From an uncultured bacterium (GTDB lineage: Bacteria > Babelota > Babeliae > Babelales > Babelaceae), in NCBI GenBank assembly GCA_963819815.1, contig CAWFXL010000001.1, positions 992,001-1,056,000 on the forward strand: a stretch of DNA of 64,000 nt, given 5' to 3'. Under the pieces are notes generated by a model. That model was given only the letters and a program-made list of their open reading frames with translations. It searched no databases and was not told the DNA's origin. Position numbers and translations under genes: made by a program. Below are positions 1 to 64,000 of this stretch, piece by piece (positions within the stretch are counted from its first letter, which is position 1; every line of letters starts with the position of its first letter).

Positions 1-1105
1 CAGCTTTAGCTGGATTATACTGTATCTTATCCACATCATCACCCTCGTACTCATCAAACCAACTTTGCAGTTCTTTCAGTGCTGTTGGATCACTTTCATA
101 GGCTTTATACAAGGTTTGAAAAACTATATCCTCGTTAGAACGATAATCCTGTACAATCATAGCAATAGCTAATGCATCTTTTCTCGTCGTCTTGTCTTTT
201 AAAAGCTCGGTAATGCGCTCACCAATAGTCTTGCCTGGATGTGCTAGGTCAGCAGTTTTATCGACATCTTTCTCGAAATCTTTGACCCAACTTTCAAGGT
301 CTTCAAGCGCTGTTTTATCCTTTTCATAGACTGTATACAAGGTTTGAAATACTACATCCTTGTTCGAACGATGGCTCTGTACAAGCCTAGCAACAGCCAA
401 TGCTTCTTTTCTCAAAACCCGGTTAGCTAAAAGCTCTGTGATGCCCTCACCAATGGTTTTGCCTGGATGTGCTCCATCAGCAGTCTTGTCTACATCTTCC
501 TTGAACTCTTCGATCCAATTTTCAAGTTCCGCAAGTGCTGTTTGATCCAATTTACAGAGAGTGTACAAGGTTTGAAATACTTCAACCTTGTTCGAACGAT
601 CGCCCTGTACAAGCTTAGCAACTGCTAATTCCTGTTTTCTCGTCGCTTGGTAAGTTAAACGTTCTTTAATGCGCGCACCAATAGTCTTCCCTGGCGCATA
701 GTTCATAGCATCTACATCTTCCTCAAAACCATCAAGCCAACTTTTAAGTTCCTCAAGCGCCGTTGGATCGCTTTCATAGATTGTATACAAGGTTTGAAAT
801 ACTATATCCTCGTTGGTACGAGCACCCTGAACAAGCTTAGCAACTGCCAATGCTGGTTTTCTAAATTCTTTCTTTTGCAACCGAGCAGTAATGATCCCAC
901 CTACAGCATTTTTGTTGAAAGTAACTCTATCAACATCATAGGTAACTTTTTTGTACTGTTCTTCAAAGGCTTTATAGTGCTTTAGATCCTCAAGGGCATT
1001 TTTAAGACGTTCTTTGGAAGTCTCATCGAGGCTAGCCATGGCTTGAACCGATCCAAAGCCTGAAACCAAGAGGAGTGTTATAGTTACAATTCGTTTAAAT
1101 AGCAT
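1..1105 (-). CDS. Exported protein with ~76-aa tandem helical repeats (3' end runs off the window); paralog of 1362-4754
   Basis: Not in the ORF track. Manual translation from ATG 1105 (SD AAGGA upstream): MLFKRIVTITLLLVSGFGSVQA signal peptide, then repeats such as RSNKDVVFQTLYTVYEKDKTALEDLESWVKDFEKDVDKTADLAHPGKTIGERITELLKDKTTRKDALAIAMIVQDY. Frame stays open to the window edge. AAGGTTTGAA recurs at 111, 339, 567 and 789. Confidence 0.9.
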   Translation of the reverse strand, partial: MLFKRIVTITLLLVSGFGSVQAMASLDETSKERLKNALEDLKHYKAFEEQYKKVTYDVDRVTFNKNAVGGIITARLQKKEFRKPALAVAKLVQGARTNEDIVFQTLYTIYESDPTALEELKSWLDGFEEDVDAMNYAPGKTIGARIKERLTYQATRKQELAVAKLVQGDRSNKVEVFQTLYTLCKLDQTALAELENWIEEFKEDVDKTADGAHPGKTIGEGITELLANRVLRKEALAVARLVQSHRSNKDVVFQTLYTVYEKDKTALEDLESWVKDFEKDVDKTADLAHPGKTIGERITELLKDKTTRKDALAIAMIVQDYRSNEDIVFQTLYKAYESDPTALKELQSWFDEYEGDDVDKIQYNPAKA

Positions 1106-1321
1106 AGTTTTCCTTTACTGAGGTGTGAGCTTCAATCTTTTACGTACTACTCTAACATAGCACAAAATGCGCTACTCTTCAAAAGCCTTATTTTTATTGC
1201 TATTCCCAAAACGATTCCCTGGTATCTGCAGAATGACACTTTTTTACCATGAAACGCTACCTAGGATTTTTGGTTAAGGAGTAGTTACTATATTCATCAC
1301 CATACATAGATCCACTCATGA

Positions 1322-1348
1322 GAGAGCCTGTACGAGGTACAGGCTCTC
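1322..1348 (-). terminator. Stem-loop downstream of the 1130-aa gene
   Basis: GAGAGCCTGTAC-GAG-GTACAGGCTCTC, a perfect 12-bp stem 13 nt after the stop; no clear U-tract. Confidence 0.55.
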
Positions 1349-1361
1349 GTATAATACTTAG

Positions 1362-4300
1362 TTACGCTGCCGTAGGAAGAGCTTGCGGCTGGTCAGCACT
1401 ATTCTTTTTAAGATTTTTGTTGATCATATAATAATACACGAAACCTGCGCCAGCAACCACCGCTGCAACCCCAAGAGTTTTGCCCATTGACCAACTGGAT
1501 TGCTTAGGAGCATTAGGTTTGGCATTTGGCACCGGATTTGCCTGGGCTGTAGCAGTTATCTTAAAGAGATTTGATAGGTCATCTCTGCCGAGAGCTTCGA
1601 TCCTTTGGGCGATCGTCTCAGGAAGAGCAGGATCAAATCTAATCGTTGTAACATCAGCATCGACCTTACGTTGCCACTCCTTCAGATCATCAAACACTGA
1701 TTGGTCCTTCTCATAGGCCGCATAGAGGGTTCGCAATACCGATTCTTTATCAGAACGGTCCATCTGAACAATCTCAGCAACAGCTAATGCATCTTTTCTC
1801 GTCGCTGCTGCACTTAAACGCTCAGCAATACGACCACCAATAGTCATACCTGGATTTGTAGGATCATAGTCCGTCGTATCTACGTCCTCTTCGAATCCAT
1901 TGACCCAATTTTCCAGGTCTTTAAACACTGCTGTATCGTTTTCATAGGCTGTATAGAGGGTCTGAAGTACTATATTCTTATTCGAGCGATGATCCCAAAC
2001 AAGTCTAGCAAGGTCCAATGCATCTTTTCGTGTCGCCTTCACACGTAGCTTCTCGGTGATGCACTCACCAATAGTCTTGTTGGGACCTGCTTGATCAGCG
2101 ACCTTATCTACATCTTCCTTAAACGTATCAAGCCACCCTTCCAGGTCATCGAGTGCTGCCGAATCGCTCTCGTAAACTTTAAATAAGGTTTGCAATACTA
2201 CATGCTGATTTGTACGATCATGCTGAACAATTCTAGCAACAGCTAATGCTTCTTTCCTCGTCGCGGCCACGCTTAACCGTTCTGTAAGGCGGTCTCCGAT
2301 GGTCTTGCCTTCATGTGCTGGATCAGCAATCTGGTCTACATCGGGTTCAAACTCATCAACCCAAGTTTTCAGGTCTTCTACTGCAGTTGCGTCACTTTCA
2401 CAGGCTTTACACAAGGTTTGGAACACTCTCAGTTGGTTCGAACGATCCTCCTGTACTATCAGAGCAATAGCCAATGCACGTTTTCTCGTCCTGGCCGATC
2501 GCAACCCTTCTGTGATGCGTCTCCCAATGGTTTCTCCAGGTTTAGATGCATCATAATCGGTTGTATCTACATCTTCCTTATATACTTTGACCCATGATTC
2601 CAGATCCCCTAGTGCCGTCGGATCATTTTCACAAGCTGCACACAAGGCCTGGAATACTACATCCTTCTTCGAACGATCGTCCTGTACAAGCAGAGCAACA
2701 GCCAATGCGTCTGTTCTCGTCCCGTTTGTGCTTAAACGTTCGGTAATACGATCACCAATGGTCTTATCTCGTTTAGCCGAATTATAGCTCAGCTTATCTG
2801 CATTAGGATGGAACTGTTTAACCCAGCTTTTTAAATCACTTAATACAGCAGGGTCCTTTTCATACGCTCTATAGAGAGTTCTGAACACTACGCTCTTATC
2901 TGAACGATGCCGCTGTACAAGCTCAGCAACGGCTAAGGCCTCTGCTCTGTGTGTAGAGTTCAAGCCATCGGTAATAAGCTGTCCTAACGTCTTGTCCGGA
3001 TCATGTAAAAGGACGTCAACATCATAGGTACAAGTACTACATAGTTCTTCAAAAGCTTCATAGGCCGCTTGATCAACAAGAGCCCTCTTAAGAAGCTCAC
3101 CGAAAGTATTAGCATGAGTTCTGTAGCTCTCAATAGCGGGCAAATCCAAAATATCCTCTGGACCGACATTATCAATAGATCGTGCTATTGATAAGTTTGA
3201 ATCGGACTTCATCTTAATAAGATCTATATTCACTCTCTTATCTTTAATAAACTCCTTGAGTGCATCAATTTTGGTCGCATCTATACGGGCAGCTCTCACA
3301 CGTTTACGTAATTCATGTGCTTCAGGTGGATTTGAGCGGAAAGGCTGTAGTGCCGTTCGTAAGGTACTCAGCACACCTTCATGATGATCTGGATTATCAA
3401 GATACCCACCAATAGTACCGTCTGAAAACTTAACCGTATCGATATCTAATGAGTTATCAACAACATGCTGGACAAAAGCGGTAACTCGACTATCAACCTG
3501 ATCTGGTTCAGCAACCAAAGTTTTTCTGAATAGATCACGAACAACCTGGCCATTAAGCATCGCCATAACGTTGTCTTTGTACATAACATCACGACCACTC
3601 AGAGTGTTTACATAGTCAGCAAATGAATCATAATCATCGTAAGCAAAACTTGCAAGCGTAATAGGATTCTCTTGGAATAACAAAAGATGCTCCAGCTCCT
3701 GATGACGAGCCTCATCGCGCAAGCAATGGAGAAGTAAGTTTGTTTTGGCTGAATCACGAGTATTGTGCATCACCCAAAATCTCTTCAAATGAGCACTACC
3801 ATTATCTTCTAAAGGATGGAGTGTATGAAATGTTTTGAGTTCAGCACAGACAACTTTTGTGCGTGCTCTAGTAGCAGGATCACCAAGTTTCGACTTAAGA
3901 TAGTCGTCAAGCGGCATTCCTGTGTACCTTTCAAAAAATGCATCCCAAGAGCTTACGGGAAGATATGCATAGTCGGCAAGGAATGACTTTAGAAGTTTAA
4001 GAGGTACTTTGTCCTCTGTATACTCACAACAGCCAACCACTAAATAGGTGAAAGCCTTCTGTGCATATGAAGGCTGCTCTTCAAATCTCCAATTCTTTAC
4101 TGAAGCAGGGCTTACCCCCTGCAACAGATAGGGCGCACAATGAGCAAGAGTTATTTTTGCATCATCATGGGTAGTTCTTGGATCAAGATCGGTAGCTCCC
4201 TGATCTTCTAACAATCCGATAACCGATCCACCATCGGAATAGTTCAGGGTATCTATAGCAAGTTTTGTATCGGGGTACTGCGCAAAAAAGCTGGTAACAT

Positions 4301-4754
4301 CTTCCGCAGAAATCTTAGCGTTTACCCATTTATCAAATCTTCTGAGAAAAATTGTCTCATCAAAAAGGGCTACGACATCTTTTAGATTTTTTTCCTTGGC
4401 AATGGCTCGGGGAGTCTTTCCATTAACACCCGCCTCTGGATCAGCGTCATAGGTATCAAGAAGACATCTCATTACCTCCTGCGATTGAAGGTCACCACAA
4501 CAAGCAAATTTACCAAGCAGTGTTGTTTGATTCGCATCGCCACTATGATATGCTCCCAAATCTTCTGGCGTTCTAAAGGTTTTCGCCCACGTATCGAGCT
4601 GCGCAATAACACCTGCGGTTCCTCTTTTTTCCTTAAGTAGCTGAGTTGCACTACCATCCCTAAGGAACTGTAGCAAATCATTCTGAGGACCGCTACTTGC
4701 ATACATTGAAGATGCGGATAGACACACTAAACTGGCTATGAACATTTTTGTCAT
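1362..4754 (-). CDS. Exported 1130-aa protein: N-terminal ankyrin-like repeats, 76-77-aa tandem repeats, C-terminal membrane anchor
   Basis: Signal peptide MTKMFIASLVCLSASSMYA; ankyrin-like VMRCLLDTYDADPEAGVNGKTPRAIAKEKNLKDVVALF; five full plus one partial RSxxxxVFQTL...W...EDVD...GKTIG.RI repeats; tail GKTLGVAAVVAGAGFVYYYMINK. Confidence 0.85.
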   Translation of the reverse strand: MTKMFIASLVCLSASSMYASSGPQNDLLQFLRDGSATQLLKEKRGTAGVIAQLDTWAKTFRTPEDLGAYHSGDANQTTLLGKFACCGDLQSQEVMRCLLDTYDADPEAGVNGKTPRAIAKEKNLKDVVALFDETIFLRRFDKWVNAKISAEDVTSFFAQYPDTKLAIDTLNYSDGGSVIGLLEDQGATDLDPRTTHDDAKITLAHCAPYLLQGVSPASVKNWRFEEQPSYAQKAFTYLVVGCCEYTEDKVPLKLLKSFLADYAYLPVSSWDAFFERYTGMPLDDYLKSKLGDPATRARTKVVCAELKTFHTLHPLEDNGSAHLKRFWVMHNTRDSAKTNLLLHCLRDEARHQELEHLLLFQENPITLASFAYDDYDSFADYVNTLSGRDVMYKDNVMAMLNGQVVRDLFRKTLVAEPDQVDSRVTAFVQHVVDNSLDIDTVKFSDGTIGGYLDNPDHHEGVLSTLRTALQPFRSNPPEAHELRKRVRAARIDATKIDALKEFIKDKRVNIDLIKMKSDSNLSIARSIDNVGPEDILDLPAIESYRTHANTFGELLKRALVDQAAYEAFEELCSTCTYDVDVLLHDPDKTLGQLITDGLNSTHRAEALAVAELVQRHRSDKSVVFRTLYRAYEKDPAVLSDLKSWVKQFHPNADKLSYNSAKRDKTIGDRITERLSTNGTRTDALAVALLVQDDRSKKDVVFQALCAACENDPTALGDLESWVKVYKEDVDTTDYDASKPGETIGRRITEGLRSARTRKRALAIALIVQEDRSNQLRVFQTLCKACESDATAVEDLKTWVDEFEPDVDQIADPAHEGKTIGDRLTERLSVAATRKEALAVARIVQHDRTNQHVVLQTLFKVYESDSAALDDLEGWLDTFKEDVDKVADQAGPNKTIGECITEKLRVKATRKDALDLARLVWDHRSNKNIVLQTLYTAYENDTAVFKDLENWVNGFEEDVDTTDYDPTNPGMTIGGRIAERLSAAATRKDALAVAEIVQMDRSDKESVLRTLYAAYEKDQSVFDDLKEWQRKVDADVTTIRFDPALPETIAQRIEALGRDDLSNLFKITATAQANPVPNAKPNAPKQSSWSMGKTLGVAAVVAGAGFVYYYMINKNLKKNSADQPQALPTAA

Positions 4755-5166
4755 ATCTCTCCCAAAAAAAATAGTACGATAGATTGTTTATACATCGCTA
4801 GGTAGTATAGCAGAAATAGGCTATAAATAAAGTCTTACAAGGAGCTTTTGCCCAACACTAGCAACCTTTAGCTTTGGTAAAAGCTCCAAGAGTTTTTCTA
4901 AAGCCGCTCACCAAGAACCTGAGTCATCATCCTCGAGCTTTGGGCACCTATTCCAATCACTGAGTTTGAGAACTGCACATGGAGAGCATGAGCCTTGGTA
5001 CCTCAAAAGGCGATACTACTATACTTGCACTCGATCACGAATCGTCGTAAAACATCTATTGAAGGTTGAGTAGACAATGAATTGGTCGTAACAATACGAG
5101 GAAAGGTCTATCTTGGTTTAGGGCTCTTTTGAAGTAGGCCCCGCCACAATAATGCTCACAGAACGT

Positions 5167-5196
5167 AAAGAAAAGCGCCTATCAATCGATAGGCGC
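5167..5196 (-). terminator. Rho-independent terminator of the ankyrin gene 5228-6301
   Basis: GCGCCTATC/GATAGGCGC stem followed on the minus strand by TTTTCTTT. Confidence 0.7.
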
Positions 5197-5227
5197 CCTT
5201 ACTTATAACCCTAAATCAGGTGCTTTT

Positions 5228-6301
5228 TTAAGCAGCAGCTGTTTTAACGGGTTGAGATTTCTGGTTACTTGTATAGACATAGTAAAGTGTGGCAACTACC
5301 GCACCCGCACCTAGGCCTATAAGAAGATTCTTACCTCTACTGTTTACTACAGGTGGTTTTGCATCCGTAGGGGATCCAGCACCAGTTTTATCCGGTTTAC
5401 CACCAGTTGGATTAGATGGATCAGCAGGAGTTCCCTCAGATCCATCACCTGTACCAGGAGCAGGTTTTTCTCTCAGATTTAGATCAACACCAATTAGCGC
5501 TTTCAAGCGCGCTAGTACTTCCGCTGAATCTTCACCTGTAAAGCATTTTGCTTCAAGGATGTCGGCAAAGGTTTGATTCTTACTATTCACAAGGTTTGGA
5601 ACCTTTAGATCATTGACAAGATACTCAAAGGTATCAATATTCTGGGTTAACGATCCCCTTAAAGCAAGGATATGTAAAACAGTATTTCCATTTGCATCCA
5701 CGGCAGATGCATTAACACCTTGTGCTACACACCATTGAATAATATCACGATCAAAAACTTGACCTTTTTGGGATGGCGCTGCAAGAATATGTAGTGCTGT
5801 CTTTCCTGAACGAGTTAACGCTGCTGGATTCGCTCCAAGATTAACAAGTCCAGTAACTTTTCCGCCTAGATCTTCCTTAGTGATATCATTTAGTTGTAAA
5901 AGCAGAAGCAATGGAGTATTGCCAGCTTTGTTTGTAACGTTGACGTTAACACCAAGATCAACTAAACATTTGACTAGTTCTAAATCTACATTCAAACCTT
6001 GCTCTCTAACAAGCAAATGAAGACGGGTTTCTTCTCCACCAACATTATATGCGTTGAGCAAATCACTCTTGAGGTAGGTCTCATTTACAAAAGTTCCAGC
6101 ATCTTGTTGTTTTTTAACAAAATCTTTAAATGCATCGCACGTTGCTTCACATTTAAACCATTCTTCGACAGCCAGATTTCGAGCATCAGCTGTTGAGCTG
6201 TTGTACCAATAAGACCAGGCCTTTGGGCTCACCCAACTACCAGCCTGTATGCTTCCCTGAATAAGGGTCACACTCAAAAGACAACCTAAAAATTTCTTCA
6301 T
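5228..6301 (-). CDS. Exported ankyrin-repeat protein with C-terminal membrane anchor
   Basis: Start re-called at ATG 6301 (GAGG SD; signal MKKFLGCLLSVTLIQGSIQA). Ankyrin motifs GNTPLLLL, GKTALHILA, GNTVLHILA; Pro/Gly linker; tail LLIGLGAGAVVATLYYVYTSNQKSQP. Confidence 0.9.
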   Translation of the reverse strand: MKKFLGCLLSVTLIQGSIQAGSWVSPKAWSYWYNSSTADARNLAVEEWFKCEATCDAFKDFVKKQQDAGTFVNETYLKSDLLNAYNVGGEETRLHLLVREQGLNVDLELVKCLVDLGVNVNVTNKAGNTPLLLLLQLNDITKEDLGGKVTGLVNLGANPAALTRSGKTALHILAAPSQKGQVFDRDIIQWCVAQGVNASAVDANGNTVLHILALRGSLTQNIDTFEYLVNDLKVPNLVNSKNQTFADILEAKCFTGEDSAEVLARLKALIGVDLNLREKPAPGTGDGSEGTPADPSNPTGGKPDKTGAGSPTDAKPPVVNSRGKNLLIGLGAGAVVATLYYVYTSNQKSQPVKTAAA

Positions 6302-6659
6302 AGACGTTTCCTCGTTAACATTGTTAAAAATGTCAGTTTTGTTAATACCTAATTCCCATTTTAGAAGAACTCTTTCCAAAATGCAAATGCCTCATAAAAT
6401 ATCAAACTCAAGTATATTACTTAAAAAAACATTTTAGCAAGAGTTTCTTTTTTTTCAAACAAAATTTTATGAACTTAAGCTTACCTCCATACTACCAGAT
6501 TCTTTAGTGGATGTCTCTAGCTCCTAGAAATAGTATCACCTTGGATTATCCATTAGGCTTTTTAAGCTACTTGGGCTTTAGGCATTCTATAGAATATGGT
6601 CATGTTCCCTATGTTCACACAAGTAAGCGGATACCTGCCGGTTGTACCTAAAAACATAC

Positions 6660-8690
6660 TTAACTTGCCTGAACAGTAGTAGTTCCACCAGGGCTAGATT
6701 TTTGGCTTTTGGTATATACATAGTAGATTAAGCTAGCAATAGCCCCTATACCGAAAGCTAGGGGCGCATTCCGATGTATAAATCCAGATCTTATCGATGG
6801 CTTCTGAGTTACCGGACCTTGCATATTCCTGGCTTTACTAACTGAAGGCTTCTCTCCTTTTCCGGAAACTTGTGGAGAAGCAAGTGGGTCGGTTGGAATC
6901 GTTTGAGAAATAGTACCCGATCCCTTTTTAGAGCGACTCTTTGGTGGATTTGAGCCTAGACTTTCCTTGCCCACTTCCTCACCTTTTTGAGTAACAGGGG
7001 TAGTTATCTTCAAACTCTTAACTCCATCATTCTTAGAAATTGCTTTTGAATGAGCAGCTTTGCCGCTTTTTCCCGTTACTGGCAAATAAGCAAGAGGACT
7101 TGCATCAGAAACTATTCCGCTACCAGGAGCCGGGGAATTACCACCTGAAATGCTTTTCACATCATGCTTAGCAGGTGAGTTTGAATCCAGACAATCATTC
7201 TCAACAACTTCCTTTGCACATAAACTGGGATTAAGCGTTTTCCACCAGGAAACCATTTCTGTCGTAAACTTACCCCGCTGAGTCAAAATACTGATATAAT
7301 AATCCCCATTCTCGTTTTGTGCCGCCATATTGACACCAAGATCTTGCAATTTTTTGAGCATATCAAATGATGCTTCTTCCAAATCTACCTCTGCAAGTAT
7401 GTGCAAAAAACAATTACCTTCTGTATCTGTCAGATTTGGGTCAACTTTTAGCTCCTTAATAAGATAGGCATACAAATCAATATAGGTAGCGAGCGATCCT
7501 CGTAAGGCAAGAATATGCAAAATACTATAGCCATATATATCTTGTAAACATGGATTAACCCCTAACTTAATCCACCAATCAACCATTTCACGATCGAAGA
7601 TCTGCTCTTCGCCACTCAATGATGGACTTGCAAGACTATGCAAGATAGTCTCATTGGATCCATTTAACAGCTTCGGATCTGCCCCAAGGGAAATGAGCTT
7701 CTGAATTTCTCTCAAATCGCTCTTACGTATAAAACGATTTTCAACACGAAACTGGAAGGGAGTAGTCCCTTCTATGTCCCGTTTATTAATATCTACACCA
7801 AGATCAAGTAAACATTCCACTACATCAAAGTCTAGAGGAATACCCTCCTCTATAATTTCTTCAAAATAGGCATGAAGGCGCGTTTTCCCTTCACTATTCA
7901 AACCATTAACCACGTCACTCTTGATCTGTCCCTCCCTAAAAATTCCAGATTTTCTTTGATCCATAACAAAGCCCTCTAATGCATCGCGGGTTGATTCACA
8001 GGCAAACCATTCCTCAACAATAGAAGCTCGGCGATTTTTTGTGGGGGTCACAAAGGAGAGCACGGTACGAACAAATTTCGTAACAGAAGATGGGGCAGTT
8101 CCCCCTTGACTACTTTTTCTAGGGGTAAGCACCGGTGAGAAAGCGCCATTGGCTTGTGCGGGGACAGACTGAGGTGTAAGTCTCAACCTTCTATCACTCA
8201 TATCAGAAGTTGGAGTATGCACTCGAAACCTTTTTGTACGTGCGGGCCCGCTTGCAATGGTACGCCCTTCGGCTCCAAGACGCCGCAAAAAAGGTGTAAC
8301 CCCAGCATGTAGGACTCTAGGAGTGGGAGCTTTTGAAGTGGCTCGAATATCTGGTGTAAATTTCTGCGTAGCTGGTGTCGCACTTCCATCAGTTGATGAT
8401 TCCTCATCTTGATATGCAGAGCTCTCACTTGGAGTAGACTCATGAGAAGCATCACTTAGCCCGCTAGCTCGGTCAAAAGGAGTTCCTTCAATCCATTCTA
8501 TATTCCCTTGATCTGCACTCATACCTGAAGCAAGCTTACTACCCCCATCTCTTTGCGGAGTTTGAGTGGGCGTACAAGTTTGGCTAAGCTGCCTTTTTGC
8601 TAGCTGCGTTTTCGCCAATTGACGTGCTAAAGCTTCTACGCTTCCTTGAACAAGCACAACACTCAAGAAACAACCTAATAATCTCTTCAT
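6660..8690 (-). CDS. Exported ankyrin-repeat protein with S/T/P-rich disordered regions and C-terminal anchor; paralog of 5228-6301
   Basis: Start re-called at ATG 8690 (signal MKRLLGCFLSVVLVQGSVEA, nearly identical to its neighbour). Shared VEEWF.CE.T.DA block; ankyrin motifs GKTRLH, NETILHSLA, GYSILHILA, GNCFLHILA; tail LAFGIGAIASLIYYVYTKSQKS. Confidence 0.9.
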   Translation of the reverse strand: MKRLLGCFLSVVLVQGSVEALARQLAKTQLAKRQLSQTCTPTQTPQRDGGSKLASGMSADQGNIEWIEGTPFDRASGLSDASHESTPSESSAYQDEESSTDGSATPATQKFTPDIRATSKAPTPRVLHAGVTPFLRRLGAEGRTIASGPARTKRFRVHTPTSDMSDRRLRLTPQSVPAQANGAFSPVLTPRKSSQGGTAPSSVTKFVRTVLSFVTPTKNRRASIVEEWFACESTRDALEGFVMDQRKSGIFREGQIKSDVVNGLNSEGKTRLHAYFEEIIEEGIPLDFDVVECLLDLGVDINKRDIEGTTPFQFRVENRFIRKSDLREIQKLISLGADPKLLNGSNETILHSLASPSLSGEEQIFDREMVDWWIKLGVNPCLQDIYGYSILHILALRGSLATYIDLYAYLIKELKVDPNLTDTEGNCFLHILAEVDLEEASFDMLKKLQDLGVNMAAQNENGDYYISILTQRGKFTTEMVSWWKTLNPSLCAKEVVENDCLDSNSPAKHDVKSISGGNSPAPGSGIVSDASPLAYLPVTGKSGKAAHSKAISKNDGVKSLKITTPVTQKGEEVGKESLGSNPPKSRSKKGSGTISQTIPTDPLASPQVSGKGEKPSVSKARNMQGPVTQKPSIRSGFIHRNAPLAFGIGAIASLIYYVYTKSQKSSPGGTTTVQAS

Positions 8691-9195
8691 AAACGAGGGA
8701 CCCCAAACAAGACTTGCTATGACAATGATTCTCTTTGAAAGCATTGTAAAATAACTCTTAGCAAAAGGCAAATTGCTCATATAATATCCATTACACATAT
8801 ACTTAATCTTTAAAAACCCTTGACAAAAGGGCTCGGATTGCAGATAGAATTGACCACCCTGGGCATTCCCACCAAAACTTGCCAATGCACAGCCGAAAAA
8901 AAATTTCTAAACATTTCATAATGTTATCATAACTTTGTATAAGTAGGGTTATATTTGTCACAGAAATGAACCGGGCTTTATAAAACAGGAGTCTTAAAAA
9001 ATGGTAAAAAGCCCTAACAGAAATCTTTAAAGGGGCAAGCCGAACTTTTTATAATAAAGATGCAAATAATACTTGATTTCTTCAAGAAAGGTCTTTAACC
9101 TTAAGAGTAGCTAAGAAGGAATTGTAGTAATGAAGCTTGCTATTTTAGTTCCCGCTAGTCGAGGATCCTCTCTTTACAATCAGATAAATTTGTAG

Positions 9196-9816
9196 TTAAC
9201 ACCGTCCACTGAGTTGGAGTGAACGCTTTTTGAGCCTTTCAAAAGATTTTGTATAGGCTTCAAAAAGGGCTTCATTTTCGATAATCACCACATTTTCCTG
9301 ATTCTTTTCATTAGCCCTCATCGTAAAATTATACGATCCGGTCCAGACAAGCGCTTTGCCCTCTATGGTTTGAGTAAAAAGCATAAATTTATTATGCATA
9401 AGCCCTGCTTCAGATTCATTGGAAGAGGTTTGAAATACCCAGAGTGGAATCTGAGCATTAGCGAGCGTACATACCTTGCTGTGGTAGCCCTGGCCATATG
9501 ACCTATCCACAACTCCTTCAACTAATACTCCTCTATGAGCCGCCCGTATAAGTGCTTGTGTTATGGCCTTATCAGTAAGAGTATATATGGCAAAGGAAAT
9601 ACGTTTTTTTTCAGCATCGATAAGCCCAATAAGTATCGAGCGAAGATCGTCATCAGGAGAAAAAAATGATTGCACGACAAAGCCCTGATGAGTCGAGAGG
9701 GCACGTGAAAGTTTACGTTCATCACGTAGTGAAAGCCAGTAGGAGGCAATACCAAAGCAGCCAAGTACTATAAGAAAGGCAAGGAGCGCGACAAGTTTGC
9801 GTACAAAGCTTTTCAT
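9196..9816 (-). CDS. Single-domain phospholipase D/Nuc-like (PLD6-type) protein with N-terminal TM helix
   Basis: FFSP, AIYTLT, MHNKFMLFT (HxKxxxxD with D replaced by T), TGSYNFT, NQEN. Confidence 0.85.
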   Translation of the reverse strand: MKSFVRKLVALLAFLIVLGCFGIASYWLSLRDERKLSRALSTHQGFVVQSFFSPDDDLRSILIGLIDAEKKRISFAIYTLTDKAITQALIRAAHRGVLVEGVVDRSYGQGYHSKVCTLANAQIPLWVFQTSSNESEAGLMHNKFMLFTQTIEGKALVWTGSYNFTMRANEKNQENVVIIENEALFEAYTKSFERLKKRSLQLSGRC

Positions 9817-9828
9817 TTCTATTCCTTC

Positions 9829-12525
9829 TTAAAATTTCCAGCGCATCTCTACTTCACCACCCAAACTTCCCTCTTGGTCTCGCACCGCTTTTACCGTGAC
9901 ATCATCTGATACGGTATATTCAAGCTCAAGTTGCGTATCGCCCGATAACGTAAGATCGTTCTGAGCTTTTGCACGTAAACGGTCATTAATATCGACCTCA
10001 AGTACCGCCTGAAGATCATCTTGTGTCGCTCCCTTTTTAACCAGTCTCACATTTTTAAGCGGTGTTAAGAGATTCTTTAAGAACTGCTGCGCTGCGCTCA
10101 GCTTTTCTTCAGAACCAAAGATCACATCTCCTATCTGCTGCATAAGCACCCGAGGCATTGCTGCAGATAATGAACCATGATCTGAACCTGCTAAGAGAAG
10201 CGTTATAATCCCCTCTTCAGAAAGCTGCGGTGATGCTTCAAAGCGCACCTGAGGTTGCTCGAGGGTACCCGTTACGCTCATCGTGACCGTATAGGCTCTT
10301 ATTTTGTTTTTCGCTGTTAGATTAATGACCGGCCCTTCAGGCTGATGCGGAGCGAGGATAAGTTTCCCTTGGGTCACAAAAAGTGGCTTGTAAGGGAAAT
10401 CAAAAGAGCCATGGGCAAGTTCAATAACACCCTCCATCTCAGGGCTGGTTGCTTTTCCGGTAATCTTCATATCAATATGTGCATCAGCTTTTAAAAATGA
10501 GGTCTGCACTTTTAGCGGGTTTCTACTTTGCACGCGCAGATCAATATCAATATCACGTCCTTCCTTAGAAAAGGCGGTCGCTTGCATCAAATCTTTTTGC
10601 ACCTGAGAAGATAAAAGGTTACTTCTTAAATGTGCATTCTCGATCATAAGTATTCCAGAGCAGCGCCACGCACCTTCAGCATAGAAAGCCGTGATACCAC
10701 CTGAGATAGTTCCAAAGAGCTCTTTTTGTTTACTAATAAGAAGATCTTTACACTGCAGAGGAACATGTGCTGATGACAACTCACCTGATTCATTCAAGTA
10801 AAAGGTTGCACAAGAGGACCAAGCAAACCCTTTATGCATCGCAATCATAAGATCATGAATCTTCACACAGCGCCGTGCCATATCGATCTCAAGAAGCCCT
10901 GATATCTCTTTAATAACCGTATAGGTTCCAGGTATTTTTAATGAGCCATCTTTCACCAAAAACTCAATACGCTGAACCTCTTTTTCACGTGAAGATCGCA
11001 CCTGCGCCTCAATAGAACCGCTCAGTTGATAACCCGTAAGCGCCTGTATAAGTTTTTTAAGAACGAGACCATCAATCATCCCCTTAAGAGCTTGAGCGTC
11101 TGACCCATCCTGATGCAATGCGATACGCTTCTGATGAAGCGTATCACTCACGGTAAACTTCTTAACCGTAAATGGATTCAATTCAAACTCAAGATGTACC
11201 GGGTTACCCCCCGCAGTACCAACTACTTTGGTATGTTTAAAGTCAGTTGTCACTGAGCCACGCAAGGGTAACTTTGAGGTATCAAAGAGCGTGCTATCCG
11301 CCTTAAATTCAGACTTAAGGATTCCATCCTTATAATAAATCGTTGACCGGCCTTTCTCGAAAGTACAGCGGGGAATACCTTCATAGGGATGAGAAAACGA
11401 CAACGATCCAGAAACTTCTTTTGATGCAAAGCGACCTATAAGAGATCCCTTAAGCCCTATTCCCGACGATTCTGCATCTGAAATAGTTGCTTTAACTTCA
11501 CGCTCATCACCCTCAAGCTTGACATGAGCAGATGATAAGGTCACCCCTCTATACTGAGCATCCGCAAGCTCAGCGTTACCAGAGTACGCATATCCTGTAG
11601 GTACAGCAGAGATAGTGCCGACAAAGCGCACAGTGCCCGCGGCTTCATATGCACGTGCATCATCGATGATACATGATACAAGCTCACCAAGACTACCTTG
11701 TAAAGTTACATCACCCGCCATTCCTTCATCGATAGCTTTTGTACGACCTTCAAAAGAAAGCGAGCCATCTTCAGAACGACAATGGCAGACCCCGACTCCT
11801 TGAGCATAGGTACCATAAAGATTATACCCCATATCACCCTTACTTGATGGCCTCATACCGGTACATTTTAATGTACATGAGTAAGGTGCTTCACTTGGAG
11901 CCTCAATAGTGAGTCGCCCCTGTAGATGTTCAGCAAGGAGCCTGCTTCCATGACGTACGGAGCCATTATGTGCTAACAGATGAGTTACCACATTGCGTGG
12001 TTCAATCGATGTGATCGTCGCACCATGCACCATGAGCTCTCCTGACTCACTAGCTATCGTACCTACTGAGCCCTGGGTGCGATACTGGACAAAGTTCAGA
12101 GGAACGGTAATTGGTGCGTTCATCAAGGCAAAAAATGGCTTTGCTATAGCTAATGATCCTTGTGCGTACTTAGTAAAGAGAACAGGATTCTCAAAGGTGA
12201 CTGATGCATCAAAGGCGTTGGCACCCTTGAACCAAGAAAGCCAAGAGACCTGTAACCGTACTACCGGGCAGGTAAAAGACCATGTTTTATCAGGGGAAGA
12301 TGAGGAAAGATTATGCATGACAATCTCACCATGAAAGAGATCGATCTCATCAACCGAAAGATCGAATGATTCTCCGATAATTGTAGCCATGGAAGAGACG
12401 ATACGTCTTTCAAGAGCTCCCTTTAACCGAGGATCATTTTGCAGAATGCCAACTGCAACAGCACAACCCAGGAGAAGTGCGGCTGGAAGTTTGACGAAAA
12501 GAAAAGCAACATTCTTCAAGCTCAT
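9829..12525 (-). CDS. tamB: Translocation/assembly module TamB-like (AsmA/DUF490) protein
   Basis: N-terminal TM anchor, long beta-rich body, DUF490-like C-terminus (V.GTLEQPQVRFEASPQLSEE.I.TLLL.G), ends EMRWKF. Confidence 0.75.
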   Translation of the reverse strand: MSLKNVAFLFVKLPAALLLGCAVAVGILQNDPRLKGALERRIVSSMATIIGESFDLSVDEIDLFHGEIVMHNLSSSSPDKTWSFTCPVVRLQVSWLSWFKGANAFDASVTFENPVLFTKYAQGSLAIAKPFFALMNAPITVPLNFVQYRTQGSVGTIASESGELMVHGATITSIEPRNVVTHLLAHNGSVRHGSRLLAEHLQGRLTIEAPSEAPYSCTLKCTGMRPSSKGDMGYNLYGTYAQGVGVCHCRSEDGSLSFEGRTKAIDEGMAGDVTLQGSLGELVSCIIDDARAYEAAGTVRFVGTISAVPTGYAYSGNAELADAQYRGVTLSSAHVKLEGDEREVKATISDAESSGIGLKGSLIGRFASKEVSGSLSFSHPYEGIPRCTFEKGRSTIYYKDGILKSEFKADSTLFDTSKLPLRGSVTTDFKHTKVVGTAGGNPVHLEFELNPFTVKKFTVSDTLHQKRIALHQDGSDAQALKGMIDGLVLKKLIQALTGYQLSGSIEAQVRSSREKEVQRIEFLVKDGSLKIPGTYTVIKEISGLLEIDMARRCVKIHDLMIAMHKGFAWSSCATFYLNESGELSSAHVPLQCKDLLISKQKELFGTISGGITAFYAEGAWRCSGILMIENAHLRSNLLSSQVQKDLMQATAFSKEGRDIDIDLRVQSRNPLKVQTSFLKADAHIDMKITGKATSPEMEGVIELAHGSFDFPYKPLFVTQGKLILAPHQPEGPVINLTAKNKIRAYTVTMSVTGTLEQPQVRFEASPQLSEEGIITLLLAGSDHGSLSAAMPRVLMQQIGDVIFGSEEKLSAAQQFLKNLLTPLKNVRLVKKGATQDDLQAVLEVDINDRLRAKAQNDLTLSGDTQLELEYTVSDDVTVKAVRDQEGSLGGEVEMRWKF

Positions 12526-12795
12526 GTCTCACTGGTAGGGCTTACTTTATCTGAGCTTAGTGTACACCAATCCACACAGGCGGCCAAGTCCCTTAGCTTG
12601 TCAAAGGCTTCTGAGCTCAAACCCCTATCTCACAACCTATGCGGGCAAAGACAATGCATGACGGACAAGAGTGATTATCTTGAGAAGTCAAGAAAAGTTG
12701 ATAGCGCGCCTTCAAGCATGCCCTTTCTTGCCTAGTATATTGAAATATTGGGCTGAGTAGCAGATGCACTGAACGAAAAGCATTGTATTTTCAAC

Positions 12796-13326
12796 CTATT
12801 CGAGAGGATCCCATACCTGAGATGAAAAGATATAGCGATAGCGACGCAACCCTGTAATTGCAGATGCATCAGTTGTGAGTGCATACAAGCATGATCGAGC
12901 TTCATCAGCAAGATAGAGAGTCCCTGCACTAAGCGTACCATCTTGATATGCCTCTAAGGTACTCTTTTTAAAGGTGATAGCGTGTGTAATCACCTTCGTT
13001 GGATTGCCAGGAGGTCCTTTTACTTTTTGTGGTAGTGCAAAGAGAACCTGGGGAGCAAGGTACTGCGTAGAATCAACTGTAAACGATCGTTCTCCTTCAT
13101 CAAAGGTAATGCGCTGGGTACGACCCTCAAGAAGAGCCTTTCTTCGCACATAGACAAGTGCTGCATAGAGCCGGTTAAGTTCAGTACGTACAAGAAATGG
13201 ATGATACACTGCATAGTTCCCCACCATCAAACAAGTGATAAGTCCTAGAAGCATAATGGCACAACAGATCTCTATAAGAGTAGTTCCGGGAGAGCTATGT
13301 AGTAATACCTTCTTGAGATGTCGCAA
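12796..13326 (-). CDS. Type II secretion/type IV pilus minor pseudopilin (GspH/FimT-like)
   Basis: Probable TTG start at 13326 after AAGAGG. Class III leader MRHLKKVLLHSSPG|TTLIE followed by a hydrophobic helix; overlaps the gspE stop. Confidence 0.7.
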   Translation of the reverse strand: MRHLKKVLLHSSPGTTLIEICCAIMLLGLITCLMVGNYAVYHPFLVRTELNRLYAALVYVRRKALLEGRTQRITFDEGERSFTVDSTQYLAPQVLFALPQKVKGPPGNPTKVITHAITFKKSTLEAYQDGTLSAGTLYLADEARSCLYALTTDASAITGLRRYRYIFSSQVWDPLE

Positions 13327-15004
13327 CAGAGAGAACCTCTTCAATCGTGGTGAGGCCTTCTTTAATTTTGCGCACGCCGTCATCAACGAGTAAGGTCATG
13401 CCATCTTTGACCGCCTGCTCTTGTATAACTGCCGTATCTGAACGCTCAAGCGTTAACCGCGCTATAGGCTGGGTCATGACCATAATCTCAAAGAGGGCTA
13501 TTCGTCCACGATACCCTGTTTGGAGACATTCGTCACAACCAACAGGCTCATAAAACACCACCTTCTCGATCTCCTTCTTTGTCAAAGGAAGCCTTTTCAG
13601 AACTGCTTCTGACGGGCGATATTCACGCTTACATACTTCACAGAGTTTTCTGACAAGACGCTGGGCTACAATGGCAACAATCGTAGACGCTATCAAGAAT
13701 GGTTCGATACCCATATCAATAAGACGGGTTATCGATGCCGCAGCACTATTGGTATGCAAGGTGCTTAATACTAAGTGACCAGTCAATGCTGCTTGAATCG
13801 CAATTTGCGAAGTCTCTTGGTCGCGCAACTCACCAATCATCACAATATCAGGATCTTGACGCAATATCGATCTTAAAGCTGCTGCAAACGTGAGACCTAT
13901 CTTTTCTTTTACTTGTACTTGGCCGATCCCAGCAAGTTGGTACTCAACCGGATCTTCTACGGTAATAATATTTACTTCAGGCGAGTTAAGGGTCGTTAAT
14001 ATTGAGTAGAGCGTAGACGTCTTACCAGACCCTGTTGGACCGGTGATGAGCAGGATACCATTTGGTTGGGTAATACTCTGCTGAATCACCTCATAATCTC
14101 GCTGACTAAACCCAAGAGCATTGAGCGCTTGAGCAGTTCGGGTCTTATCTAAGATACGCATCACAATACGCTCCCCAAAAGAAACCGGTAATGTCGAAAC
14201 ACGAATATCTATCGGCTTATCTGCTATCTTAATTTGGATACGACCATCTTGAGGTATCCGCTTTTCAGCAATATTCATCCCTGCCATGATTTTAATACGG
14301 GAGGTTAAAGCTGCTTGCGCACGCTTTGGAGGCAGAAATACGGTATACATAACACCATCGATACGGTACCGTACACGGAGCTCTTTTTCAAACGGTTCAA
14401 GATGAATATCAGAAGCCTCACGTTTAACCGCTTGGTACAAGATATGGTTCACTAACTTAATAATAGGAGCTTCACTTGCCATACCAAGGATATCTTCCTC
14501 TTCAATGGCACCGAAGTCCACCCCCTCTATTTGGGTTTCTTCTTCAAGTTCCTCGATCATCTCTTTGGTACCCTCAAGTGGGTAGTACCTATTGATCGCA
14601 TCAATAATGAGCGAGCGCGTCGCGACAGCAATCTTTGTGTTACCACCAAGAAGAATATTAAGTTCATCTAAGGGTTGAAAGTCAGATGGCTGAGAGGTTA
14701 CTAAGAAGATCGTATTATCTTGACTTATCGGGATGACCAGTTGATCACGTAAAAACTTAAGAGGAATACGGGCAAGCAGATCTGGATCGGCCATCTTTTC
14801 AGAGATCGACTCAATGACTGGCACGTTAAAGAGCTCAGCATAACAAGAAACCAGCTCTTTTTCCTCTACAAGACCATTAGTGCGAAGATAGTCTGCAAGG
14901 GGAAGATGGGCCTCCTTGCTTGCCGCTTGATATTCTTCAAGCTGAGACTGCGTAAGAAGGTTTCGCTGAACTAACAGATCTGCAAGAGTTTTTCGTGTCG
15001 CCAT
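13295..15004 (-). CDS. gspE: GspE/PilB-family secretion ATPase
   Basis: Walker A GPTGSGKT, TVEDPVEY, LRQDPDIVMIGELRD, TGHLVLSTLHTN, tetra-Cys motif. Start re-called at ATG 15004. Confidence 0.93.
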   Translation of the reverse strand: MATRKTLADLLVQRNLLTQSQLEEYQAASKEAHLPLADYLRTNGLVEEKELVSCYAELFNVPVIESISEKMADPDLLARIPLKFLRDQLVIPISQDNTIFLVTSQPSDFQPLDELNILLGGNTKIAVATRSLIIDAINRYYPLEGTKEMIEELEEETQIEGVDFGAIEEEDILGMASEAPIIKLVNHILYQAVKREASDIHLEPFEKELRVRYRIDGVMYTVFLPPKRAQAALTSRIKIMAGMNIAEKRIPQDGRIQIKIADKPIDIRVSTLPVSFGERIVMRILDKTRTAQALNALGFSQRDYEVIQQSITQPNGILLITGPTGSGKTSTLYSILTTLNSPEVNIITVEDPVEYQLAGIGQVQVKEKIGLTFAAALRSILRQDPDIVMIGELRDQETSQIAIQAALTGHLVLSTLHTNSAAASITRLIDMGIEPFLIASTIVAIVAQRLVRKLCEVCKREYRPSEAVLKRLPLTKKEIEKVVFYEPVGCDECLQTGYRGRIALFEIMVMTQPIARLTLERSDTAVIQEQAVKDGMTLLVDDGVRKIKEGLTTIEEVLSVATSQEGITT

Positions 15005-15137
15005 GCTACCTGTGGGGTAAAGAATTTGTATCCGTCGGTATGAGCATACCAAAAAGCGTAAAATATTCATACTCTTGCGAAATTTAGCCACTCTGGTAGG
15101 GTTAATTAAGATAGGATCTTACATTAAAGGAACATCC

Positions 15138-16070
15138 ATGAAATTCGTCCTCCCTACTTGTCTAACTATTCCACTGCTTTGTAGTATCATAAATATTTCT
15201 GTTCCTCTCTATGCAAAGCGCCATAGCCTTATCAATAAAACTGAACGCTATGAAAAGCGTGCCAAAGCAGCAGCACAAGCACACAGCCCCCTTGCTTCAG
15301 CATTGAGTAAGCAGACTAAGCATATGTCATATGAAGAAGCAATCATTGCCCAAGACTATTATCGTACTGCTAAGGAGCCTGACATGGTCATGAAAACGGG
15401 CGAGCGCATACTAGCAGTTGGGGGAAACCAGACCATTCAAGGTGTTCAAGAAGTTTTAAGGAAAACTCGTCTTGAACTTGCTGAGCTTTCCTTAGATAAA
15501 AAGAAATATGCCGATGCTGAACGGCATGCTCAAGATTACTTAACCTTTTATCCAGGTTCTGCTGAAAGCAAAAAAGCTTCTTTCATTTCTCTCAGTGCAG
15601 CGCATCGTTCTCAACTACATTCGCATCGCGACCAACAAAAAACAGTAACTACAATCGAACAAGCTACTGCATTTCTCGAAAAATATCCTCAGGACGCTGA
15701 GTTTCGTCCTAATGTAGAGCAGATGCTCCATCAAAGTTATCTGAAGCTCATTCGTAGTGAGCTTAATATTATCGAAACTGAGCTTATGTTATGGAGATGC
15801 AATAACACTCCCGCCATCCTTCAGGCAGCAGATAAACGGCTCCTAGATATCAAAGAAAAATTTCTTTCTCATGCACCCGAAGCTCGCAAACGGGTACTTG
15901 AAAAAGAAATACTCATCTCAGAAGCACTTGGTAATACTGAGCGGATGCAGACAGCTCAGAAAGAGTTAGCATCACTCCCTCCACAAACGACTCCAGCTCA
16001 GACAAACACCAGTTCATGGCAGACGGTAAAAAACTATTTTAATGAAGATATTAGTGCTTATTTTGCTTAA
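15138..16070 (+). CDS. TPR protein, BamD-like outer-membrane assembly factor
   Basis: AAAGGA SD, ATG 15138, signal peptide. TPR-like LELAELSLDKKKYADAERHAQDYLTFYPGS and RDQQKT..TIEQATAFLEKYP resemble BamD. Confidence 0.65.
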   Translation: MKFVLPTCLTIPLLCSIINISVPLYAKRHSLINKTERYEKRAKAAAQAHSPLASALSKQTKHMSYEEAIIAQDYYRTAKEPDMVMKTGERILAVGGNQTIQGVQEVLRKTRLELAELSLDKKKYADAERHAQDYLTFYPGSAESKKASFISLSAAHRSQLHSHRDQQKTVTTIEQATAFLEKYPQDAEFRPNVEQMLHQSYLKLIRSELNIIETELMLWRCNNTPAILQAADKRLLDIKEKFLSHAPEARKRVLEKEILISEALGNTERMQTAQKELASLPPQTTPAQTNTSSWQTVKNYFNEDISAYFA

Positions 16071-16100
16071 TCGGTGAGGAAGAAGTACAGAGTGGGTGAG

Positions 16101-16415
16101 CTATTTTTTAAGCTTACACAGAATAAGATCTTTCAAGCTCATCTCGTTTTCCATGGCTTCAGAGGCAAGTTGAGCATGTAGATCGCTGCCCATTTTGAGC
16201 TTCAACTTTCCTGAATAACTTCTTTGCGGTTCTTTGTTACCAAGCTCGCAATTCCACTCAAGGTAATTATCAACAGAATCTCTGAATGCTTGATTAAGTT
16301 CATCAACTGACGCCCCTTGAAACGATATGACATCTTTAATGCCGATAACAGTCCCAAAGAATAGCCTGTCTGAAGGGTAGTAGGTTACCTTGCCAACATA
16401 TCCTTTATAATGCAT
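16101..16415 (-). CDS. hicB: HicB-family antitoxin (orphan)
   Basis: YKGY.GKV...D.LFFG.V.GIKDVISFQG.SV.EL..AFRDSVD.YL, YSGKL.L, RHH-like C-terminus; GGAGG SD. Confidence 0.9.
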   Translation of the reverse strand: MHYKGYVGKVTYYPSDRLFFGTVIGIKDVISFQGASVDELNQAFRDSVDNYLEWNCELGNKEPQRSYSGKLKLKMGSDLHAQLASEAMENEMSLKDLILCKLKK

Positions 16416-16520
16416 AGTGCCTCCATTTTGTTAAAATCGGTTTTCTCAAACTCATCCACTCCTTTTCTTATAGTGCCTGTAATATATAGCATTCAATACA
16501 ACTGATGTAATAACATGAGA

Positions 16521-16552
16521 GCATACTACCACAGAGCAGTACTATGCGTCAA
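16521..16552 (-). promoter_or_regulatory. Putative hicB promoter with overlapping palindromic operator
   Basis: Minus strand TTGACG-18 nt-TAGTAT; imperfect inverted repeat GCATACTAC (16521-16529)/GTACTATGC (16539-16547). Confidence 0.45.
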
Positions 16553-16599
16553 ATAATCTTGCTTGATCCATGAATAGATAAAGCATCACACAACAAGTT

Positions 16600-17469
16600 T
16601 TAGTGATTCTTAATAGACAGTGCACAGATAAGCCAATTTTTCCAGTCTGCAGAGCTCTCTTCAAGAGACCAACATGCAGCAAGTACTGCCTGTGAAAAAC
16701 TTACTCTCACCAGAAATTCCCTATCAGATGCAAGAAGATCGGCAAACTGATCAAATCGACGTCCTATCAAAGTGGATCTATTTGGATTGTTAATAATGTT
16801 CAAAAGAGGATTGCGCATATAGGCGCCAACATCAAAGCCAAATGGGGCCAGCACACCTTTTGGATCGATAGCAACCCATCCACGCTCACTCGCTAACACA
16901 TTTCCTTGATGCAGATCACCATGCGCTAAGAAGCAGGGTTGCGCTTCCTCAATGAGTTCACGCACCCAACGTCGTGCCAGCATAAGATATTCTTGTGGAA
17001 TCTCAGGGTGATCTATATAGAGGGCACGAAACCATTCTTTCATATCCGGAAATTCACAATTTTCAGAGGTGACCTTAAACTTCTTTATCAGTTCGGCAAC
17101 AATCGCTGTTGCTTCTTCATCATCGACAGCAAGAACAGTCCCTGGCTCTAGGCGCTCAAGCAGTAACGCTCCTTGGTCACTATCATACTCATATACCCGA
17201 ACAGCGCCATTGCCAGCATAGGCACTCAAGGCAAGCCATTCTCTATGAAGGCTCAACTCATCACAACTCAGTTTTAGTACTACAGGACCATGTGGACTCT
17301 TAGCATGAGCAACGAAGGCATAGGAAAGATCAGGGAAAAGCACAATATCGGTCAGTTGCCATCGCAAAGTCAACAAAGCTATACGCACATCCAAGCTCTT
17401 TAACCAGTCAATACCTGACGCACCCCATGTGCGCTGTATAGTAGTAACAAAAGACTCTGGCAGATTCAT
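16600..17469 (-). CDS. Aminoglycoside/hydroxyurea resistance kinase, APH(6)-like
   Basis: VVLKL, GALLLERL.PG, LAHGDLHQGNVL, WVAIDPKG. Confidence 0.85.
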   Translation of the reverse strand: MNLPESFVTTIQRTWGASGIDWLKSLDVRIALLTLRWQLTDIVLFPDLSYAFVAHAKSPHGPVVLKLSCDELSLHREWLALSAYAGNGAVRVYEYDSDQGALLLERLEPGTVLAVDDEEATAIVAELIKKFKVTSENCEFPDMKEWFRALYIDHPEIPQEYLMLARRWVRELIEEAQPCFLAHGDLHQGNVLASERGWVAIDPKGVLAPFGFDVGAYMRNPLLNIINNPNRSTLIGRRFDQFADLLASDREFLVRVSFSQAVLAACWSLEESSADWKNWLICALSIKNH

Positions 17470-17536
17470 TTCATAACTCTATTAGGCCTAGAACACCATT
17501 AGGATGCACCCAGCTAGGCACGACCATCAAAAACTC

Positions 17537-18679
17537 TTATGACTTCTCCTGCAGGCATAAGATGATCGTTTCACAATTGTCTTTGATAGCTTCTTCATAT
17601 TCAGCCTTATCCTCATCAGATATGTTCATTGACTCAATCAATTCTTTGAAAAGTGCTAGATAAGTTTCTGCATGAAGACCTTCGATACATTTTTGGGCAA
17701 CATCTTGATGGACAGAACAAATACGGGCAGCCTGAACAAGTTTTGTCCAGTTATTGGTAAAGCGATATACCGTAATAATATTTTGCTCTTCGTCCTCTTC
17801 TGGACATAAAATACACTCAATGCGAAGATGCACTCGCTTTTCAAGGAGAGAATATATCAAAGCTCCTGCCTCCTCTGAAACGCTTTTTTTCAGTCCCAAT
17901 TCTCTCAGTCGCTCGCCCGAGTGAGGATGGGTAGAAAGAGGACTTTTCAGATCAGGCTCAAAGCCTTCTACCGTTTTAAAAAAATCGGCAGCAGCTTCCC
18001 GGATTTCATCTGCCCCATAGAGAGGTGCAAGTCTTTCAAGGGCAATCGCATCAGCCTCAAACTCTTGTGATCTCGAGAGCTTGCTCGCAAGAAGAGCCCC
18101 TAACCTATAACAAGCACTCACAATGTTTGAGTAGATAAAAAAATCGCATCCAACTTCTCTATACGATTTAGAGATCCAGGGTGTGTGCTCTTCTAAGGAA
18201 GCGTATGCCTTCTCTGAAAGTTTATAATGCTTATCAAGCTTTCTAAAAAGATACCACCCAATAAGAGGAATCCCAAATTGAAACATAACGCGTGGAAGAA
18301 CATGAGCTTTTTCAACGTGAGCAAGCTCATGAGCGATCACAAACTTTTGTGAAAGAGGAGCTTTTTTATACGTATTGAACCAATCATCACTAAAATATAG
18401 GTTGTTGCCCAAACAGTGAGGTCCTAGATATGCGCGCAAGGGATGATATGCATATACATCTACACCTTCTATATTCATTTCCTTAGCAACAGATCTAACA
18501 AACTCTTCATGAGCTGAGCTAAGTGTACCACTTTGTTGGTTAGCAAGTTTGAAAAGGCCTTCCACGAGGTTTCCCAAAATGCCATTGCAGAGCCTACGGG
18601 CACTAAAACTGGCGTTAGCTGAACAGAGAAAAAAGCTCATCGAAACAAGAATCGTTCTTGCTAGAATATGGTTCATCAA
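17537..18679 (-). CDS. Exported M48-family zinc metalloprotease
   Basis: Signal peptide; VIAHELAH (HExxH), QEFEAD, STHP..GER. Confidence 0.8.
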   Translation of the reverse strand: MMNHILARTILVSMSFFLCSANASFSARRLCNGILGNLVEGLFKLANQQSGTLSSAHEEFVRSVAKEMNIEGVDVYAYHPLRAYLGPHCLGNNLYFSDDWFNTYKKAPLSQKFVIAHELAHVEKAHVLPRVMFQFGIPLIGWYLFRKLDKHYKLSEKAYASLEEHTPWISKSYREVGCDFFIYSNIVSACYRLGALLASKLSRSQEFEADAIALERLAPLYGADEIREAAADFFKTVEGFEPDLKSPLSTHPHSGERLRELGLKKSVSEEAGALIYSLLEKRVHLRIECILCPEEDEEQNIITVYRFTNNWTKLVQAARICSVHQDVAQKCIEGLHAETYLALFKELIESMNISDEDKAEYEEAIKDNCETIILCLQEKS

Positions 18680-19022
18680 ATTTCCTTATACTATAAGATA
18701 CATAGGTCTGTAGAGAGAATTAGTAGCTGAAATAGTAGCTACTGTTAAGTATATAGTACCAGCAAGAAACCTCAACTCAACTAATCCCGCTCCTTGCCAC
18801 ACCTCCCACTCGATCAACACTGTCCCCTTACCTATTGACGAACACCCCGAGAGATACAACCTGCTAAACTGGTATGCACCGCTCGTCCATGATACCTCTA
18901 AGCCTCAACAGTCTTTATTCTATGTAGTAGAAAATCATGCGCTCAAGAATCATCTGAAGTTCGCTATTCCTCTGATTCTTTGTATACTCTAGAAAGACCC
19001 TGCAACCGCAACGCACAATACG

Positions 19023-19670
19023 ATGAGAGAACTCTATATACGACTCATTACCGGATTCACCTTAGGGATTTTTGCACTAGGGCTATTCTTTCTTCCGGCC
19101 TGGGCATTTGGGCTCCTGTGCCTTGGTCTCCTAATTCGAATACTCGTGAGGGAATGGCCCCGCCTTATAAAGCCTCAGGATCCCTTATTCTGGGCACTTA
19201 TGCCTTTCTATCCGATTCTTCCTGTAGTCATGATTGTCTATCTTCAATGCACGGGATACGACCTGCTTAATCTTATGCTCATTACGCTGGTAGCCGCACA
19301 GGATACAGGCGCTTACTTTATAGGAAAACATTTGGGTAAGCACCCTATTAGTCCTGCTATTAGTCCGAAGAAATCTTGGGAAGGATTTGTTGGAGGAACG
19401 GTATTCTCTTTTTTGTGCTCACTCGTATTTTTTGGAAACAATGCAGTAGCACTTATCATTGGATCTGTAGTACCTTTTGTCTTGAGTATCAATTTCGCTG
19501 CACTAGCAGGGGATCTTTTTGAATCTTTCTTAAAAAGACGCGCCGGTTTAAAAGATGCAGGCACGATGCTTCCAGGACATGGTGGCATACTCGACCGTAT
19601 AGATGGTCTTCTCTTTGCGGCAGTGATTGTATTTCTCACCAGAAATTGGCTTATTCTCTTACTTGGTTAG
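19023..19670 (+). CDS. cdsA: Phosphatidate cytidylyltransferase
   Basis: DTGAYFIG, ISPKKSWEG, GDLFESFLKR.AG.KD.G..LPGHGGILDRIDG. Confidence 0.95.
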   Translation: MRELYIRLITGFTLGIFALGLFFLPAWAFGLLCLGLLIRILVREWPRLIKPQDPLFWALMPFYPILPVVMIVYLQCTGYDLLNLMLITLVAAQDTGAYFIGKHLGKHPISPAISPKKSWEGFVGGTVFSFLCSLVFFGNNAVALIIGSVVPFVLSINFAALAGDLFESFLKRRAGLKDAGTMLPGHGGILDRIDGLLFAAVIVFLTRNWLILLLG

Positions 19671-20906
19671 GAAGCTTAGCAGGTCTTTTTGATGAACTTC
19701 TTGAGATTCACTGGTAACCATATTCTTAACGGTAACTACCTTTTTTGCTTGCTCGTCTGGTCCAATAATAAGCGCATACTTAGCACCCAACTTATTAGCC
19801 TGGCGCATCGAGCTTTTAATTGAATCACCCTCAACCAGCACTTCAGTGCAGAGATTGCGTGCCTGAAGCTCATCTGCTATGAGCAATGCTAACGTATATT
19901 GCTCAGGGCTGAGTGGCACAAGAGCATATAAAACTTTCTTACTTGGAAGGGGCAATTGGTCCTTAATCCTCTCAAGCATAAGAAGAATTCGCTCAATACC
20001 TAAAGACGCTCCTAACGAAGGCACATGATTTTTTGATCCAATCTCTTCAGCAAGAGAATCATAGCGCCCTCCACCACAAAAAGCATTCTGCGCACCAAGC
20101 TCAGTACTCACAAATTCAAACACGGTCTTATTATAGTAATCAAGACCCCGAACTAGATTAGGCTTATACGAGTACGAAACTGAAAGCTGTTCAAGGGTAT
20201 CTTTTAAAGTCTGCCATTCTGCACTACAGGCAGAACATAGATGATCTGCAATAAACGGTGCCTTTTTATAAATCTCTTGGCATGTTTCAACTTTACAATC
20301 AAAGATACGCATAATGTTACGCTCTTTGCGTACCTTGCAGTTCTCACACAGGGCAGTTTCATGCTTGTTTAAAAAGACATGGAGCTTTTTTTTATACTCA
20401 TCTCGGTCTGCCTTGCAGCCAAGAAAATTAATGAGAAGTCCGTAAGTATCAAGATGGAGCGTCTCATGAAAAAACCTATCGAGCATTTTAATAAGCTGAG
20501 CATCCTGATAAATAGAGACAGAACCAATAATTTCAATGGTCATTTGATGAAACTCTCTATAGCGTCCTTTTTGAGGCCGTTCATGACGGAACATAGGTCC
20601 CCACATAATAACCTTCCACGGAGTGAGCAGATTCCCCTCATTGAGAAATGCACGAACACAAGAAGCTGTCGCCTCTGGACGCAAACAAATAGTAGGATCA
20701 GCGACAAGCGTATACATCTCCTTAGAGACAACATCAGTTTCAAGACCGAGTGACCTTTGAAATAACTCTACTGGCTCTAAAACAGGCGTCGATATCTCAA
20801 TAAAATTATAGCACTCAAAATGTGCCTTCGCTTTATCGATCAGAAAGTTGAATAACGTAAGATCAAGAAAATCTTGCGTTCCCTTAACACGCTGAAACAT
20901 AGTCAT
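19659..20906 (-). CDS. hisS: Histidine--tRNA ligase
   Basis: LRPEATA, FRHERPQKGRYREF.Q, LVRGLDYY, GGGRYD, GIERI. Stop overlaps the convergent cdsA end by 12 bp. Confidence 0.97.
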   Translation of the reverse strand: MTMFQRVKGTQDFLDLTLFNFLIDKAKAHFECYNFIEISTPVLEPVELFQRSLGLETDVVSKEMYTLVADPTICLRPEATASCVRAFLNEGNLLTPWKVIMWGPMFRHERPQKGRYREFHQMTIEIIGSVSIYQDAQLIKMLDRFFHETLHLDTYGLLINFLGCKADRDEYKKKLHVFLNKHETALCENCKVRKERNIMRIFDCKVETCQEIYKKAPFIADHLCSACSAEWQTLKDTLEQLSVSYSYKPNLVRGLDYYNKTVFEFVSTELGAQNAFCGGGRYDSLAEEIGSKNHVPSLGASLGIERILLMLERIKDQLPLPSKKVLYALVPLSPEQYTLALLIADELQARNLCTEVLVEGDSIKSSMRQANKLGAKYALIIGPDEQAKKVVTVKNMVTSESQEVHQKDLLSFLTK

Positions 20907-21195
20907 CGCTCATCAAATACCGGGTGAATACTAGGTTAACCTGCTCTTACTCTACTCTCTTTGATGAAGAATGCAACTCTAGTCCTATTCTTTATTTCTA
21001 GAAGATGCGTCCTGCTGGGTCATTTCATCTCACGTCACTACTACCGTGCGAGCACCTTTAAACTTTTCAGGGAGAACTCAAAACGGGCTCACATTTTCGT
21101 TAGACACACTAGACCTGTTGCCATAAATCTTTGATTAGGTGCTTCTGATATACGTTTCAACATTTCTATAATTCTCCCAGGGCCCCTTTCCCCTT

Positions 21196-21282
21196 CTGCT
21201 CAAAAGGCATAAAATTGAGACTTGAGCAGTTTGCTTTGACATAATTAACTGCTCATGATATAATTATCTTCAACTTGAGCAG
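21196..21282 (+). promoter_or_regulatory. Consensus sigma70 promoter with two 7-20-7 inverted-repeat operators
   Basis: TTGACA 21236-21241, 17-nt spacer, TATAAT 21259-21264 with extended TG. CTGCTCA-N20-TGAGCAG at 21196-21229 and 21249-21282. Confidence 0.75.
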
Positions 21283-21291
21283 GGAGCGTGT

Positions 21292-22728
21292 ATGTCACAT
21301 TCTATTTTTATCGGTCGAAAACACGAACTAGAGCGATTAAAAGAGCTCCATAGTAAACGAGGCCCCAGTTTGGTGGTCATCAAGGGCAGAAGAAGGATAG
21401 GAAAAAGCCGCCTTGTCGCTGAATTTGCCGCTTCTTATACAGAAAATAACTTCTGGAGTTTTGCAGGCCTTGCACCACAGGATGGCGTTACGGCTCAAGA
21501 ACAAAGAGATCATTTTGCACGGCAACTGGCTTTATTCCTGAAAATACCCCCTTTGACCTTCTCCGATTGGAGCGATGCCTTTGAGCACCTATCACTCCAT
21601 ATTAAGAGTGGAGATATTATTCTTTTTGATGAAATTTCGTGGATGGGTTCGAAGGACTCAAGCTTTGTTCCTAAATTAAAAGCCTGGTGGGACAAGCAGA
21701 GGGCTCATCTTATGCTCGTCATTTGTGGTTCTGTATCAACGTGGATTGATGACAATATCCTAAAAAGCACCGCCTTATTTGGTCGCATTAATTTGAGTAT
21801 GACACTTGAACCTTTATCTATCCCTGAAAGCGCTGAGCTTTTGAAAAAAAAAGCGTTCAAGGGCTCCTATTATGATGTCTATAAGCTTTTAAGCATACTC
21901 GGTGGCATTCCATGGTATTTAGAGCAGGTCAATCCTGCTCTCACCGCAGATGAGAACATCAAGCAGCTCGCATTTGAGAAGAACGGTTTACTAGTACATG
22001 AATTTGATCGAATTTTTAATGATCTCTTTGACCGTAAGGGCACTACCTATAAGAAGATATTGGAGTCATTAAAAGATGGTGCAAAAACACTTAAAGAAGT
22101 GCGTCAGATGCTTGATTTCGCCCATAGCGGTACCCTCAGTGCCATGATGGGGCATTTGGTTACCGCAGGTTTTGTTCACAAGAATCTGCTATGGTCCTTC
22201 AAAACAACACATTCGCTCAAGCAGAGTCTCTATCGCATAAGTGATCCTTACATGAGATTCTATTTTAAGGTTATAGAGCCTAACTTACAAAAAATAGCTT
22301 CAGGAGGGTTTCAGGGAGTCAGTGTGTCTTCGATACCAGGCTTTGATGCTCATCTAGGTCTACAGCTTGAGTATTTATTGCTTCAAAATAGAACTCTGCT
22401 CATAAAAGCTATCGGTGTTGAACCATCAGATATTGTGCATGATGGGCCCTATCGACAAACCGCTACCACAACACACAAGGGTTGTCAGATAGACTACCTC
22501 ATACAAACAGCTAGCAAGAATCTCTTTATCTGTGAGTTTAAATTGAGCAGACGTGAGCTTGGCGCTGATGTAATGAGCGCAATGCAAGATAAAATCGATG
22601 CGCTGAAAGTTCCGAAGGGATTTGCGCCAGTTCCGGCACTATTTCACTTAAGTGGCGTGTCTCATGCGGTCTCAACAGCTTCCTATTTTTACCGTATCGT
22701 TGACATTGCGAGCTTTTTAGAAGAATGA
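21292..22728 (+). CDS. AAA ATPase (archaeal ATPase/DUF234 type) with wHTH and C-terminal PD-(D/E)xK-like domain
   Basis: FIGRKHEL, Walker A GRRRIGKS, Walker B ILFDE, LGGIPWYL, YRISDPY, QIDYL...ICEFK. Confidence 0.88.
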   Translation: MSHSIFIGRKHELERLKELHSKRGPSLVVIKGRRRIGKSRLVAEFAASYTENNFWSFAGLAPQDGVTAQEQRDHFARQLALFLKIPPLTFSDWSDAFEHLSLHIKSGDIILFDEISWMGSKDSSFVPKLKAWWDKQRAHLMLVICGSVSTWIDDNILKSTALFGRINLSMTLEPLSIPESAELLKKKAFKGSYYDVYKLLSILGGIPWYLEQVNPALTADENIKQLAFEKNGLLVHEFDRIFNDLFDRKGTTYKKILESLKDGAKTLKEVRQMLDFAHSGTLSAMMGHLVTAGFVHKNLLWSFKTTHSLKQSLYRISDPYMRFYFKVIEPNLQKIASGGFQGVSVSSIPGFDAHLGLQLEYLLLQNRTLLIKAIGVEPSDIVHDGPYRQTATTTHKGCQIDYLIQTASKNLFICEFKLSRRELGADVMSAMQDKIDALKVPKGFAPVPALFHLSGVSHAVSTASYFYRIVDIASFLEE

Positions 22729-22957
22729 GATTGAGATGAAGACGCCAGCAACGCGCGCTTCACCATATGTCATTTTTTGGTAAATGAGGTAGATATTTTT
22801 AGAAGAGCAAAGTTTTGCGTAGAAATTTTCGTAATCACGTGGTATATTGCCCTCTAAAGAATTAGTACGTAGCAGAAAAATGCTACGCTTGTGGTACGTA
22901 CCTTATTCGTTGAAGCAATACAAAGAGCAGTAATTCGCGACAAAAAAGGGACCTCTC

Positions 22958-24508
22958 GTGAAAATAAGCACACGCATAATCGTCATCTCTAGCATTCTGA
23001 GTTTCCCTCTGAATGCAGGCAATACTCATAGTCATAGCTTTTACTCATTACGCCCAAACTTCCAATCGGCGATGCCTGAGCGCATATCCCTGTTCAGGAA
23101 TGATCTTCTTGAAGAATGCCAAGGCTTTGGCGGCGCTCTAGAGCTTGTTCCTTATGGAGGAGTAACAACCCAAGATGGCCGCAATAAACTAGCTCGCTAT
23201 TTCCTGCCACCAGGTTGCACAACAACCTTCCTCTTTGTAAAAGAATACAATACGGAGCGTGAAAAAAATATTGCGAATACCGATGATGGTAACCCCCTTA
23301 AAAACTTAGAAGCTCGTAATTTTAATATTCGGACGCAACAAGAAACGTTTGCCAGTACGATCAGCATATTTCCTGAACAAGCGGTATTTGGGTTTGGTAT
23401 CTGCTACAAACAAACGCTCACCGCAAAATGCGATGGAACTCCCGGGTTTTGGTTTGAAATTTCTTTGCCTATTGAACGGGTAAGAAACCGCATGAACCTT
23501 AAAGAAGTAGTAGAAAATGATGGCGGCGGACCTATAGAAGGTCCTGGTCTTGATAATGCCCCCATAGTGGGCAATATGATTGAAGCACTGAAGCAATGCT
23601 CCTGGCATTATGGAAGAATCCTAAAAAAAGATCTTACTGAAACGGGTATCGCCGACGTCGAACTCAAGTTTGGGTACAACTCATGGGCCTGTGATACCTA
23701 CACCATTGCTACCTATGCTACCATCGTCATACCGACCGGTACTCGCGTCAGAAGCAGAACCCTCTTTGAACCTATTGTCGGAAATAATAGACACTTTGGG
23801 TTCAGCTTAGGGAGCAGTTATGCCTATGAAGTATGGTGTCGTGGATCCTATACGATTCAGATGTTCCTTGACAACAATACCCGCTATCTCTTTAGTAACT
23901 ACCAGGTACGCTCCTTCGACCCTATTGGAAAGCCTTGGGGTCGTTACTTGTCGACATATCGTGGTTCTGAAGAGGCCTTCCAAGCTCTCCAAACAAACAA
24001 TCAAAATAGCGGTACGAGTGGTATTAACATCTTTACCCAATGTGTTCGAGTAAGCCCTTACCTTGCTGGTTCGTTTAATACTGCATTTCTCTTAACGAGA
24101 CACTGCGATTGCACGTCATTTGAGTTTGAAGGCGGATACAACCTCTTTATTCGTCAGGCTGAAAATATCGACCTTGAAAGCTCAACACGAATAAGTGATG
24201 CCGCAATAAAGGGAATAAACGGGATGGGCTTCACTACCATTGCCCGAAATATAGCTGATAACTTCCAGGCAAGCCAGTTTGCCCTCAAAGAGCGCTATGC
24301 AACGCTCTCAAACTGCGACATCGATATAGAATCCGGTGCACACCCCGCTACTATTTCAAACACCATTTACGGTACATTAGGCTATCGTTGGGAACAAGAG
24401 TGTCCATACCTCGTCGCAATCGGCGGATCCTATGAATTTACAACTCTTGAGGTAAATGCAGCACCTGATAGGTGGTTGATTTGGGGGAAATTTGCTGTAA
24501 CCTTTTAA
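22958..24508 (+). CDS. Exported Cys-rich putative outer-membrane beta-barrel protein
   Basis: Signal peptide (PLNA), amphipathic strands, C-terminal WLIWGKFAVTF (terminal Phe beta-signal); 12 Cys. Confidence 0.65.
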   Translation: MKISTRIIVISSILSFPLNAGNTHSHSFYSLRPNFQSAMPERISLFRNDLLEECQGFGGALELVPYGGVTTQDGRNKLARYFLPPGCTTTFLFVKEYNTEREKNIANTDDGNPLKNLEARNFNIRTQQETFASTISIFPEQAVFGFGICYKQTLTAKCDGTPGFWFEISLPIERVRNRMNLKEVVENDGGGPIEGPGLDNAPIVGNMIEALKQCSWHYGRILKKDLTETGIADVELKFGYNSWACDTYTIATYATIVIPTGTRVRSRTLFEPIVGNNRHFGFSLGSSYAYEVWCRGSYTIQMFLDNNTRYLFSNYQVRSFDPIGKPWGRYLSTYRGSEEAFQALQTNNQNSGTSGINIFTQCVRVSPYLAGSFNTAFLLTRHCDCTSFEFEGGYNLFIRQAENIDLESSTRISDAAIKGINGMGFTTIARNIADNFQASQFALKERYATLSNCDIDIESGAHPATISNTIYGTLGYRWEQECPYLVAIGGSYEFTTLEVNAAPDRWLIWGKFAVTF

Positions 24509-24533
24509 ATAGAACATTTCTATAAGAGAGGTT

Positions 24534-26061
24534 ATGCATATGAATAAAGTACTACTATCCTTATTGGGAATATTTCTGCTTTCAGCAGAGATCATTAACT
24601 GCATGGATACCGATAGATTCCACCGTCTCATTGGCCAATACAATAAGAGAGAAATTACCAGCCAAAAGCTGATCGACGCCTATGATGAAATAGATTCAAA
24701 GGAAGTTCGACAAGATGCGCTTGCAATGCTAGACGCTCAAGAGACACCGATTGCTGAGCTCAGGGAAACAGCAGCCTATGAAGCTGAACTATTCGCCCAA
24801 ACTTTCGATACGCTCATTGGCATGTATAAAGCAGGAGAGCTTTCACGTGCACAGCTCATCCAAGCCTACGAGCTTTTCGAGACCGATGACGATAAGATCA
24901 TAGGAGAGCAACTATTACAAGTCTCACTATCAAAGTCTATCGATGAGCTCAAACAAGAAGAAGCTCATCAGAGCTCAAGATTTTCACACGGTCGCCAGAG
25001 AGGGTCGATAAGAGCGCACTCTAGGCAAACAGTTGTACCACAAGGAGCGTACCGCGTTGATCTGAATCGACCGGTACCAAATGTTCCTGCTGTAACAATA
25101 GCTAAAAAGCAACCTGGTCGTATGCAGAGACAACTTGGTAGAATCAGGGCACGTAATAAGCGTCAATACTTACCACAACAAAATCCTCCGGCAATGTCCG
25201 ATCAAAAGAAACCTTTACCAAAAGGCTCTTCAAAGCCTGAGGTGTCAAAACAACCTGTGAAAACAAAAGTTCCGAGACCTACCTTGCCCCAACGGACTGC
25301 AAAAGACGCAATCAGCACCAGGCATGAACAGACTGATATAGTCAATATTTTAAACCAAAATCTTGACCAGCATGACGAGCAAGAAAGACTGCGACAGGAG
25401 CTCATAGCTGAGGCTCATGATGGAGTGCAATCTCAAGATTCAGATGATGATATAAGTGACTCTGAAGCAGAAGATGAACAATCAAATCTCCAAGAAAGCC
25501 CTCGAGCTAACCCACTTGGAGGATATGCTTGCACAAGCACAATCAGAACGTAATGCTAAGCAAGTGCAAACTCCCGATGAGCTTAAAAAGAAATCTCAGA
25601 AAAAACAAAAGAATGTGCGCTTTAACCTACCTCCTGTAAACGCAGAGCAAACTCACAAAGAACACATAGAAGCGCTACGCAAGCAGGGGCAAGAATCACA
25701 TCGTCAAACAGCAGCCCCTTTAGAACGAGCGCCTGAAAGTCGCCTCTCAGAAGAGGTCACTGTGCATCTTACCCTGAGCAACCGCACTCCGGTATTTACC
25801 AAAGGTGCACAAGTTCTCAATCCAGTTATGAGCGATCTATTTAATACATCTATTACTGCGATTGATAGAGAAACGGTTAGCCAGTGGGGTCAGCAGCTTG
25901 CCACATTAGCAAGAACTGATGAAGATAGACAACGGGTGCTCAGACCAATTCTCACAGCTCTCAGTCAACCTCAGGCCCCTAAAAATCAGATTCGATTGCT
26001 TATCCAGGCTACCGTCGATGAGTTTGTAGATCGCCGTAAGTACCAAGAGCTTGCAGGATAA
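24534..26061 (+). pseudogene. Exported hypothetical protein split by an apparent +1 frameshift near 25518 (ORFs 24534-25553 and 25456-26061)
   Basis: Signal peptide, duplicated ~60-aa N-terminal unit, low-complexity P/K/D region. Removing one G from CTTGGAGGAT gives a continuous ...PRANPLEDMLAQ... reading. Confidence 0.6.
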
Positions 26062-26086
26062 ACTAAGACAAAACGAGTAGTTAACC

Positions 26087-26125
26087 ATAAGCCCTTACAG
26101 CAAGACTGTAGGGGCTTATTTTTTT
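26087..26125 (+). terminator. Rho-independent terminator
   Basis: ATAAGCCCTTACAG-CAAGA-CTGTAGGGGCTTAT followed by a T tract. Confidence 0.85.
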
Positions 26126-26337
26126 GCGAGGACACTCATTTGGAAAAGCTGGGATCCTTACGCAGAGCTTTACTGCGCTCAGGGAAGAATACTCCCGTTT
26201 TCTAAGTTCTTCTCGAATTCTGAGAAGAGCCCCCTATTAGAAAAAGAAAAAACACACAACACTATTTGCAAAAGCATCTCTACAGCGCTCATAGTAAGTT
26301 TCTAAGAGTTATATACAGAACCTTCCGGCTCATTTGG

Positions 26338-26580
26338 CTCATCTTCGACTCATTAACCCAAAGATGAGTCGAGTGAGTTGCATTTTAACTTTTTCAGCTC
26401 ACCCGACTCATGCAACTCACAAATTTGAGTCAAAGAAATTGTATTGAAATTTCTTCAATAATAAAGCTCCAAAGTCTTATGCAAATAAAACAGGACCCTT
26501 CCAACTCATCTTCAACTCATTTGACCTCAAAAATGAGTCGAGTGAGTTTGAATCTAATGTTTTCGACTCACTTGACTCAT
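26338..26580. repeat. Two ~75-bp imperfect direct repeats built of (A)CTCA/TGAG(T) half-sites
   Basis: Copies at 26338-26411 and 26505-26580; identical core ATGAGTCGAGTGAGTT at 26364 and 26533. Confidence 0.75.
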
Positions 26581-26623
26581 TTTTGCCACGATGTTAGAAT
26601 TATCTCAACCAATATGAGGAGTA

Positions 26624-27985
26624 ATGGAAATGCACTATCCCGAAAAAGAATCTTCAACGGTTGAATTTAAGGAATCGCTACCTCAAAACAATCAGATTGT
26701 AAAAACAGTTATAGGTTTCTGCAATCAAAAAGGTGGTAAGATTATCATTGGGGTCGACGATGATGGCACAATTAAGGGATTATCAAGTAAGGAAATAGAG
26801 TTTGCCCTACAGCACCTTGATCAAAAGATTTTTGAGGCAACATCGCCCACTATTATTCCACGCATTTATACGCAAGCAATAAATGATAAAACGGTTCTCG
26901 TCGTGGAAGTTTCTCCGGGTATGAACAAGCCCTACTTCTTAAAAAAAGAAGGCGTCGAGCAGGGAACCTATATCCGCTTAGGTCGCAGTACCATGCGAGC
27001 ATCACCAGACACCATCAAAGAGCTCCAATGGTCAGCTCAAGGTAAATCATATGATTCAATGCCTGTTTACACCGCCACATTAGAAGACTTAGATTCTGAA
27101 AAGATACGCAAGTTTCTCGATACGAGAAAAGGTGCGAAAGATACACCTGTAACATTTAATGATGCCCTTAAAGCATATAATTTAGCAATAGAAGAGCATT
27201 CAAGCATCTATCCTACAGTAGCTGGTATTTTGCTTTTTGGAAAAGACCCAGAGCGATTTTTTTCTGAGGCTTTTATCATCTGTACTGTATTTAAGGGTAT
27301 AGAAGGACGAGATGTTATTGCCACAAGAGATTGCTGGGGAACCCTATTCGATCAGTTAAAACGAGCAGAAGGCTTTATCCTCAGTCAACTTAATCGCTCT
27401 TATGCTTTTGATGGATTGCAACGCAAGGAGCTATATGAGATTCCTGAAATCGCAATCCGAGAAGCTCTTGTCAATGCAATAGTCCATAGAAATTATCATA
27501 TTAACGGGCCTACTAAAATCGCCATCTATGACAATCGCTTAGAAATTTTTAGTCCAGGTGGGTTTCCTGGAGAACTACATGAACATAACTTGCTCATGGG
27601 ACTTACCTATATTAGAAACAGAGTCATAGCAAAAGTATTTAGGGAATCTGGGTATAGCGAAAAACTAGGCACCGGCTTTAGAATTATTTTTTCAAGCTAC
27701 AAAGAATACAACCTACGACCACCAAGCATTATAGAAGGTGAAAACTTCGTCAAATGTATATTACCTCGACAAAAGCTTGAGTCAATACCTATCCAAACGG
27801 ACACCGTAGCAGGTTTAATACTCAATCTATTTGAAACTGCCCAATCGTTATCAAGCAGCGAGATAACTAACCTGTTAGACTTACCAAGAGCTACCATTGG
27901 TCGCAAACTAACTATGTTGGTCAAAAATGGCACTCTTGAAAAGACAAGATCTGGAAATGCTACACGCTACATCCGAAAATCGTAA
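26624..27985 (+). CDS. AlbA_2 (Schlafen-like) + RecG C-terminal/HATPase_c_4 + wHTH protein
   Basis: ESSTVEFKE, F.NQKGG.IIIGVDDDG, AIREALVNAIVHRNY, LEIFSPGG, RNRVIA, EKLGTG, C-terminal HTH; GAGGAG SD. Confidence 0.88.
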   Translation: MEMHYPEKESSTVEFKESLPQNNQIVKTVIGFCNQKGGKIIIGVDDDGTIKGLSSKEIEFALQHLDQKIFEATSPTIIPRIYTQAINDKTVLVVEVSPGMNKPYFLKKEGVEQGTYIRLGRSTMRASPDTIKELQWSAQGKSYDSMPVYTATLEDLDSEKIRKFLDTRKGAKDTPVTFNDALKAYNLAIEEHSSIYPTVAGILLFGKDPERFFSEAFIICTVFKGIEGRDVIATRDCWGTLFDQLKRAEGFILSQLNRSYAFDGLQRKELYEIPEIAIREALVNAIVHRNYHINGPTKIAIYDNRLEIFSPGGFPGELHEHNLLMGLTYIRNRVIAKVFRESGYSEKLGTGFRIIFSSYKEYNLRPPSIIEGENFVKCILPRQKLESIPIQTDTVAGLILNLFETAQSLSSSEITNLLDLPRATIGRKLTMLVKNGTLEKTRSGNATRYIRKS

Positions 27986-28062
27986 GCAAACTGCGACTGG
28001 AAAAATAGGTTTCTCAGAAAAGATAGCAAGAAGTAGGCTTTACCATAGTACTCAAACAGTAC

Positions 28063-30615
28063 TTAGGAACCTTTTCCACAGCACTTTTTGTATTTTTTCC
28101 CCGAGCCGCAAGGACAATCTTCATTGCGTCCTATTTTTTGCGAGACTGCTTGGCTCACCCCAATATCTCCTTCAGGATCATCAGGTCCAAGCATACTTAT
28201 TTCATCAAGCTCACGTTGACGTTTACGCTCAAGCTCATGACTATTAAAGTGCTCTACATTAAGATGGAAGATCAGGTTAACTATCTCAGTTTGCACCTGA
28301 CGCATCATGTCTTCAAACATATTAAAAGCTTCACGCTTATATTCAATAAGAGGATTCTTTTGGCCCCAACTACGTAAACTAATACCTTCTTTTAGATGAT
28401 CTAAGTTCAACATGTGTTGCTTCCAAGCCTGATCAATCGTTTCCATCATGATCCATTTATGAGCATCCTTGAACATGTGCTGCTTATCTGCATCCACCGC
28501 CTTGAGCTTATTCATTAGACTCATATGCAGAAAATCAATGAGTGCTATTCTGAGCGCTTCACTGTTGGGAACCTTTTGCAATCCTTCCTTTTCAAACTCA
28601 GCAGGCTTGATAGACGTAAGTTGAGATAATCGACTAATAACCTCGGCGATGCCTTCCTGAGTTACCGATCTTGATGGAATCGTTGTCGATACCACAAGAG
28701 CAACCACACGTGCAGCCATTTCTCGCACGATATCGAAAATGTTTTCTTCACCTTCAAGAATCTCGCGACGCACCTCATATACTACCGTACGTTGCTGATT
28801 AAGAACGTCATCGTATTCAAGTAAGTTTCGGCGAATATCGAAGTTATGCTTTTCAACTTTTTCTTGAGAACGTTCAATAGTTTTTGAGATAAAGGAAGAT
28901 TCGATAGTTTCAGTCTCGGTCATGCCAACTCGTTGCATATTATTCTTAATACTGTCACCCGCAAATATACGAATCAGGTCATCTTCAAGAGATATGTAAA
29001 AACGGGACTCACCAGGATCACCCTGACGACCAGATCGACCACGCAGCTGATTATCAATACGACGGCTTTCATGTCGTTCTGTACCTAATATATAGAGACC
29101 CCCAGCTTGTACCGATTCAGGCGTGAGTTTAATATCAGTACCACGGCCTGCCATATTTGTGGCAATGGTCACATGACCAGGCTCACCCGCATGCACAACA
29201 ATTTCAGCTTCGCGAGCATGATTCTTTGCGTTAAGCACATCATGGGGTATACCATACGTTGCTAATACCTCACTGAGCATCTCTGACGTTTCAATAGCGA
29301 TGGTACCGATAAGAACTGGCTGCCCATTTGCATGCCGATCCTTTACGTCTTCAACAATAGCCTTGTATTTAGCATTTTTGCTTAAGAATATCAGATCAGG
29401 CATATCTTTCCTGACCATAGGTTTGTTCGTTGGAACACTTATCACATCAAGCTTATAAATCTTATGGAATTCTTCTGCCTCGGTTAATGCCGTACCGGTC
29501 ATACCAGCGAGTTTCGTGTACAACCTAAAAAGATTTTGAAGGGTGATAGATGCTAACGTCTGAGATTCGCGTTCAATCTTTACGCCCTCTTTTGCTTCAA
29601 TTGCTTGGTGAAGACCATCGCTATAGCGCCTTCCTGGCAAAATACGTCCGGTAAATTCATCAACTATAAGTACTTCGTCATCTTTTACCACATATTCAAC
29701 ATCGCGCTTAAAAAGAACATGAGCTCTTAAAGCTTGATTCACATGGTGTAGGAGTTTCACATTCGCAAGATCATAGAGGTTATCTACGCTAAAGAAGCGC
29801 TCAATCTTATCGTTACCTACTTCAGTCAACAGAACTGTCTTATTCTTCTCGTCAACTTCGTAATCTTCATCTTTTTTCAAAGTCCCCATTGCACGATCTG
29901 CATCGACATATAGGCGACTACTTTCATCAGATGATCCAGAAATAATTAAGGGAGTTCGTGCTTCATCGATCAAAATCGAGTCAACTTCGTCAACAATCCC
30001 AAAGTTAAGTTCACGCTGCACATAATCTTTCAGACGGAACTTCATATTGTCGCGTAGAAAGTCAAAGCCAAATTCATTATTGGTTGCATAAACTATATCT
30101 GAAGCATAGACTTCTTTTCGCATTTCATCAGAAAGCGAGTTTTGTAGGATGCCAACACTTAATCCCAAATGATTAAATACGGGCATCATCCATTCTGCAT
30201 CACGACGTGCAAGATAGTCGTTGACAGTAACTAGATGGGAACCTTTTCCAGATAGTGCATTTAAATAGAGAGGTAAGGTTGCCGTAAGCGTTTTACCTTC
30301 ACCTGTTTTCATTTCTGCAATCTTACCTTGGTGCAGAACCATGCCACCAATCAACTGTACATCAAAATGGCGCTGCCCTAGTTTTCTGCGAGCAGTTTCA
30401 CGAACTACCGCAAATGCTTCTGGCAATAGCTCATCAAGCGTTTGCCCTTGGGCAAGACGCTCTTTAAAGTGAGGAGTCTTCGCCGCGAGTTCATCATCTG
30501 ATAACTCGAGCATACCCTGCTCTAATGAGTTAATGTAAGTAACTATCGGCTGCATGCGGCTCAGTTGCCGGGCATTATTTGTTCCAAAAAACCTTGCAAG
30601 TATCGATGCTATCAT
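28063..30615 (-). CDS. secA: Preprotein translocase ATPase SecA
   Basis: [77 protein letters not shown]. Start re-called at ATG 30615. Confidence 0.98.
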
Positions 30616-30728
30616 ATAAATCCTTTTTACTGTGTACAATACACCGTATTATACACGAATTTTTCAATTTCCTAAAGGTTAGGCTACGCTATTTCTTGAG
30701 ATTTTTTCAATACTTTTCAGAATTCTCT

Positions 30729-31478
30729 TCAAATCTTCCGATTGAGCACAGCTACGGTAATTTGCCGATTCATAGATTCCCGGTTTCGCCTATTTGAGCA
30801 AAAGCCATCTACACAGATAGTGCAGGTATTATGGGAAAAGTCACATTGCTCAGGCTTCACCCCACACTCGAGGAGCTGCAGCTTATTGCACAAAGGAATA
30901 TCAAAATACAACTTCCCAGCCCGCTCTTGGAGGACCCTCTCTTGAAAAGAGAAATCCTTAAGATGCCCTCTAAAATCCTCTTGTACTTCATAGCAGCAGG
31001 ACTGAGCAGAGGGCCCAAAAAGAATCTGAATCTGCTCAAGATCAGTACCATATTCCTTTTGCATCCGTTGCAGCATATGTACTACCACTTTATGAACTGT
31101 TCCCATCCATCCAGCATGACACATGCCCATAACATTATGAGCCTTATCATACACTACTATAGGCAGACAGTCAGCAGTATATACCCCTAACCCCGTTTGT
31201 GCCCTCTTTGTTATCAGAAAGTCACCTTCAGGTTTATGGTGCATAAGAGTTGAAAGAGTCTCATCAGAAACAACTTCTCCAAGAGTACTGTGGATTTGCT
31301 TTAAAAAGATCAGGTCCTCAAGTTGCAGCTGCAACTTGATAGCACCTAAGGACTTCTCTTGCCAGAGCTCTTCCTTACGACATGGGGTCATCAAAAAATC
31401 TCTTGGAAGGCTCGATTGAGCATCTCCAAAATAGACGGAAAAAAAAGATGTCTTGTGTATGATCATAGGACCTTCCAT
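30729..31478 (-). CDS. pgeF: PgeF/YfiH-family peptidoglycan editing factor / purine nucleoside phosphorylase
   Basis: QIHS, EGDFLIT, TADCLPI, HAGWMG, GPSA..CCYEV, CTIC. Confidence 0.88.
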   Translation of the reverse strand: MEGPMIIHKTSFFSVYFGDAQSSLPRDFLMTPCRKEELWQEKSLGAIKLQLQLEDLIFLKQIHSTLGEVVSDETLSTLMHHKPEGDFLITKRAQTGLGVYTADCLPIVVYDKAHNVMGMCHAGWMGTVHKVVVHMLQRMQKEYGTDLEQIQILFGPSAQSCCYEVQEDFRGHLKDFSFQERVLQERAGKLYFDIPLCNKLQLLECGVKPEQCDFSHNTCTICVDGFCSNRRNRESMNRQITVAVLNRKI

Positions 31479-31610
31479 GAATTCATTAGCTCTATTTTAA
31501 AACAATCTATGGACAAATCAATGGCCGTGTCTCTTCCACTGAGTTGCCAAAAATCTCTCATCGCGGTACTATGAGTATCAGTATATCCTGAAACCATTAA
31601 GGAGCACACC

Positions 31611-32573
31611 ATGAAAAAGAAATTCATCTTTCTTAGAACTATAGTCCTTATATCATGTATTCTGCTCAATGGAGGAGCAGTCGGCTGTGTTATGTTCACC
31701 GGGGACAAAGCCGAGACCCCAATCCAGCTCCAAAAAATAGTACAAGGCGGAAAGCTTTCCTCTACTCTTCTTGAGATTCTTCAGATAACTAATATTAAGC
31801 ATGATGGAACGCTTGCTTCTATCGTAGAAGCGACCCAAAAAGACTGGCTTCGAAAAGCTGGTACTGAGCGTTGGGAAATGGATAATGCCCGTGAAGAACT
31901 TAAGCCTGCACTTGAGCCACTCTTTAAAAAATTAGGCATTATCGACGAAGTAGCCCCAACGGCAAAACAGTACACCTATGGGCTCATCCTTGGTGCTACT
32001 ATTACCTCGATGCGCGAAAGATTCGCATATGCTCTTGATCTCTGGAAAAAAGGTGTAGTGTTTACGCATCTTGTATTTCTTGTAGGGGAGCGACCACTTG
32101 ATCCTGTGAAAGAATCAGAAGCTATCCTCTATGATGCCCAGAATGTGTATCTCCCTTTTAGACCAGATTGGAAAAACCAGAATGTACAACCTAAGACAGA
32201 AACCGATGCAGCAAAGCTTCTTTTTGATCAAGCAAATCTCCCTAAAGAGTTTAAAGATTCGGTAAAGGTAACTTTCATAGATACTCCTATGCAAAAGCTT
32301 CCCGATGGCACCTTCAGAAGGCCAAATACAGGAGATACAGTGAATCTCTTTAAGCCGATGCTTGAAAAGACTCCGGGCACGATTCTTGCTATATCCAACC
32401 AGCCGTATGTAGGATATCAAGATGCGGTTACAAGAACCCTGCTCGCTGGATACTCTGTAGAAACGGTAGGTGCAAAAGCTAAAGGCAGTCTTCATATCGG
32501 TGTTACACTCGACAACCTTGCACGTTGGATCTATCAAGAACACCACTATCAACAATCACTCGCAAAAAAATAA
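31611..32573 (+). CDS. Exported/membrane-anchored hypothetical protein (possibly distant DUF218/YdcF-like Rossmann fold)
   Basis: AAGGAG SD, signal-like N-terminus; GLILGAT, GERPLD, TETD, RPNTGDT, ILAISNQPY. Family assignment is tentative. Confidence 0.6.
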   Translation: MKKKFIFLRTIVLISCILLNGGAVGCVMFTGDKAETPIQLQKIVQGGKLSSTLLEILQITNIKHDGTLASIVEATQKDWLRKAGTERWEMDNAREELKPALEPLFKKLGIIDEVAPTAKQYTYGLILGATITSMRERFAYALDLWKKGVVFTHLVFLVGERPLDPVKESEAILYDAQNVYLPFRPDWKNQNVQPKTETDAAKLLFDQANLPKEFKDSVKVTFIDTPMQKLPDGTFRRPNTGDTVNLFKPMLEKTPGTILAISNQPYVGYQDAVTRTLLAGYSVETVGAKAKGSLHIGVTLDNLARWIYQEHHYQQSLAKK

Positions 32574-32605
32574 ACATGTACCAGCTCTGACACCCTAAGA
32601 TGGTG

Positions 32606-33106
32606 TCAGAGCTTACCATTTGTCATACTTGGATACCATTCCAGGCTATATTGATCATAGGAAGATCCTGCTTTGCTGATATGATCCTTATAGAAAGCCT
32701 TCTTCACAAAGCCCATTTTTTCATAAAGTCTTATAGATATCTCTTGGGTAACTGTAACAAAGAGAAACAGCTTTTCCATGCTATTATTTCGTGCATATTC
32801 TTGGACCTGATAAACTAATGCCCTTCCAATCCCCTTTCCGCGGTATGATGGCTCTACCCAAAAAGAAATGAGCTGGCCGTTCGAGGAATTAATATCTTTG
32901 ATTAACCCTATCATTCCTATAATGCGATCATCTATTAAAGCGAACCACATATTACGTATAAAGTCACGCCATTGAGCCTCGTCAAAATGTAGCTCGTCTT
33001 CATAGTTGCCACCAAATGCAAGAGGATCTTCAAGCAAGCCCTTAAGCCTAATAGTTTTGAATCTCAGCCAAGATTCTTGAGAAAGTTGCAAGATCTTAAC
33101 GTTCAA
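32606..33106 (-). CDS. GNAT-family N-acetyltransferase
   Basis: WVEPSYRGKGIGRAL (motif A), LYEKMGF. Confidence 0.9.
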   Translation of the reverse strand: MNVKILQLSQESWLRFKTIRLKGLLEDPLAFGGNYEDELHFDEAQWRDFIRNMWFALIDDRIIGMIGLIKDINSSNGQLISFWVEPSYRGKGIGRALVYQVQEYARNNSMEKLFLFVTVTQEISIRLYEKMGFVKKAFYKDHISKAGSSYDQYSLEWYPSMTNGKL

Positions 33107-33525
33107 GGTATTCCTCTCAAAGCAATTTTAGAGTGGAAATGTCTCTTTTTTTGATACTCAGGATACTCATTTTGAGCAAAATATACATTTTGGCGATTAT
33201 GGCCCTGTCAATAACGCTTTACAGCGTTCAACGTGAAATCGACTTTTTTCATTTTGACGTCGAGGCAGGATTCTTCCATGCTTACAATGTGAGACTTCCA
33301 TCTCAGCATTGCCTGACTTGATGATGCGAAAGCGCGTACCGATATTCTTAATCATTCTACTCGTCATACGATTCAATATTTAAATAATTGCAATAAATCA
33401 TTCAACGGGCATAATTTCTTGTCAATCCACGAAAAAGGTCTCTAACCTGGCCAATAGGCCACCATTCAACATGTTCTTTCTCTTCTGGTATACTCCTAGT
33501 ATATGATTAACCATACTACCAGAAT

Positions 33526-36435
33526 ATGACTATGACCGCGCACAATAGATTTTTCACATTACTAGTATCTGTTCTCACTATACTGCCTCTTGTAGCTCTT
33601 AATGGCCAATCAGAAGGACCACGTGGGTGGCATCTGGTTAATACTACCGCAACACCAGTGGGTATTGCCTGGTATACCACTAAGACAGAGAGACACAGCA
33701 TCCAGCCCTCAGGTGAAGCAGTACAAAACTCCGAACCGATAATTATAGAGCAAGGGGAGTCCGAATTTATTAAAGCTCCTACCCATGATTCAGAGAATTT
33801 TCTTCAACTTGCTGTAACACAGAGCCCTGCATTGCTTAAACCGAACTTATCTTCCTCTACTAGTGGTATTGATGATAGGTTGGGAATTTTTATGTTTGAT
33901 AAAAAGACCCTTAAACTACTTAAAAAGCCCCTGCTCCAGTACCTTCCTTCAAACCCTAAGCTCTATATCACTCAGCCAGTGGGCTCAACGCAACTAATAC
34001 TCATTCCTAGCCCAAAGCCACTATCCCCTGAAAAACTCTGTGCAGAAGGCTGGTTACTGCGTAATGCAGCAAACCGACCATTGTATGCGGGATGGTACGT
34101 TTCCACATGGGATTCCAAGCAACACCTCTATAGGGAGCCTGCTCTTGGAACAGATCAAACTATTTTTATGCTAGAACCTGGAGAAAACGCACCAATGTGC
34201 CACCCTCGTGAAGTAAGAAATCAGAAGTGGCAACTGTTGATGTCTTTTGACAATGATTCTTTAACTAAAACGGTTGTCTACGATGCTGCAAAAAATCTTC
34301 CTCAGCGGATTGTGAGCAGAGTAAAGGTTGATTTAGGTCCTTATACAACTCGATGGGACATCTATGATCAGAAGGGATCCCCTTCTTTAGTTCCACATAC
34401 GCATCTTTTGCAATTCGTTAATACAACAAATAACCCACTCTACTGCGCTATGTATTATGTAGATTCATCAGGCGCTACCAAATATGGGCCACGTGATTAT
34501 GTAACAGAGATTCTACCACAGTTGAGTTGCGAAGTACCCTATCCCCCTCGCCTCTGGTGGCACACCACTAAGCTTTTGATTGCAAGAGAGGACCAAAAAC
34601 ATTTGCTCAATGAACCCTTTTTAACGCCAAACCAACTTACGAGCCTCCATATAAAAGATTTTCAGAAGAGTAGCTTCACCAATTGGTACATCGAAGCAGC
34701 TTTTGCTATCGAGCCACACAGATTTAACCCTGATTTGCTTCATGTAAGCTCTATCGGAGGCAGTCTTATTCAACGTCTTGCCCGACTTGCTGTTGATATG
34801 GACTCCTTTAAAGGGTCGCGTATTAAGAAATATGAAGAAGCCTTTCTACGCCAAGATCCCCGCTATATGCCTGATCCGGAGATCATCGCGGCAATGGGAC
34901 GCCCTTCAGTACTTACCGATCCTTCGCAAAGGACTATGGAAGAAGAGTTTGTTGTAAGGCGTAGTGAAATAGTACGCAATGCACTGAATAACCTTTTTGG
35001 TGAAGAAGTTATCCCTCAAGGAGCTTATGTTCCCAAAATTGCTATCGTATTTACCGGCGGCGGCTATCGAGCTATGATCGAAACTATTGGGTTTATAGAA
35101 GGTGCGGCCAGTGAACGGGGCGGTAATATTTTTGATTGCTGTACCTATGTAGCTGGACTATCAGGTTCTACCTGGGCCATTAATGGGCTTGTCGCGTCAG
35201 GACTTTCTCCGAGCGGTTTTGCGAAACACCAAAAACACAAAGTTGGTGAAGGCGGCCTGCTGCCACTTAAAACACTTATTAGCAACCTTATTGAACAGAG
35301 TGCTACCTATCCTGAACAGCGCTTCATTGAAAGCAGATATAATAAATTTCATGGACCTATCGGATTATATGGTCATGCCTTAACCCATGCTCTTTTGCAA
35401 GGATTTGAAATCGAAGGACGAGATGCTCATACGATGAAACTATCAGATCTTCGTACCAATTTAGCCAATGCAAAATATCCACTGCCTTTGAGTGTCGCGG
35501 TTGATCCAGGAAACTCTGATAAAGAAAGAGTCTGGTATGAGTTCAGCCCCTATTATTGTGGAACTTTACAAGAGCAAGGAAGCTGGATCGACACAAAGCT
35601 GCTCGGCTGCAGCTTCTATAAGGGCCGCCCTGTTCACATTGTTCCTGAGTATCCTCTTGCTCAGCACTTTGGGATTTGGGGTTCTGGCTTTGCACTCTCT
35701 CCTGAAGATATTGAAAAAGCTTCATCTTTTGGAGGATTTCTTACTCGTTCAATTTCCAATATAAGCAAAGGATTCTCAAAAGCCTATGCGTTACTTTTCT
35801 CTGAACCTTCAGATGACTCGCTGGCTCCTGGAAGAGTAACTGCAGGTACGATACCTAATTATAATTACCAAAGACCAGATGCTCTTGAAGGAATCGCTTC
35901 AAAGCCACTGCTCCACTTCATTGATGCAGGGATAACTATGGAAGGACAAGAGCGGCATAATTTTGGAACGATACCCGCTCTATGGCGCAATGTAGATATG
36001 CTCATTATGTGCGATTGTACAGGTTTCCCTAACGGCAATATGCACTCAGAATACCTATTTGCTGCAGATGAAGAAGCTAAACGACAACGATTACCGTTCC
36101 CTAACCTTACACGAAGCACACGACATGTGGCTACCCTTAAGAATGTAGACAAAGAGATCACTTCAGTATTTGTTGAAGAGAATGCACCCATCGTTGTGTA
36201 TATGCAAGCCAAGAAGAACAGACGGTACAATGGCTATTTAGCAGGAAGACCTGGTCCTTTCATGAATGGTTTTGATCCAGATTCCACCGTTACTGAATTT
36301 ACCTCATATGCTAACTTCAGCTATACGCCGGAGCAGTATGAGGTTCTTCGCGGTCTGACCAAATCTATCTTCATTCAAAGCAAAGAGGCGATAAAATCGG
36401 CCATCGCAAAAGCAGTAGAACGATCGATAAACTAG
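33526..36435 (+). CDS. Exported cPLA2/phospholipase B-like enzyme with three N-terminal beta-repeat domains
   Basis: Signal peptide; TGGGYRAM, AGLSGSTW, PLPL, WYEFSPY, FIDAG, RNVDMLI. Confidence 0.88.
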   Translation: MTMTAHNRFFTLLVSVLTILPLVALNGQSEGPRGWHLVNTTATPVGIAWYTTKTERHSIQPSGEAVQNSEPIIIEQGESEFIKAPTHDSENFLQLAVTQSPALLKPNLSSSTSGIDDRLGIFMFDKKTLKLLKKPLLQYLPSNPKLYITQPVGSTQLILIPSPKPLSPEKLCAEGWLLRNAANRPLYAGWYVSTWDSKQHLYREPALGTDQTIFMLEPGENAPMCHPREVRNQKWQLLMSFDNDSLTKTVVYDAAKNLPQRIVSRVKVDLGPYTTRWDIYDQKGSPSLVPHTHLLQFVNTTNNPLYCAMYYVDSSGATKYGPRDYVTEILPQLSCEVPYPPRLWWHTTKLLIAREDQKHLLNEPFLTPNQLTSLHIKDFQKSSFTNWYIEAAFAIEPHRFNPDLLHVSSIGGSLIQRLARLAVDMDSFKGSRIKKYEEAFLRQDPRYMPDPEIIAAMGRPSVLTDPSQRTMEEEFVVRRSEIVRNALNNLFGEEVIPQGAYVPKIAIVFTGGGYRAMIETIGFIEGAASERGGNIFDCCTYVAGLSGSTWAINGLVASGLSPSGFAKHQKHKVGEGGLLPLKTLISNLIEQSATYPEQRFIESRYNKFHGPIGLYGHALTHALLQGFEIEGRDAHTMKLSDLRTNLANAKYPLPLSVAVDPGNSDKERVWYEFSPYYCGTLQEQGSWIDTKLLGCSFYKGRPVHIVPEYPLAQHFGIWGSGFALSPEDIEKASSFGGFLTRSISNISKGFSKAYALLFSEPSDDSLAPGRVTAGTIPNYNYQRPDALEGIASKPLLHFIDAGITMEGQERHNFGTIPALWRNVDMLIMCDCTGFPNGNMHSEYLFAADEEAKRQRLPFPNLTRSTRHVATLKNVDKEITSVFVEENAPIVVYMQAKKNRRYNGYLAGRPGPFMNGFDPDSTVTEFTSYANFSYTPEQYEVLRGLTKSIFIQSKEAIKSAIAKAVERSIN

Positions 36436-36555
36436 GATCTTGAACCGAAAAGACCTAGTAACCGGACGTAAGAAACTACCCAAAGCCTTGTAGAAGAAAC
36501 CTTTTTATAGTATGTTGAAGCTGCATAAAAAGAAAAAAAGGTTCTCTACAGCGCT

Positions 36556-37941
36556 ATGAAGTACTTCATAAAAATTTTTAGTCTATTGCTCTTATCACAT
36601 GCCCTGCTCAATGCAGAAAGCTGCGTAAAGTGCTGCCCTCCTTTGCCCCCCGAAGACTGGACCTGTCGAGATAGAGCCATCTGGGAACAACCAGTATGTC
36701 CCCCCCCTTCTGGAAGACCTATCAGCTATAATCGCTTCCTTGAAGGAGCGGTAGTCAAGGTAAAGCCCTATGGCTATGTAAAATGGGAATCCTATTGGGA
36801 TACTCGACAGATAGCAGGATTCAGAGATGGCCAAGTGCTCCTGTTTCCACTTCCCGTTCTGCTTGATCCTTTGCGCATAGATATTAATGACCATGGCTTC
36901 TGGCAAATGACAGCGATTGAAACCCGAGTAGGCCTCGCTCTCTATGGCCCTGAATGGCACTGCATGAAAGTTACCGGTCTTATTGAAGCTGATTTTCGGG
37001 GAATTACCGATGTAACCATTGGGGAGTTTAGATTACGACATGCTCTTGGCTGTATTGCATGGGAAAGTGGTTCCTTCCTTTTTGGGCAATGGTGGCACCC
37101 TTTATACATTCTTGAATGTTTTCCACATACGATTTCATATAACATCGGTGCCCCTATGGATCCTCAGGCCCGAGAACCTCAACTCAAGCTTACTCAACGA
37201 TGGAAGTGGTTTGAGCTTATTTTAGCTATAGCTGCCCAAAGAGATTATGCCAGTAACGGCCCCATTGGTATTTCGACAACCTATATCAGTAACTCAGCAA
37301 CTCCAAATCTCCATCTGCAAATGCGAGCTTATGGCAATGACAACAATAATGTCATAGGAGCGGCCGTAGATTATTTGAGGCTCTGTCCACGCATTGAAAG
37401 CCTTACGGGATATAGCGTAGATGAATATATTGGAAGTGTTACCGTCGAAGCATTTGCTGCCTGTAGATACGCTCCTTGGTCATTACGATCAAAAGTCTTC
37501 TGGTCTGAAAATGGTAACGATCAGCTATTAATAAGTGGCTTTGGTGTACGAAGTGTTGAACCTATTACCGACAAGCGTACCTATAGCAATACCGCAGCAG
37601 TCGGCGCCTGGCTCGATTTTTCGTATCTATTTGGCTGCGATGATATAGAGCTCGGATTCTTTACTGGTTGGACCAAAAATCTAGGATCTCGACATCGTCT
37701 CTATATTGATCCCACAACCAAACAGCCGATCATTTATGCGCTTACTGCGTTTGGTCCGAGCCTTGAGTATGTTGCTCGGGTATCTCCTCGTTTTATTATT
37801 AAGAAAGATCCTATTCGCTTTGGCGCAGAGTTTGAGGTAACCCGCGCCGCCTTTGGCACCCTTAACTCCTGCGGTAAAGTAACTCATGGTATTCCTGTAA
37901 CGGGGTATCGTGTGCTGCTAGCAATCTATTATATGTTCTGA
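36556..37941 (+). CDS. DcaP-like outer-membrane porin, Cys-rich
   Basis: Signal peptide; KPYGYVK, TRVG, IEADF, FRLRHA, FGQWW, C-terminal YYMF; 12 Cys. Confidence 0.75.
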   Translation: MKYFIKIFSLLLLSHALLNAESCVKCCPPLPPEDWTCRDRAIWEQPVCPPPSGRPISYNRFLEGAVVKVKPYGYVKWESYWDTRQIAGFRDGQVLLFPLPVLLDPLRIDINDHGFWQMTAIETRVGLALYGPEWHCMKVTGLIEADFRGITDVTIGEFRLRHALGCIAWESGSFLFGQWWHPLYILECFPHTISYNIGAPMDPQAREPQLKLTQRWKWFELILAIAAQRDYASNGPIGISTTYISNSATPNLHLQMRAYGNDNNNVIGAAVDYLRLCPRIESLTGYSVDEYIGSVTVEAFAACRYAPWSLRSKVFWSENGNDQLLISGFGVRSVEPITDKRTYSNTAAVGAWLDFSYLFGCDDIELGFFTGWTKNLGSRHRLYIDPTTKQPIIYALTAFGPSLEYVARVSPRFIIKKDPIRFGAEFEVTRAAFGTLNSCGKVTHGIPVTGYRVLLAIYYMF

Positions 37942-38277
37942 AATTTTCTTACATTCGATCTCTTTTTTTACTGTTGCTCCATACCACATAGGACAGCGCA
38001 AAACTATGTTATATCTCTTTAGATTGGGTTTTCCCCTATTTTTCCAGACAATTTCACACCTACAAAAAATTTGTCTTATCTCTTGAAATAAAGAAGAGTT
38101 TTTTTATATGATGCCTATCGACGGAATTAATTTCTTGTTGATTACAACGTGGAGGTGTATCGATTATAACGCAAAGGCTCTTTGTATCTCTAGAGATACC
38201 TGTTATTAAAATATCTTAAAAAAAGGGCGGCAACCTTTCAATAATGAAAGACATTCTGCCAAAAAAAAGGAACAACT

Positions 38278-38871
38278 ATGAACATGTTTTCTAAAGTAAT
38301 GTCACTTGGGTTACTCGTAAGTCTCTTGGTATCTGTGCCTGCTTTTGCAGGAAAACACGATGAGCGCGATCGTGATGAAAAATGTTGCTATAATAAACAC
38401 AAGCATGACGAAAAATGCTGCAATGATAGACACGACCGTGATGAAAAATGTAGCCTTACAGGTGCTTATACTGCTCAAATGACCAAATCTGGCACTCAAG
38501 ATGATTTTGCTGTTGTTCAATTCAATGACGATGGCACACTGGTAATATCTGATACATTAGGCACCACAAGCCTGGGAGGTACTAATCTCTTTTCTACCAT
38601 ATACACAGGAACTTGGAAATGTGTTGGCAATCGTTGCTTCACATTTTGCGCTACAAGCATATTAGTCATGCCGGCAACACCAAAGAATATCGCATACCGT
38701 ACTAAAGTCTCTGGTACGATTTGCTTCGATCCAACATGCCAAATGGGTACAAGTACCGGTGATTTTACCCTTACTTTTTATGCTATTACGGATCTTACAT
38801 TGAAAAACCCACTTACAACCCCACCTCAATTAGATTTGGGTACTCTTGTTATACAGCGCCTAGCCTGTTAA
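38278..38871 (+). CDS. Exported protein with His/Asp/Cys micro-repeats and a beta-rich domain
   Basis: Signal ending PAFA; KHDERDRDEKCC-YNKHKHDEKCC-NDRHDRDEKC; LTGAY...FNDDGT...GTWK suggests a lipocalin-like barrel. Confidence 0.75.
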   Translation: MNMFSKVMSLGLLVSLLVSVPAFAGKHDERDRDEKCCYNKHKHDEKCCNDRHDRDEKCSLTGAYTAQMTKSGTQDDFAVVQFNDDGTLVISDTLGTTSLGGTNLFSTIYTGTWKCVGNRCFTFCATSILVMPATPKNIAYRTKVSGTICFDPTCQMGTSTGDFTLTFYAITDLTLKNPLTTPPQLDLGTLVIQRLAC

Positions 38872-38886
38872 CTAAGTAAAGCATGT

Positions 38887-38916
38887 CGACAGCCAAGAGA
38901 TTTTTCTTGGCTGTCG
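38887..38916 (+). terminator. Stem-loop after 38278-38871
   Basis: CGACAGCCAAGA/TCTTGGCTGTCG perfect 12-bp stem; no U tract. Confidence 0.55.
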
Positions 38917-39201
38917 GTACGTGTCAGAAGAATTACCATTAACTTATACTCTTAACTTGATATCCACTCGTTACAATTCTTGGGTGTATCTAGAGCAACC
39001 CAACAACAGTTGGTGATTTTTCATACCGTTCTGCTGCAATGCTAGGGAAGTTGGCTTCTTTACAAATCTGACAAAAAGCCTCAGATCTCGACATCATCAT
39101 ATAAGGCTTTTCCTTAAGCTCACCAGGCACCCCAAAACTATTGACTTAATGATGCGAAAAAGAGCACCCTAGGTCCATGACGAAATACCGAGTGGGCCAG
39201 T

Positions 39202-40362
39202 ATGAAACAAACTTTATTCTTATGCATTTTTACCGCCATACCCCTCGTAGGTGTGAAGGGCATTCATGTTGCTCAACCTATATCTCTTAATAACGTTGCT
39301 CATTTTGAGAGTAAGCGTTGTAAGCAACTGCTTCAAGAAGTAGTTCAGCAGCGCGAAAACAGTGGCTATGCAGGCCGTTTTGTTATGAAGCTCACTCCCT
39401 ACCCGGAAACTACCTTTGTGGTTTGGGGACCTTTAAAAGGATCCTATTCTTCCCTGATGCGCACGCTTAGCTCTATCCAAACGCTTGGTATTATTGATCA
39501 ATATCTAAAGATTGTGCACAAAGATACCTATCTTGTATTCAATGGGGATGCTATCAGCGACTCAGAGACTTCACTTGAAACTCTCATGCTCATCCTAACC
39601 TTAATGAAACTTAATCCTACTCAAGTACTCTATATCAAGGGGGAAGCAGAGCAGGAGCTCCAGTGGCAAAATGATGGCCTTAAAAAGGCGCTCCAGCAAA
39701 AATCATTGTCCTTTCCCGGTCAAAAGTCTTCTATAACTAAACTTATCTCCCGTTTTTTTAATACGTTGCCGCTTGCACTCTATATTACCGGAATAAATCC
39801 TCTTGATGGAGCTCTTCGTATTTCTTACTTTCCACGAACATCACGTGAAATCGATGAAACCCACTGTGGGAAAACTCTTACAAATGCCCTACTTAATGTT
39901 CCTCAGATCTGCTCCTTATCATCTTCAGAAAAAGCTCCTGTACCTATCAAGGCAACAATTACCAGTGAGCAGCGGCTCATGAGCTATCAACAGCATCCGG
40001 GACTTACTCTGGTAGAACCGGATAAAGGATCGGTTACCTGGAGCATTTTTTCAGGACCTACCCCACATTATCAACGAGAGTACCAATTTTTCAGGGACGC
40101 TTTTGCACTCATTAAAACGGGCAAAACGATCGATGAAGCACTGATCGAGCTCTACAGCGCAGATCTTCGTACAGGAGAAAATATTCATCTGGTAGGTTCA
40201 TATGATATTATGACCGGCATCGAAAGAAATCCACGACAACTATCTAAAAAACCAGCTCTCAACATAGACAAGAATATTATGTCGTTGTATACCCAGCTTG
40301 AGTCACTGATAGCACAGGCTACCCAGCTTACTGAGATGCTTATAGAGAGGGGAGCTACATGA
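39202..40362 (+). CDS. Exported PPP/metallophosphoesterase-fold protein with degenerate active site, plus C-terminal coiled coil
   Basis: Signal peptide. VWGPLKG (vs GDxHG), VFNGDAISDS (vs GDxVDRG), SLETLMLILTLMKLNPTQVLYIKGEAE (vs PP1-like SLETI.LL..K..YP.....LRGNHE). ATGA overlap with the next gene. Confidence 0.75.
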   Translation: MKQTLFLCIFTAIPLVGVKGIHVAQPISLNNVAHFESKRCKQLLQEVVQQRENSGYAGRFVMKLTPYPETTFVVWGPLKGSYSSLMRTLSSIQTLGIIDQYLKIVHKDTYLVFNGDAISDSETSLETLMLILTLMKLNPTQVLYIKGEAEQELQWQNDGLKKALQQKSLSFPGQKSSITKLISRFFNTLPLALYITGINPLDGALRISYFPRTSREIDETHCGKTLTNALLNVPQICSLSSSEKAPVPIKATITSEQRLMSYQQHPGLTLVEPDKGSVTWSIFSGPTPHYQREYQFFRDAFALIKTGKTIDEALIELYSADLRTGENIHLVGSYDIMTGIERNPRQLSKKPALNIDKNIMSLYTQLESLIAQATQLTEMLIERGAT

Positions 40363-42821
40363 AAATGTTCATTGCCATGACCCTTTTGATGAGCCTCGGT
40401 ATGAGCAAGAGCATAGCGGGATTTATCAATCTAGATGAGCAACAGCGCTACGCAGCATCGGTGCCTGAGTTTCCTCAGGAATCTCCCGAATCGGGCTACC
40501 AGAAACTCTACGCCTCACTGACCCCAAGCTGGTTACATAGGACACTTTCACAGATCGGTTTGAGAAAAAAGCCCGCATGGAAACCCTCAGATGCAAACTT
40601 GATCATATCAAGTACCTATGAACTTCTTACTAAAACTTCCTCCAACCCGAAGGTAACACTCACGCTCTTACCAGATTCTGAATGTATCGTTTTTGGTGGC
40701 GTTCGAGGTGCCTTTCATTCGCTTACTCGCGCATTACATGATCTTCAAAAACGAGGAATAATTGACACTACCTATAGGCTCAAACCGGGTGTGTATATGG
40801 TATTTCTTGGCGATACACTCGACTATTCTGCGTATGCTCTTGAAACGCTAAGCCTTATCCTTACTCTGCAGAAAGCAAATACTCGGCAAGTTGTTTTCCT
40901 GGCTGGGCACGTAGAATCAAATCAAACATGGCACAGCTCTGGCTTACACAAAGAGCTTATCTTGAGACTTCCTAACCAAATCGCTGAACTTACTAAAAAG
41001 ATCGATACCATCTTTTCAAAGCTCCCAAGAGAACTCCTCGTTCGTCTCGAAGGCACCTCAGACTCTCTTCTCTTTTCCGCTTTTACAAAAGAGCACGAAC
41101 AAGGAGTATCTGCCATTATAACGAGCGATGAAAAAGCTCCTTCTTACCATGAAGGCCAAGGTCTCTATAAGAAGGTTCCTCAAGAAGGGCCTATTACCTG
41201 GCAAGTGGTCTCCTCCCCCATCAGAGAGTATCGTATGAAGCATAGATTTTTCTATGATGCCTATGCGCTTATACAGCTCTCAACAACTCTTAAGGAAAGT
41301 ATCATTTCACTGTATGCAAGCAAGGGAACTGTTCCTTTCACACTCAGTGCTACCTACAATCTGCTTACCGGAACAGTTCTTACTCGTGGTCGTGCATTCC
41401 CCACCATGCATCATACTCCAAATCCCCTTTCAGCTCAGGAGCGTGCATTACATATTTCTACACTCAAAGAACTGACTGATAACCTGCAAAATGAACTAGC
41501 ATCGCTTACTATACAGATAGACCTACCCCAAAGTGATAGTGCTGCACCGACTATCGAGTTACCACCGCTTATTAAGAAACTGGCTGAGGGTGCTTCCCTC
41601 ACTCCTCAGGAAATGGATGAGGCACTTTCAGACATTGAATTTCTATACAATACCCTCAGCACCGAGATGATACATCTCCGTTCCTTAGCGCAAAAAAATG
41701 GGCTCAAGCTTGCATCACCTACCTCCTCAGACTCCAAGACTACGATCACCCTTGGATCGTCTCTTGATCTTTCAAAGAGCGCTAAAGGGCTGGGAATTCC
41801 CTTCAAAACGGGCATGTCGTTAAAAGTCCATGAGCAAAATCGTGCAGGTGGAATCCATGGTAAGCGAGCACATATTATTTTCCTTGATGACGCTTATCGT
41901 CCCGCACTTGCCGAGAAAAATATTGAAACGTTCCTCTCTGTTGATCATACTCCTTTTATTCTTGCACCAGTAGGCAGCCCAACCCTTGCAGCATCACTTG
42001 ATCTTATTGAACAGAAAAAAATACTTGTCCTGTTTCCACAAAGTGGTTCTCTTCTTTTTAGAAAACCTTTGCTTACCCATGTGATTAACTTCAGAGCCTC
42101 GTTTCATGATGAAGGGCGTCTACTTACCGAGTTTGTCATCGAAAAATATCGATCTAAAAAGTTTGTCTTCTTCTACCAAGATGATGAGTTTGGCACAGGA
42201 GTTCTAGAAGGGGCAAAAGATGCACTCAAAACTATGAAGAATACTCAAGCAACAGAAGTCGGCTACCAAGCAAATACCACGAGCTTCGAATCATTAGCAA
42301 CTAAAATAAAAGAAGCAAATCCCGATGCTATAGGTCTCTTTGCCACAGGTCCTGCCGTGTTACAACTTATTCGGGACCTTGGCGTTGAGTTTCTCGCCAA
42401 CAAGATTCTCTTTGCCGTCTCCTCAGTTGGAGATGCAGTAACCAAAAAAGTCTTACAAGAGCGGGGCATCTCTCTTATTATGGGCCAAGTGGTTCCCGAC
42501 CTAACGACAAGCACCCTACCTATCGTTGTGGAGTATCGCAAGGAACTTGCAGCCCAGGGACTTAAGGAAGATGTATTTGGTCTTGAGGCATATATCAACA
42601 CAAGTCTGACCTTCAATGCGATGAACTCGGTAAGCGAACCGATAACGATGAGTAAGCTGATCGAACATTTTGAGCAGATGAAACAGTATGAGTATAAAGG
42701 GTTAACCCTTACGTTTGATCCCAAGTCCCGTTCATTAGGACAGAATATGTGGATTATTAATAAAAATGGAACTGCGCACGAAATGAAGATAGGAGGTTCT
42801 CATGAAAAAGGTACTCCCTAG
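40359..42821 (+). CDS. Exported fusion: degenerate PPP phosphatase domain + helical linker + type I periplasmic-binding (LIVBP/Venus flytrap) domain
   Basis: IVFGGVRG, VFLGDTLDYS, ALETLSLILTLQKAN..QVVFLAGHVE; then ITLGSSLDLS, N.AGGIHGK....IFLDDAY.P, APVGSPT, FRASFHDE, FFYQDDEFG, NPDAI. Confidence 0.85.
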   Translation: MKMFIAMTLLMSLGMSKSIAGFINLDEQQRYAASVPEFPQESPESGYQKLYASLTPSWLHRTLSQIGLRKKPAWKPSDANLIISSTYELLTKTSSNPKVTLTLLPDSECIVFGGVRGAFHSLTRALHDLQKRGIIDTTYRLKPGVYMVFLGDTLDYSAYALETLSLILTLQKANTRQVVFLAGHVESNQTWHSSGLHKELILRLPNQIAELTKKIDTIFSKLPRELLVRLEGTSDSLLFSAFTKEHEQGVSAIITSDEKAPSYHEGQGLYKKVPQEGPITWQVVSSPIREYRMKHRFFYDAYALIQLSTTLKESIISLYASKGTVPFTLSATYNLLTGTVLTRGRAFPTMHHTPNPLSAQERALHISTLKELTDNLQNELASLTIQIDLPQSDSAAPTIELPPLIKKLAEGASLTPQEMDEALSDIEFLYNTLSTEMIHLRSLAQKNGLKLASPTSSDSKTTITLGSSLDLSKSAKGLGIPFKTGMSLKVHEQNRAGGIHGKRAHIIFLDDAYRPALAEKNIETFLSVDHTPFILAPVGSPTLAASLDLIEQKKILVLFPQSGSLLFRKPLLTHVINFRASFHDEGRLLTEFVIEKYRSKKFVFFYQDDEFGTGVLEGAKDALKTMKNTQATEVGYQANTTSFESLATKIKEANPDAIGLFATGPAVLQLIRDLGVEFLANKILFAVSSVGDAVTKKVLQERGISLIMGQVVPDLTTSTLPIVVEYRKELAAQGLKEDVFGLEAYINTSLTFNAMNSVSEPITMSKLIEHFEQMKQYEYKGLTLTFDPKSRSLGQNMWIINKNGTAHEMKIGGSHEKGTP

Positions 42822-43845
42822 TTCTAATGGAGTCTCGCTCCATTTTCAGGTGGCGAGTCTTTTCCTGACCTTAGTCATGATCATTTCACTCGTACTTCTT
42901 CAGATAAAGAAGTTCTGCGCCGCAGATACTGCTCCACATATCTCACCGGTAACGCCAAAAAGCTTGCAGCATGGTGCTGTTGCAACACCCACCAAAGTAA
43001 CCGTTGGATTAACGATTACCGATTTTCCTTCATTTGATGTTGCGCGCAACGACTTTGAATTCTCGGGAATAATTTGGTTCTCATTCGATCCTGCATTGGT
43101 AAACTTAAAAACAATTGAAAAATTCAGTTTTGTAAAGGGGGAGATTAAGTACATTTCAGAACCGAGTACTCAGCTTGAAGATGATAGACTCACCGTTCGA
43201 TACCGTATACGAGTCTCCTTTAAAACCAATCTCTACTATGGCTACTTCCCATTTGAAGATCATACGCTCTATCTCATGCTCTCAAATGCCTCAGTAAACC
43301 CTGATGAGGTCATCTTTGAGTCAACCTATGCAAATGTCATTATGGACAACCCATATGTCAATGGATGGGACTACAAGGATCATCAGGTAACAACTGGGTT
43401 TAGTACGGTACCGCTAGGCATCGGTCAAAAAGGAAAAGAAGTTGTCTACCCATCAGTTCTCTTTACCTTCGAGTTTTATCACCATAGTATACGCTATCTT
43501 ATGAGCATACTTTTACCCCTGCTAATCATTTTCCTCATAGATCTTTTTTCGCTCTGCTTTGATCAGCGAAAAGAACGGGACATTTTGGTTACGATGACTA
43601 CGGCAAATATTGCAGCATTGGTCGCCTATCGATTTGTACTTGAATCACTCACACCAAAAGTAGGATATCCTACGATTGCCGATTATTTCTTTTTCCTCTT
43701 TCTGAGCAACACCTTTATGATATTTATGATAAATTGCGTCGGCCCTTACTTAACCCGTCGCCAAAAGAAGATCATCAGTATCGTTGTTCAGGTATTCGTT
43801 GTGCTCACTATCGCTTTCCTACTGAGAACGTGGCTCCCTTGCTAA
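42802..43845 (+). CDS. Prokaryotic pentameric ligand-gated ion channel (GLIC/ELIC, Pro-loop receptor family)
   Basis: PTKVTVGLTI..F..FDV...F...G.IWF, Pro-loop YFPFEDHTL, GW, M1 YLMSILLPLLII, M2-M3 loop LTPKVGYPTIADYF, M4. AGGAGG SD; overlaps the upstream gene by 20 bp. Confidence 0.9.
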   Translation: MKKVLPSSNGVSLHFQVASLFLTLVMIISLVLLQIKKFCAADTAPHISPVTPKSLQHGAVATPTKVTVGLTITDFPSFDVARNDFEFSGIIWFSFDPALVNLKTIEKFSFVKGEIKYISEPSTQLEDDRLTVRYRIRVSFKTNLYYGYFPFEDHTLYLMLSNASVNPDEVIFESTYANVIMDNPYVNGWDYKDHQVTTGFSTVPLGIGQKGKEVVYPSVLFTFEFYHHSIRYLMSILLPLLIIFLIDLFSLCFDQRKERDILVTMTTANIAALVAYRFVLESLTPKVGYPTIADYFFFLFLSNTFMIFMINCVGPYLTRRQKKIISIVVQVFVVLTIAFLLRTWLPC

Positions 43846-43911
43846 CAAGTCCTAGGTTGCTGTCACCATCTCAGCTCGCGATTGAGTCAGACCATATTTC
43901 AGAGACGTTAC

Positions 43912-43936
43912 TACTCAGTCACTCGTTGACTGAGTA
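43912..43936. other. Inverted repeat downstream of the pLGIC operon
   Basis: TACTCAGTCA-CTCGT-TGACTGAGTA. Confidence 0.4.
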
Positions 43937-44046
43937 AGCCTACAGCTCAGTGAGCTTACTGCTTTTGACCCAACGTGCAAATATCCTTATACTGTAGCTA
44001 ACTATACATGTTGAACCTATAGGCCTAAACAGCTCTGAGAACCGCG

Positions 44047-44790
44047 ATGATTAACTTAGCATTTGCAGAATTCTTATTTGCGCTCATATTGCTCGTTGTT
44101 GCCTATTTTATTTCGCAAACGATCAATGGGTTTCTCCAAGCCACCATCATTAATGCATTGGGCGACTCAACAGCAAAAGACGAAGGCTACCAGTCTCTCA
44201 ATCCTCTTGATCACATTGATACCTTTGGCTTTCTTGCACTTATCATCCTAGGTATAGGATGGCTCCAAACCGTGCCTATTGATCCCTACTCCTTTACCGG
44301 CTCATATCGGTATTTGAGGCTCCTTATTGCCTTTTCGGTCGAAGCTATTGTTAGTCTTTGCCTTGCTACCGTTTCGTTATTTACGGCAGTGTACTTGTAT
44401 GGATATCCTCTTACGATTAAACTTGTGCTGAAGTTGTTTACCTATTACAGCAAGTTCTTCTTGCTGTTTCTTTCTTCAACGTCAACACTCAACATCGCAT
44501 CCGTATTCTCCGAGAATCCATCAACAACCGCTATTGTTTTCGCTTTTTTATTGGTATCGATGGTGTATCTTAATATCTTGGTTGCGACCATTAGCTTTAT
44601 TTTTAATGGGTTTCGTTATCTCCTTGTGCTCGGATTTGAGCAAGGGTACTCCTATATGGACTATGCAGATTATCTTGCGATTCTTGGACCCTTTCTCGTC
44701 GTGTATGTATTTGGTGACCAGCTGGTATACTTCTTATTGAGACTCACTGAATGGGGAGCTTGTCATATCGCGTGTCTTTTTGGTGTTTAA
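44047..44790 (+). CDS. Site-2 protease (M50)-like membrane protein lacking the HExxH and NPDG motifs
   Basis: [24 protein letters not shown]...[15 protein letters not shown] matches M50/YwhC-like sequences, but the HExxH position reads NGFLQ. Confidence 0.7.
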
Positions 44791-44800
44791 TGAGGATAAG

Positions 44801-45985
44801 ATGGATCAATTTACTGCCTTAAAAGCAGGAACCGCTCAGATCATTCCTGAGGAAGAGTTTAAGAAGAAGCTTGCCTCGGGCAAAAGGTTACGCATTAAAC
44901 TAGGTGCTGATCCTACAGCGCCAGATCTCCATCTTGGTCATGCCGTAGCCCTTTCTAAATTACGTCAATTTCAAGATCTTGGTCATGAAGTAATTTTCCT
45001 TATTGGAGATTTCACCGCACGGATTGGCGACCCTTCAGGCCGTTCAAAGACTCGCCCACCGCTTACTGATGAGCAGATCATGGCTAATACCCAAACCTAT
45101 TTTGCTCAGGTCAGCAAAATCTTAGATCCAGCAAAGACGGTTGTCCGCTATAATTCTGAGTGGAGCGATAAACTTTCCGCGCGCGACTTTGTGGCGCTCT
45201 GCAGCAAGACTACTCTTGCACGGCTCATTGAACGTGAAGACTTTGCTAACCGTATGGCAGCACATCAACCTATCGGGTTTCATGAGCTTTTGTACCCCCT
45301 TCTTCAAGGATACGATTCAGTAGCTCTCGAAGCTGACGTTGAACTAGGAGGAACTGACCAAACATTTAACTTACTTATGGGGCGCTTTCTTCAAGAACAG
45401 TGGGGACAAAATCCGCAAGCAGTTATGACACTTCCTCTTCTTGAAGGGCTCGATGGCGTACAGAAGATGTCAAAGTCGTATGGTAACGCAATCGGTCTTG
45501 CAGAGCCAGCTGACCAGGCCTATGGCAAGCTTATGTCACTTTCTGATGATCTTATGTGGCGCTACTACGAAGTGCTCCTGCATGCTACTGAGCAGGATAT
45601 TAAGAAGATGAAGGAATCAATTGCGATGCAAGGGATCAACCCGATGGATCTTAAAAAGAAGATGGCTCATCAGGTGATAGCTCGCTTTTGGAGTCCTCAA
45701 GAGGCTCAGCAAGCGCAAGAAATGTTTGAAGAGCTCTTTCAAAAGAAAGACTATTCTCATGCTCAAGAAATATCCTGCGAACCCTTCCTTGGTAAGGAGG
45801 CCTGGATCGTAGATATATTGAAGTTTCTAAAAGCGGTAGAAAGTACTAGTGATGCACGTCGTCTCATCGAGGCGGGTGCGGTCGCACTGGATGACAAGAA
45901 AGTAACCGACTTTAAGATGCAGTTAGCGCTTGCACCTGGCATGCTTATTAAGGTAGGTAAGCATAGATTTTATAAGGTAGTGTAA
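44801..45985 (+). CDS. tyrS: Tyrosine--tRNA ligase
   Basis: [36 protein letters not shown]4 domain. Start re-called at ATG 44801. Confidence 0.97.
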
Positions 45986-46418
45986 GAAACCTCTTGCAGG
46001 AATTTGGTTCCAAGGAGCACCAATATTTGGCGCTTCCCCTCGGATGGTCTCATTTCCCTTTTGGAAATCATACCAATAGTTTATTCATGGCCGCAAGATA
46101 CAATGGCAAATCTCGCTTTGTTTTTGTTCAATCCTCTTGGGAGGCTCTTTCTCCAAAGCTCGCTCACGCAACATCCCCAGGCTTAACAAGCCGGCTAACA
46201 AGCCATGCAGTTTTCTGGCTATGGTAGTAAAGGGCTTAGAGTAAAAGCACAGTGTTCAACATCGCTGGTGGACACGATAATAAGTTGGTATATGAGGACG
46301 GAAAAACTGTCATTCACCATTGACAAGCTAACTCCTTTACCCTACCTTGCTAGTTAAACTTATGAAAAAGATACTGATGGTCAGCACAGTTCATTCATCA
46401 AAAAAAAGGGATCTCCTA

Positions 46419-47564
46419 ATGAATAAGATGAGAGTCGTTATACTTGCGTTTCTTGGTTTAACTTCTTTTGACTTACTTTCTATAAAGAAGGCCCTTATCA
46501 CTGGCATAACAGGGCAAGACGGCGCCTATCTCGCCGAATTCTTACTTGGTAAAGGATATGAAGTTCATGGGGTTATAAGACGTTCCTCTTTAATCAACAC
46601 CCATAGGATCGACCATCTTTATAAAGATAGACATGAGGCAGACCATGCGCTTTTTATCCTTCATTACGGAGATCTTACTGATTCAACAAACCTAATCCGG
46701 ATTATTAAGGAAGTAGAACCGGATGAGATATATAACCTTGCAGCACAGAGTCATGTAAAAGTGTCTTTTGAGACCCCCGAATATACGGCAAATGCTGATG
46801 GGATTGGAACTTTACGTTTATTGGAAGCTATTCGATTACTCAATTTGACACACAAAACAAAGTTTTATCAAGCTTCTACTAGTGAAATGTATGGCTTAGT
46901 ACAAGAGATTCCTCAAACTGAAAAAACCCCTTTTTATCCAAGGTCACCCTACGGTGTGGCAAAACTGTTTAGCTATTGGATTACCGTAAATTACCGAGAA
47001 GCATATACTATGTTTGCTTGCAATGGCATCTTATTTAATCATGAGTCAGAACAACGGGGAGAAACCTTCGTTACCCGGAAAATTACTATGGCTATTGCAC
47101 GGATTGCCAATAACTTACAAGAAACACTTTATCTTGGAAATCTAGACTCGAAGAGAGACTGGGGTTATGCAAGAGATTATGTAGAAGCAATGTGGCTTAT
47201 GTTACAACAGGATAAGCCTGAAGATTTTGTTATTGCTACAGGAGAGACGCATTCTGTCCGAGAATTTGTAGAGCGTGCGTTTAAAGAGGTAAACATCGAA
47301 ATTGAATGGCAAGGCACAGGGGTAAGGGAGATTGGAGTTGATAAAAAAACTCAAAAAACGCTTGTAAAAATTGATCCTCGATATTTTAGGCCAACTGAAG
47401 TTGATTTATTAATTGGAGATGCCTCAAAAGCCTTCAATAAGTTAGGCTGGAAACCAAAAACGTCCTTCGCTCAACTTGTTAAATTAATGATGGCTCATGA
47501 CATAACTGTAGTGAAAAATGATCCAAAAAAATTAGGCCTGCATCTTCAATCTCCTAAAAAGTAG
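46419..47564 (+). CDS. gmd: GDP-mannose 4,6-dehydratase with an N-terminal signal-peptide-like extension
   Basis: [64 protein letters not shown]; leader [21 protein letters not shown]. Confidence 0.95.
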
Positions 47565-47631
47565 GACAAAGGCTGGAACATTTTTTTTGAAGGCGGCACC
47601 ATCATCAAGTAAGCTGTACCCGTGCACTAGT

Positions 47632-47868
47632 TCAAAAAGTATTTCCTATAGCCTGAGTAAAGTTCTTTATTTGCTGAGCAGGTTTCCAATTCTTCAGACC
47701 AGTAGAATTTAAGAAGAGCATTTCCTCATTTGACTCAAGAGTATTTCTGACAAGAAAAGTTTTGCATACTCTTCGCCGCCCATATAATGCTATAAATTCA
47801 GGCCTAGGCGAATGATACGCACGCAATAATTCTTTTTGTTCTTTTCCCCTGCCAATAACTACTTTCAT
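47632..47868 (-). pseudogene. Truncated AAA ATPase (paralog of 21292-22728), N-terminal 78 aa only
   Basis: IGRGKEQKEL, FIALYGRRRVCKTFLV (Walker A G replaced by C), early stop, no downstream continuation seen. Confidence 0.8.
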
Positions 47869-47907
47869 AGATTTCTCCCAACTCCTAGCCTCTTTTGGCA
47901 CTCTTTG

Positions 47908-47955
47908 TATATGAAGCCGGATAAAGCAAAAAAATGTGTTATCCGGCTTCATATA
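47908..47955. promoter_or_regulatory. Perfect 17-bp inverted repeat upstream of the AAA ATPase remnant
   Basis: TATATGAAGCCGGATAA-N14-TTATCCGGCTTCATATA. Confidence 0.6.
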
Positions 47956-48028
47956 GTTTCAGCATGTGGAGCATAATAACACAAAAAAATGTTCCAACGG
48001 GCTATGGATCGTACAACTGGAGATAATT

Positions 48029-48724
48029 TTAGCCGCGAGAAATCGATGGAGTTTTGCCAGGCTTCCGTCTTCCCAACTGAACAAATGAGGCAACCTCTTC
48101 TGCAAGTACTGCAAATTGCTCAGGATCTGTCTCAAACTCTTTATCGCAGTCTAAGATAAGAACGGGTACATTTACAAGTTCGGCGAGCAGCCCCTTTTTA
48201 TGCACCAGAAAGTCTTCATGACATTCATGGATCTGCTGAACATAGGTAAGACTAATTACTTTTTCTGCAGACCTATCTCGAGCTTTAATGCGCTCATAAG
48301 CAACTTCAGGTGCAGTTCTCAAATAGATAAACCCTTGAGGAGGCATACATTTACCGGTAACTAAAAAGTTAAACCATTGTAGATAGACCTGCCATTCAAG
48401 TTCCGACAAAAATCCATTTTGGTAGCCATTGATTGCAAAGACATAATGACCAGAATAGATTGAGCGCTCCATCAAACGAAACGGATTAGGATTTTCTTGC
48501 TCTATAAGATGCTCTTTTACACGACAGGCCATGGCTAAAGTCTCCATCGTATAGGCCCATCGATGAGGATCTTTATAGAAATTTGCAAGTATAGACTGCC
48601 CATAAACCTTACTAAACCAGCTATTCATAGGCTCATATACTACTGCAATCTCTGGGAGCCTTTCTTGAATCAACTTGAGAAATGTGGTTTTCCCAGCACC
48701 AATATTACCTTCAACAATATACAT
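48029..48724 (-). CDS. Deoxynucleoside kinase
   Basis: VEGNIGAGKTT, YEP, FYKDP.RW, ERSIYS..YVFA, IYLR..PE...ERI..R.R..E. Confidence 0.93.
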   Translation of the reverse strand: MYIVEGNIGAGKTTFLKLIQERLPEIAVVYEPMNSWFSKVYGQSILANFYKDPHRWAYTMETLAMACRVKEHLIEQENPNPFRLMERSIYSGHYVFAINGYQNGFLSELEWQVYLQWFNFLVTGKCMPPQGFIYLRTAPEVAYERIKARDRSAEKVISLTYVQQIHECHEDFLVHKKGLLAELVNVPVLILDCDKEFETDPEQFAVLAEEVASFVQLGRRKPGKTPSISRG

Positions 48725-49006
48725 GACCTATCCTTTGGCCTAATACTATATAACCTCTCTCTTAAATAAGAGTACCACAGAACAGAAAAAGGTTCTATGC
48801 AAAAAGAATAGAAAGTACCTTCAAGTGGCGTATAGATACCTTTAGACAGAGGTCTATGAATGAAAGATCATGCATCTTTAGCTAAGAAGAGATTCTACAT
48901 ACTACGTGTACTTAATTTTCACATAATAAAGCAAAGATCGAACTGCTCACCGCTCAAAGATGAGTAGTAACATTGGGAAAGATACCTCTCTACAAAGATC
49001 GTTGCA

Positions 49007-50191
49007 TTACTTAGAGGAGGCTCCCCAGAGAGGCTTTGATGGCTTGAGCAGCATAAGGGACGCATGACCCTCAACGACAGTTCGCTCAATGGCGCCATTA
49101 ATACAGGTCATTAAAACATTCGTTATTTGGCCTGCTTCACGAGCTACCTCATACGGCTGCACCTGAGGGGCATTCCCGATAAGGATAAGCTCATCTCCCA
49201 CCTTTACGTCCGGAACATCTGACACATCAAAGGCTGCCAAATTCATACTGACGATGCCTGCAACAGGAACAATGTGGCCCTGAATAAGCGCTTTGCCTTT
49301 ATTTGAAAGAGCATGAGGATACCCATCCCAATAACCGATAGGCACCATGGCAATAGTGCTTGGCTTCGTGGTCGTAAAGGCAAGTTGATAGCCAACATTT
49401 GAGCCGGTTGGTAGCTGCTTTACTTGTATAATACGTGTTCGCCACTCAAGTATAGGAGACAGCGAAAAAGAAGGATCAACCTCTTTGACAAGTGCAATCT
49501 GCGAAGGATTTTTCCAGAGGCCATAGGCAGCAGCACCCACTCGCATAAATGAATACGTACGTTTTGGCTTAAGATGTAAGCTACTTGATGAAAGCGCATG
49601 GGTACAAGGAATCGCAATGCCTGCCGCTTCAAGATCATCCAGTACATCATCAAATTGTGCAAGTTGCCTATAACTATAATCATGATCTGCGTGACCTGTA
49701 TTGGAAAGATGCGTAAAGACCCCATACACTTTTAAAGAGGGCAGCTTCGCCATCTCATTAACAATTCTTACTGCCTGACTGGCAAGAATGCCTAGGCGTC
49801 CCATACCTGTATCGATTTTTACGTGAATAAAGGCCGTCTTACCCACCTTTTGTGCAGCAGCGGTAACGGCCTGTGCATCTTCCCATGAGCAAACTGCAAG
49901 ATGAAGCCCCTCTATAACCGCCTCTTCGAGATTCCCCTCAAGATAAGAAAGAACCACAATAGGCTTGGTTATCCCCTGAGTTCGTAGAAAAAGAGCTTCC
50001 TGTACCCCAGCAGTACAGAGCCAGCCAACTTCTGGGTGAGCTTGCGCAAGAGATGCTATTGGTAAGATCCCATGACCATAGGCATTGCTCTTAACGACAA
50101 TGGCAAGAGATGAATAGCCGCTAAGGTTAGCGATATGCGAAACATTTGAATTAAAAGCGGCTCGGCTCAGGGTCAGGGTCGTTCGTGTCAT
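49007..50191 (-). CDS. alr: Alanine racemase
   Basis: VVKSNAYGHG, HVKIDTGMGRLG, FTHL, R.G.A.YG, PIGYWDGY, G.VSMN. Confidence 0.93.
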   Translation of the reverse strand: MTRTTLTLSRAAFNSNVSHIANLSGYSSLAIVVKSNAYGHGILPIASLAQAHPEVGWLCTAGVQEALFLRTQGITKPIVVLSYLEGNLEEAVIEGLHLAVCSWEDAQAVTAAAQKVGKTAFIHVKIDTGMGRLGILASQAVRIVNEMAKLPSLKVYGVFTHLSNTGHADHDYSYRQLAQFDDVLDDLEAAGIAIPCTHALSSSSLHLKPKRTYSFMRVGAAAYGLWKNPSQIALVKEVDPSFSLSPILEWRTRIIQVKQLPTGSNVGYQLAFTTTKPSTIAMVPIGYWDGYPHALSNKGKALIQGHIVPVAGIVSMNLAAFDVSDVPDVKVGDELILIGNAPQVQPYEVAREAGQITNVLMTCINGAIERTVVEGHASLMLLKPSKPLWGASSK

Positions 50192-50236
50192 AGTTGGTTT
50201 GGCAGCCAAGGCTCATGCTTGGCTGCCTTATACTCG

Positions 50237-50854
50237 TTATGAAAGTGGTAAAACTTCTTCTTTTTGCTTTTGAACAGTCAACTTAAACTCGGTTGGTTGT
50301 ACTTCACCTTTGAGGGTACTCACCTCAACTGCAGTACTAAATACCTCGGCAAGTGTTGCTGATTGAGAAGTATAGAAGGTTCGGTCCTGCTGTTTAGCAT
50401 CTTGGACCTTCTTATCAGCTTTCTCTTCTTTCTTAAGCTCTATACGGGATGTTAGTTGAAACTCCACTGGGCTTATAAAAAACTCAATACGCCCATCTTT
50501 TAGCGTAATTGTTCCAAGCCAACCAGTATCTTTTTTTACGACTTTTACCTCATCTTTTGATAACCCGGTAAACCCTTTAAAGGTAATCGCTACTGACGAA
50601 TCATCCTCTTTAATCTCATGGGTAATCTTCGAAAGGTCTTCACGAGCTTTTTTAAAGGCCTCATTTACTTCTTTTGATGGCCCAAATGACTCAAAACGAC
50701 TTGCAAAGCCATCCATCATCCTTTGATGAGAAGCCATAATAGAATCTATCCATGATCCACTAAAGGGATCATCTATCAAGATATATCGTGCCTGTATCGG
50801 AACAGAAAGACATGATGTTACAGCAAATAATACTATAAGGGATTGTTTGTTCAT
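50237..50854 (-). CDS. Exported hypothetical protein, possibly divergent small heat-shock (alpha-crystallin) fold
   Basis: AAGGAG SD, ATG 50854, signal ending PIQA; DDPF...F N-region, IKEDDSSVAITF.G..GLSKDEVKV, C-terminal FKLTVQK...VLPL. Confidence 0.5.
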   Translation of the reverse strand: MNKQSLIVLFAVTSCLSVPIQARYILIDDPFSGSWIDSIMASHQRMMDGFASRFESFGPSKEVNEAFKKAREDLSKITHEIKEDDSSVAITFKGFTGLSKDEVKVVKKDTGWLGTITLKDGRIEFFISPVEFQLTSRIELKKEEKADKKVQDAKQQDRTFYTSQSATLAEVFSTAVEVSTLKGEVQPTEFKLTVQKQKEEVLPLS

Positions 50855-51049
50855 AATGAACTCCTTTATGTAATAGATGGTTGTACAAATCACTTCGGTA
50901 CTTAAAACCAGTATACACCCAAGTGAATGGTAAATGCAAGAGCATAGTATGAGCATAGATGCTCCTTAAAAACAGTTCACCCCTTGAGCCACGCTCCCAA
51001 GTAGTTTATACTCAAGGAGTTAAAGAACTTTGATAACCACGGATCGGCA

Positions 51050-52414
51050 ATGAAAAAACTACTCCTCAGTTCCCTGGTACTTATCTCCTTGGTTTTCATT
51101 GGAGGTGGCTTCAGCGTAGCCCAGGCAGCAGCCGTCGCTCCTAAACCTACGTTGCTCACAAAAGAGCTTCTTGGATATATTGAACCCCAAGAATACTTGC
51201 GCACTCCGCGCACAGCAAATCCATCACAGGCCGCAAGCAGCCCAGGAAACACACACCAAACTTCCCTTATCCAGCTTCCCGTGCTTGACCAAAATAAAGA
51301 ACCTGAGAAGAAGGGTAGCACAAAGAATAGTTCCGCTTACCATGCTTTGCGCAATGGAGTTATTCTCCTAAAGGCTCTGATAGATCCTTTAGATTATCGT
51401 AGCGTCGAAGGACTTGTAAAACTGTATGATAAAGAAGACCTATATAAAAAACTTTCCTATGAAGGTTCATGGCGAAATACCATTCGAAGCAAGCGTCATG
51501 GAAACTTTACCGATAGCCTCAGTCTTAAAGAGCTCGAAGTCCTCATAGCTGAAGAAAATAAGACTGGAGACCTTGCAGGAACAAATCTCCCTTGTGCCTA
51601 TTTTGAGTATGCAAATACGGATGAACCTACTGAAAGAGACTTTGAAGTGTTTAATGTAAGTGAAAACCTCAAAAAGATTAAAGCAAAACTTACTGCTGAT
51701 GAAGATTTTGCTGCTCTTATACTGGTGTATGTCGATACACACACGGCAAATAATCCCATCTTTGAAAAAAAACCTGTGAAGTGCACAGTAGAAGGTCCAG
51801 ACTGCACAGGGAGAGCGTTAAAAAAAACTCCCTGCTGTGGAAATTCGCTCTGTAATCCATGTTGGGGCACATCTCTTGCAGATAATCTGAGCGCCTGCCC
51901 CATGTGCAAATCTAGAAACCCAGGACCGCTCGAAGAAGAGATCACAAAGTTAGCAACAAATAAGCCACTAACTGGACAATTCGTTGCTCTTGTACTTGCC
52001 AAAGTACAGGACAAAAGGCAGTACTTTCTAATGGATTCAGCAAATGAAAAGCATCGTTTTACTACAAATAAGCCGATCAAAAAACTTCTTCAATACCTTG
52101 AAGATCCCAATGACCCCCAGGAAACAGATGCAGGCCTCTTGGAGCTTCCTCGCTTTATTCCTGATCCAAGGCGTGTAAAAGACGCCCGCATAGACGATCT
52201 CGTGGAAGCCTTTAAAGACTATAAAGACTCTTATAACCCAGTACCCCAAAAAGCTCCTGCAGCCCTTCAAAACCAGACCGATACATCATATTCCAAAGCA
52301 AAAGGCTTCATTGGTGGCGTCCTTGGAATTTGTGCCCTCTATGCCTGCCTTACGTATTACCAACGCTCTCAAAAACCAAACTCGCCGCAAGCAACCACTC
52401 CAACGGTACAGTGA
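51050..52414 (+). CDS. Exported protein with RING-finger insertion, Josephin-like pseudo-protease scaffold and C-terminal anchor
   Basis: Signal ending AQA; C-x6-C-x9-CCGNSLCNPCW-x10-CPMC; SAYHALRN ... GQFVALV...YFLMDS; tail GFIGGVLGICALYACLTYYQRSQKP. Confidence 0.75.
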   Translation: MKKLLLSSLVLISLVFIGGGFSVAQAAAVAPKPTLLTKELLGYIEPQEYLRTPRTANPSQAASSPGNTHQTSLIQLPVLDQNKEPEKKGSTKNSSAYHALRNGVILLKALIDPLDYRSVEGLVKLYDKEDLYKKLSYEGSWRNTIRSKRHGNFTDSLSLKELEVLIAEENKTGDLAGTNLPCAYFEYANTDEPTERDFEVFNVSENLKKIKAKLTADEDFAALILVYVDTHTANNPIFEKKPVKCTVEGPDCTGRALKKTPCCGNSLCNPCWGTSLADNLSACPMCKSRNPGPLEEEITKLATNKPLTGQFVALVLAKVQDKRQYFLMDSANEKHRFTTNKPIKKLLQYLEDPNDPQETDAGLLELPRFIPDPRRVKDARIDDLVEAFKDYKDSYNPVPQKAPAALQNQTDTSYSKAKGFIGGVLGICALYACLTYYQRSQKPNSPQATTPTVQ

Positions 52415-52507
52415 AATTGTTAATGGGGTGAAGACTTTGATAAATTACTCGATCCTCTGTATGCTACATAAAACTATGAGCACACACATCACTACTATAG
52501 TAAAGAA

Positions 52508-53254
52508 ATGGCACAAAAAAATAATTCCAATAAAAAAGACAAAGGTCTTGAATTAGTTTATGGGGTTCACCCTATCGTTGAGCTACTCAAAGCAAAACGG
52601 AGGACTCTTGTCACGATCTATACGACTAAGCCGGTCCCCAAAGCCTGGGCACTCATTGAACCATTGCTTACTTCAAACACACAACTTCAGTACGTTTCAC
52701 GTGATGTGCTCACTCGTTTGGTAATGACCAGTGATCATCAGTCTGTCGTGGGCCTTGCCACTCCATTTGTAAAACGAAGCAAATTCTTTGATCCTCAGAA
52801 AAGCCCTTTTCTCATTCTTCTTGATAGCATCCATGATCCACGCAATCTTGGCGCAATACTCAGGTCAGCCTACTGTACTGGAGTTACCGGTGTAATCATG
52901 TGTGGAAATAATAGCGCTCCTTTACAAGCAACCGCTCTCAAATCTTCAGCTGGCCTTGCTGAGCATCTTGAGATTTATGAGACTCCAGCGGCACTTGGTG
53001 CCATCCAAGAACTTAAGCGGGTTAACTATGCACTCTACCTTGCAACGCTTTCAGGGGAAAATGCCACCACAATTAAGTATAAAAAGCCACTCTGTTTAGT
53101 CATCGGTAATGAAGCCACGGGAATTGCTAAAAACCTGCTCTCCTATGGGACTCAGGTGAGACTCGCCCAACGAAGCTCTGATATATCCTACAATGCATCA
53201 GTAGCTGCTGGGATACTTCTCTTTCTTATGGCTGATCAGCTTAAGATCATTTAG
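52508..53254 (+). CDS. rlmB: TrmH/SpoU-family RNA methyltransferase (RlmB-like)
   Basis: YGVHPI.E.L, HQSVV, LDSIHDPRNLGAILRSA, KSSAG, LVIGNEATG, SYNASVA. Confidence 0.85.
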   Translation: MAQKNNSNKKDKGLELVYGVHPIVELLKAKRRTLVTIYTTKPVPKAWALIEPLLTSNTQLQYVSRDVLTRLVMTSDHQSVVGLATPFVKRSKFFDPQKSPFLILLDSIHDPRNLGAILRSAYCTGVTGVIMCGNNSAPLQATALKSSAGLAEHLEIYETPAALGAIQELKRVNYALYLATLSGENATTIKYKKPLCLVIGNEATGIAKNLLSYGTQVRLAQRSSDISYNASVAAGILLFLMADQLKII

Positions 53255-53450
53255 AATGTCTCCAGGACTCTTTCTAGGCAGTATATTCAAACTTCCTCAA
53301 CAAACAGCTATCGCTTCAATAACGCAACCATTTGTCAGACTTTCTATGCATGGCAGTAGGATCACATCGTAATAATTTTTTTTGCAATTACAGTTTTCTG
53401 TTATACTAAACAGTAAATTTTCTGGGCTCTTCCTTTAGGGATGTAAGCAG

Positions 53451-54203
53451 ATGAATATGGTACGTTTCATAGGTAACAAAAAAGTTCTCATCGCCATTGG
53501 AGGAATCAGCCTCTTTCTGGTCGGGATGCAACGCGCCTTTACTCCGCAATCACTTACCATATCATGTGATCCACGATGGACCTCAGAGTATCAGCACGCC
53601 ATTAAAAAACAGCTTGAAAATATCTCGATACGGACTATTGGTGCCTATCGCCTCCGAAATCAGCTCCAGCCTGAATTCCCCTTTATAAAAGATATCAGCA
53701 TCTCATACGAAAGTGCTTACCGAGCACAGATAAACATCATAGGCTGGATCCCCAAAGTTCTCATGCAGTCTTCTTTACCTGGCAATAAAGACTATGCGCT
53801 CTGCACAACCGGGCAGGTTCTTGAAAAGCATTATTTTTCTCAAGAGGCTCTACAGGGACTCCCTACAATGATTCTTGAAGGAGTAGATTTTGAGACAAAG
53901 CGGCTTGCTCAAGAGTTTATTGATACCGCTTTGCGGTTATCAAATAAGCACTTTGAAGTTTATACCATAGTGTGGCACTCAAAAACTGAGATTCTCCTAC
54001 ACGATAAAGAGAAAAAGATCCGTATCATTTCCGATATGAACTCCATACATGATCCGGATCGCTTTACCTACCTAGAACAGATTTATGCACAAGAAGAAAG
54101 CTATAAAAACGGCATGAAAGCAGACATACGCCTAAAAGATTCTATTGTCTGTGCTCCCATAACCAACTATACTAGAACTTATGAAGAATCAAACACTCTA
54201 TAA
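53451..54203 (+). CDS. Probable divergent FtsQ/DivIB-like protein
   Basis: Single N-terminal TM, POTRA-like L...FPFIKDISI, C-terminal ADIRLKDSIV; overlaps the ftsA start. Confidence 0.55.
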   Translation: MNMVRFIGNKKVLIAIGGISLFLVGMQRAFTPQSLTISCDPRWTSEYQHAIKKQLENISIRTIGAYRLRNQLQPEFPFIKDISISYESAYRAQINIIGWIPKVLMQSSLPGNKDYALCTTGQVLEKHYFSQEALQGLPTMILEGVDFETKRLAQEFIDTALRLSNKHFEVYTIVWHSKTEILLHDKEKKIRIISDMNSIHDPDRFTYLEQIYAQEESYKNGMKADIRLKDSIVCAPITNYTRTYEESNTL

Positions 54204-55419
54204 CGACCTCCTCGTTGCACTTGATGTGGGCACCACAAAAATAAGCGTGCTCATTGCCCAAAAAATTGCCGATGATGGTCTCTCGATAATCGGCATCGGA
54301 GAAGCTCCTGCTTACGGAGTCTCTCGTGGTGTAGTCGTTGATATTGCTCAGGCAGTAGATTCGATTAAACTTGCTGTTAAAGAAGCAGAACTGATGGCCG
54401 GTCATAAAGTAGAAACTGCCGTGGTAGGAACTACCGGCGCTCATATTCAGTCGCTCACCTCAACGGGCATGATCCCCATTAAAAATGGTCAGATTCGCCC
54501 CCATGATATTACAGCAGTCTTAGCAGCTGCCCGTGCTATAGTACTTCCAGAAGGACAACAAATATTGCATGTACTGCCCCAGTATTATACGATCGATTCA
54601 AGCCATCGGGTAACAGATCCTGAAGGTATGTTCGGGGTACGCTTAGAAGCACAAGTGTATATCATCACCGGGGCAAGTGCCTCAACACAAAACTTAGTGC
54701 GCTGCTGCCAGACGGCTGGTGTAGCAGTTAGCGATCTCGTACTTCAACCCCTTGCCTCAGCAGATGCTGTGCTCAGTCGCGATGAGCGAGAGTTGGGAAT
54801 CGGCGTTCTTGATATTGGAGGTGGCAGTTCAGACTTTGCTATCTATCAGCAGGGAACAATTCGGCACACTAAGATATTCCCGATAGCAGGAAACTATATT
54901 ACTCATGATATTGCCCTCTGTTTGCGCACAACGCTAAAAGATGCAGAGCGCGTAAAAAGAACCTATGGTTCCACCCTACGAAAATACTTTACTGAAGATG
55001 AGCAGATAGAAGTTGAAATGGTGCATGGCGAAGAACTCACGACCGTAACTCCTGATGAAATAACCCGTATTATCGAACCTCGCGTTGCCGAGCTTCTAGC
55101 AATGGTTCAAAAAGATATTAAGACAAATCATCTAGAACATCTTATGCCAGCAGGTATTGTGTTAACAGGTGGAGGATCCCTCCTTCATGGCATACAAGAA
55201 AGTGCAGAGTTTACTTTAAAAGTTCCTGCACGTGTGGGAGTACCCCATGTTCCACCTATGTATAAAGAAGCATTAGCAAATCCCACCTATGCAACATGCT
55301 ATGGCTTACTCTTACACGCTCTTAAGAAGAGTAAGGGTAGCACCGCCTATTCCCTCTCGGGACCGGCCGTCAGTCAGATAATGAATCGCATGAAATCTTG
55401 GGTAGCAGACTTTTTTTAA
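54181..55419 (+). CDS. ftsA: Cell division protein FtsA
   Basis: ALDVGTTKI, P.GM.GVRLE, LDIGGG, AERVK..YG, GIVLTGGGS, amphipathic tail MKSWVADFF. Confidence 0.96.
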   Translation: MKNQTLYNDLLVALDVGTTKISVLIAQKIADDGLSIIGIGEAPAYGVSRGVVVDIAQAVDSIKLAVKEAELMAGHKVETAVVGTTGAHIQSLTSTGMIPIKNGQIRPHDITAVLAAARAIVLPEGQQILHVLPQYYTIDSSHRVTDPEGMFGVRLEAQVYIITGASASTQNLVRCCQTAGVAVSDLVLQPLASADAVLSRDERELGIGVLDIGGGSSDFAIYQQGTIRHTKIFPIAGNYITHDIALCLRTTLKDAERVKRTYGSTLRKYFTEDEQIEVEMVHGEELTTVTPDEITRIIEPRVAELLAMVQKDIKTNHLEHLMPAGIVLTGGGSLLHGIQESAEFTLKVPARVGVPHVPPMYKEALANPTYATCYGLLLHALKKSKGSTAYSLSGPAVSQIMNRMKSWVADFF

Positions 55420-55431
55420 GAAGGTACGAAC

Positions 55432-56643
55432 ATGATAGAATTTGAACGAGAAAGTAATAATCGCATCGCTGTAGCCCGCATTAAAGTGTTGGGTGTAGGT
55501 GGCGGTGGCAGCAATATGGTTAATAGCATGGTTGAGTCATCTGGCTACGACATGATAGATTTCATTGTCGCAAATACCGATGCCCAGGCCCTTAAAATCT
55601 CAAATGCTCCCCACAAGATCCAGCTTGGTATTAAATCAACTAAAGGACTTGGTGCCGGTGCTAACCCTGAGGTGGGTAGGCGTGCGGCAGAAGAAGACCT
55701 TGATACGATTATTAGACAGGTAAAAGATGCCGATGTCGTCTTTTTTACGGCAGGCCTTGGGGGCGGTACTGGTTCAGGAGCGTTACCTATCATTGCTCAG
55801 GCACTGAAAGAAAAAGATATTCTGAGCATAGCTGTTGTCACCAAACCATTCATGTTTGAAGGAAGGCGTCGTGCCCGCGTTGCAGAAGAGGCTCTTCATA
55901 AGCTCGAAGGTGTTGTTGATACGCTTATTGTTATTCCTAACCAAAAGCTCCTTGATGTTGTTGATCAGAAAGTTTCTCTGTTAAATGCCTTTGATCTTAT
56001 TAACAGCGTTCTCAATCAATTTATTAAATCTATTGCCGATATTATTGCAAAGCCAGGTCATATTAATGTCGACTTTGCCGACATTAAAACGATTATGAAA
56101 CAACGTGGCTACGCTGTTATCGGAACTGGCAGGGGATCGGGACCTGACCGTGCGGTGAAAGCAGCACGTGAGGCTATCGTATCTCCACTTCTTGATAATA
56201 CCAATATCAAAGGTGCCCAAGGGGTTCTTCTGAATATCTCAGGAAGCTCCAGCTTGAGTCTTCATGAAGTGGGAGCCGCTTCTCATATCATCTATGAAGA
56301 AGCACATGAAGATGCGTCAATTATCGTCGGATCGGTTATTGATGAGTCGTTGGGAGACGAAGTTATCGTAACGATTATTGCCACAGGATTTGAATCTGAT
56401 AGGTCCCTCTCAGTACAACCTGCGGTGAAGCATTCTTTTGAACAGGAATCTTCCGTCCAAGAAAAAATACCTACTCAAGAATCACCTATAGGAGCTACAC
56501 CCCTAGAATCTAAGCCTGGAGAGGGGGAGCCTGGTGAGCATAAGCTGGAATCCAAGACTGAGCCTAAGAAAGAAGAGGTCGACGTAAATGACTTTGAAAT
56601 TCCTGCAATTATGCGGCAGATGCTTAAGAAAAACCAAGAGTAA
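55432..56643 (+). CDS. ftsZ: Cell division protein FtsZ
   Basis: GVGGGG.N, NTDAQAL, GAGANPEVG, GGGTGSG, INVDFAD, C-terminal DFEIPAIMR. Confidence 0.98.
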   Translation: MIEFERESNNRIAVARIKVLGVGGGGSNMVNSMVESSGYDMIDFIVANTDAQALKISNAPHKIQLGIKSTKGLGAGANPEVGRRAAEEDLDTIIRQVKDADVVFFTAGLGGGTGSGALPIIAQALKEKDILSIAVVTKPFMFEGRRRARVAEEALHKLEGVVDTLIVIPNQKLLDVVDQKVSLLNAFDLINSVLNQFIKSIADIIAKPGHINVDFADIKTIMKQRGYAVIGTGRGSGPDRAVKAAREAIVSPLLDNTNIKGAQGVLLNISGSSSLSLHEVGAASHIIYEEAHEDASIIVGSVIDESLGDEVIVTIIATGFESDRSLSVQPAVKHSFEQESSVQEKIPTQESPIGATPLESKPGEGEPGEHKLESKTEPKKEEVDVNDFEIPAIMRQMLKKNQE

Positions 56644-56694
56644 TCTTGGCTGCCTACCAATCAATTGAGAACATGCATGCAAGCTTTCAAAATA

Positions 56695-56911
56695 TGTGCT
56701 TATCCAAAGTGGTTCAACTGCTCAAAAGTGGCGGCAGTAAAACAATAAGAAAAGAGTTTCTCTGGAGTGATAGTTTTTGTGGGCATATAAATATTTTGCC
56801 GAAATATCCAAGGAAACTAGATCTTAAAGCTGTTGAAAGCTATATAAAAAATCAGTAAAGCTTATTTGGGAGTCGGAGAAGCCCCGGCTTTTAAGCCGGG
56901 GTCCAGATCAC
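56695..56911 (+). mobile_element. IS200/IS605-family remnant: tnpA C-terminal fragment plus right-end hairpin
   Basis: LSKVVQLLKSGGSKTIRKEF, LWSDSF, frameshifted WAYKYFAE, VESYIKNQ*; GAAG-CCCCGGCTT-TT-AAGCCGGGG-...-TCAC end. Confidence 0.8.
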
Positions 56912-56967
56912 TCCAAGAATTCTTTGTAAGGTCAAATTATGCACTAGTAACGCGCTTACCTATAACG

Positions 56968-57647
56968 CTATTTGGACTCAAAATACCAAAAAGGACCGTC
57001 TAAGTGCAGCGTTACATTGAGTTGCAACGCAGCTCTTTGAATAGCTGCTAAAACCGTTAGCCTGCCGGTATGATCTCTCCAGTCCGCATCATCTCCGCAC
57101 ATTGTGCCACCTTCATTTAATTTTGGATACCAATTCATTACATCATTATAAACAGATTCCTCATCGTGTGATGCATCAACATAAATGAGATCAGCCTTAA
57201 CGTTGAGACCCCTCGCAGCTTCGGTAGTATCCATTCTAACAGGAATTATCTTATGACCCATCTTCTTGTGAATTACATTTGATAAAAACTGTTGGTAGAG
57301 TGTTGGGATTCTTTTTTTAGTTCAGGATCAATAACGCTTAATAAGGCAATGTCTGTTTGTACCATCCAATTATCGACAGCATACAATTTACCGTTCTCTC
57401 TCAAAAGCTCTGCCATATATATTGTGGAATTTCCTAACCAAGAACCAAGTTCCACAATAATAAGCGGTTGATACTTCTCAATTAATCGCTTTAATTGAAG
57501 CCTGTTTTCTCCTTGAAACCAATTATGATTAAAATTATCCATTGGCAATTGCTGAATGGATGAATAGGGCTCCGGTAAAGGTAATTCAGCTACCACAATA
57601 AAACAAAAAGAAGTACACGACAGTAAAAGCTTCATTAAAAAATTCAT
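56968..57647 (-). pseudogene. Class I SAM methyltransferase (Methyltransf_24-like) with signal peptide, split at an A7 tract
   Basis: IVELGSWLGNST, LYAVDNW upstream; ADLIYVDASHDEESV..D...W.PKL..GG.MCGDD downstream. One extra A at T7 57312-57318 restores KKRIPTLYQQFLSNVIH. Confidence 0.85.
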
Positions 57648-58173
57648 TGTTTATCCCCTCATATAAAATTAATAAATAACGATTCACTTATTTTCAAACT
57701 AACATAAAGAAAATTATTAAGTCAAGAACATTCTTCTTCTTTTTGTCGGTACGCAATAGATATGTCCTCTTTTACTTCCCTCGTCTATGAGCACGGGATT
57801 ATTTCTGGGGATTTCTGAACTTTTATGTTCCATTAATTTTGGTTTGTAAGTTCTTGGCTATAAGGTGCTTTCTCCTCAAAAAACTACCCCGTCCCTTAGT
57901 AGACAAATCAGGCCCAAGCTATCTCTTGATAGCTAAACTAATAATATGACAGAATCAAATTTAATGATCCTCAGGAAAATCAAAAGACGCAACTAAACCT
58001 TAAGTGAGATAGCGGTAGTTTTTTCGTGTTTTTTACACAAGTGAACCACAATGCCAATAATTTCGCAGTTACCTTATTTCATTTTTTGTAGTTATCCGGC
58101 ATTTTTTGTAGTTATTCGGTGCGATCCATTATATCGCGTTATCTAAAAAAGTTCAAAGTAAGGACCATAGAAG

Positions 58174-58345
58174 CAGGGTATAGCTCCTTCCAATCGACGC
58201 AAGGGTCTTCTAGTTGAGAAAAATGCTCTAAAAAAATGAAACTCCGTTGAATTCTATATCCTGTGCCATTGCTACTCCTTTCAGGTTTCTGAAAGTTTGA
58301 CAAAGGAAGTGCATAATATCAAATTATTATAATGCGTTAGCCCTG
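58174..58345 (-). mobile_element. Internally deleted ISAs1-family element (172 bp) with 10-bp target-site duplication
   Basis: Left end CAGGGCTAACGCATT (minus strand, from 58345); AAAGGAG SD and ATG 58269; frameshifted fragment FLEHFSQLEDPCVDWKELYP; ACCATAGAAG at 58164-58173 and 58346-58355. Confidence 0.8.
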
Positions 58346-58425
58346 ACCATAGAAGGCCCCCATAGGTTTTTTGGGCAAACTATGCTACGCTTATTCTGGT
58401 ACCAAGAAGCTATGAGGGCATTAGA

Positions 58426-61020
58426 ATGACATCGTTAGATCTGCGTAAGAAATTTTTCGAATATTTTGAACAACATAAGCACACCTATGTGCAAAGCTCC
58501 TCGTTAATACCCGCACAGGACCCTACCCTTTTATTTACCAATGCTGGTATGAATCAGTTCAAAGATCTGTTCTTAGGCAAAGAAGAACGGAGCTATAAAC
58601 GTGCCGTTTCCATCCAAAAATGCATCCGGGCAGGTGGTAAGCATAATGACCTTGAAAATGTTGGCTTCACCAAAAGGCATCTGACTTTCTTTGAAATGAT
58701 GGGCAACTTCTCTTTTGGAGACTATTTTAAGAAAGAAGCAATAGAATTTGCCTGGGAATTTCTTACTAAGGTCGTCAAGCTTGATAAGGAAAAGCTCATC
58801 GTTACGGTGCATCATAAGGATGAAGAGGCCTATGTTATCTGGAAAGATCTCATAGGAGTGCCTGCATCACGAATCTTCAAACTCGGCGATAAAGATAACT
58901 TCTGGCAAATGGGCGATACTGGTCCCTGCGGGCCATGTACTGAAATCTATGTCGATCGAGGGGTAACCTTCGGCTGTGGTTCAAAGGATTGCAACCCTGA
59001 AGATGGCTGTGAACGGTTCTTAGAAATATGGAACCTGGTATTTATGCAATACGATCGACTCCCCGATGGCACTGACAAACCACTTAAGCAAACGGGTGTC
59101 GATACCGGTATGGGTCTTGAGCGCTTATGCTCTATCGTCCAAGATAAAGACTCGGTATTTGAAATTGATCTCTTTGCACCGCTTATTAAACGGATTGAAG
59201 AGCTTACCAACATTACCTATGACACAGCAAACCCAGAGATTCAAGCAGCATTTCGAGTGTTAGCTGATCATATCCGCTCATCCTGCCTTGCTATAGCTGA
59301 TGGGGGAACCCCTTCCAATGAAGGCCGTGGGTATGTCATTAGAAAAATCATTCGCCGTGCAACGCTCTTTGCTCAAAAGCTTGGACGGGAAACGATCTTT
59401 CCTGAAATCGCTCCAGCGCTTATAGAGTTCATGAGTCCTATCTATCCTGAGCTCAAAACGCAAGAGAAGCAGATCATCTCTCTTCTTAATGCAGAAGTAG
59501 AAAAGTTCCATAAGACGTTCCTTCATGGGCAGCAGATGTTAGAAAAATACTTTGCACAGGCAGGGACAGACAAGCTAATCACCGGTATCCAAGCTTTCAA
59601 ATTGTACGATACCTATGGATTTCCTCTGGAGCTTACCAAAGTAATGGCCTTTGAAAAAGGCTTTACGGTAGACACAGAAGGCTTTGAAAAAGAGATGGAA
59701 CTCCAACGAGAAAGGTCGGGTAAAAAGGGGCTCGGAGAAGAATGTGATCTTGATGTTACCATTACCACAACCTTTACCGGCTACGAAGTGCATTACAATG
59801 CAGCAAAGGTTCTTGGGCTTATTCAAGACTTCAAAGAAGTTTCAAAGGTTTCTGCAGGTGCCCATGTCTATGTTATTACGGACGTATCACCCTTCTTTGT
59901 TGAATGTGGTGGCCAAATAAGTGACCAAGGGTGGATCCGTGTCGGAGACAAAAAAGCTCCCTTGCGCGGCCTTAAAAAATTCGGAGCTGCCATTGGGTCT
60001 TTCATTGAAACTCCCGTTGAGCTCAAAGTAGGAGATACAGTACATCTCGAGGTTGACTCCCCTACTCGTATAAATACCATGAAAAATCATACAGCAACCC
60101 ATCTGTTACAGGCTGCGCTCATTGAATTGCTTGGCAAACAGGTGAGACAATCAGGATCGGTGGTAACTCCTGACTATCTCAGATTCGATTTTACGTACCA
60201 TGAAAACCTTACCCCCGAACAGATTAAGATCGTTGAAGATCGCGTAAATGCAAAGATCCAAGAAAATATTCCTGTAGAGGTAAGCTCTATGACTCTCAAA
60301 GAAGCTACCAATAGAGGGGTCATTGCTATTTTTGGTGAGAAATATCAACCTGAAAAAGTACGCGTTGTCGATGTTCCCGGCTTCTCAGCTGAACTCTGCG
60401 GAGGTACCCATGTCCCCGCTATTGGCGATATTGGTCCTTTTAAAATTACTGAAGTGTCCGCCCTTTCGGCAGGAAACCGGCGTATCGTAGCAGTCACCGG
60501 CCCTAAGGCGGTAGAGCTCTTTCAAGATACCTTCAATGCCCTCAAAACCTTAGGAACTGAATTTAAAGTACCTATCGACCAGGTTGGACAAGCGGTTATC
60601 AAGCAAAAAGAGCAGCTTAAAACAGCCCTCGCTACGATAAGAGAGCTCAAACGAGCACATCTTACCTCCCAGATCGACACCTGGGCCACTCGCATAGAAT
60701 CTGTGGGAACACTGCCATTCCTGTATCTCTCGCTTGACGATGTTCAGGCTGATGAACTAAGGGACCTTGGTACCCTTCTTACTAAGAAGCATCCAGCTCT
60801 CTATTTCCTGCTGGCCAAAGGCCCTGAAAGATCCTCCTTCTTTATCACCCTTGCCCCCTCACTAAGTCATCTAATCGATCTTAAAAAGCTCGCAGGATGG
60901 CTCAAGGAGCAAGGAATCCAAGGGGGTGGTAGCGGAGCTACCCTTCAGGGTGGCATGCCGGCCACGGTTCCTCATCTTGAAGAGAACCTCAAGAAATGGC
61001 TTAAAAGCACCGTCAGCTAA
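58426..61020 (+). CDS. alaS: Alanine--tRNA ligase
   Basis: DPTLLFTNAGMNQFK, HLTFFEMMGNFSFGDYFK, GPCGPCTEI, DTGMGLER, HTATHLL, ELCGGTH, GGGSG. Confidence 0.98.
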   Translation: MTSLDLRKKFFEYFEQHKHTYVQSSSLIPAQDPTLLFTNAGMNQFKDLFLGKEERSYKRAVSIQKCIRAGGKHNDLENVGFTKRHLTFFEMMGNFSFGDYFKKEAIEFAWEFLTKVVKLDKEKLIVTVHHKDEEAYVIWKDLIGVPASRIFKLGDKDNFWQMGDTGPCGPCTEIYVDRGVTFGCGSKDCNPEDGCERFLEIWNLVFMQYDRLPDGTDKPLKQTGVDTGMGLERLCSIVQDKDSVFEIDLFAPLIKRIEELTNITYDTANPEIQAAFRVLADHIRSSCLAIADGGTPSNEGRGYVIRKIIRRATLFAQKLGRETIFPEIAPALIEFMSPIYPELKTQEKQIISLLNAEVEKFHKTFLHGQQMLEKYFAQAGTDKLITGIQAFKLYDTYGFPLELTKVMAFEKGFTVDTEGFEKEMELQRERSGKKGLGEECDLDVTITTTFTGYEVHYNAAKVLGLIQDFKEVSKVSAGAHVYVITDVSPFFVECGGQISDQGWIRVGDKKAPLRGLKKFGAAIGSFIETPVELKVGDTVHLEVDSPTRINTMKNHTATHLLQAALIELLGKQVRQSGSVVTPDYLRFDFTYHENLTPEQIKIVEDRVNAKIQENIPVEVSSMTLKEATNRGVIAIFGEKYQPEKVRVVDVPGFSAELCGGTHVPAIGDIGPFKITEVSALSAGNRRIVAVTGPKAVELFQDTFNALKTLGTEFKVPIDQVGQAVIKQKEQLKTALATIRELKRAHLTSQIDTWATRIESVGTLPFLYLSLDDVQADELRDLGTLLTKKHPALYFLLAKGPERSSFFITLAPSLSHLIDLKKLAGWLKEQGIQGGGSGATLQGGMPATVPHLEENLKKWLKSTVS

Positions 61021-61185
61021 CCTATTCTAATGCATTCCTTTTCTCAAGGTTCCAAACGGCGGCCTTAAAACTTGTATGAATTTTCATAAATTCTTGCGTT
61101 TTTCTATTCTATTTGTGTAGTATAAATAGGAGAAGATGCCTCTATCTGAATCAATGAGGCAATAACGTAAAAAAAGGAGCTTTGA

Positions 61186-61737
61186 ATGGATAGTATGATA
61201 TGCAAACGATTGAATTCGTTTCTCTTAATGGGATTTTTCCTCATAATCTTAGGCTCGATAGCCTTAACATCAGTTTTCTGGAGCACAATGGCGAGTGTCG
61301 TACTCTTTGGTGCATTACTCGTTGCTGCAGGTAGTGCCATGGTTTTAAATGCCTTTTGGTCAGCCGGATGGAAAGGTTTTTTTGGAGAGCTGGTTGGAGG
61401 GATACTTGCGGCAGTAGTTGGATGGTTCATCATAACAAATCCAATACTCGGTGCAGCATCGCTCACCCTGCTTCTTGCACTGTATTTTTCAGTGTCTGGG
61501 CTCTTTAAAATTGCCAGTGCGATCATCTATCATCTTGAACATTGGGGCTGGCTCCTATTTAATGGGGTAGTAAGTCTTGCACTTGGTCTCCTCATATTAG
61601 CTCAATGGCCAGTAGCTTCGCTATGGGTATTAGGCATGTTCCTGGCAATAGATTTAATGGTAAGTGGTTGGACCTCGGTCATGCTTTCACTTGCCCTACG
61701 CAAAACCTGTAAACTTGCAGGTAAAGAAACAGCATAA
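61186..61737 (+). CDS. hdeD: HdeD/DUF308-family membrane protein
   Basis: Six TM helices; G.LL..AG, NP..GA..LTLL, WGWLLFNG..SL.LG.LI..QWP..SLW.LG..L.IDL...GW. Confidence 0.85.
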   Translation: MDSMICKRLNSFLLMGFFLIILGSIALTSVFWSTMASVVLFGALLVAAGSAMVLNAFWSAGWKGFFGELVGGILAAVVGWFIITNPILGAASLTLLLALYFSVSGLFKIASAIIYHLEHWGWLLFNGVVSLALGLLILAQWPVASLWVLGMFLAIDLMVSGWTSVMLSLALRKTCKLAGKETA

Positions 61738-61755
61738 AAGATCACCAAAGCAGAC

Positions 61756-61792
61756 AAAAGAGGTAGCCCCATTGCGAGCTGCCTCTTTTTTT
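61756..61792. terminator. Bidirectional terminator between convergent hdeD and pth
   Basis: AAAAGAGGTAGC...GCTGCCTCTTTTTTT. Confidence 0.7.
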
Positions 61793-61825
61793 ATAGCTAC
61801 TAGGTACTGCTTAGAATGAGATCAA

Positions 61826-62356
61826 TTAGGTATAAAGTTGCTCGATCATCTGAACTGCTTCATCGATACACGTCTCAACGAGATCGGGATTTTCAAAGCG
61901 CTCCAACACATAGTGAGGAACTTGTTCTCTTACTTCTGGACGACCTATGCCAAATCTCAGCCGGGCAAATTCTGAAGTGCCCCACCGTTCAATGAGGGAT
62001 TTAAGGCCGTTGTGGCCTCGCGCACTTCCACCCATCCTAACAGCAAGTTTTCCAAGAGGCTTCTCAAGCTCATCGTGAATGACTAAGATATCCTGCGGCC
62101 CTATCCCCTTTTTCTTTAAAAAGGAAACTACGTCGCCAGAATTATTCATATAGGTAAGGGGCTTAATCAGAAGAACCGAATGCCCTTTAATCTGTATGGT
62201 GGCAACCTGCTTATCTGAAAAAGATTGCCAATGGCCGCCAAAGACGGCGGCCACTGCATCTACAACTTTGAACCCAGCATTATGCCGAGTATCTGAATAT
62301 TTCGCGTCGGGGTTACCAAGTCCAATGAGAACTTTTGGTACCTGAATCTCAGTCAT
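61826..62356 (-). CDS. pth: Peptidyl-tRNA hydrolase
   Basis: IGLGNP...Y..TRHNAGF, KPLTYMNNSG, VIHDEL, GGSARGHNGLKS, RLRFGIGRP. Start re-called at ATG 62356. Confidence 0.96.
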   Translation of the reverse strand: MTEIQVPKVLIGLGNPDAKYSDTRHNAGFKVVDAVAAVFGGHWQSFSDKQVATIQIKGHSVLLIKPLTYMNNSGDVVSFLKKKGIGPQDILVIHDELEKPLGKLAVRMGGSARGHNGLKSLIERWGTSEFARLRFGIGRPEVREQVPHYVLERFENPDLVETCIDEAVQMIEQLYT

Positions 62357-62360
62357 CGTA

Positions 62361-62999
62361 TTATTTTGATGCTGGCGTCTTTTTATCTTTACGGTAGGCC
62401 GCATTTACTACAGTCACAACATCTTCGGTAATATTGAACCGTGAACCGCTTGATACGGTAGATGCAACTGAATCACGTGGAACCGCAAAATCCCAGCCTT
62501 GCGTCTTACAAACTTCATCAATCCCTGCGATAATTTTTGGAACAACGATCTGCTGAATTCTTCCCAGTTCATTGTTAGCTAATTGCTGAGCTTCATATGA
62601 TTGTATTTGAAGCTGTTTTTCTATAGGCGCAAGTTCATCTTGAGCACGTTTAGCAATTGTTTCGGGTGTGGCCATTTTACTTCTTTGAAGAGCTTCAAGT
62701 TCTTTGACCTTCGTTTGATAGTCATTTTGTAACTTGGAAATTTCTTCATTTATCGGACGCAAGGTATCTTGGAACTTGGTGTAAAGATCACGCCATTCTG
62801 CACAAACAGAAGCTTCATCTTTTAAAAGCTGTGGATCTTGTGCCAACATGCGACGGACGTCAACTATGGCAATCTTTGCTGAAACACCTGTTCTTGTCAT
62901 CTTTGTGTCCTTTGGTTTTGGAGTGTCAGCTAATACAGGTAACCCAACAAGGGAGATACCCGACATTAACACAACATACGATATGATTTTGGTTTTCAT
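62361..62999 (-). CDS. skp: OmpH/Skp periplasmic chaperone
   Basis: Signal peptide, KIAIVDVRRML, long coiled coil, GWDFAV, NITEDVV. Confidence 0.8.
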   Translation of the reverse strand: MKTKIISYVVLMSGISLVGLPVLADTPKPKDTKMTRTGVSAKIAIVDVRRMLAQDPQLLKDEASVCAEWRDLYTKFQDTLRPINEEISKLQNDYQTKVKELEALQRSKMATPETIAKRAQDELAPIEKQLQIQSYEAQQLANNELGRIQQIVVPKIIAGIDEVCKTQGWDFAVPRDSVASTVSSGSRFNITEDVVTVVNAAYRKDKKTPASK

Positions 63000-63562
63000 A
63001 GAAGATCCTTTTGTAAAGGGTAAACCTATCTGATACTATACATCAGTATACAGCAACGGCCATTTTTTAAAAGATAGACAATGAACCAATACAGTGCATC
63101 CCTAGATCAATCTCAGTTAGCATTTGTTATTGTTTGCTAAAAATATCTACGCCCATATTAGCATTAAGCGGCTGCCGTTCTTATAATTGCAAGAAAAGTA
63201 TTGTGAATTACATTTAACAAAATTGTTGGAACAATTTTGTTTTTTACTGATGATTTTTGAAAGCCTGCTGATCGCAAATTCTCTACAGCAAATCGCTTAT
63301 TATTAGGTGAGCGCTATTTTGTAACCGTTTCTCCGTTTCTGGCTTGAACAGCCAGCAGTCTCTACTGTCGGTTAATGACCGTACCTATTTCCAACGACCG
63401 CAATTGCACAAACTTTAAAATAATAATCTGAAAACATTTTCAATGCTGTGTAATGCAATTAGAAAATAATGTTTTGATAAAAAAATATTGATTTTCAAAG
63501 CTTAATTATGCTAATGTGTAATTAATGAGTAAAACTAATAAATATTCAATTGGGGAGAATAT

Positions 63563-64000
63563 ATGAAAAAAATACACCTCATTTTCTTTACATGGCTTGT
63601 AGCTTCTTATTGCACCATTTATGGCCACGTATTTTGCCCAATCTGCAAAAAACAGTCCGAAGTTTTTCTATGCACTGGTGTTGTTTCTCGAAACAATGCA
63701 TCTTGTCCACATTGCCATTCTCTTGAGCGGCATCGTCATTTGTGGCTATTTTTGCAAGAAAAAAAGAATGAGCTTTTTGAGAGAAACCTTACCTTACTTC
63801 ATTGGGCTCCAGAATCATGCCTTTTTAAGACATTAGAAAACATGTCGAATATTCGTTATATACCGGCTGATCTTAATCCAAATTGTTCTGATGTGCGTAA
63901 GCTTGATATTACCCAGATTGAGCTGGATTCTAATAGCATTGATGTCATTTTATGCAGCCATGTACTTGAACATGTTCCAGATGACAACAAGGCAATGGCA
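63563..64000 (+). CDS. SAM-dependent methyltransferase with N-terminal Zn ribbon and signal-like leader (partial, runs off window)
   Basis: Not in the ORF track. GGGGAG SD, ATG 63563: MKKIHLIFFTWLVASYCTIYG, CPICK, CPHCHSLERHR, LLHWAPE, DITQI...SIDVILCSHVLEHVPDD. Confidence 0.88.
   Translation, partial: MKKIHLIFFTWLVASYCTIYGHVFCPICKKQSEVFLCTGVVSRNNASCPHCHSLERHRHLWLFLQEKKNELFERNLTLLHWAPESCLFKTLENMSNIRYIPADLNPNCSDVRKLDITQIELDSNSIDVILCSHVLEHVPDDNKAMA

Follow-up and report, generated by a model that had tools for sequence, protein, structure and literature searches.

The open reading frame at 51050..52414 (+ strand) of the window, the whole stretch of 64,000 nucleotides analysed here, from an uncultured intracellular bacterium (Dependentiae), starts with ATG and encodes a protein of 454 amino acids, P0001 (ORF list and translation); all the features described below lie on the same + strand. 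The N-terminus is signal-peptide-like (residues 1-26, 51050..51127), with KK, a hydrophobic core and A-Q-A before A27, a Kyte-Doolittle mean of 2.32 at residue 4 and a helix at residues 3-23 in the structural model. A linker (residues 27-70, 51128..51259; pLDDT 50-60 in parts), with a short insert absent from P0006-P0013, leads to the first half of a dead protease fold (residues 71-235, 51260..51754; pLDDT >90), which comprises the conserved Gln75/Gln81, a nucleophile box with Ser95 opening a helix (95-111), and a helical lobe. An inserted RING finger follows (residues 236-295, 51755..51934; eight Cys at 51782-51907), with a Cx6C first dyad, a CC-x4-C-x2-C-W core and a terminal CPMC-K. In the second half of the dead protease fold (residues 296-352, 51935..52105) Gln310 stands in for the His and opens a strand, and Asp329-Ser330 (52034-52039) come after the next strand, followed by a helix ending in LLQYLED. 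A second linker of mixed pLDDT with one helix (379-395; the linker spans residues 353-418, 52106..52303) precedes a C-terminal membrane helix (residues 419-437, 52304..52360; Kyte-Doolittle mean 1.91; model helix 415-440), which is followed by QRSQK, and the protein ends in a short basic Pro/Thr-rich tail (residues 438-454, 52361..52414 with the stop codon; translation and alignment).

The preliminary description had proposed an exported and tail-anchored protein with a RING inserted in a thiol-protease-like fold, and both parts of this layout were recovered: the signal-peptide-like N-terminus and the C-terminal membrane helix were seen in the hydropathy profile and as model helices, and in the model and structure searches the RING lay within a papain-like fold, after the nucleophile box and before the His box. 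N-terminal hydrophobic segments of this kind were present in 34 of 39 family members, and C-terminal ones in 16 of 39, mostly from P0001's own subfamily. Arithmetic on the translation also reproduced the positions given earlier for the Cys cluster, the Ser codon and the Gln codon: the codon of C245 is at 51782-51784 and C286 ends at 51907 (spacing C245-x6-C252-x9-C262-C263-x4-C268-x2-C271-x11-C283-x2-C286), Ser95 is encoded at 51332-51334, inside SSAYHALRN, and Gln310 at 51977-51979, inside GQFVALV...YFLMDS, with D329 and S330 coming after it. Eight of the 11 Cys of P0001 fall inside the 42-residue cluster, which is not a chance pattern.

P0001 is a real, conserved gene. Its orthologs are 88, 86 and 70% identical; around the G001 ortholog, the only match found when P0001 alone was the query of a related-locus search, gene order is kept, adjoining the SpoU methylase, ftsQ and ftsA. 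Between P0001 and the G001 ortholog, dN/dS was 0.24 overall, highest in the linker (residues 27-70, 0.66), and lower in the first lobe (0.20), the RING (0.16, second-lowest among six regions) and the second lobe (0.10). The protease fold is maintained by purifying selection despite the lost catalytic residues. Recent horizontal transfer was rejected on composition (GC 0.424 at 50001-52000, inside the window's range of 0.387-0.452). Among sequencing runs containing the sequence, no RNA run was listed; three soil-metagenome DNA runs contained it, with small shares only.

Catalytic residues and order of events in the family

A profile of the family to which P0001 belongs matched 64 of 261 Dependentiae genomes. 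Among 21 aligned members, position 95 is Cys in 14 and Ser in six, and position 310 is His in 18 and Gln in three; Q75, Q81, S94, Y97, H98, R101, N102 and G309 are nearly invariant family-wide, and Y325, D329 and S330 are invariant. The catalytic Cys and His are both absent from P0001 (Ser95 and Gln310), as the preliminary description had suspected and as this alignment confirmed, and its protease is therefore dead. Paralogs keeping Cys/His, which that description had named as worth searching for, were found, the same genome included (L010 712-2157 and L012 352-1854), and G003 carries an intact, RING-less family member at the matching chromosomal position.

Natural intermediates were also present: Cys and His are intact alongside a RING in P0008 and P0009, P0004 and P0006 combine a RING with Ser-His, and P0001 and its two closest homologs combine it with Ser-Gln. 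A tree was built without the RING columns and rooted on a chosen outgroup; in it, the RING clade (support 100/99) had the Cys/His-intact, double-RING P0008 at its base, and the Ser and Gln clades were supported at 92/89 and 90/91, respectively. On that chosen rooting, an active enzyme first gained the RING, Cys then changed to Ser, and His changed to Gln last.

The inserted RING finger

The RING insert was present in eight of the 21 aligned members, and all eight of its Cys (C245, C252, C262, C263, C268, C271, C283 and C286) are invariant in close homologs. A profile built from six family RINGs and searched against the sequences of solved structures matched 142 distinct sequences at E<=1; 60 of these were listed, every one a RING finger by name, and among the matches listed were RBBP6 (2yur, 3.8e-6), RNF125 (4.2e-6) and RNF141 (1.3e-5). 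This match to RBBP6, together with the RBBP6-like adjacent CC dyad and the C-C-x4-C-x2-C spacing, identifies the Cys cluster as the genuine RING that it had been proposed to be. The accompanying label "RBBP6/Mpe1-type" stood in part: RBBP6 is among the best RING matches, but it is not clearly the closest. P0001 alone matched RBBP6 at an E of only 0.011 and fell below every Pfam RING cut-off, the best score being 15.1 bits against 27. The G-N-S triplet of the RING occurs only in P0001-P0004. The genome encodes a second protein in which this RING subtype goes together with a signal peptide and a membrane helix arranged as in P0001.

The RING was modelled at low confidence (pLDDT 49-70, and <50 for residues 245-251), and zinc is absent from the model. 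Within this region of pLDDT 49-70, residues 251-299 aligned with the Prp19 U-box (Z 4.2, rmsd 2.7, 48 residues) and residues 232-298 with the RBBP6 RING (Z 3.9), both scores being, like all structural Z-scores in this work, below 8, a range that the tool itself flags as possibly a common arrangement. P0001-P0004 have Cx6C as their first zinc dyad, the other RING-bearing relatives CxxC. The residue before the second Cys of this dyad is Asp251 in the expanded loop of P0001 and Ile, Thr or Val in its relatives; the hydrophobic E2-contact residue is thus absent from this position of P0001 in the family RING alignment. According to PMC12591485, the first-dyad loop of RINGs is normally the main E2 contact, and E2 binding may therefore be altered or lost in a protein with Cx6C and an Asp in this loop. 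Asp251 and the Cx6C spacing weaken the case for canonical E2 binding and leave RING ancestry intact. P0001 retains a Trp following the sixth Cys, a CP-x-C motif and a basic residue behind the last Cys.

These features bear directly on the alternative that both activities have been lost and that P0001 is a membrane-anchored decoy or trap, whose dead fold would bind ubiquitin, SUMO or modified proteins while the RING would be merely structural or an extra surface. We regard this as unlikely. In its favour, the Cx6C dyad and the Asp replacing the hydrophobic E2-contact residue are found only in the clade that also lacks the nucleophile Cys (P0001-P0004), and the low model confidence and the sub-threshold Pfam scores point the same way. 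Against it stand the retention of all eight zinc ligands, of the Trp, the CP-x-C and the final basic residue, and the dN/dS of 0.16 in this region; moreover, atypical bacterial RINGs can be active, SneRING being one example (PMC12591485).

The protease scaffold and its relatives

The flanks of the RING had been described as a Josephin-like deubiquitinase fold, a description that was supported for the papain-like fold and not for the Josephin family label. In the P0001 model the scaffold reaches pLDDT >90; Ser95 and Gln310 open a helix and a strand, respectively, and Asp329 comes behind the strand that follows. Of the 50 best rows of the structure search with this model, 43 were thiol proteases (best Z 5.4). 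For the compact active relative P0013 (model pLDDT 84.9), all 50 best rows were papain-fold peptidases by title, the top ones being deubiquitinases: M48 herpesvirus tegument USP (Z 6.2), BpJOS (6.1), VTD (6.0), PaJOS (5.6) and OTU (5.6), all in the flagged range below 8. The flanks thus fold with confidence as a papain-like thiol protease, and the nearest solved structures were deubiquitinases and ubiquitin-like (Ubl) proteases; in the fold searches, the first half of the scaffold (residues 71-235 of P0001) aligned to clan-CA deubiquitinases. A Foldseek search of the PDB with the P0001 and P0013 models gave nothing at E<=0.001, and its weak rows included the RBBP6 RING, RavZ, NopD and Atg4B. 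In the ESM Atlas, all scores for P0010 were <=0.81, with Peptidase_C39, C58 and ACTMAP-like leads that are compatible with a papain fold and do not constitute evidence for it.

The near-significant sequence links of the family led only to Ulp1/C48-type proteases, via the His-Asp box. The sole PDB match of the family profile below E 0.01 was the CidB Ulp-type protease (7fiu; E 0.0049, on the His-Asp box); the family profile of alignment A2 gave nothing useful against the PDB. Peptidase_C48 scored 28.1 bits, over cut-off, on the family-like L059 ORF and 20.2 bits on the L029 ORF (cut-off 20.7), and P0001 itself had no Peptidase_C48 match in the Pfam scan. When the family was aligned by hhalign with four canonical Dependentiae C48 domains (E 0.0015), only the His box was significant; in the second alignment the Gln/Cys blocks paired in permuted order, but with an E of 0.71 over 10 columns. 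CE-clan structures likewise aligned to the His-Asp half only (P0013 model range 120-265, Z 4.2-5.1, again below 8). The H-W...D-S block of the family appears on these grounds to resemble Ulp1-type (CE clan) proteases.

Using HHpred, Pagnier et al. (2015, PMC4378268) described a family of this kind in Babela massiliensis as a circularly permuted Ulp1 (C48) homolog, in which Gln is followed by Cys, His and Asp; circular permutation is supported by their HHpred alignment. Additional file 13 of that paper shows an N-terminal G-S-S-C-G-Y-H-A-L-x-N block and a later H-W...D-S block, and the motifs of the P0001 family match both (alignments compared by eye with Additional file 13, PMC4378268). The genome that carries P0001 (G000) also encodes a paralog with the Babela-type AAA+ fusion, whose alignment with the family profile has an E of 1.1e-15.

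Membership of P0001 in the Josephin (MJD) family, and not among permuted Ulp1-like proteases, is quite unlikely in the light of these links. The order Gln-Cys-His-Asp would fit a Josephin, as would the shapes of the motifs, the bacterial Josephins BpJOS and PaJOS were among the tied best structural matches (Z 6.1 and 5.6 with the P0013 model, 4.7 and 4.5 with that of P0001, all below 8), and the L059 ORF gave a weak Josephin match over profile positions 11-147 (E 0.004, 16.4 bits). That same ORF, however, exceeded the Peptidase_C48 cut-off, and structurally the bacterial Josephins are only tied with the tegument USP, VTD and OTU. The Pfam Josephin profile (PF02099) matched neither P0001 at E<=10 nor any of the 43 family members scanned (the others at E<=1), gave no hit over cut-off across 261 Dependentiae genomes and had no match in the genome of P0001 (G000) at E<=0.01. 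The only PDB match of the family profile below E 0.01 is of Ulp type, and the published HHpred analysis places the family in Ulp1 (PMC4378268).

Delivery, proposed function and comparison with known systems

Omp85 and secretin genes are carried by the genome, so an outer membrane is probably present, and a protein with a signal peptide and a stop-transfer helix would therefore expose its domain in the periplasm. This compartment is oxidising and ubiquitin-free, and we know of no route from that location to the host. P0001 could accordingly have a purely bacterial periplasmic role, as an envelope protein anchored in the inner membrane, with a Cys cluster that binds metal or is disulfide-bonded; the predicted topology is what speaks for this possibility, which we consider improbable. 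To our knowledge, neither RING fingers nor deubiquitinase/Ulp-like folds have a periplasmic function, and a periplasmic role would also have to account for the second protein in the genome with the same RING subtype and the same signal-peptide/membrane-helix layout. Moreover, signal peptides are the rule on eukaryote-like Dependentiae proteins; in Chromulinavorax, of the same phylum, they were reported on 44% of proteins and on 78% of ankyrin proteins (PMC6561590). Membrane anchoring of bacterial deubiquitinases has been described as common (PMC13720258).

That P0001 is still a hydrolase, with Ser95 as nucleophile, is hardly credible: the Cys to Ser change is conservative, Asp329 is retained and the relatives P0004, P0006 and P0007 are Ser-His-Asp, but in P0001 the general base His is replaced by Gln, and a second paralog in the genome combines the Ser/Gln pair with a lost Asp-Ser motif, the pattern of an inactivated domain.

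The reading that we favour, with a probability of roughly 0.55, is that P0001 is a Sec-exported, membrane-held dead protease with a nested RING, acting on the host ubiquitin system. The protein would be exported by Sec and held in the membrane by its C-terminal helix, and its body belongs to a Dependentiae thiol-protease family resembling deubiquitinases and Ubl proteases. In one subclade, a zinc RING was inserted in the loop just before the catalytic His strand with Cys and His still present; afterwards the nucleophile changed to Ser and, in P0001's own small clade, the His to Gln. P0001 may now be a RING-type E3 ligase or an E2-recruiting module on the host ubiquitin system, and the former protease cleft may be a binding site for ubiquitin, a ubiquitin-like modifier or modified substrates at the anchoring membrane. 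E3 activity, ubiquitin/SUMO binding and host delivery are properties that we infer for P0001. The presence of a RING inside a fold that has lost its catalytic residues suggests that a tag-removing enzyme was converted to a ubiquitin-attaching one.

A more specific and tentative version, which we think unlikely, is a bacterial "reader-writer" ligase: the dead cleft would recognise host proteins that carry SUMO or ubiquitin, and a host E2 brought in by the RING would ubiquitinate precisely these targets. Were this true, P0001 would be a pathogen's counterpart to the SUMO-targeted or chain-extending ubiquitin ligases, anchored where bacterium and host meet, and the family would record the stepwise evolution of an eraser of ubiquitin-like marks into a writer. 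Should ubiquitin or SUMO still bind to the dead fold, the fold could also be useful as an affinity reagent.

What is new here is a RING nested in a deubiquitinase/Ulp-like fold, with surviving intermediates; the parts themselves were already known. Together the intermediates offer a small-scale natural experiment in the conversion of a tag-removing enzyme to a tag-writing or tag-reading one. The "permuted Ulp1" family, formerly known from Babela only, now occurs in a quarter of the Dependentiae genomes sampled, each with several copies, and is thereby a major candidate for an effector family in this phylum of protist parasites. Apart from the genome papers on Babela and Chromulinavorax, a literature search for ubiquitin-directed enzymes of Dependentiae found nothing. 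Bacterial zinc RING ligases are rare. The latest addition to them named in a 2026 review is SnRING of Simkania (PMC13720258).

Among known systems, the Babela proteins are the nearest. As described in PMC4378268, they share signal peptides with the P0001 family and some members are inactivated, but they are fused to an AAA ATPase, and that description does not mention a RING inside the peptidase; P0001 differs from them in its nested RING, its C-terminal membrane helix and the Ser and Gln at the catalytic positions. The same paper calls the family unique to Babela, whereas the profile used here finds members well beyond it. The best structural neighbours, BpJOS (9f5t) and PaJOS (9g7g) (10.1101/2024.07.24.604956), M48 (2j7q) and VTD (8add; PMC9741609), share the Cys-then-His order over 138-150 aligned residues (P0013 model), but at a Z of only 6.0-6.2, an rmsd of 4.1-4.7 and 7-11% identity, with no sequence-level match.

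For the RING, the RBBP6/Mpe1 domain (PDB 3ztg, 2yur) shares the P-C-C-G-N-S-x-C-x-x-C core, the adjacent Cys ligands, the all-Cys set and the final C-P-x-C, and differs in its first dyad (CxxC in RBBP6, Cx6C in P0001); RNF4, RNF125, RNF141 and RNF8 scored similarly to RBBP6 against the family profile. SneRING of Simkania negevensis, as presented in PMC12591485, has an N-terminal RING with a separate domain after it, unlike the nested RING of P0001, and its activity was demonstrated with UbcH5b and UBE2T, whereas E3 activity of P0001 is predicted. Both are eukaryotic-type zinc RINGs with atypical features around the first zinc dyad, and SneRING also comes from an obligate intracellular bacterium of amoebae. 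ChlaDUB1/2, SnVTD and SnOTU are described in PMC13720258 as active proteases without a RING, delivered by known secretion systems or, for vacuolar bacteria, with delivery inferred; P0001 is likened to them in combining a ubiquitin-directed domain with a transmembrane tether at the pathogen-host interface.

The window gene and its nested RING finger

The ORF at 51050-52414 (+) encoded a protein of 454 amino acids (P0001), and its translation agreed with the positions previously given for a Cys cluster (51782-51907, C245 to C286), Ser95 (codon 51332) and Gln310 (codon 51977). These 42 residues held 8 of the 11 Cys of P0001. The N-terminus (K-K, a hydrophobic core and A-Q-A) and residues 419-437 (hydrophobic, followed by QRSQK) were helical in the model. 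The gene lay among core genes: alanine racemase, SpoU-type methylase, ftsQ (presumably, from its position before ftsA alone, having no Pfam match), ftsA, ftsZ and alaS, and its GC content was about that of its surroundings. This chromosomal position was shared by another Dependentiae genome, G001, whose ortholog adjoined SpoU methylase, ftsQ and ftsA; at the same spot, G003 carried a RING-less member with intact catalytic residues and G002 no family member. The upstream neighbour (50237-50956, -; 239 aa as listed, with an internal Met followed by a signal-peptide-like stretch) encoded a product with no Pfam match, and a protein resembling it, identical at the C-terminal end, was found beside alanine racemase in G002 (locus L054, 2401-3018).

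In P0001 a RING is set within a deubiquitinase/Ulp-type thiol-protease fold. The Cys cluster had been proposed to be a RING, and a profile (A4) built from the RINGs of six family members upheld this: 142 distinct solved sequences were matched at E<=1, and all 60 matches listed were RINGs, including RBBP6 (3.8e-6), RNF125 (4.2e-6) and a tandem RNF4 construct (1.9e-7). P0001 alone reached E 0.011 against the RBBP6 RING and fell below the Pfam RING cut-offs; zf-C3HC4_2 matched 8 of 21 family members at E<=1, and the lowest RING E-values among members were 1.9e-7 (zf-C3HC4_3) and 9.8e-6 (zf-RING_2). As to the RBBP6-type core suggested in the preliminary description, RBBP6 had the adjacent CC dyad and the same C-C-x4-C-x2-C spacing in these alignments; the G-N-S triplet was restricted to P0001-P0004. 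Over 48 residues the modelled insert resembled the Prp19 U-box (Z 4.2, rmsd 2.7), and it also resembled the RBBP6 RING (Z 3.9). It was borne on an additional beta-hairpin (strands 238-245 and 294-301) directly preceding the His strand, and the alignment placed variable inserts of other members at this site too. As a caution, the first dyad was Cx6C in P0001-P0004, with Asp before the second Cys, and CxxC with Ile, Thr or Val in their relatives; section 6 of PMC12591485 describes this region as the usual main E2 contact.

Over 261 Dependentiae genomes, A4 detected RINGs in 26 (E<=1e-4), with the nested form only in G001 and the window's own genome (G000; 1.64 Mb, two contigs). G000 encoded another protein with a RING of this subtype (T-P-C-C...C-x-x-C-W...C-P-x-C-R-K), in which a signal-peptide-like N-terminus was followed by the RING, a long low-complexity stretch rich in Ser, Thr and Asp, and a C-terminal membrane helix; it and its neighbour occupied 616-1860 and 2130-3125 (-) of locus L066 (about 1.588-1.591 Mb of contig C1). 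The nested RING could derive from this one or be its sibling. The neighbouring gene seemed to encode a paralog that lacks the RING and ends in a similar helix.

Stepwise loss of the catalytic residues

The nucleophile column (95) of the 21-member alignment (A2) held Cys in 14 rows and Ser in six (P0001-P0004, P0006 and P0007), and was absent in truncated P0005; the His column (310) held His in 18 rows and Gln in three (P0001-P0003). The replacements of Cys by Ser and His by Gln described for P0001 were thus confirmed. Asp329 and Ser330 were kept in 21 of 21. That P0001, with Ser95 in the nucleophile column and Gln310 in the His column, acts as a Ser hydrolase is the least probable reading.

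In a maximum-likelihood tree built without the RING columns and rooted on four distant members (truncated P0005 and P0009 were omitted), RING-bearing proteins formed a single clade (support 100/99) whose basal member was P0008, with two RINGs and intact Cys and His; Ser-bearing proteins formed a subclade (92/89) and Gln-bearing proteins the innermost group (90/91). P0007 (Ser/His, RING-less) lay inside the RING clade, pointing to a secondary loss of its RING. Given the chosen outgroup root, the tree placed the stepwise loss of Cys and His after RING gain, in the putative order RING gain, Cys to Ser, His to Gln. P0008, a metagenome protein of 481 aa, carries its two RINGs in tandem where other members carry one, and is a candidate for a bifunctional protease-ligase.

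The P0001 gene is conserved and under selection. With respect to the G001 ortholog, dN/dS was 0.24 overall, 0.20 in the first lobe, 0.16 in the RING and 0.10 in the second lobe (one pair, few changes per region), and the dead scaffold shows no decay.

Protease scaffold and family

The preliminary description had assigned the scaffold to the Josephins. Its residue pattern (Gln, Cys, His, Asp/Asn-Ser) was real, though the Josephin label was not supported: the Pfam Josephin profile matched none of 43 members scanned, and nothing exceeded its cut-off over the 261 genomes. The H-W...D-S block was the sole route of near-significant sequence links, all to Ulp1/C48 (CE clan): Peptidase_C48 scored 20.2 bits on one member (cut-off 20.7), the family profile matched the Ulp-type domain of CidB (E 0.0049), and hhalign aligned the family with four canonical Dependentiae C48 domains (E 0.0015). 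Additional file 13 of PMC4378268 reports an HHpred alignment of the N-terminal Cys block with the C-terminal Gln/Cys block of Ulp1; the circular permutation is taken here only as published and plausible, because our own test of it, a second hhalign alignment, was weak (E 0.71).

The AlphaFold2 model of P0001, computed with A2, had a mean pLDDT of 77.7 (scaffold above 90) and placed Ser95 at a helix start, Gln310 at a strand start and Asp329 after the next strand, a predicted geometry as expected for a papain-like Cys/His/Asp site. Foldseek returned no significant match for this model; in an exhaustive VIA-align search the best Z was 5.4 (weak), and of the 50 top-ranked rows 43 were thiol proteases, with deubiquitinases at the head (M48 tegument USP, OTUs, bacterial Josephins and VTD). 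For P0013, a compact, RING-less and catalytically intact relative (315 aa) folded with a 39-sequence alignment (pLDDT 84.9), all 50 best rows were papain-fold peptidases by title, including M48 USP (Z 6.2), BpJOS (6.1), VTD (6.0), OTU (5.6) and PaJOS (5.6); CE-clan enzymes matched the His-Asp half only (OtDUB 5.1, RickCE 4.8, CidB 4.8). All these Z-scores were below 8, and the weight lies in the uniformity of the list, in no single row. A Josephin rather than Ulp1 origin is an improbable alternative; the structural neighbours BpJOS and PaJOS speak for it, the sequence links to C48 against it. One family-like ORF in genome G155 (L059, 631-1776, +; 381 aa) matched Pfam Josephin at E 0.004 (profile positions 11-147, below cut-off) and, on its His-Asp part, Peptidase_C48 at 28.1 bits, above cut-off; it could help to bridge the two assignments.

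Close homologs of P0001 were few (four besides the query among 5.8 billion proteins; a total of 16 homologs at E<=0.001 when 1.84 billion representatives were searched). The A2 profile matched 64 of 261 Dependentiae genomes (47 of 189 good-quality ones), many with several matching stretches, part of which were pieces of a single ORF. Paralogs retaining Cys and His, which the preliminary description had proposed to seek, were found in same-genus genomes, as longer or shorter RING-less relatives with intact S-C-x-Y-H-A-L-R-N and G-H-W...Y...D-S boxes, and in G000 itself: L010 712-2157 (481 aa, Cys/His/Asp intact). G000 also encoded L012 352-1854 (500 aa, Cys/His/Asn) and the divergent L062 1336-2793 (485 aa; the profile covered the His box only, E 6e-5, the Cys box being recognized by eye). 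Directly downstream of the L010 paralog, 2319-3638 (+) (about 1.3217-1.3230 Mb of C1) encoded 439 aa with a signal-peptide-like start. An inactivated paralog of 720 aa outside the window (L013, 10-2172, -; about 52.1-54.3 kb of C1; protease part E 1.1e-15 against the family profile) had Ser and Gln at the Cys and His columns, as in P0001, and also Asp-Pro for Asp-Ser; its fusion partner looks like an AAA+ ATPase from a Walker-A motif seen by eye.

Location, possible role and relation to known systems

From its layout, P0001 is predicted to be exported by Sec, to have its body outside the cytoplasm and to be anchored at the C-terminus. G000 encoded two Omp85 proteins and four secretins above Pfam cut-offs (C1, 1178086-1185459 and 22164-22663; three secretins within 8 kb), and therefore an outer membrane is likely; the genome, 88% complete, gave no LpxC. 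PMC6561590 reports signal peptides on 44% of Chromulinavorax proteins and 78% of its ankyrin proteins, PMC4378268 names type II as the only secretion system found in Babela, and a 2026 review (PMC13720258) describes deubiquitinases as commonly anchored at the bacterial or vacuolar surface and suggests that simple secretion may serve cytosol-exposed bacteria. Exposure of P0001 to the host is an inference, and a periplasmic role is a less probable reading. P0001 would act as a RING-type ligase or recruit E2, and what was once its protease cleft may bind ubiquitin, SUMO or modified substrates at a membrane; a less probable rival is a non-catalytic trap, in which the dead cleft would bind and no ubiquitin would be transferred.

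Literature searches on Dependentiae and ubiquitin returned only the Babela and Chromulinavorax genome papers, the available parts of which mention no RING inside a peptidase. As far as these searches show, the nested architecture and its surviving intermediates are undescribed; the parts are known. Babela peptidases carry signal peptides, some of the proteins being inactivated (PMC4378268), the protease and putative AAA+ arrangement of L013 is an architecture published for them, and the two motif blocks in Additional file 13 are the same as in the family of P0001, whose scaffold is therefore assigned to the published Babela family rather than to the Josephins.
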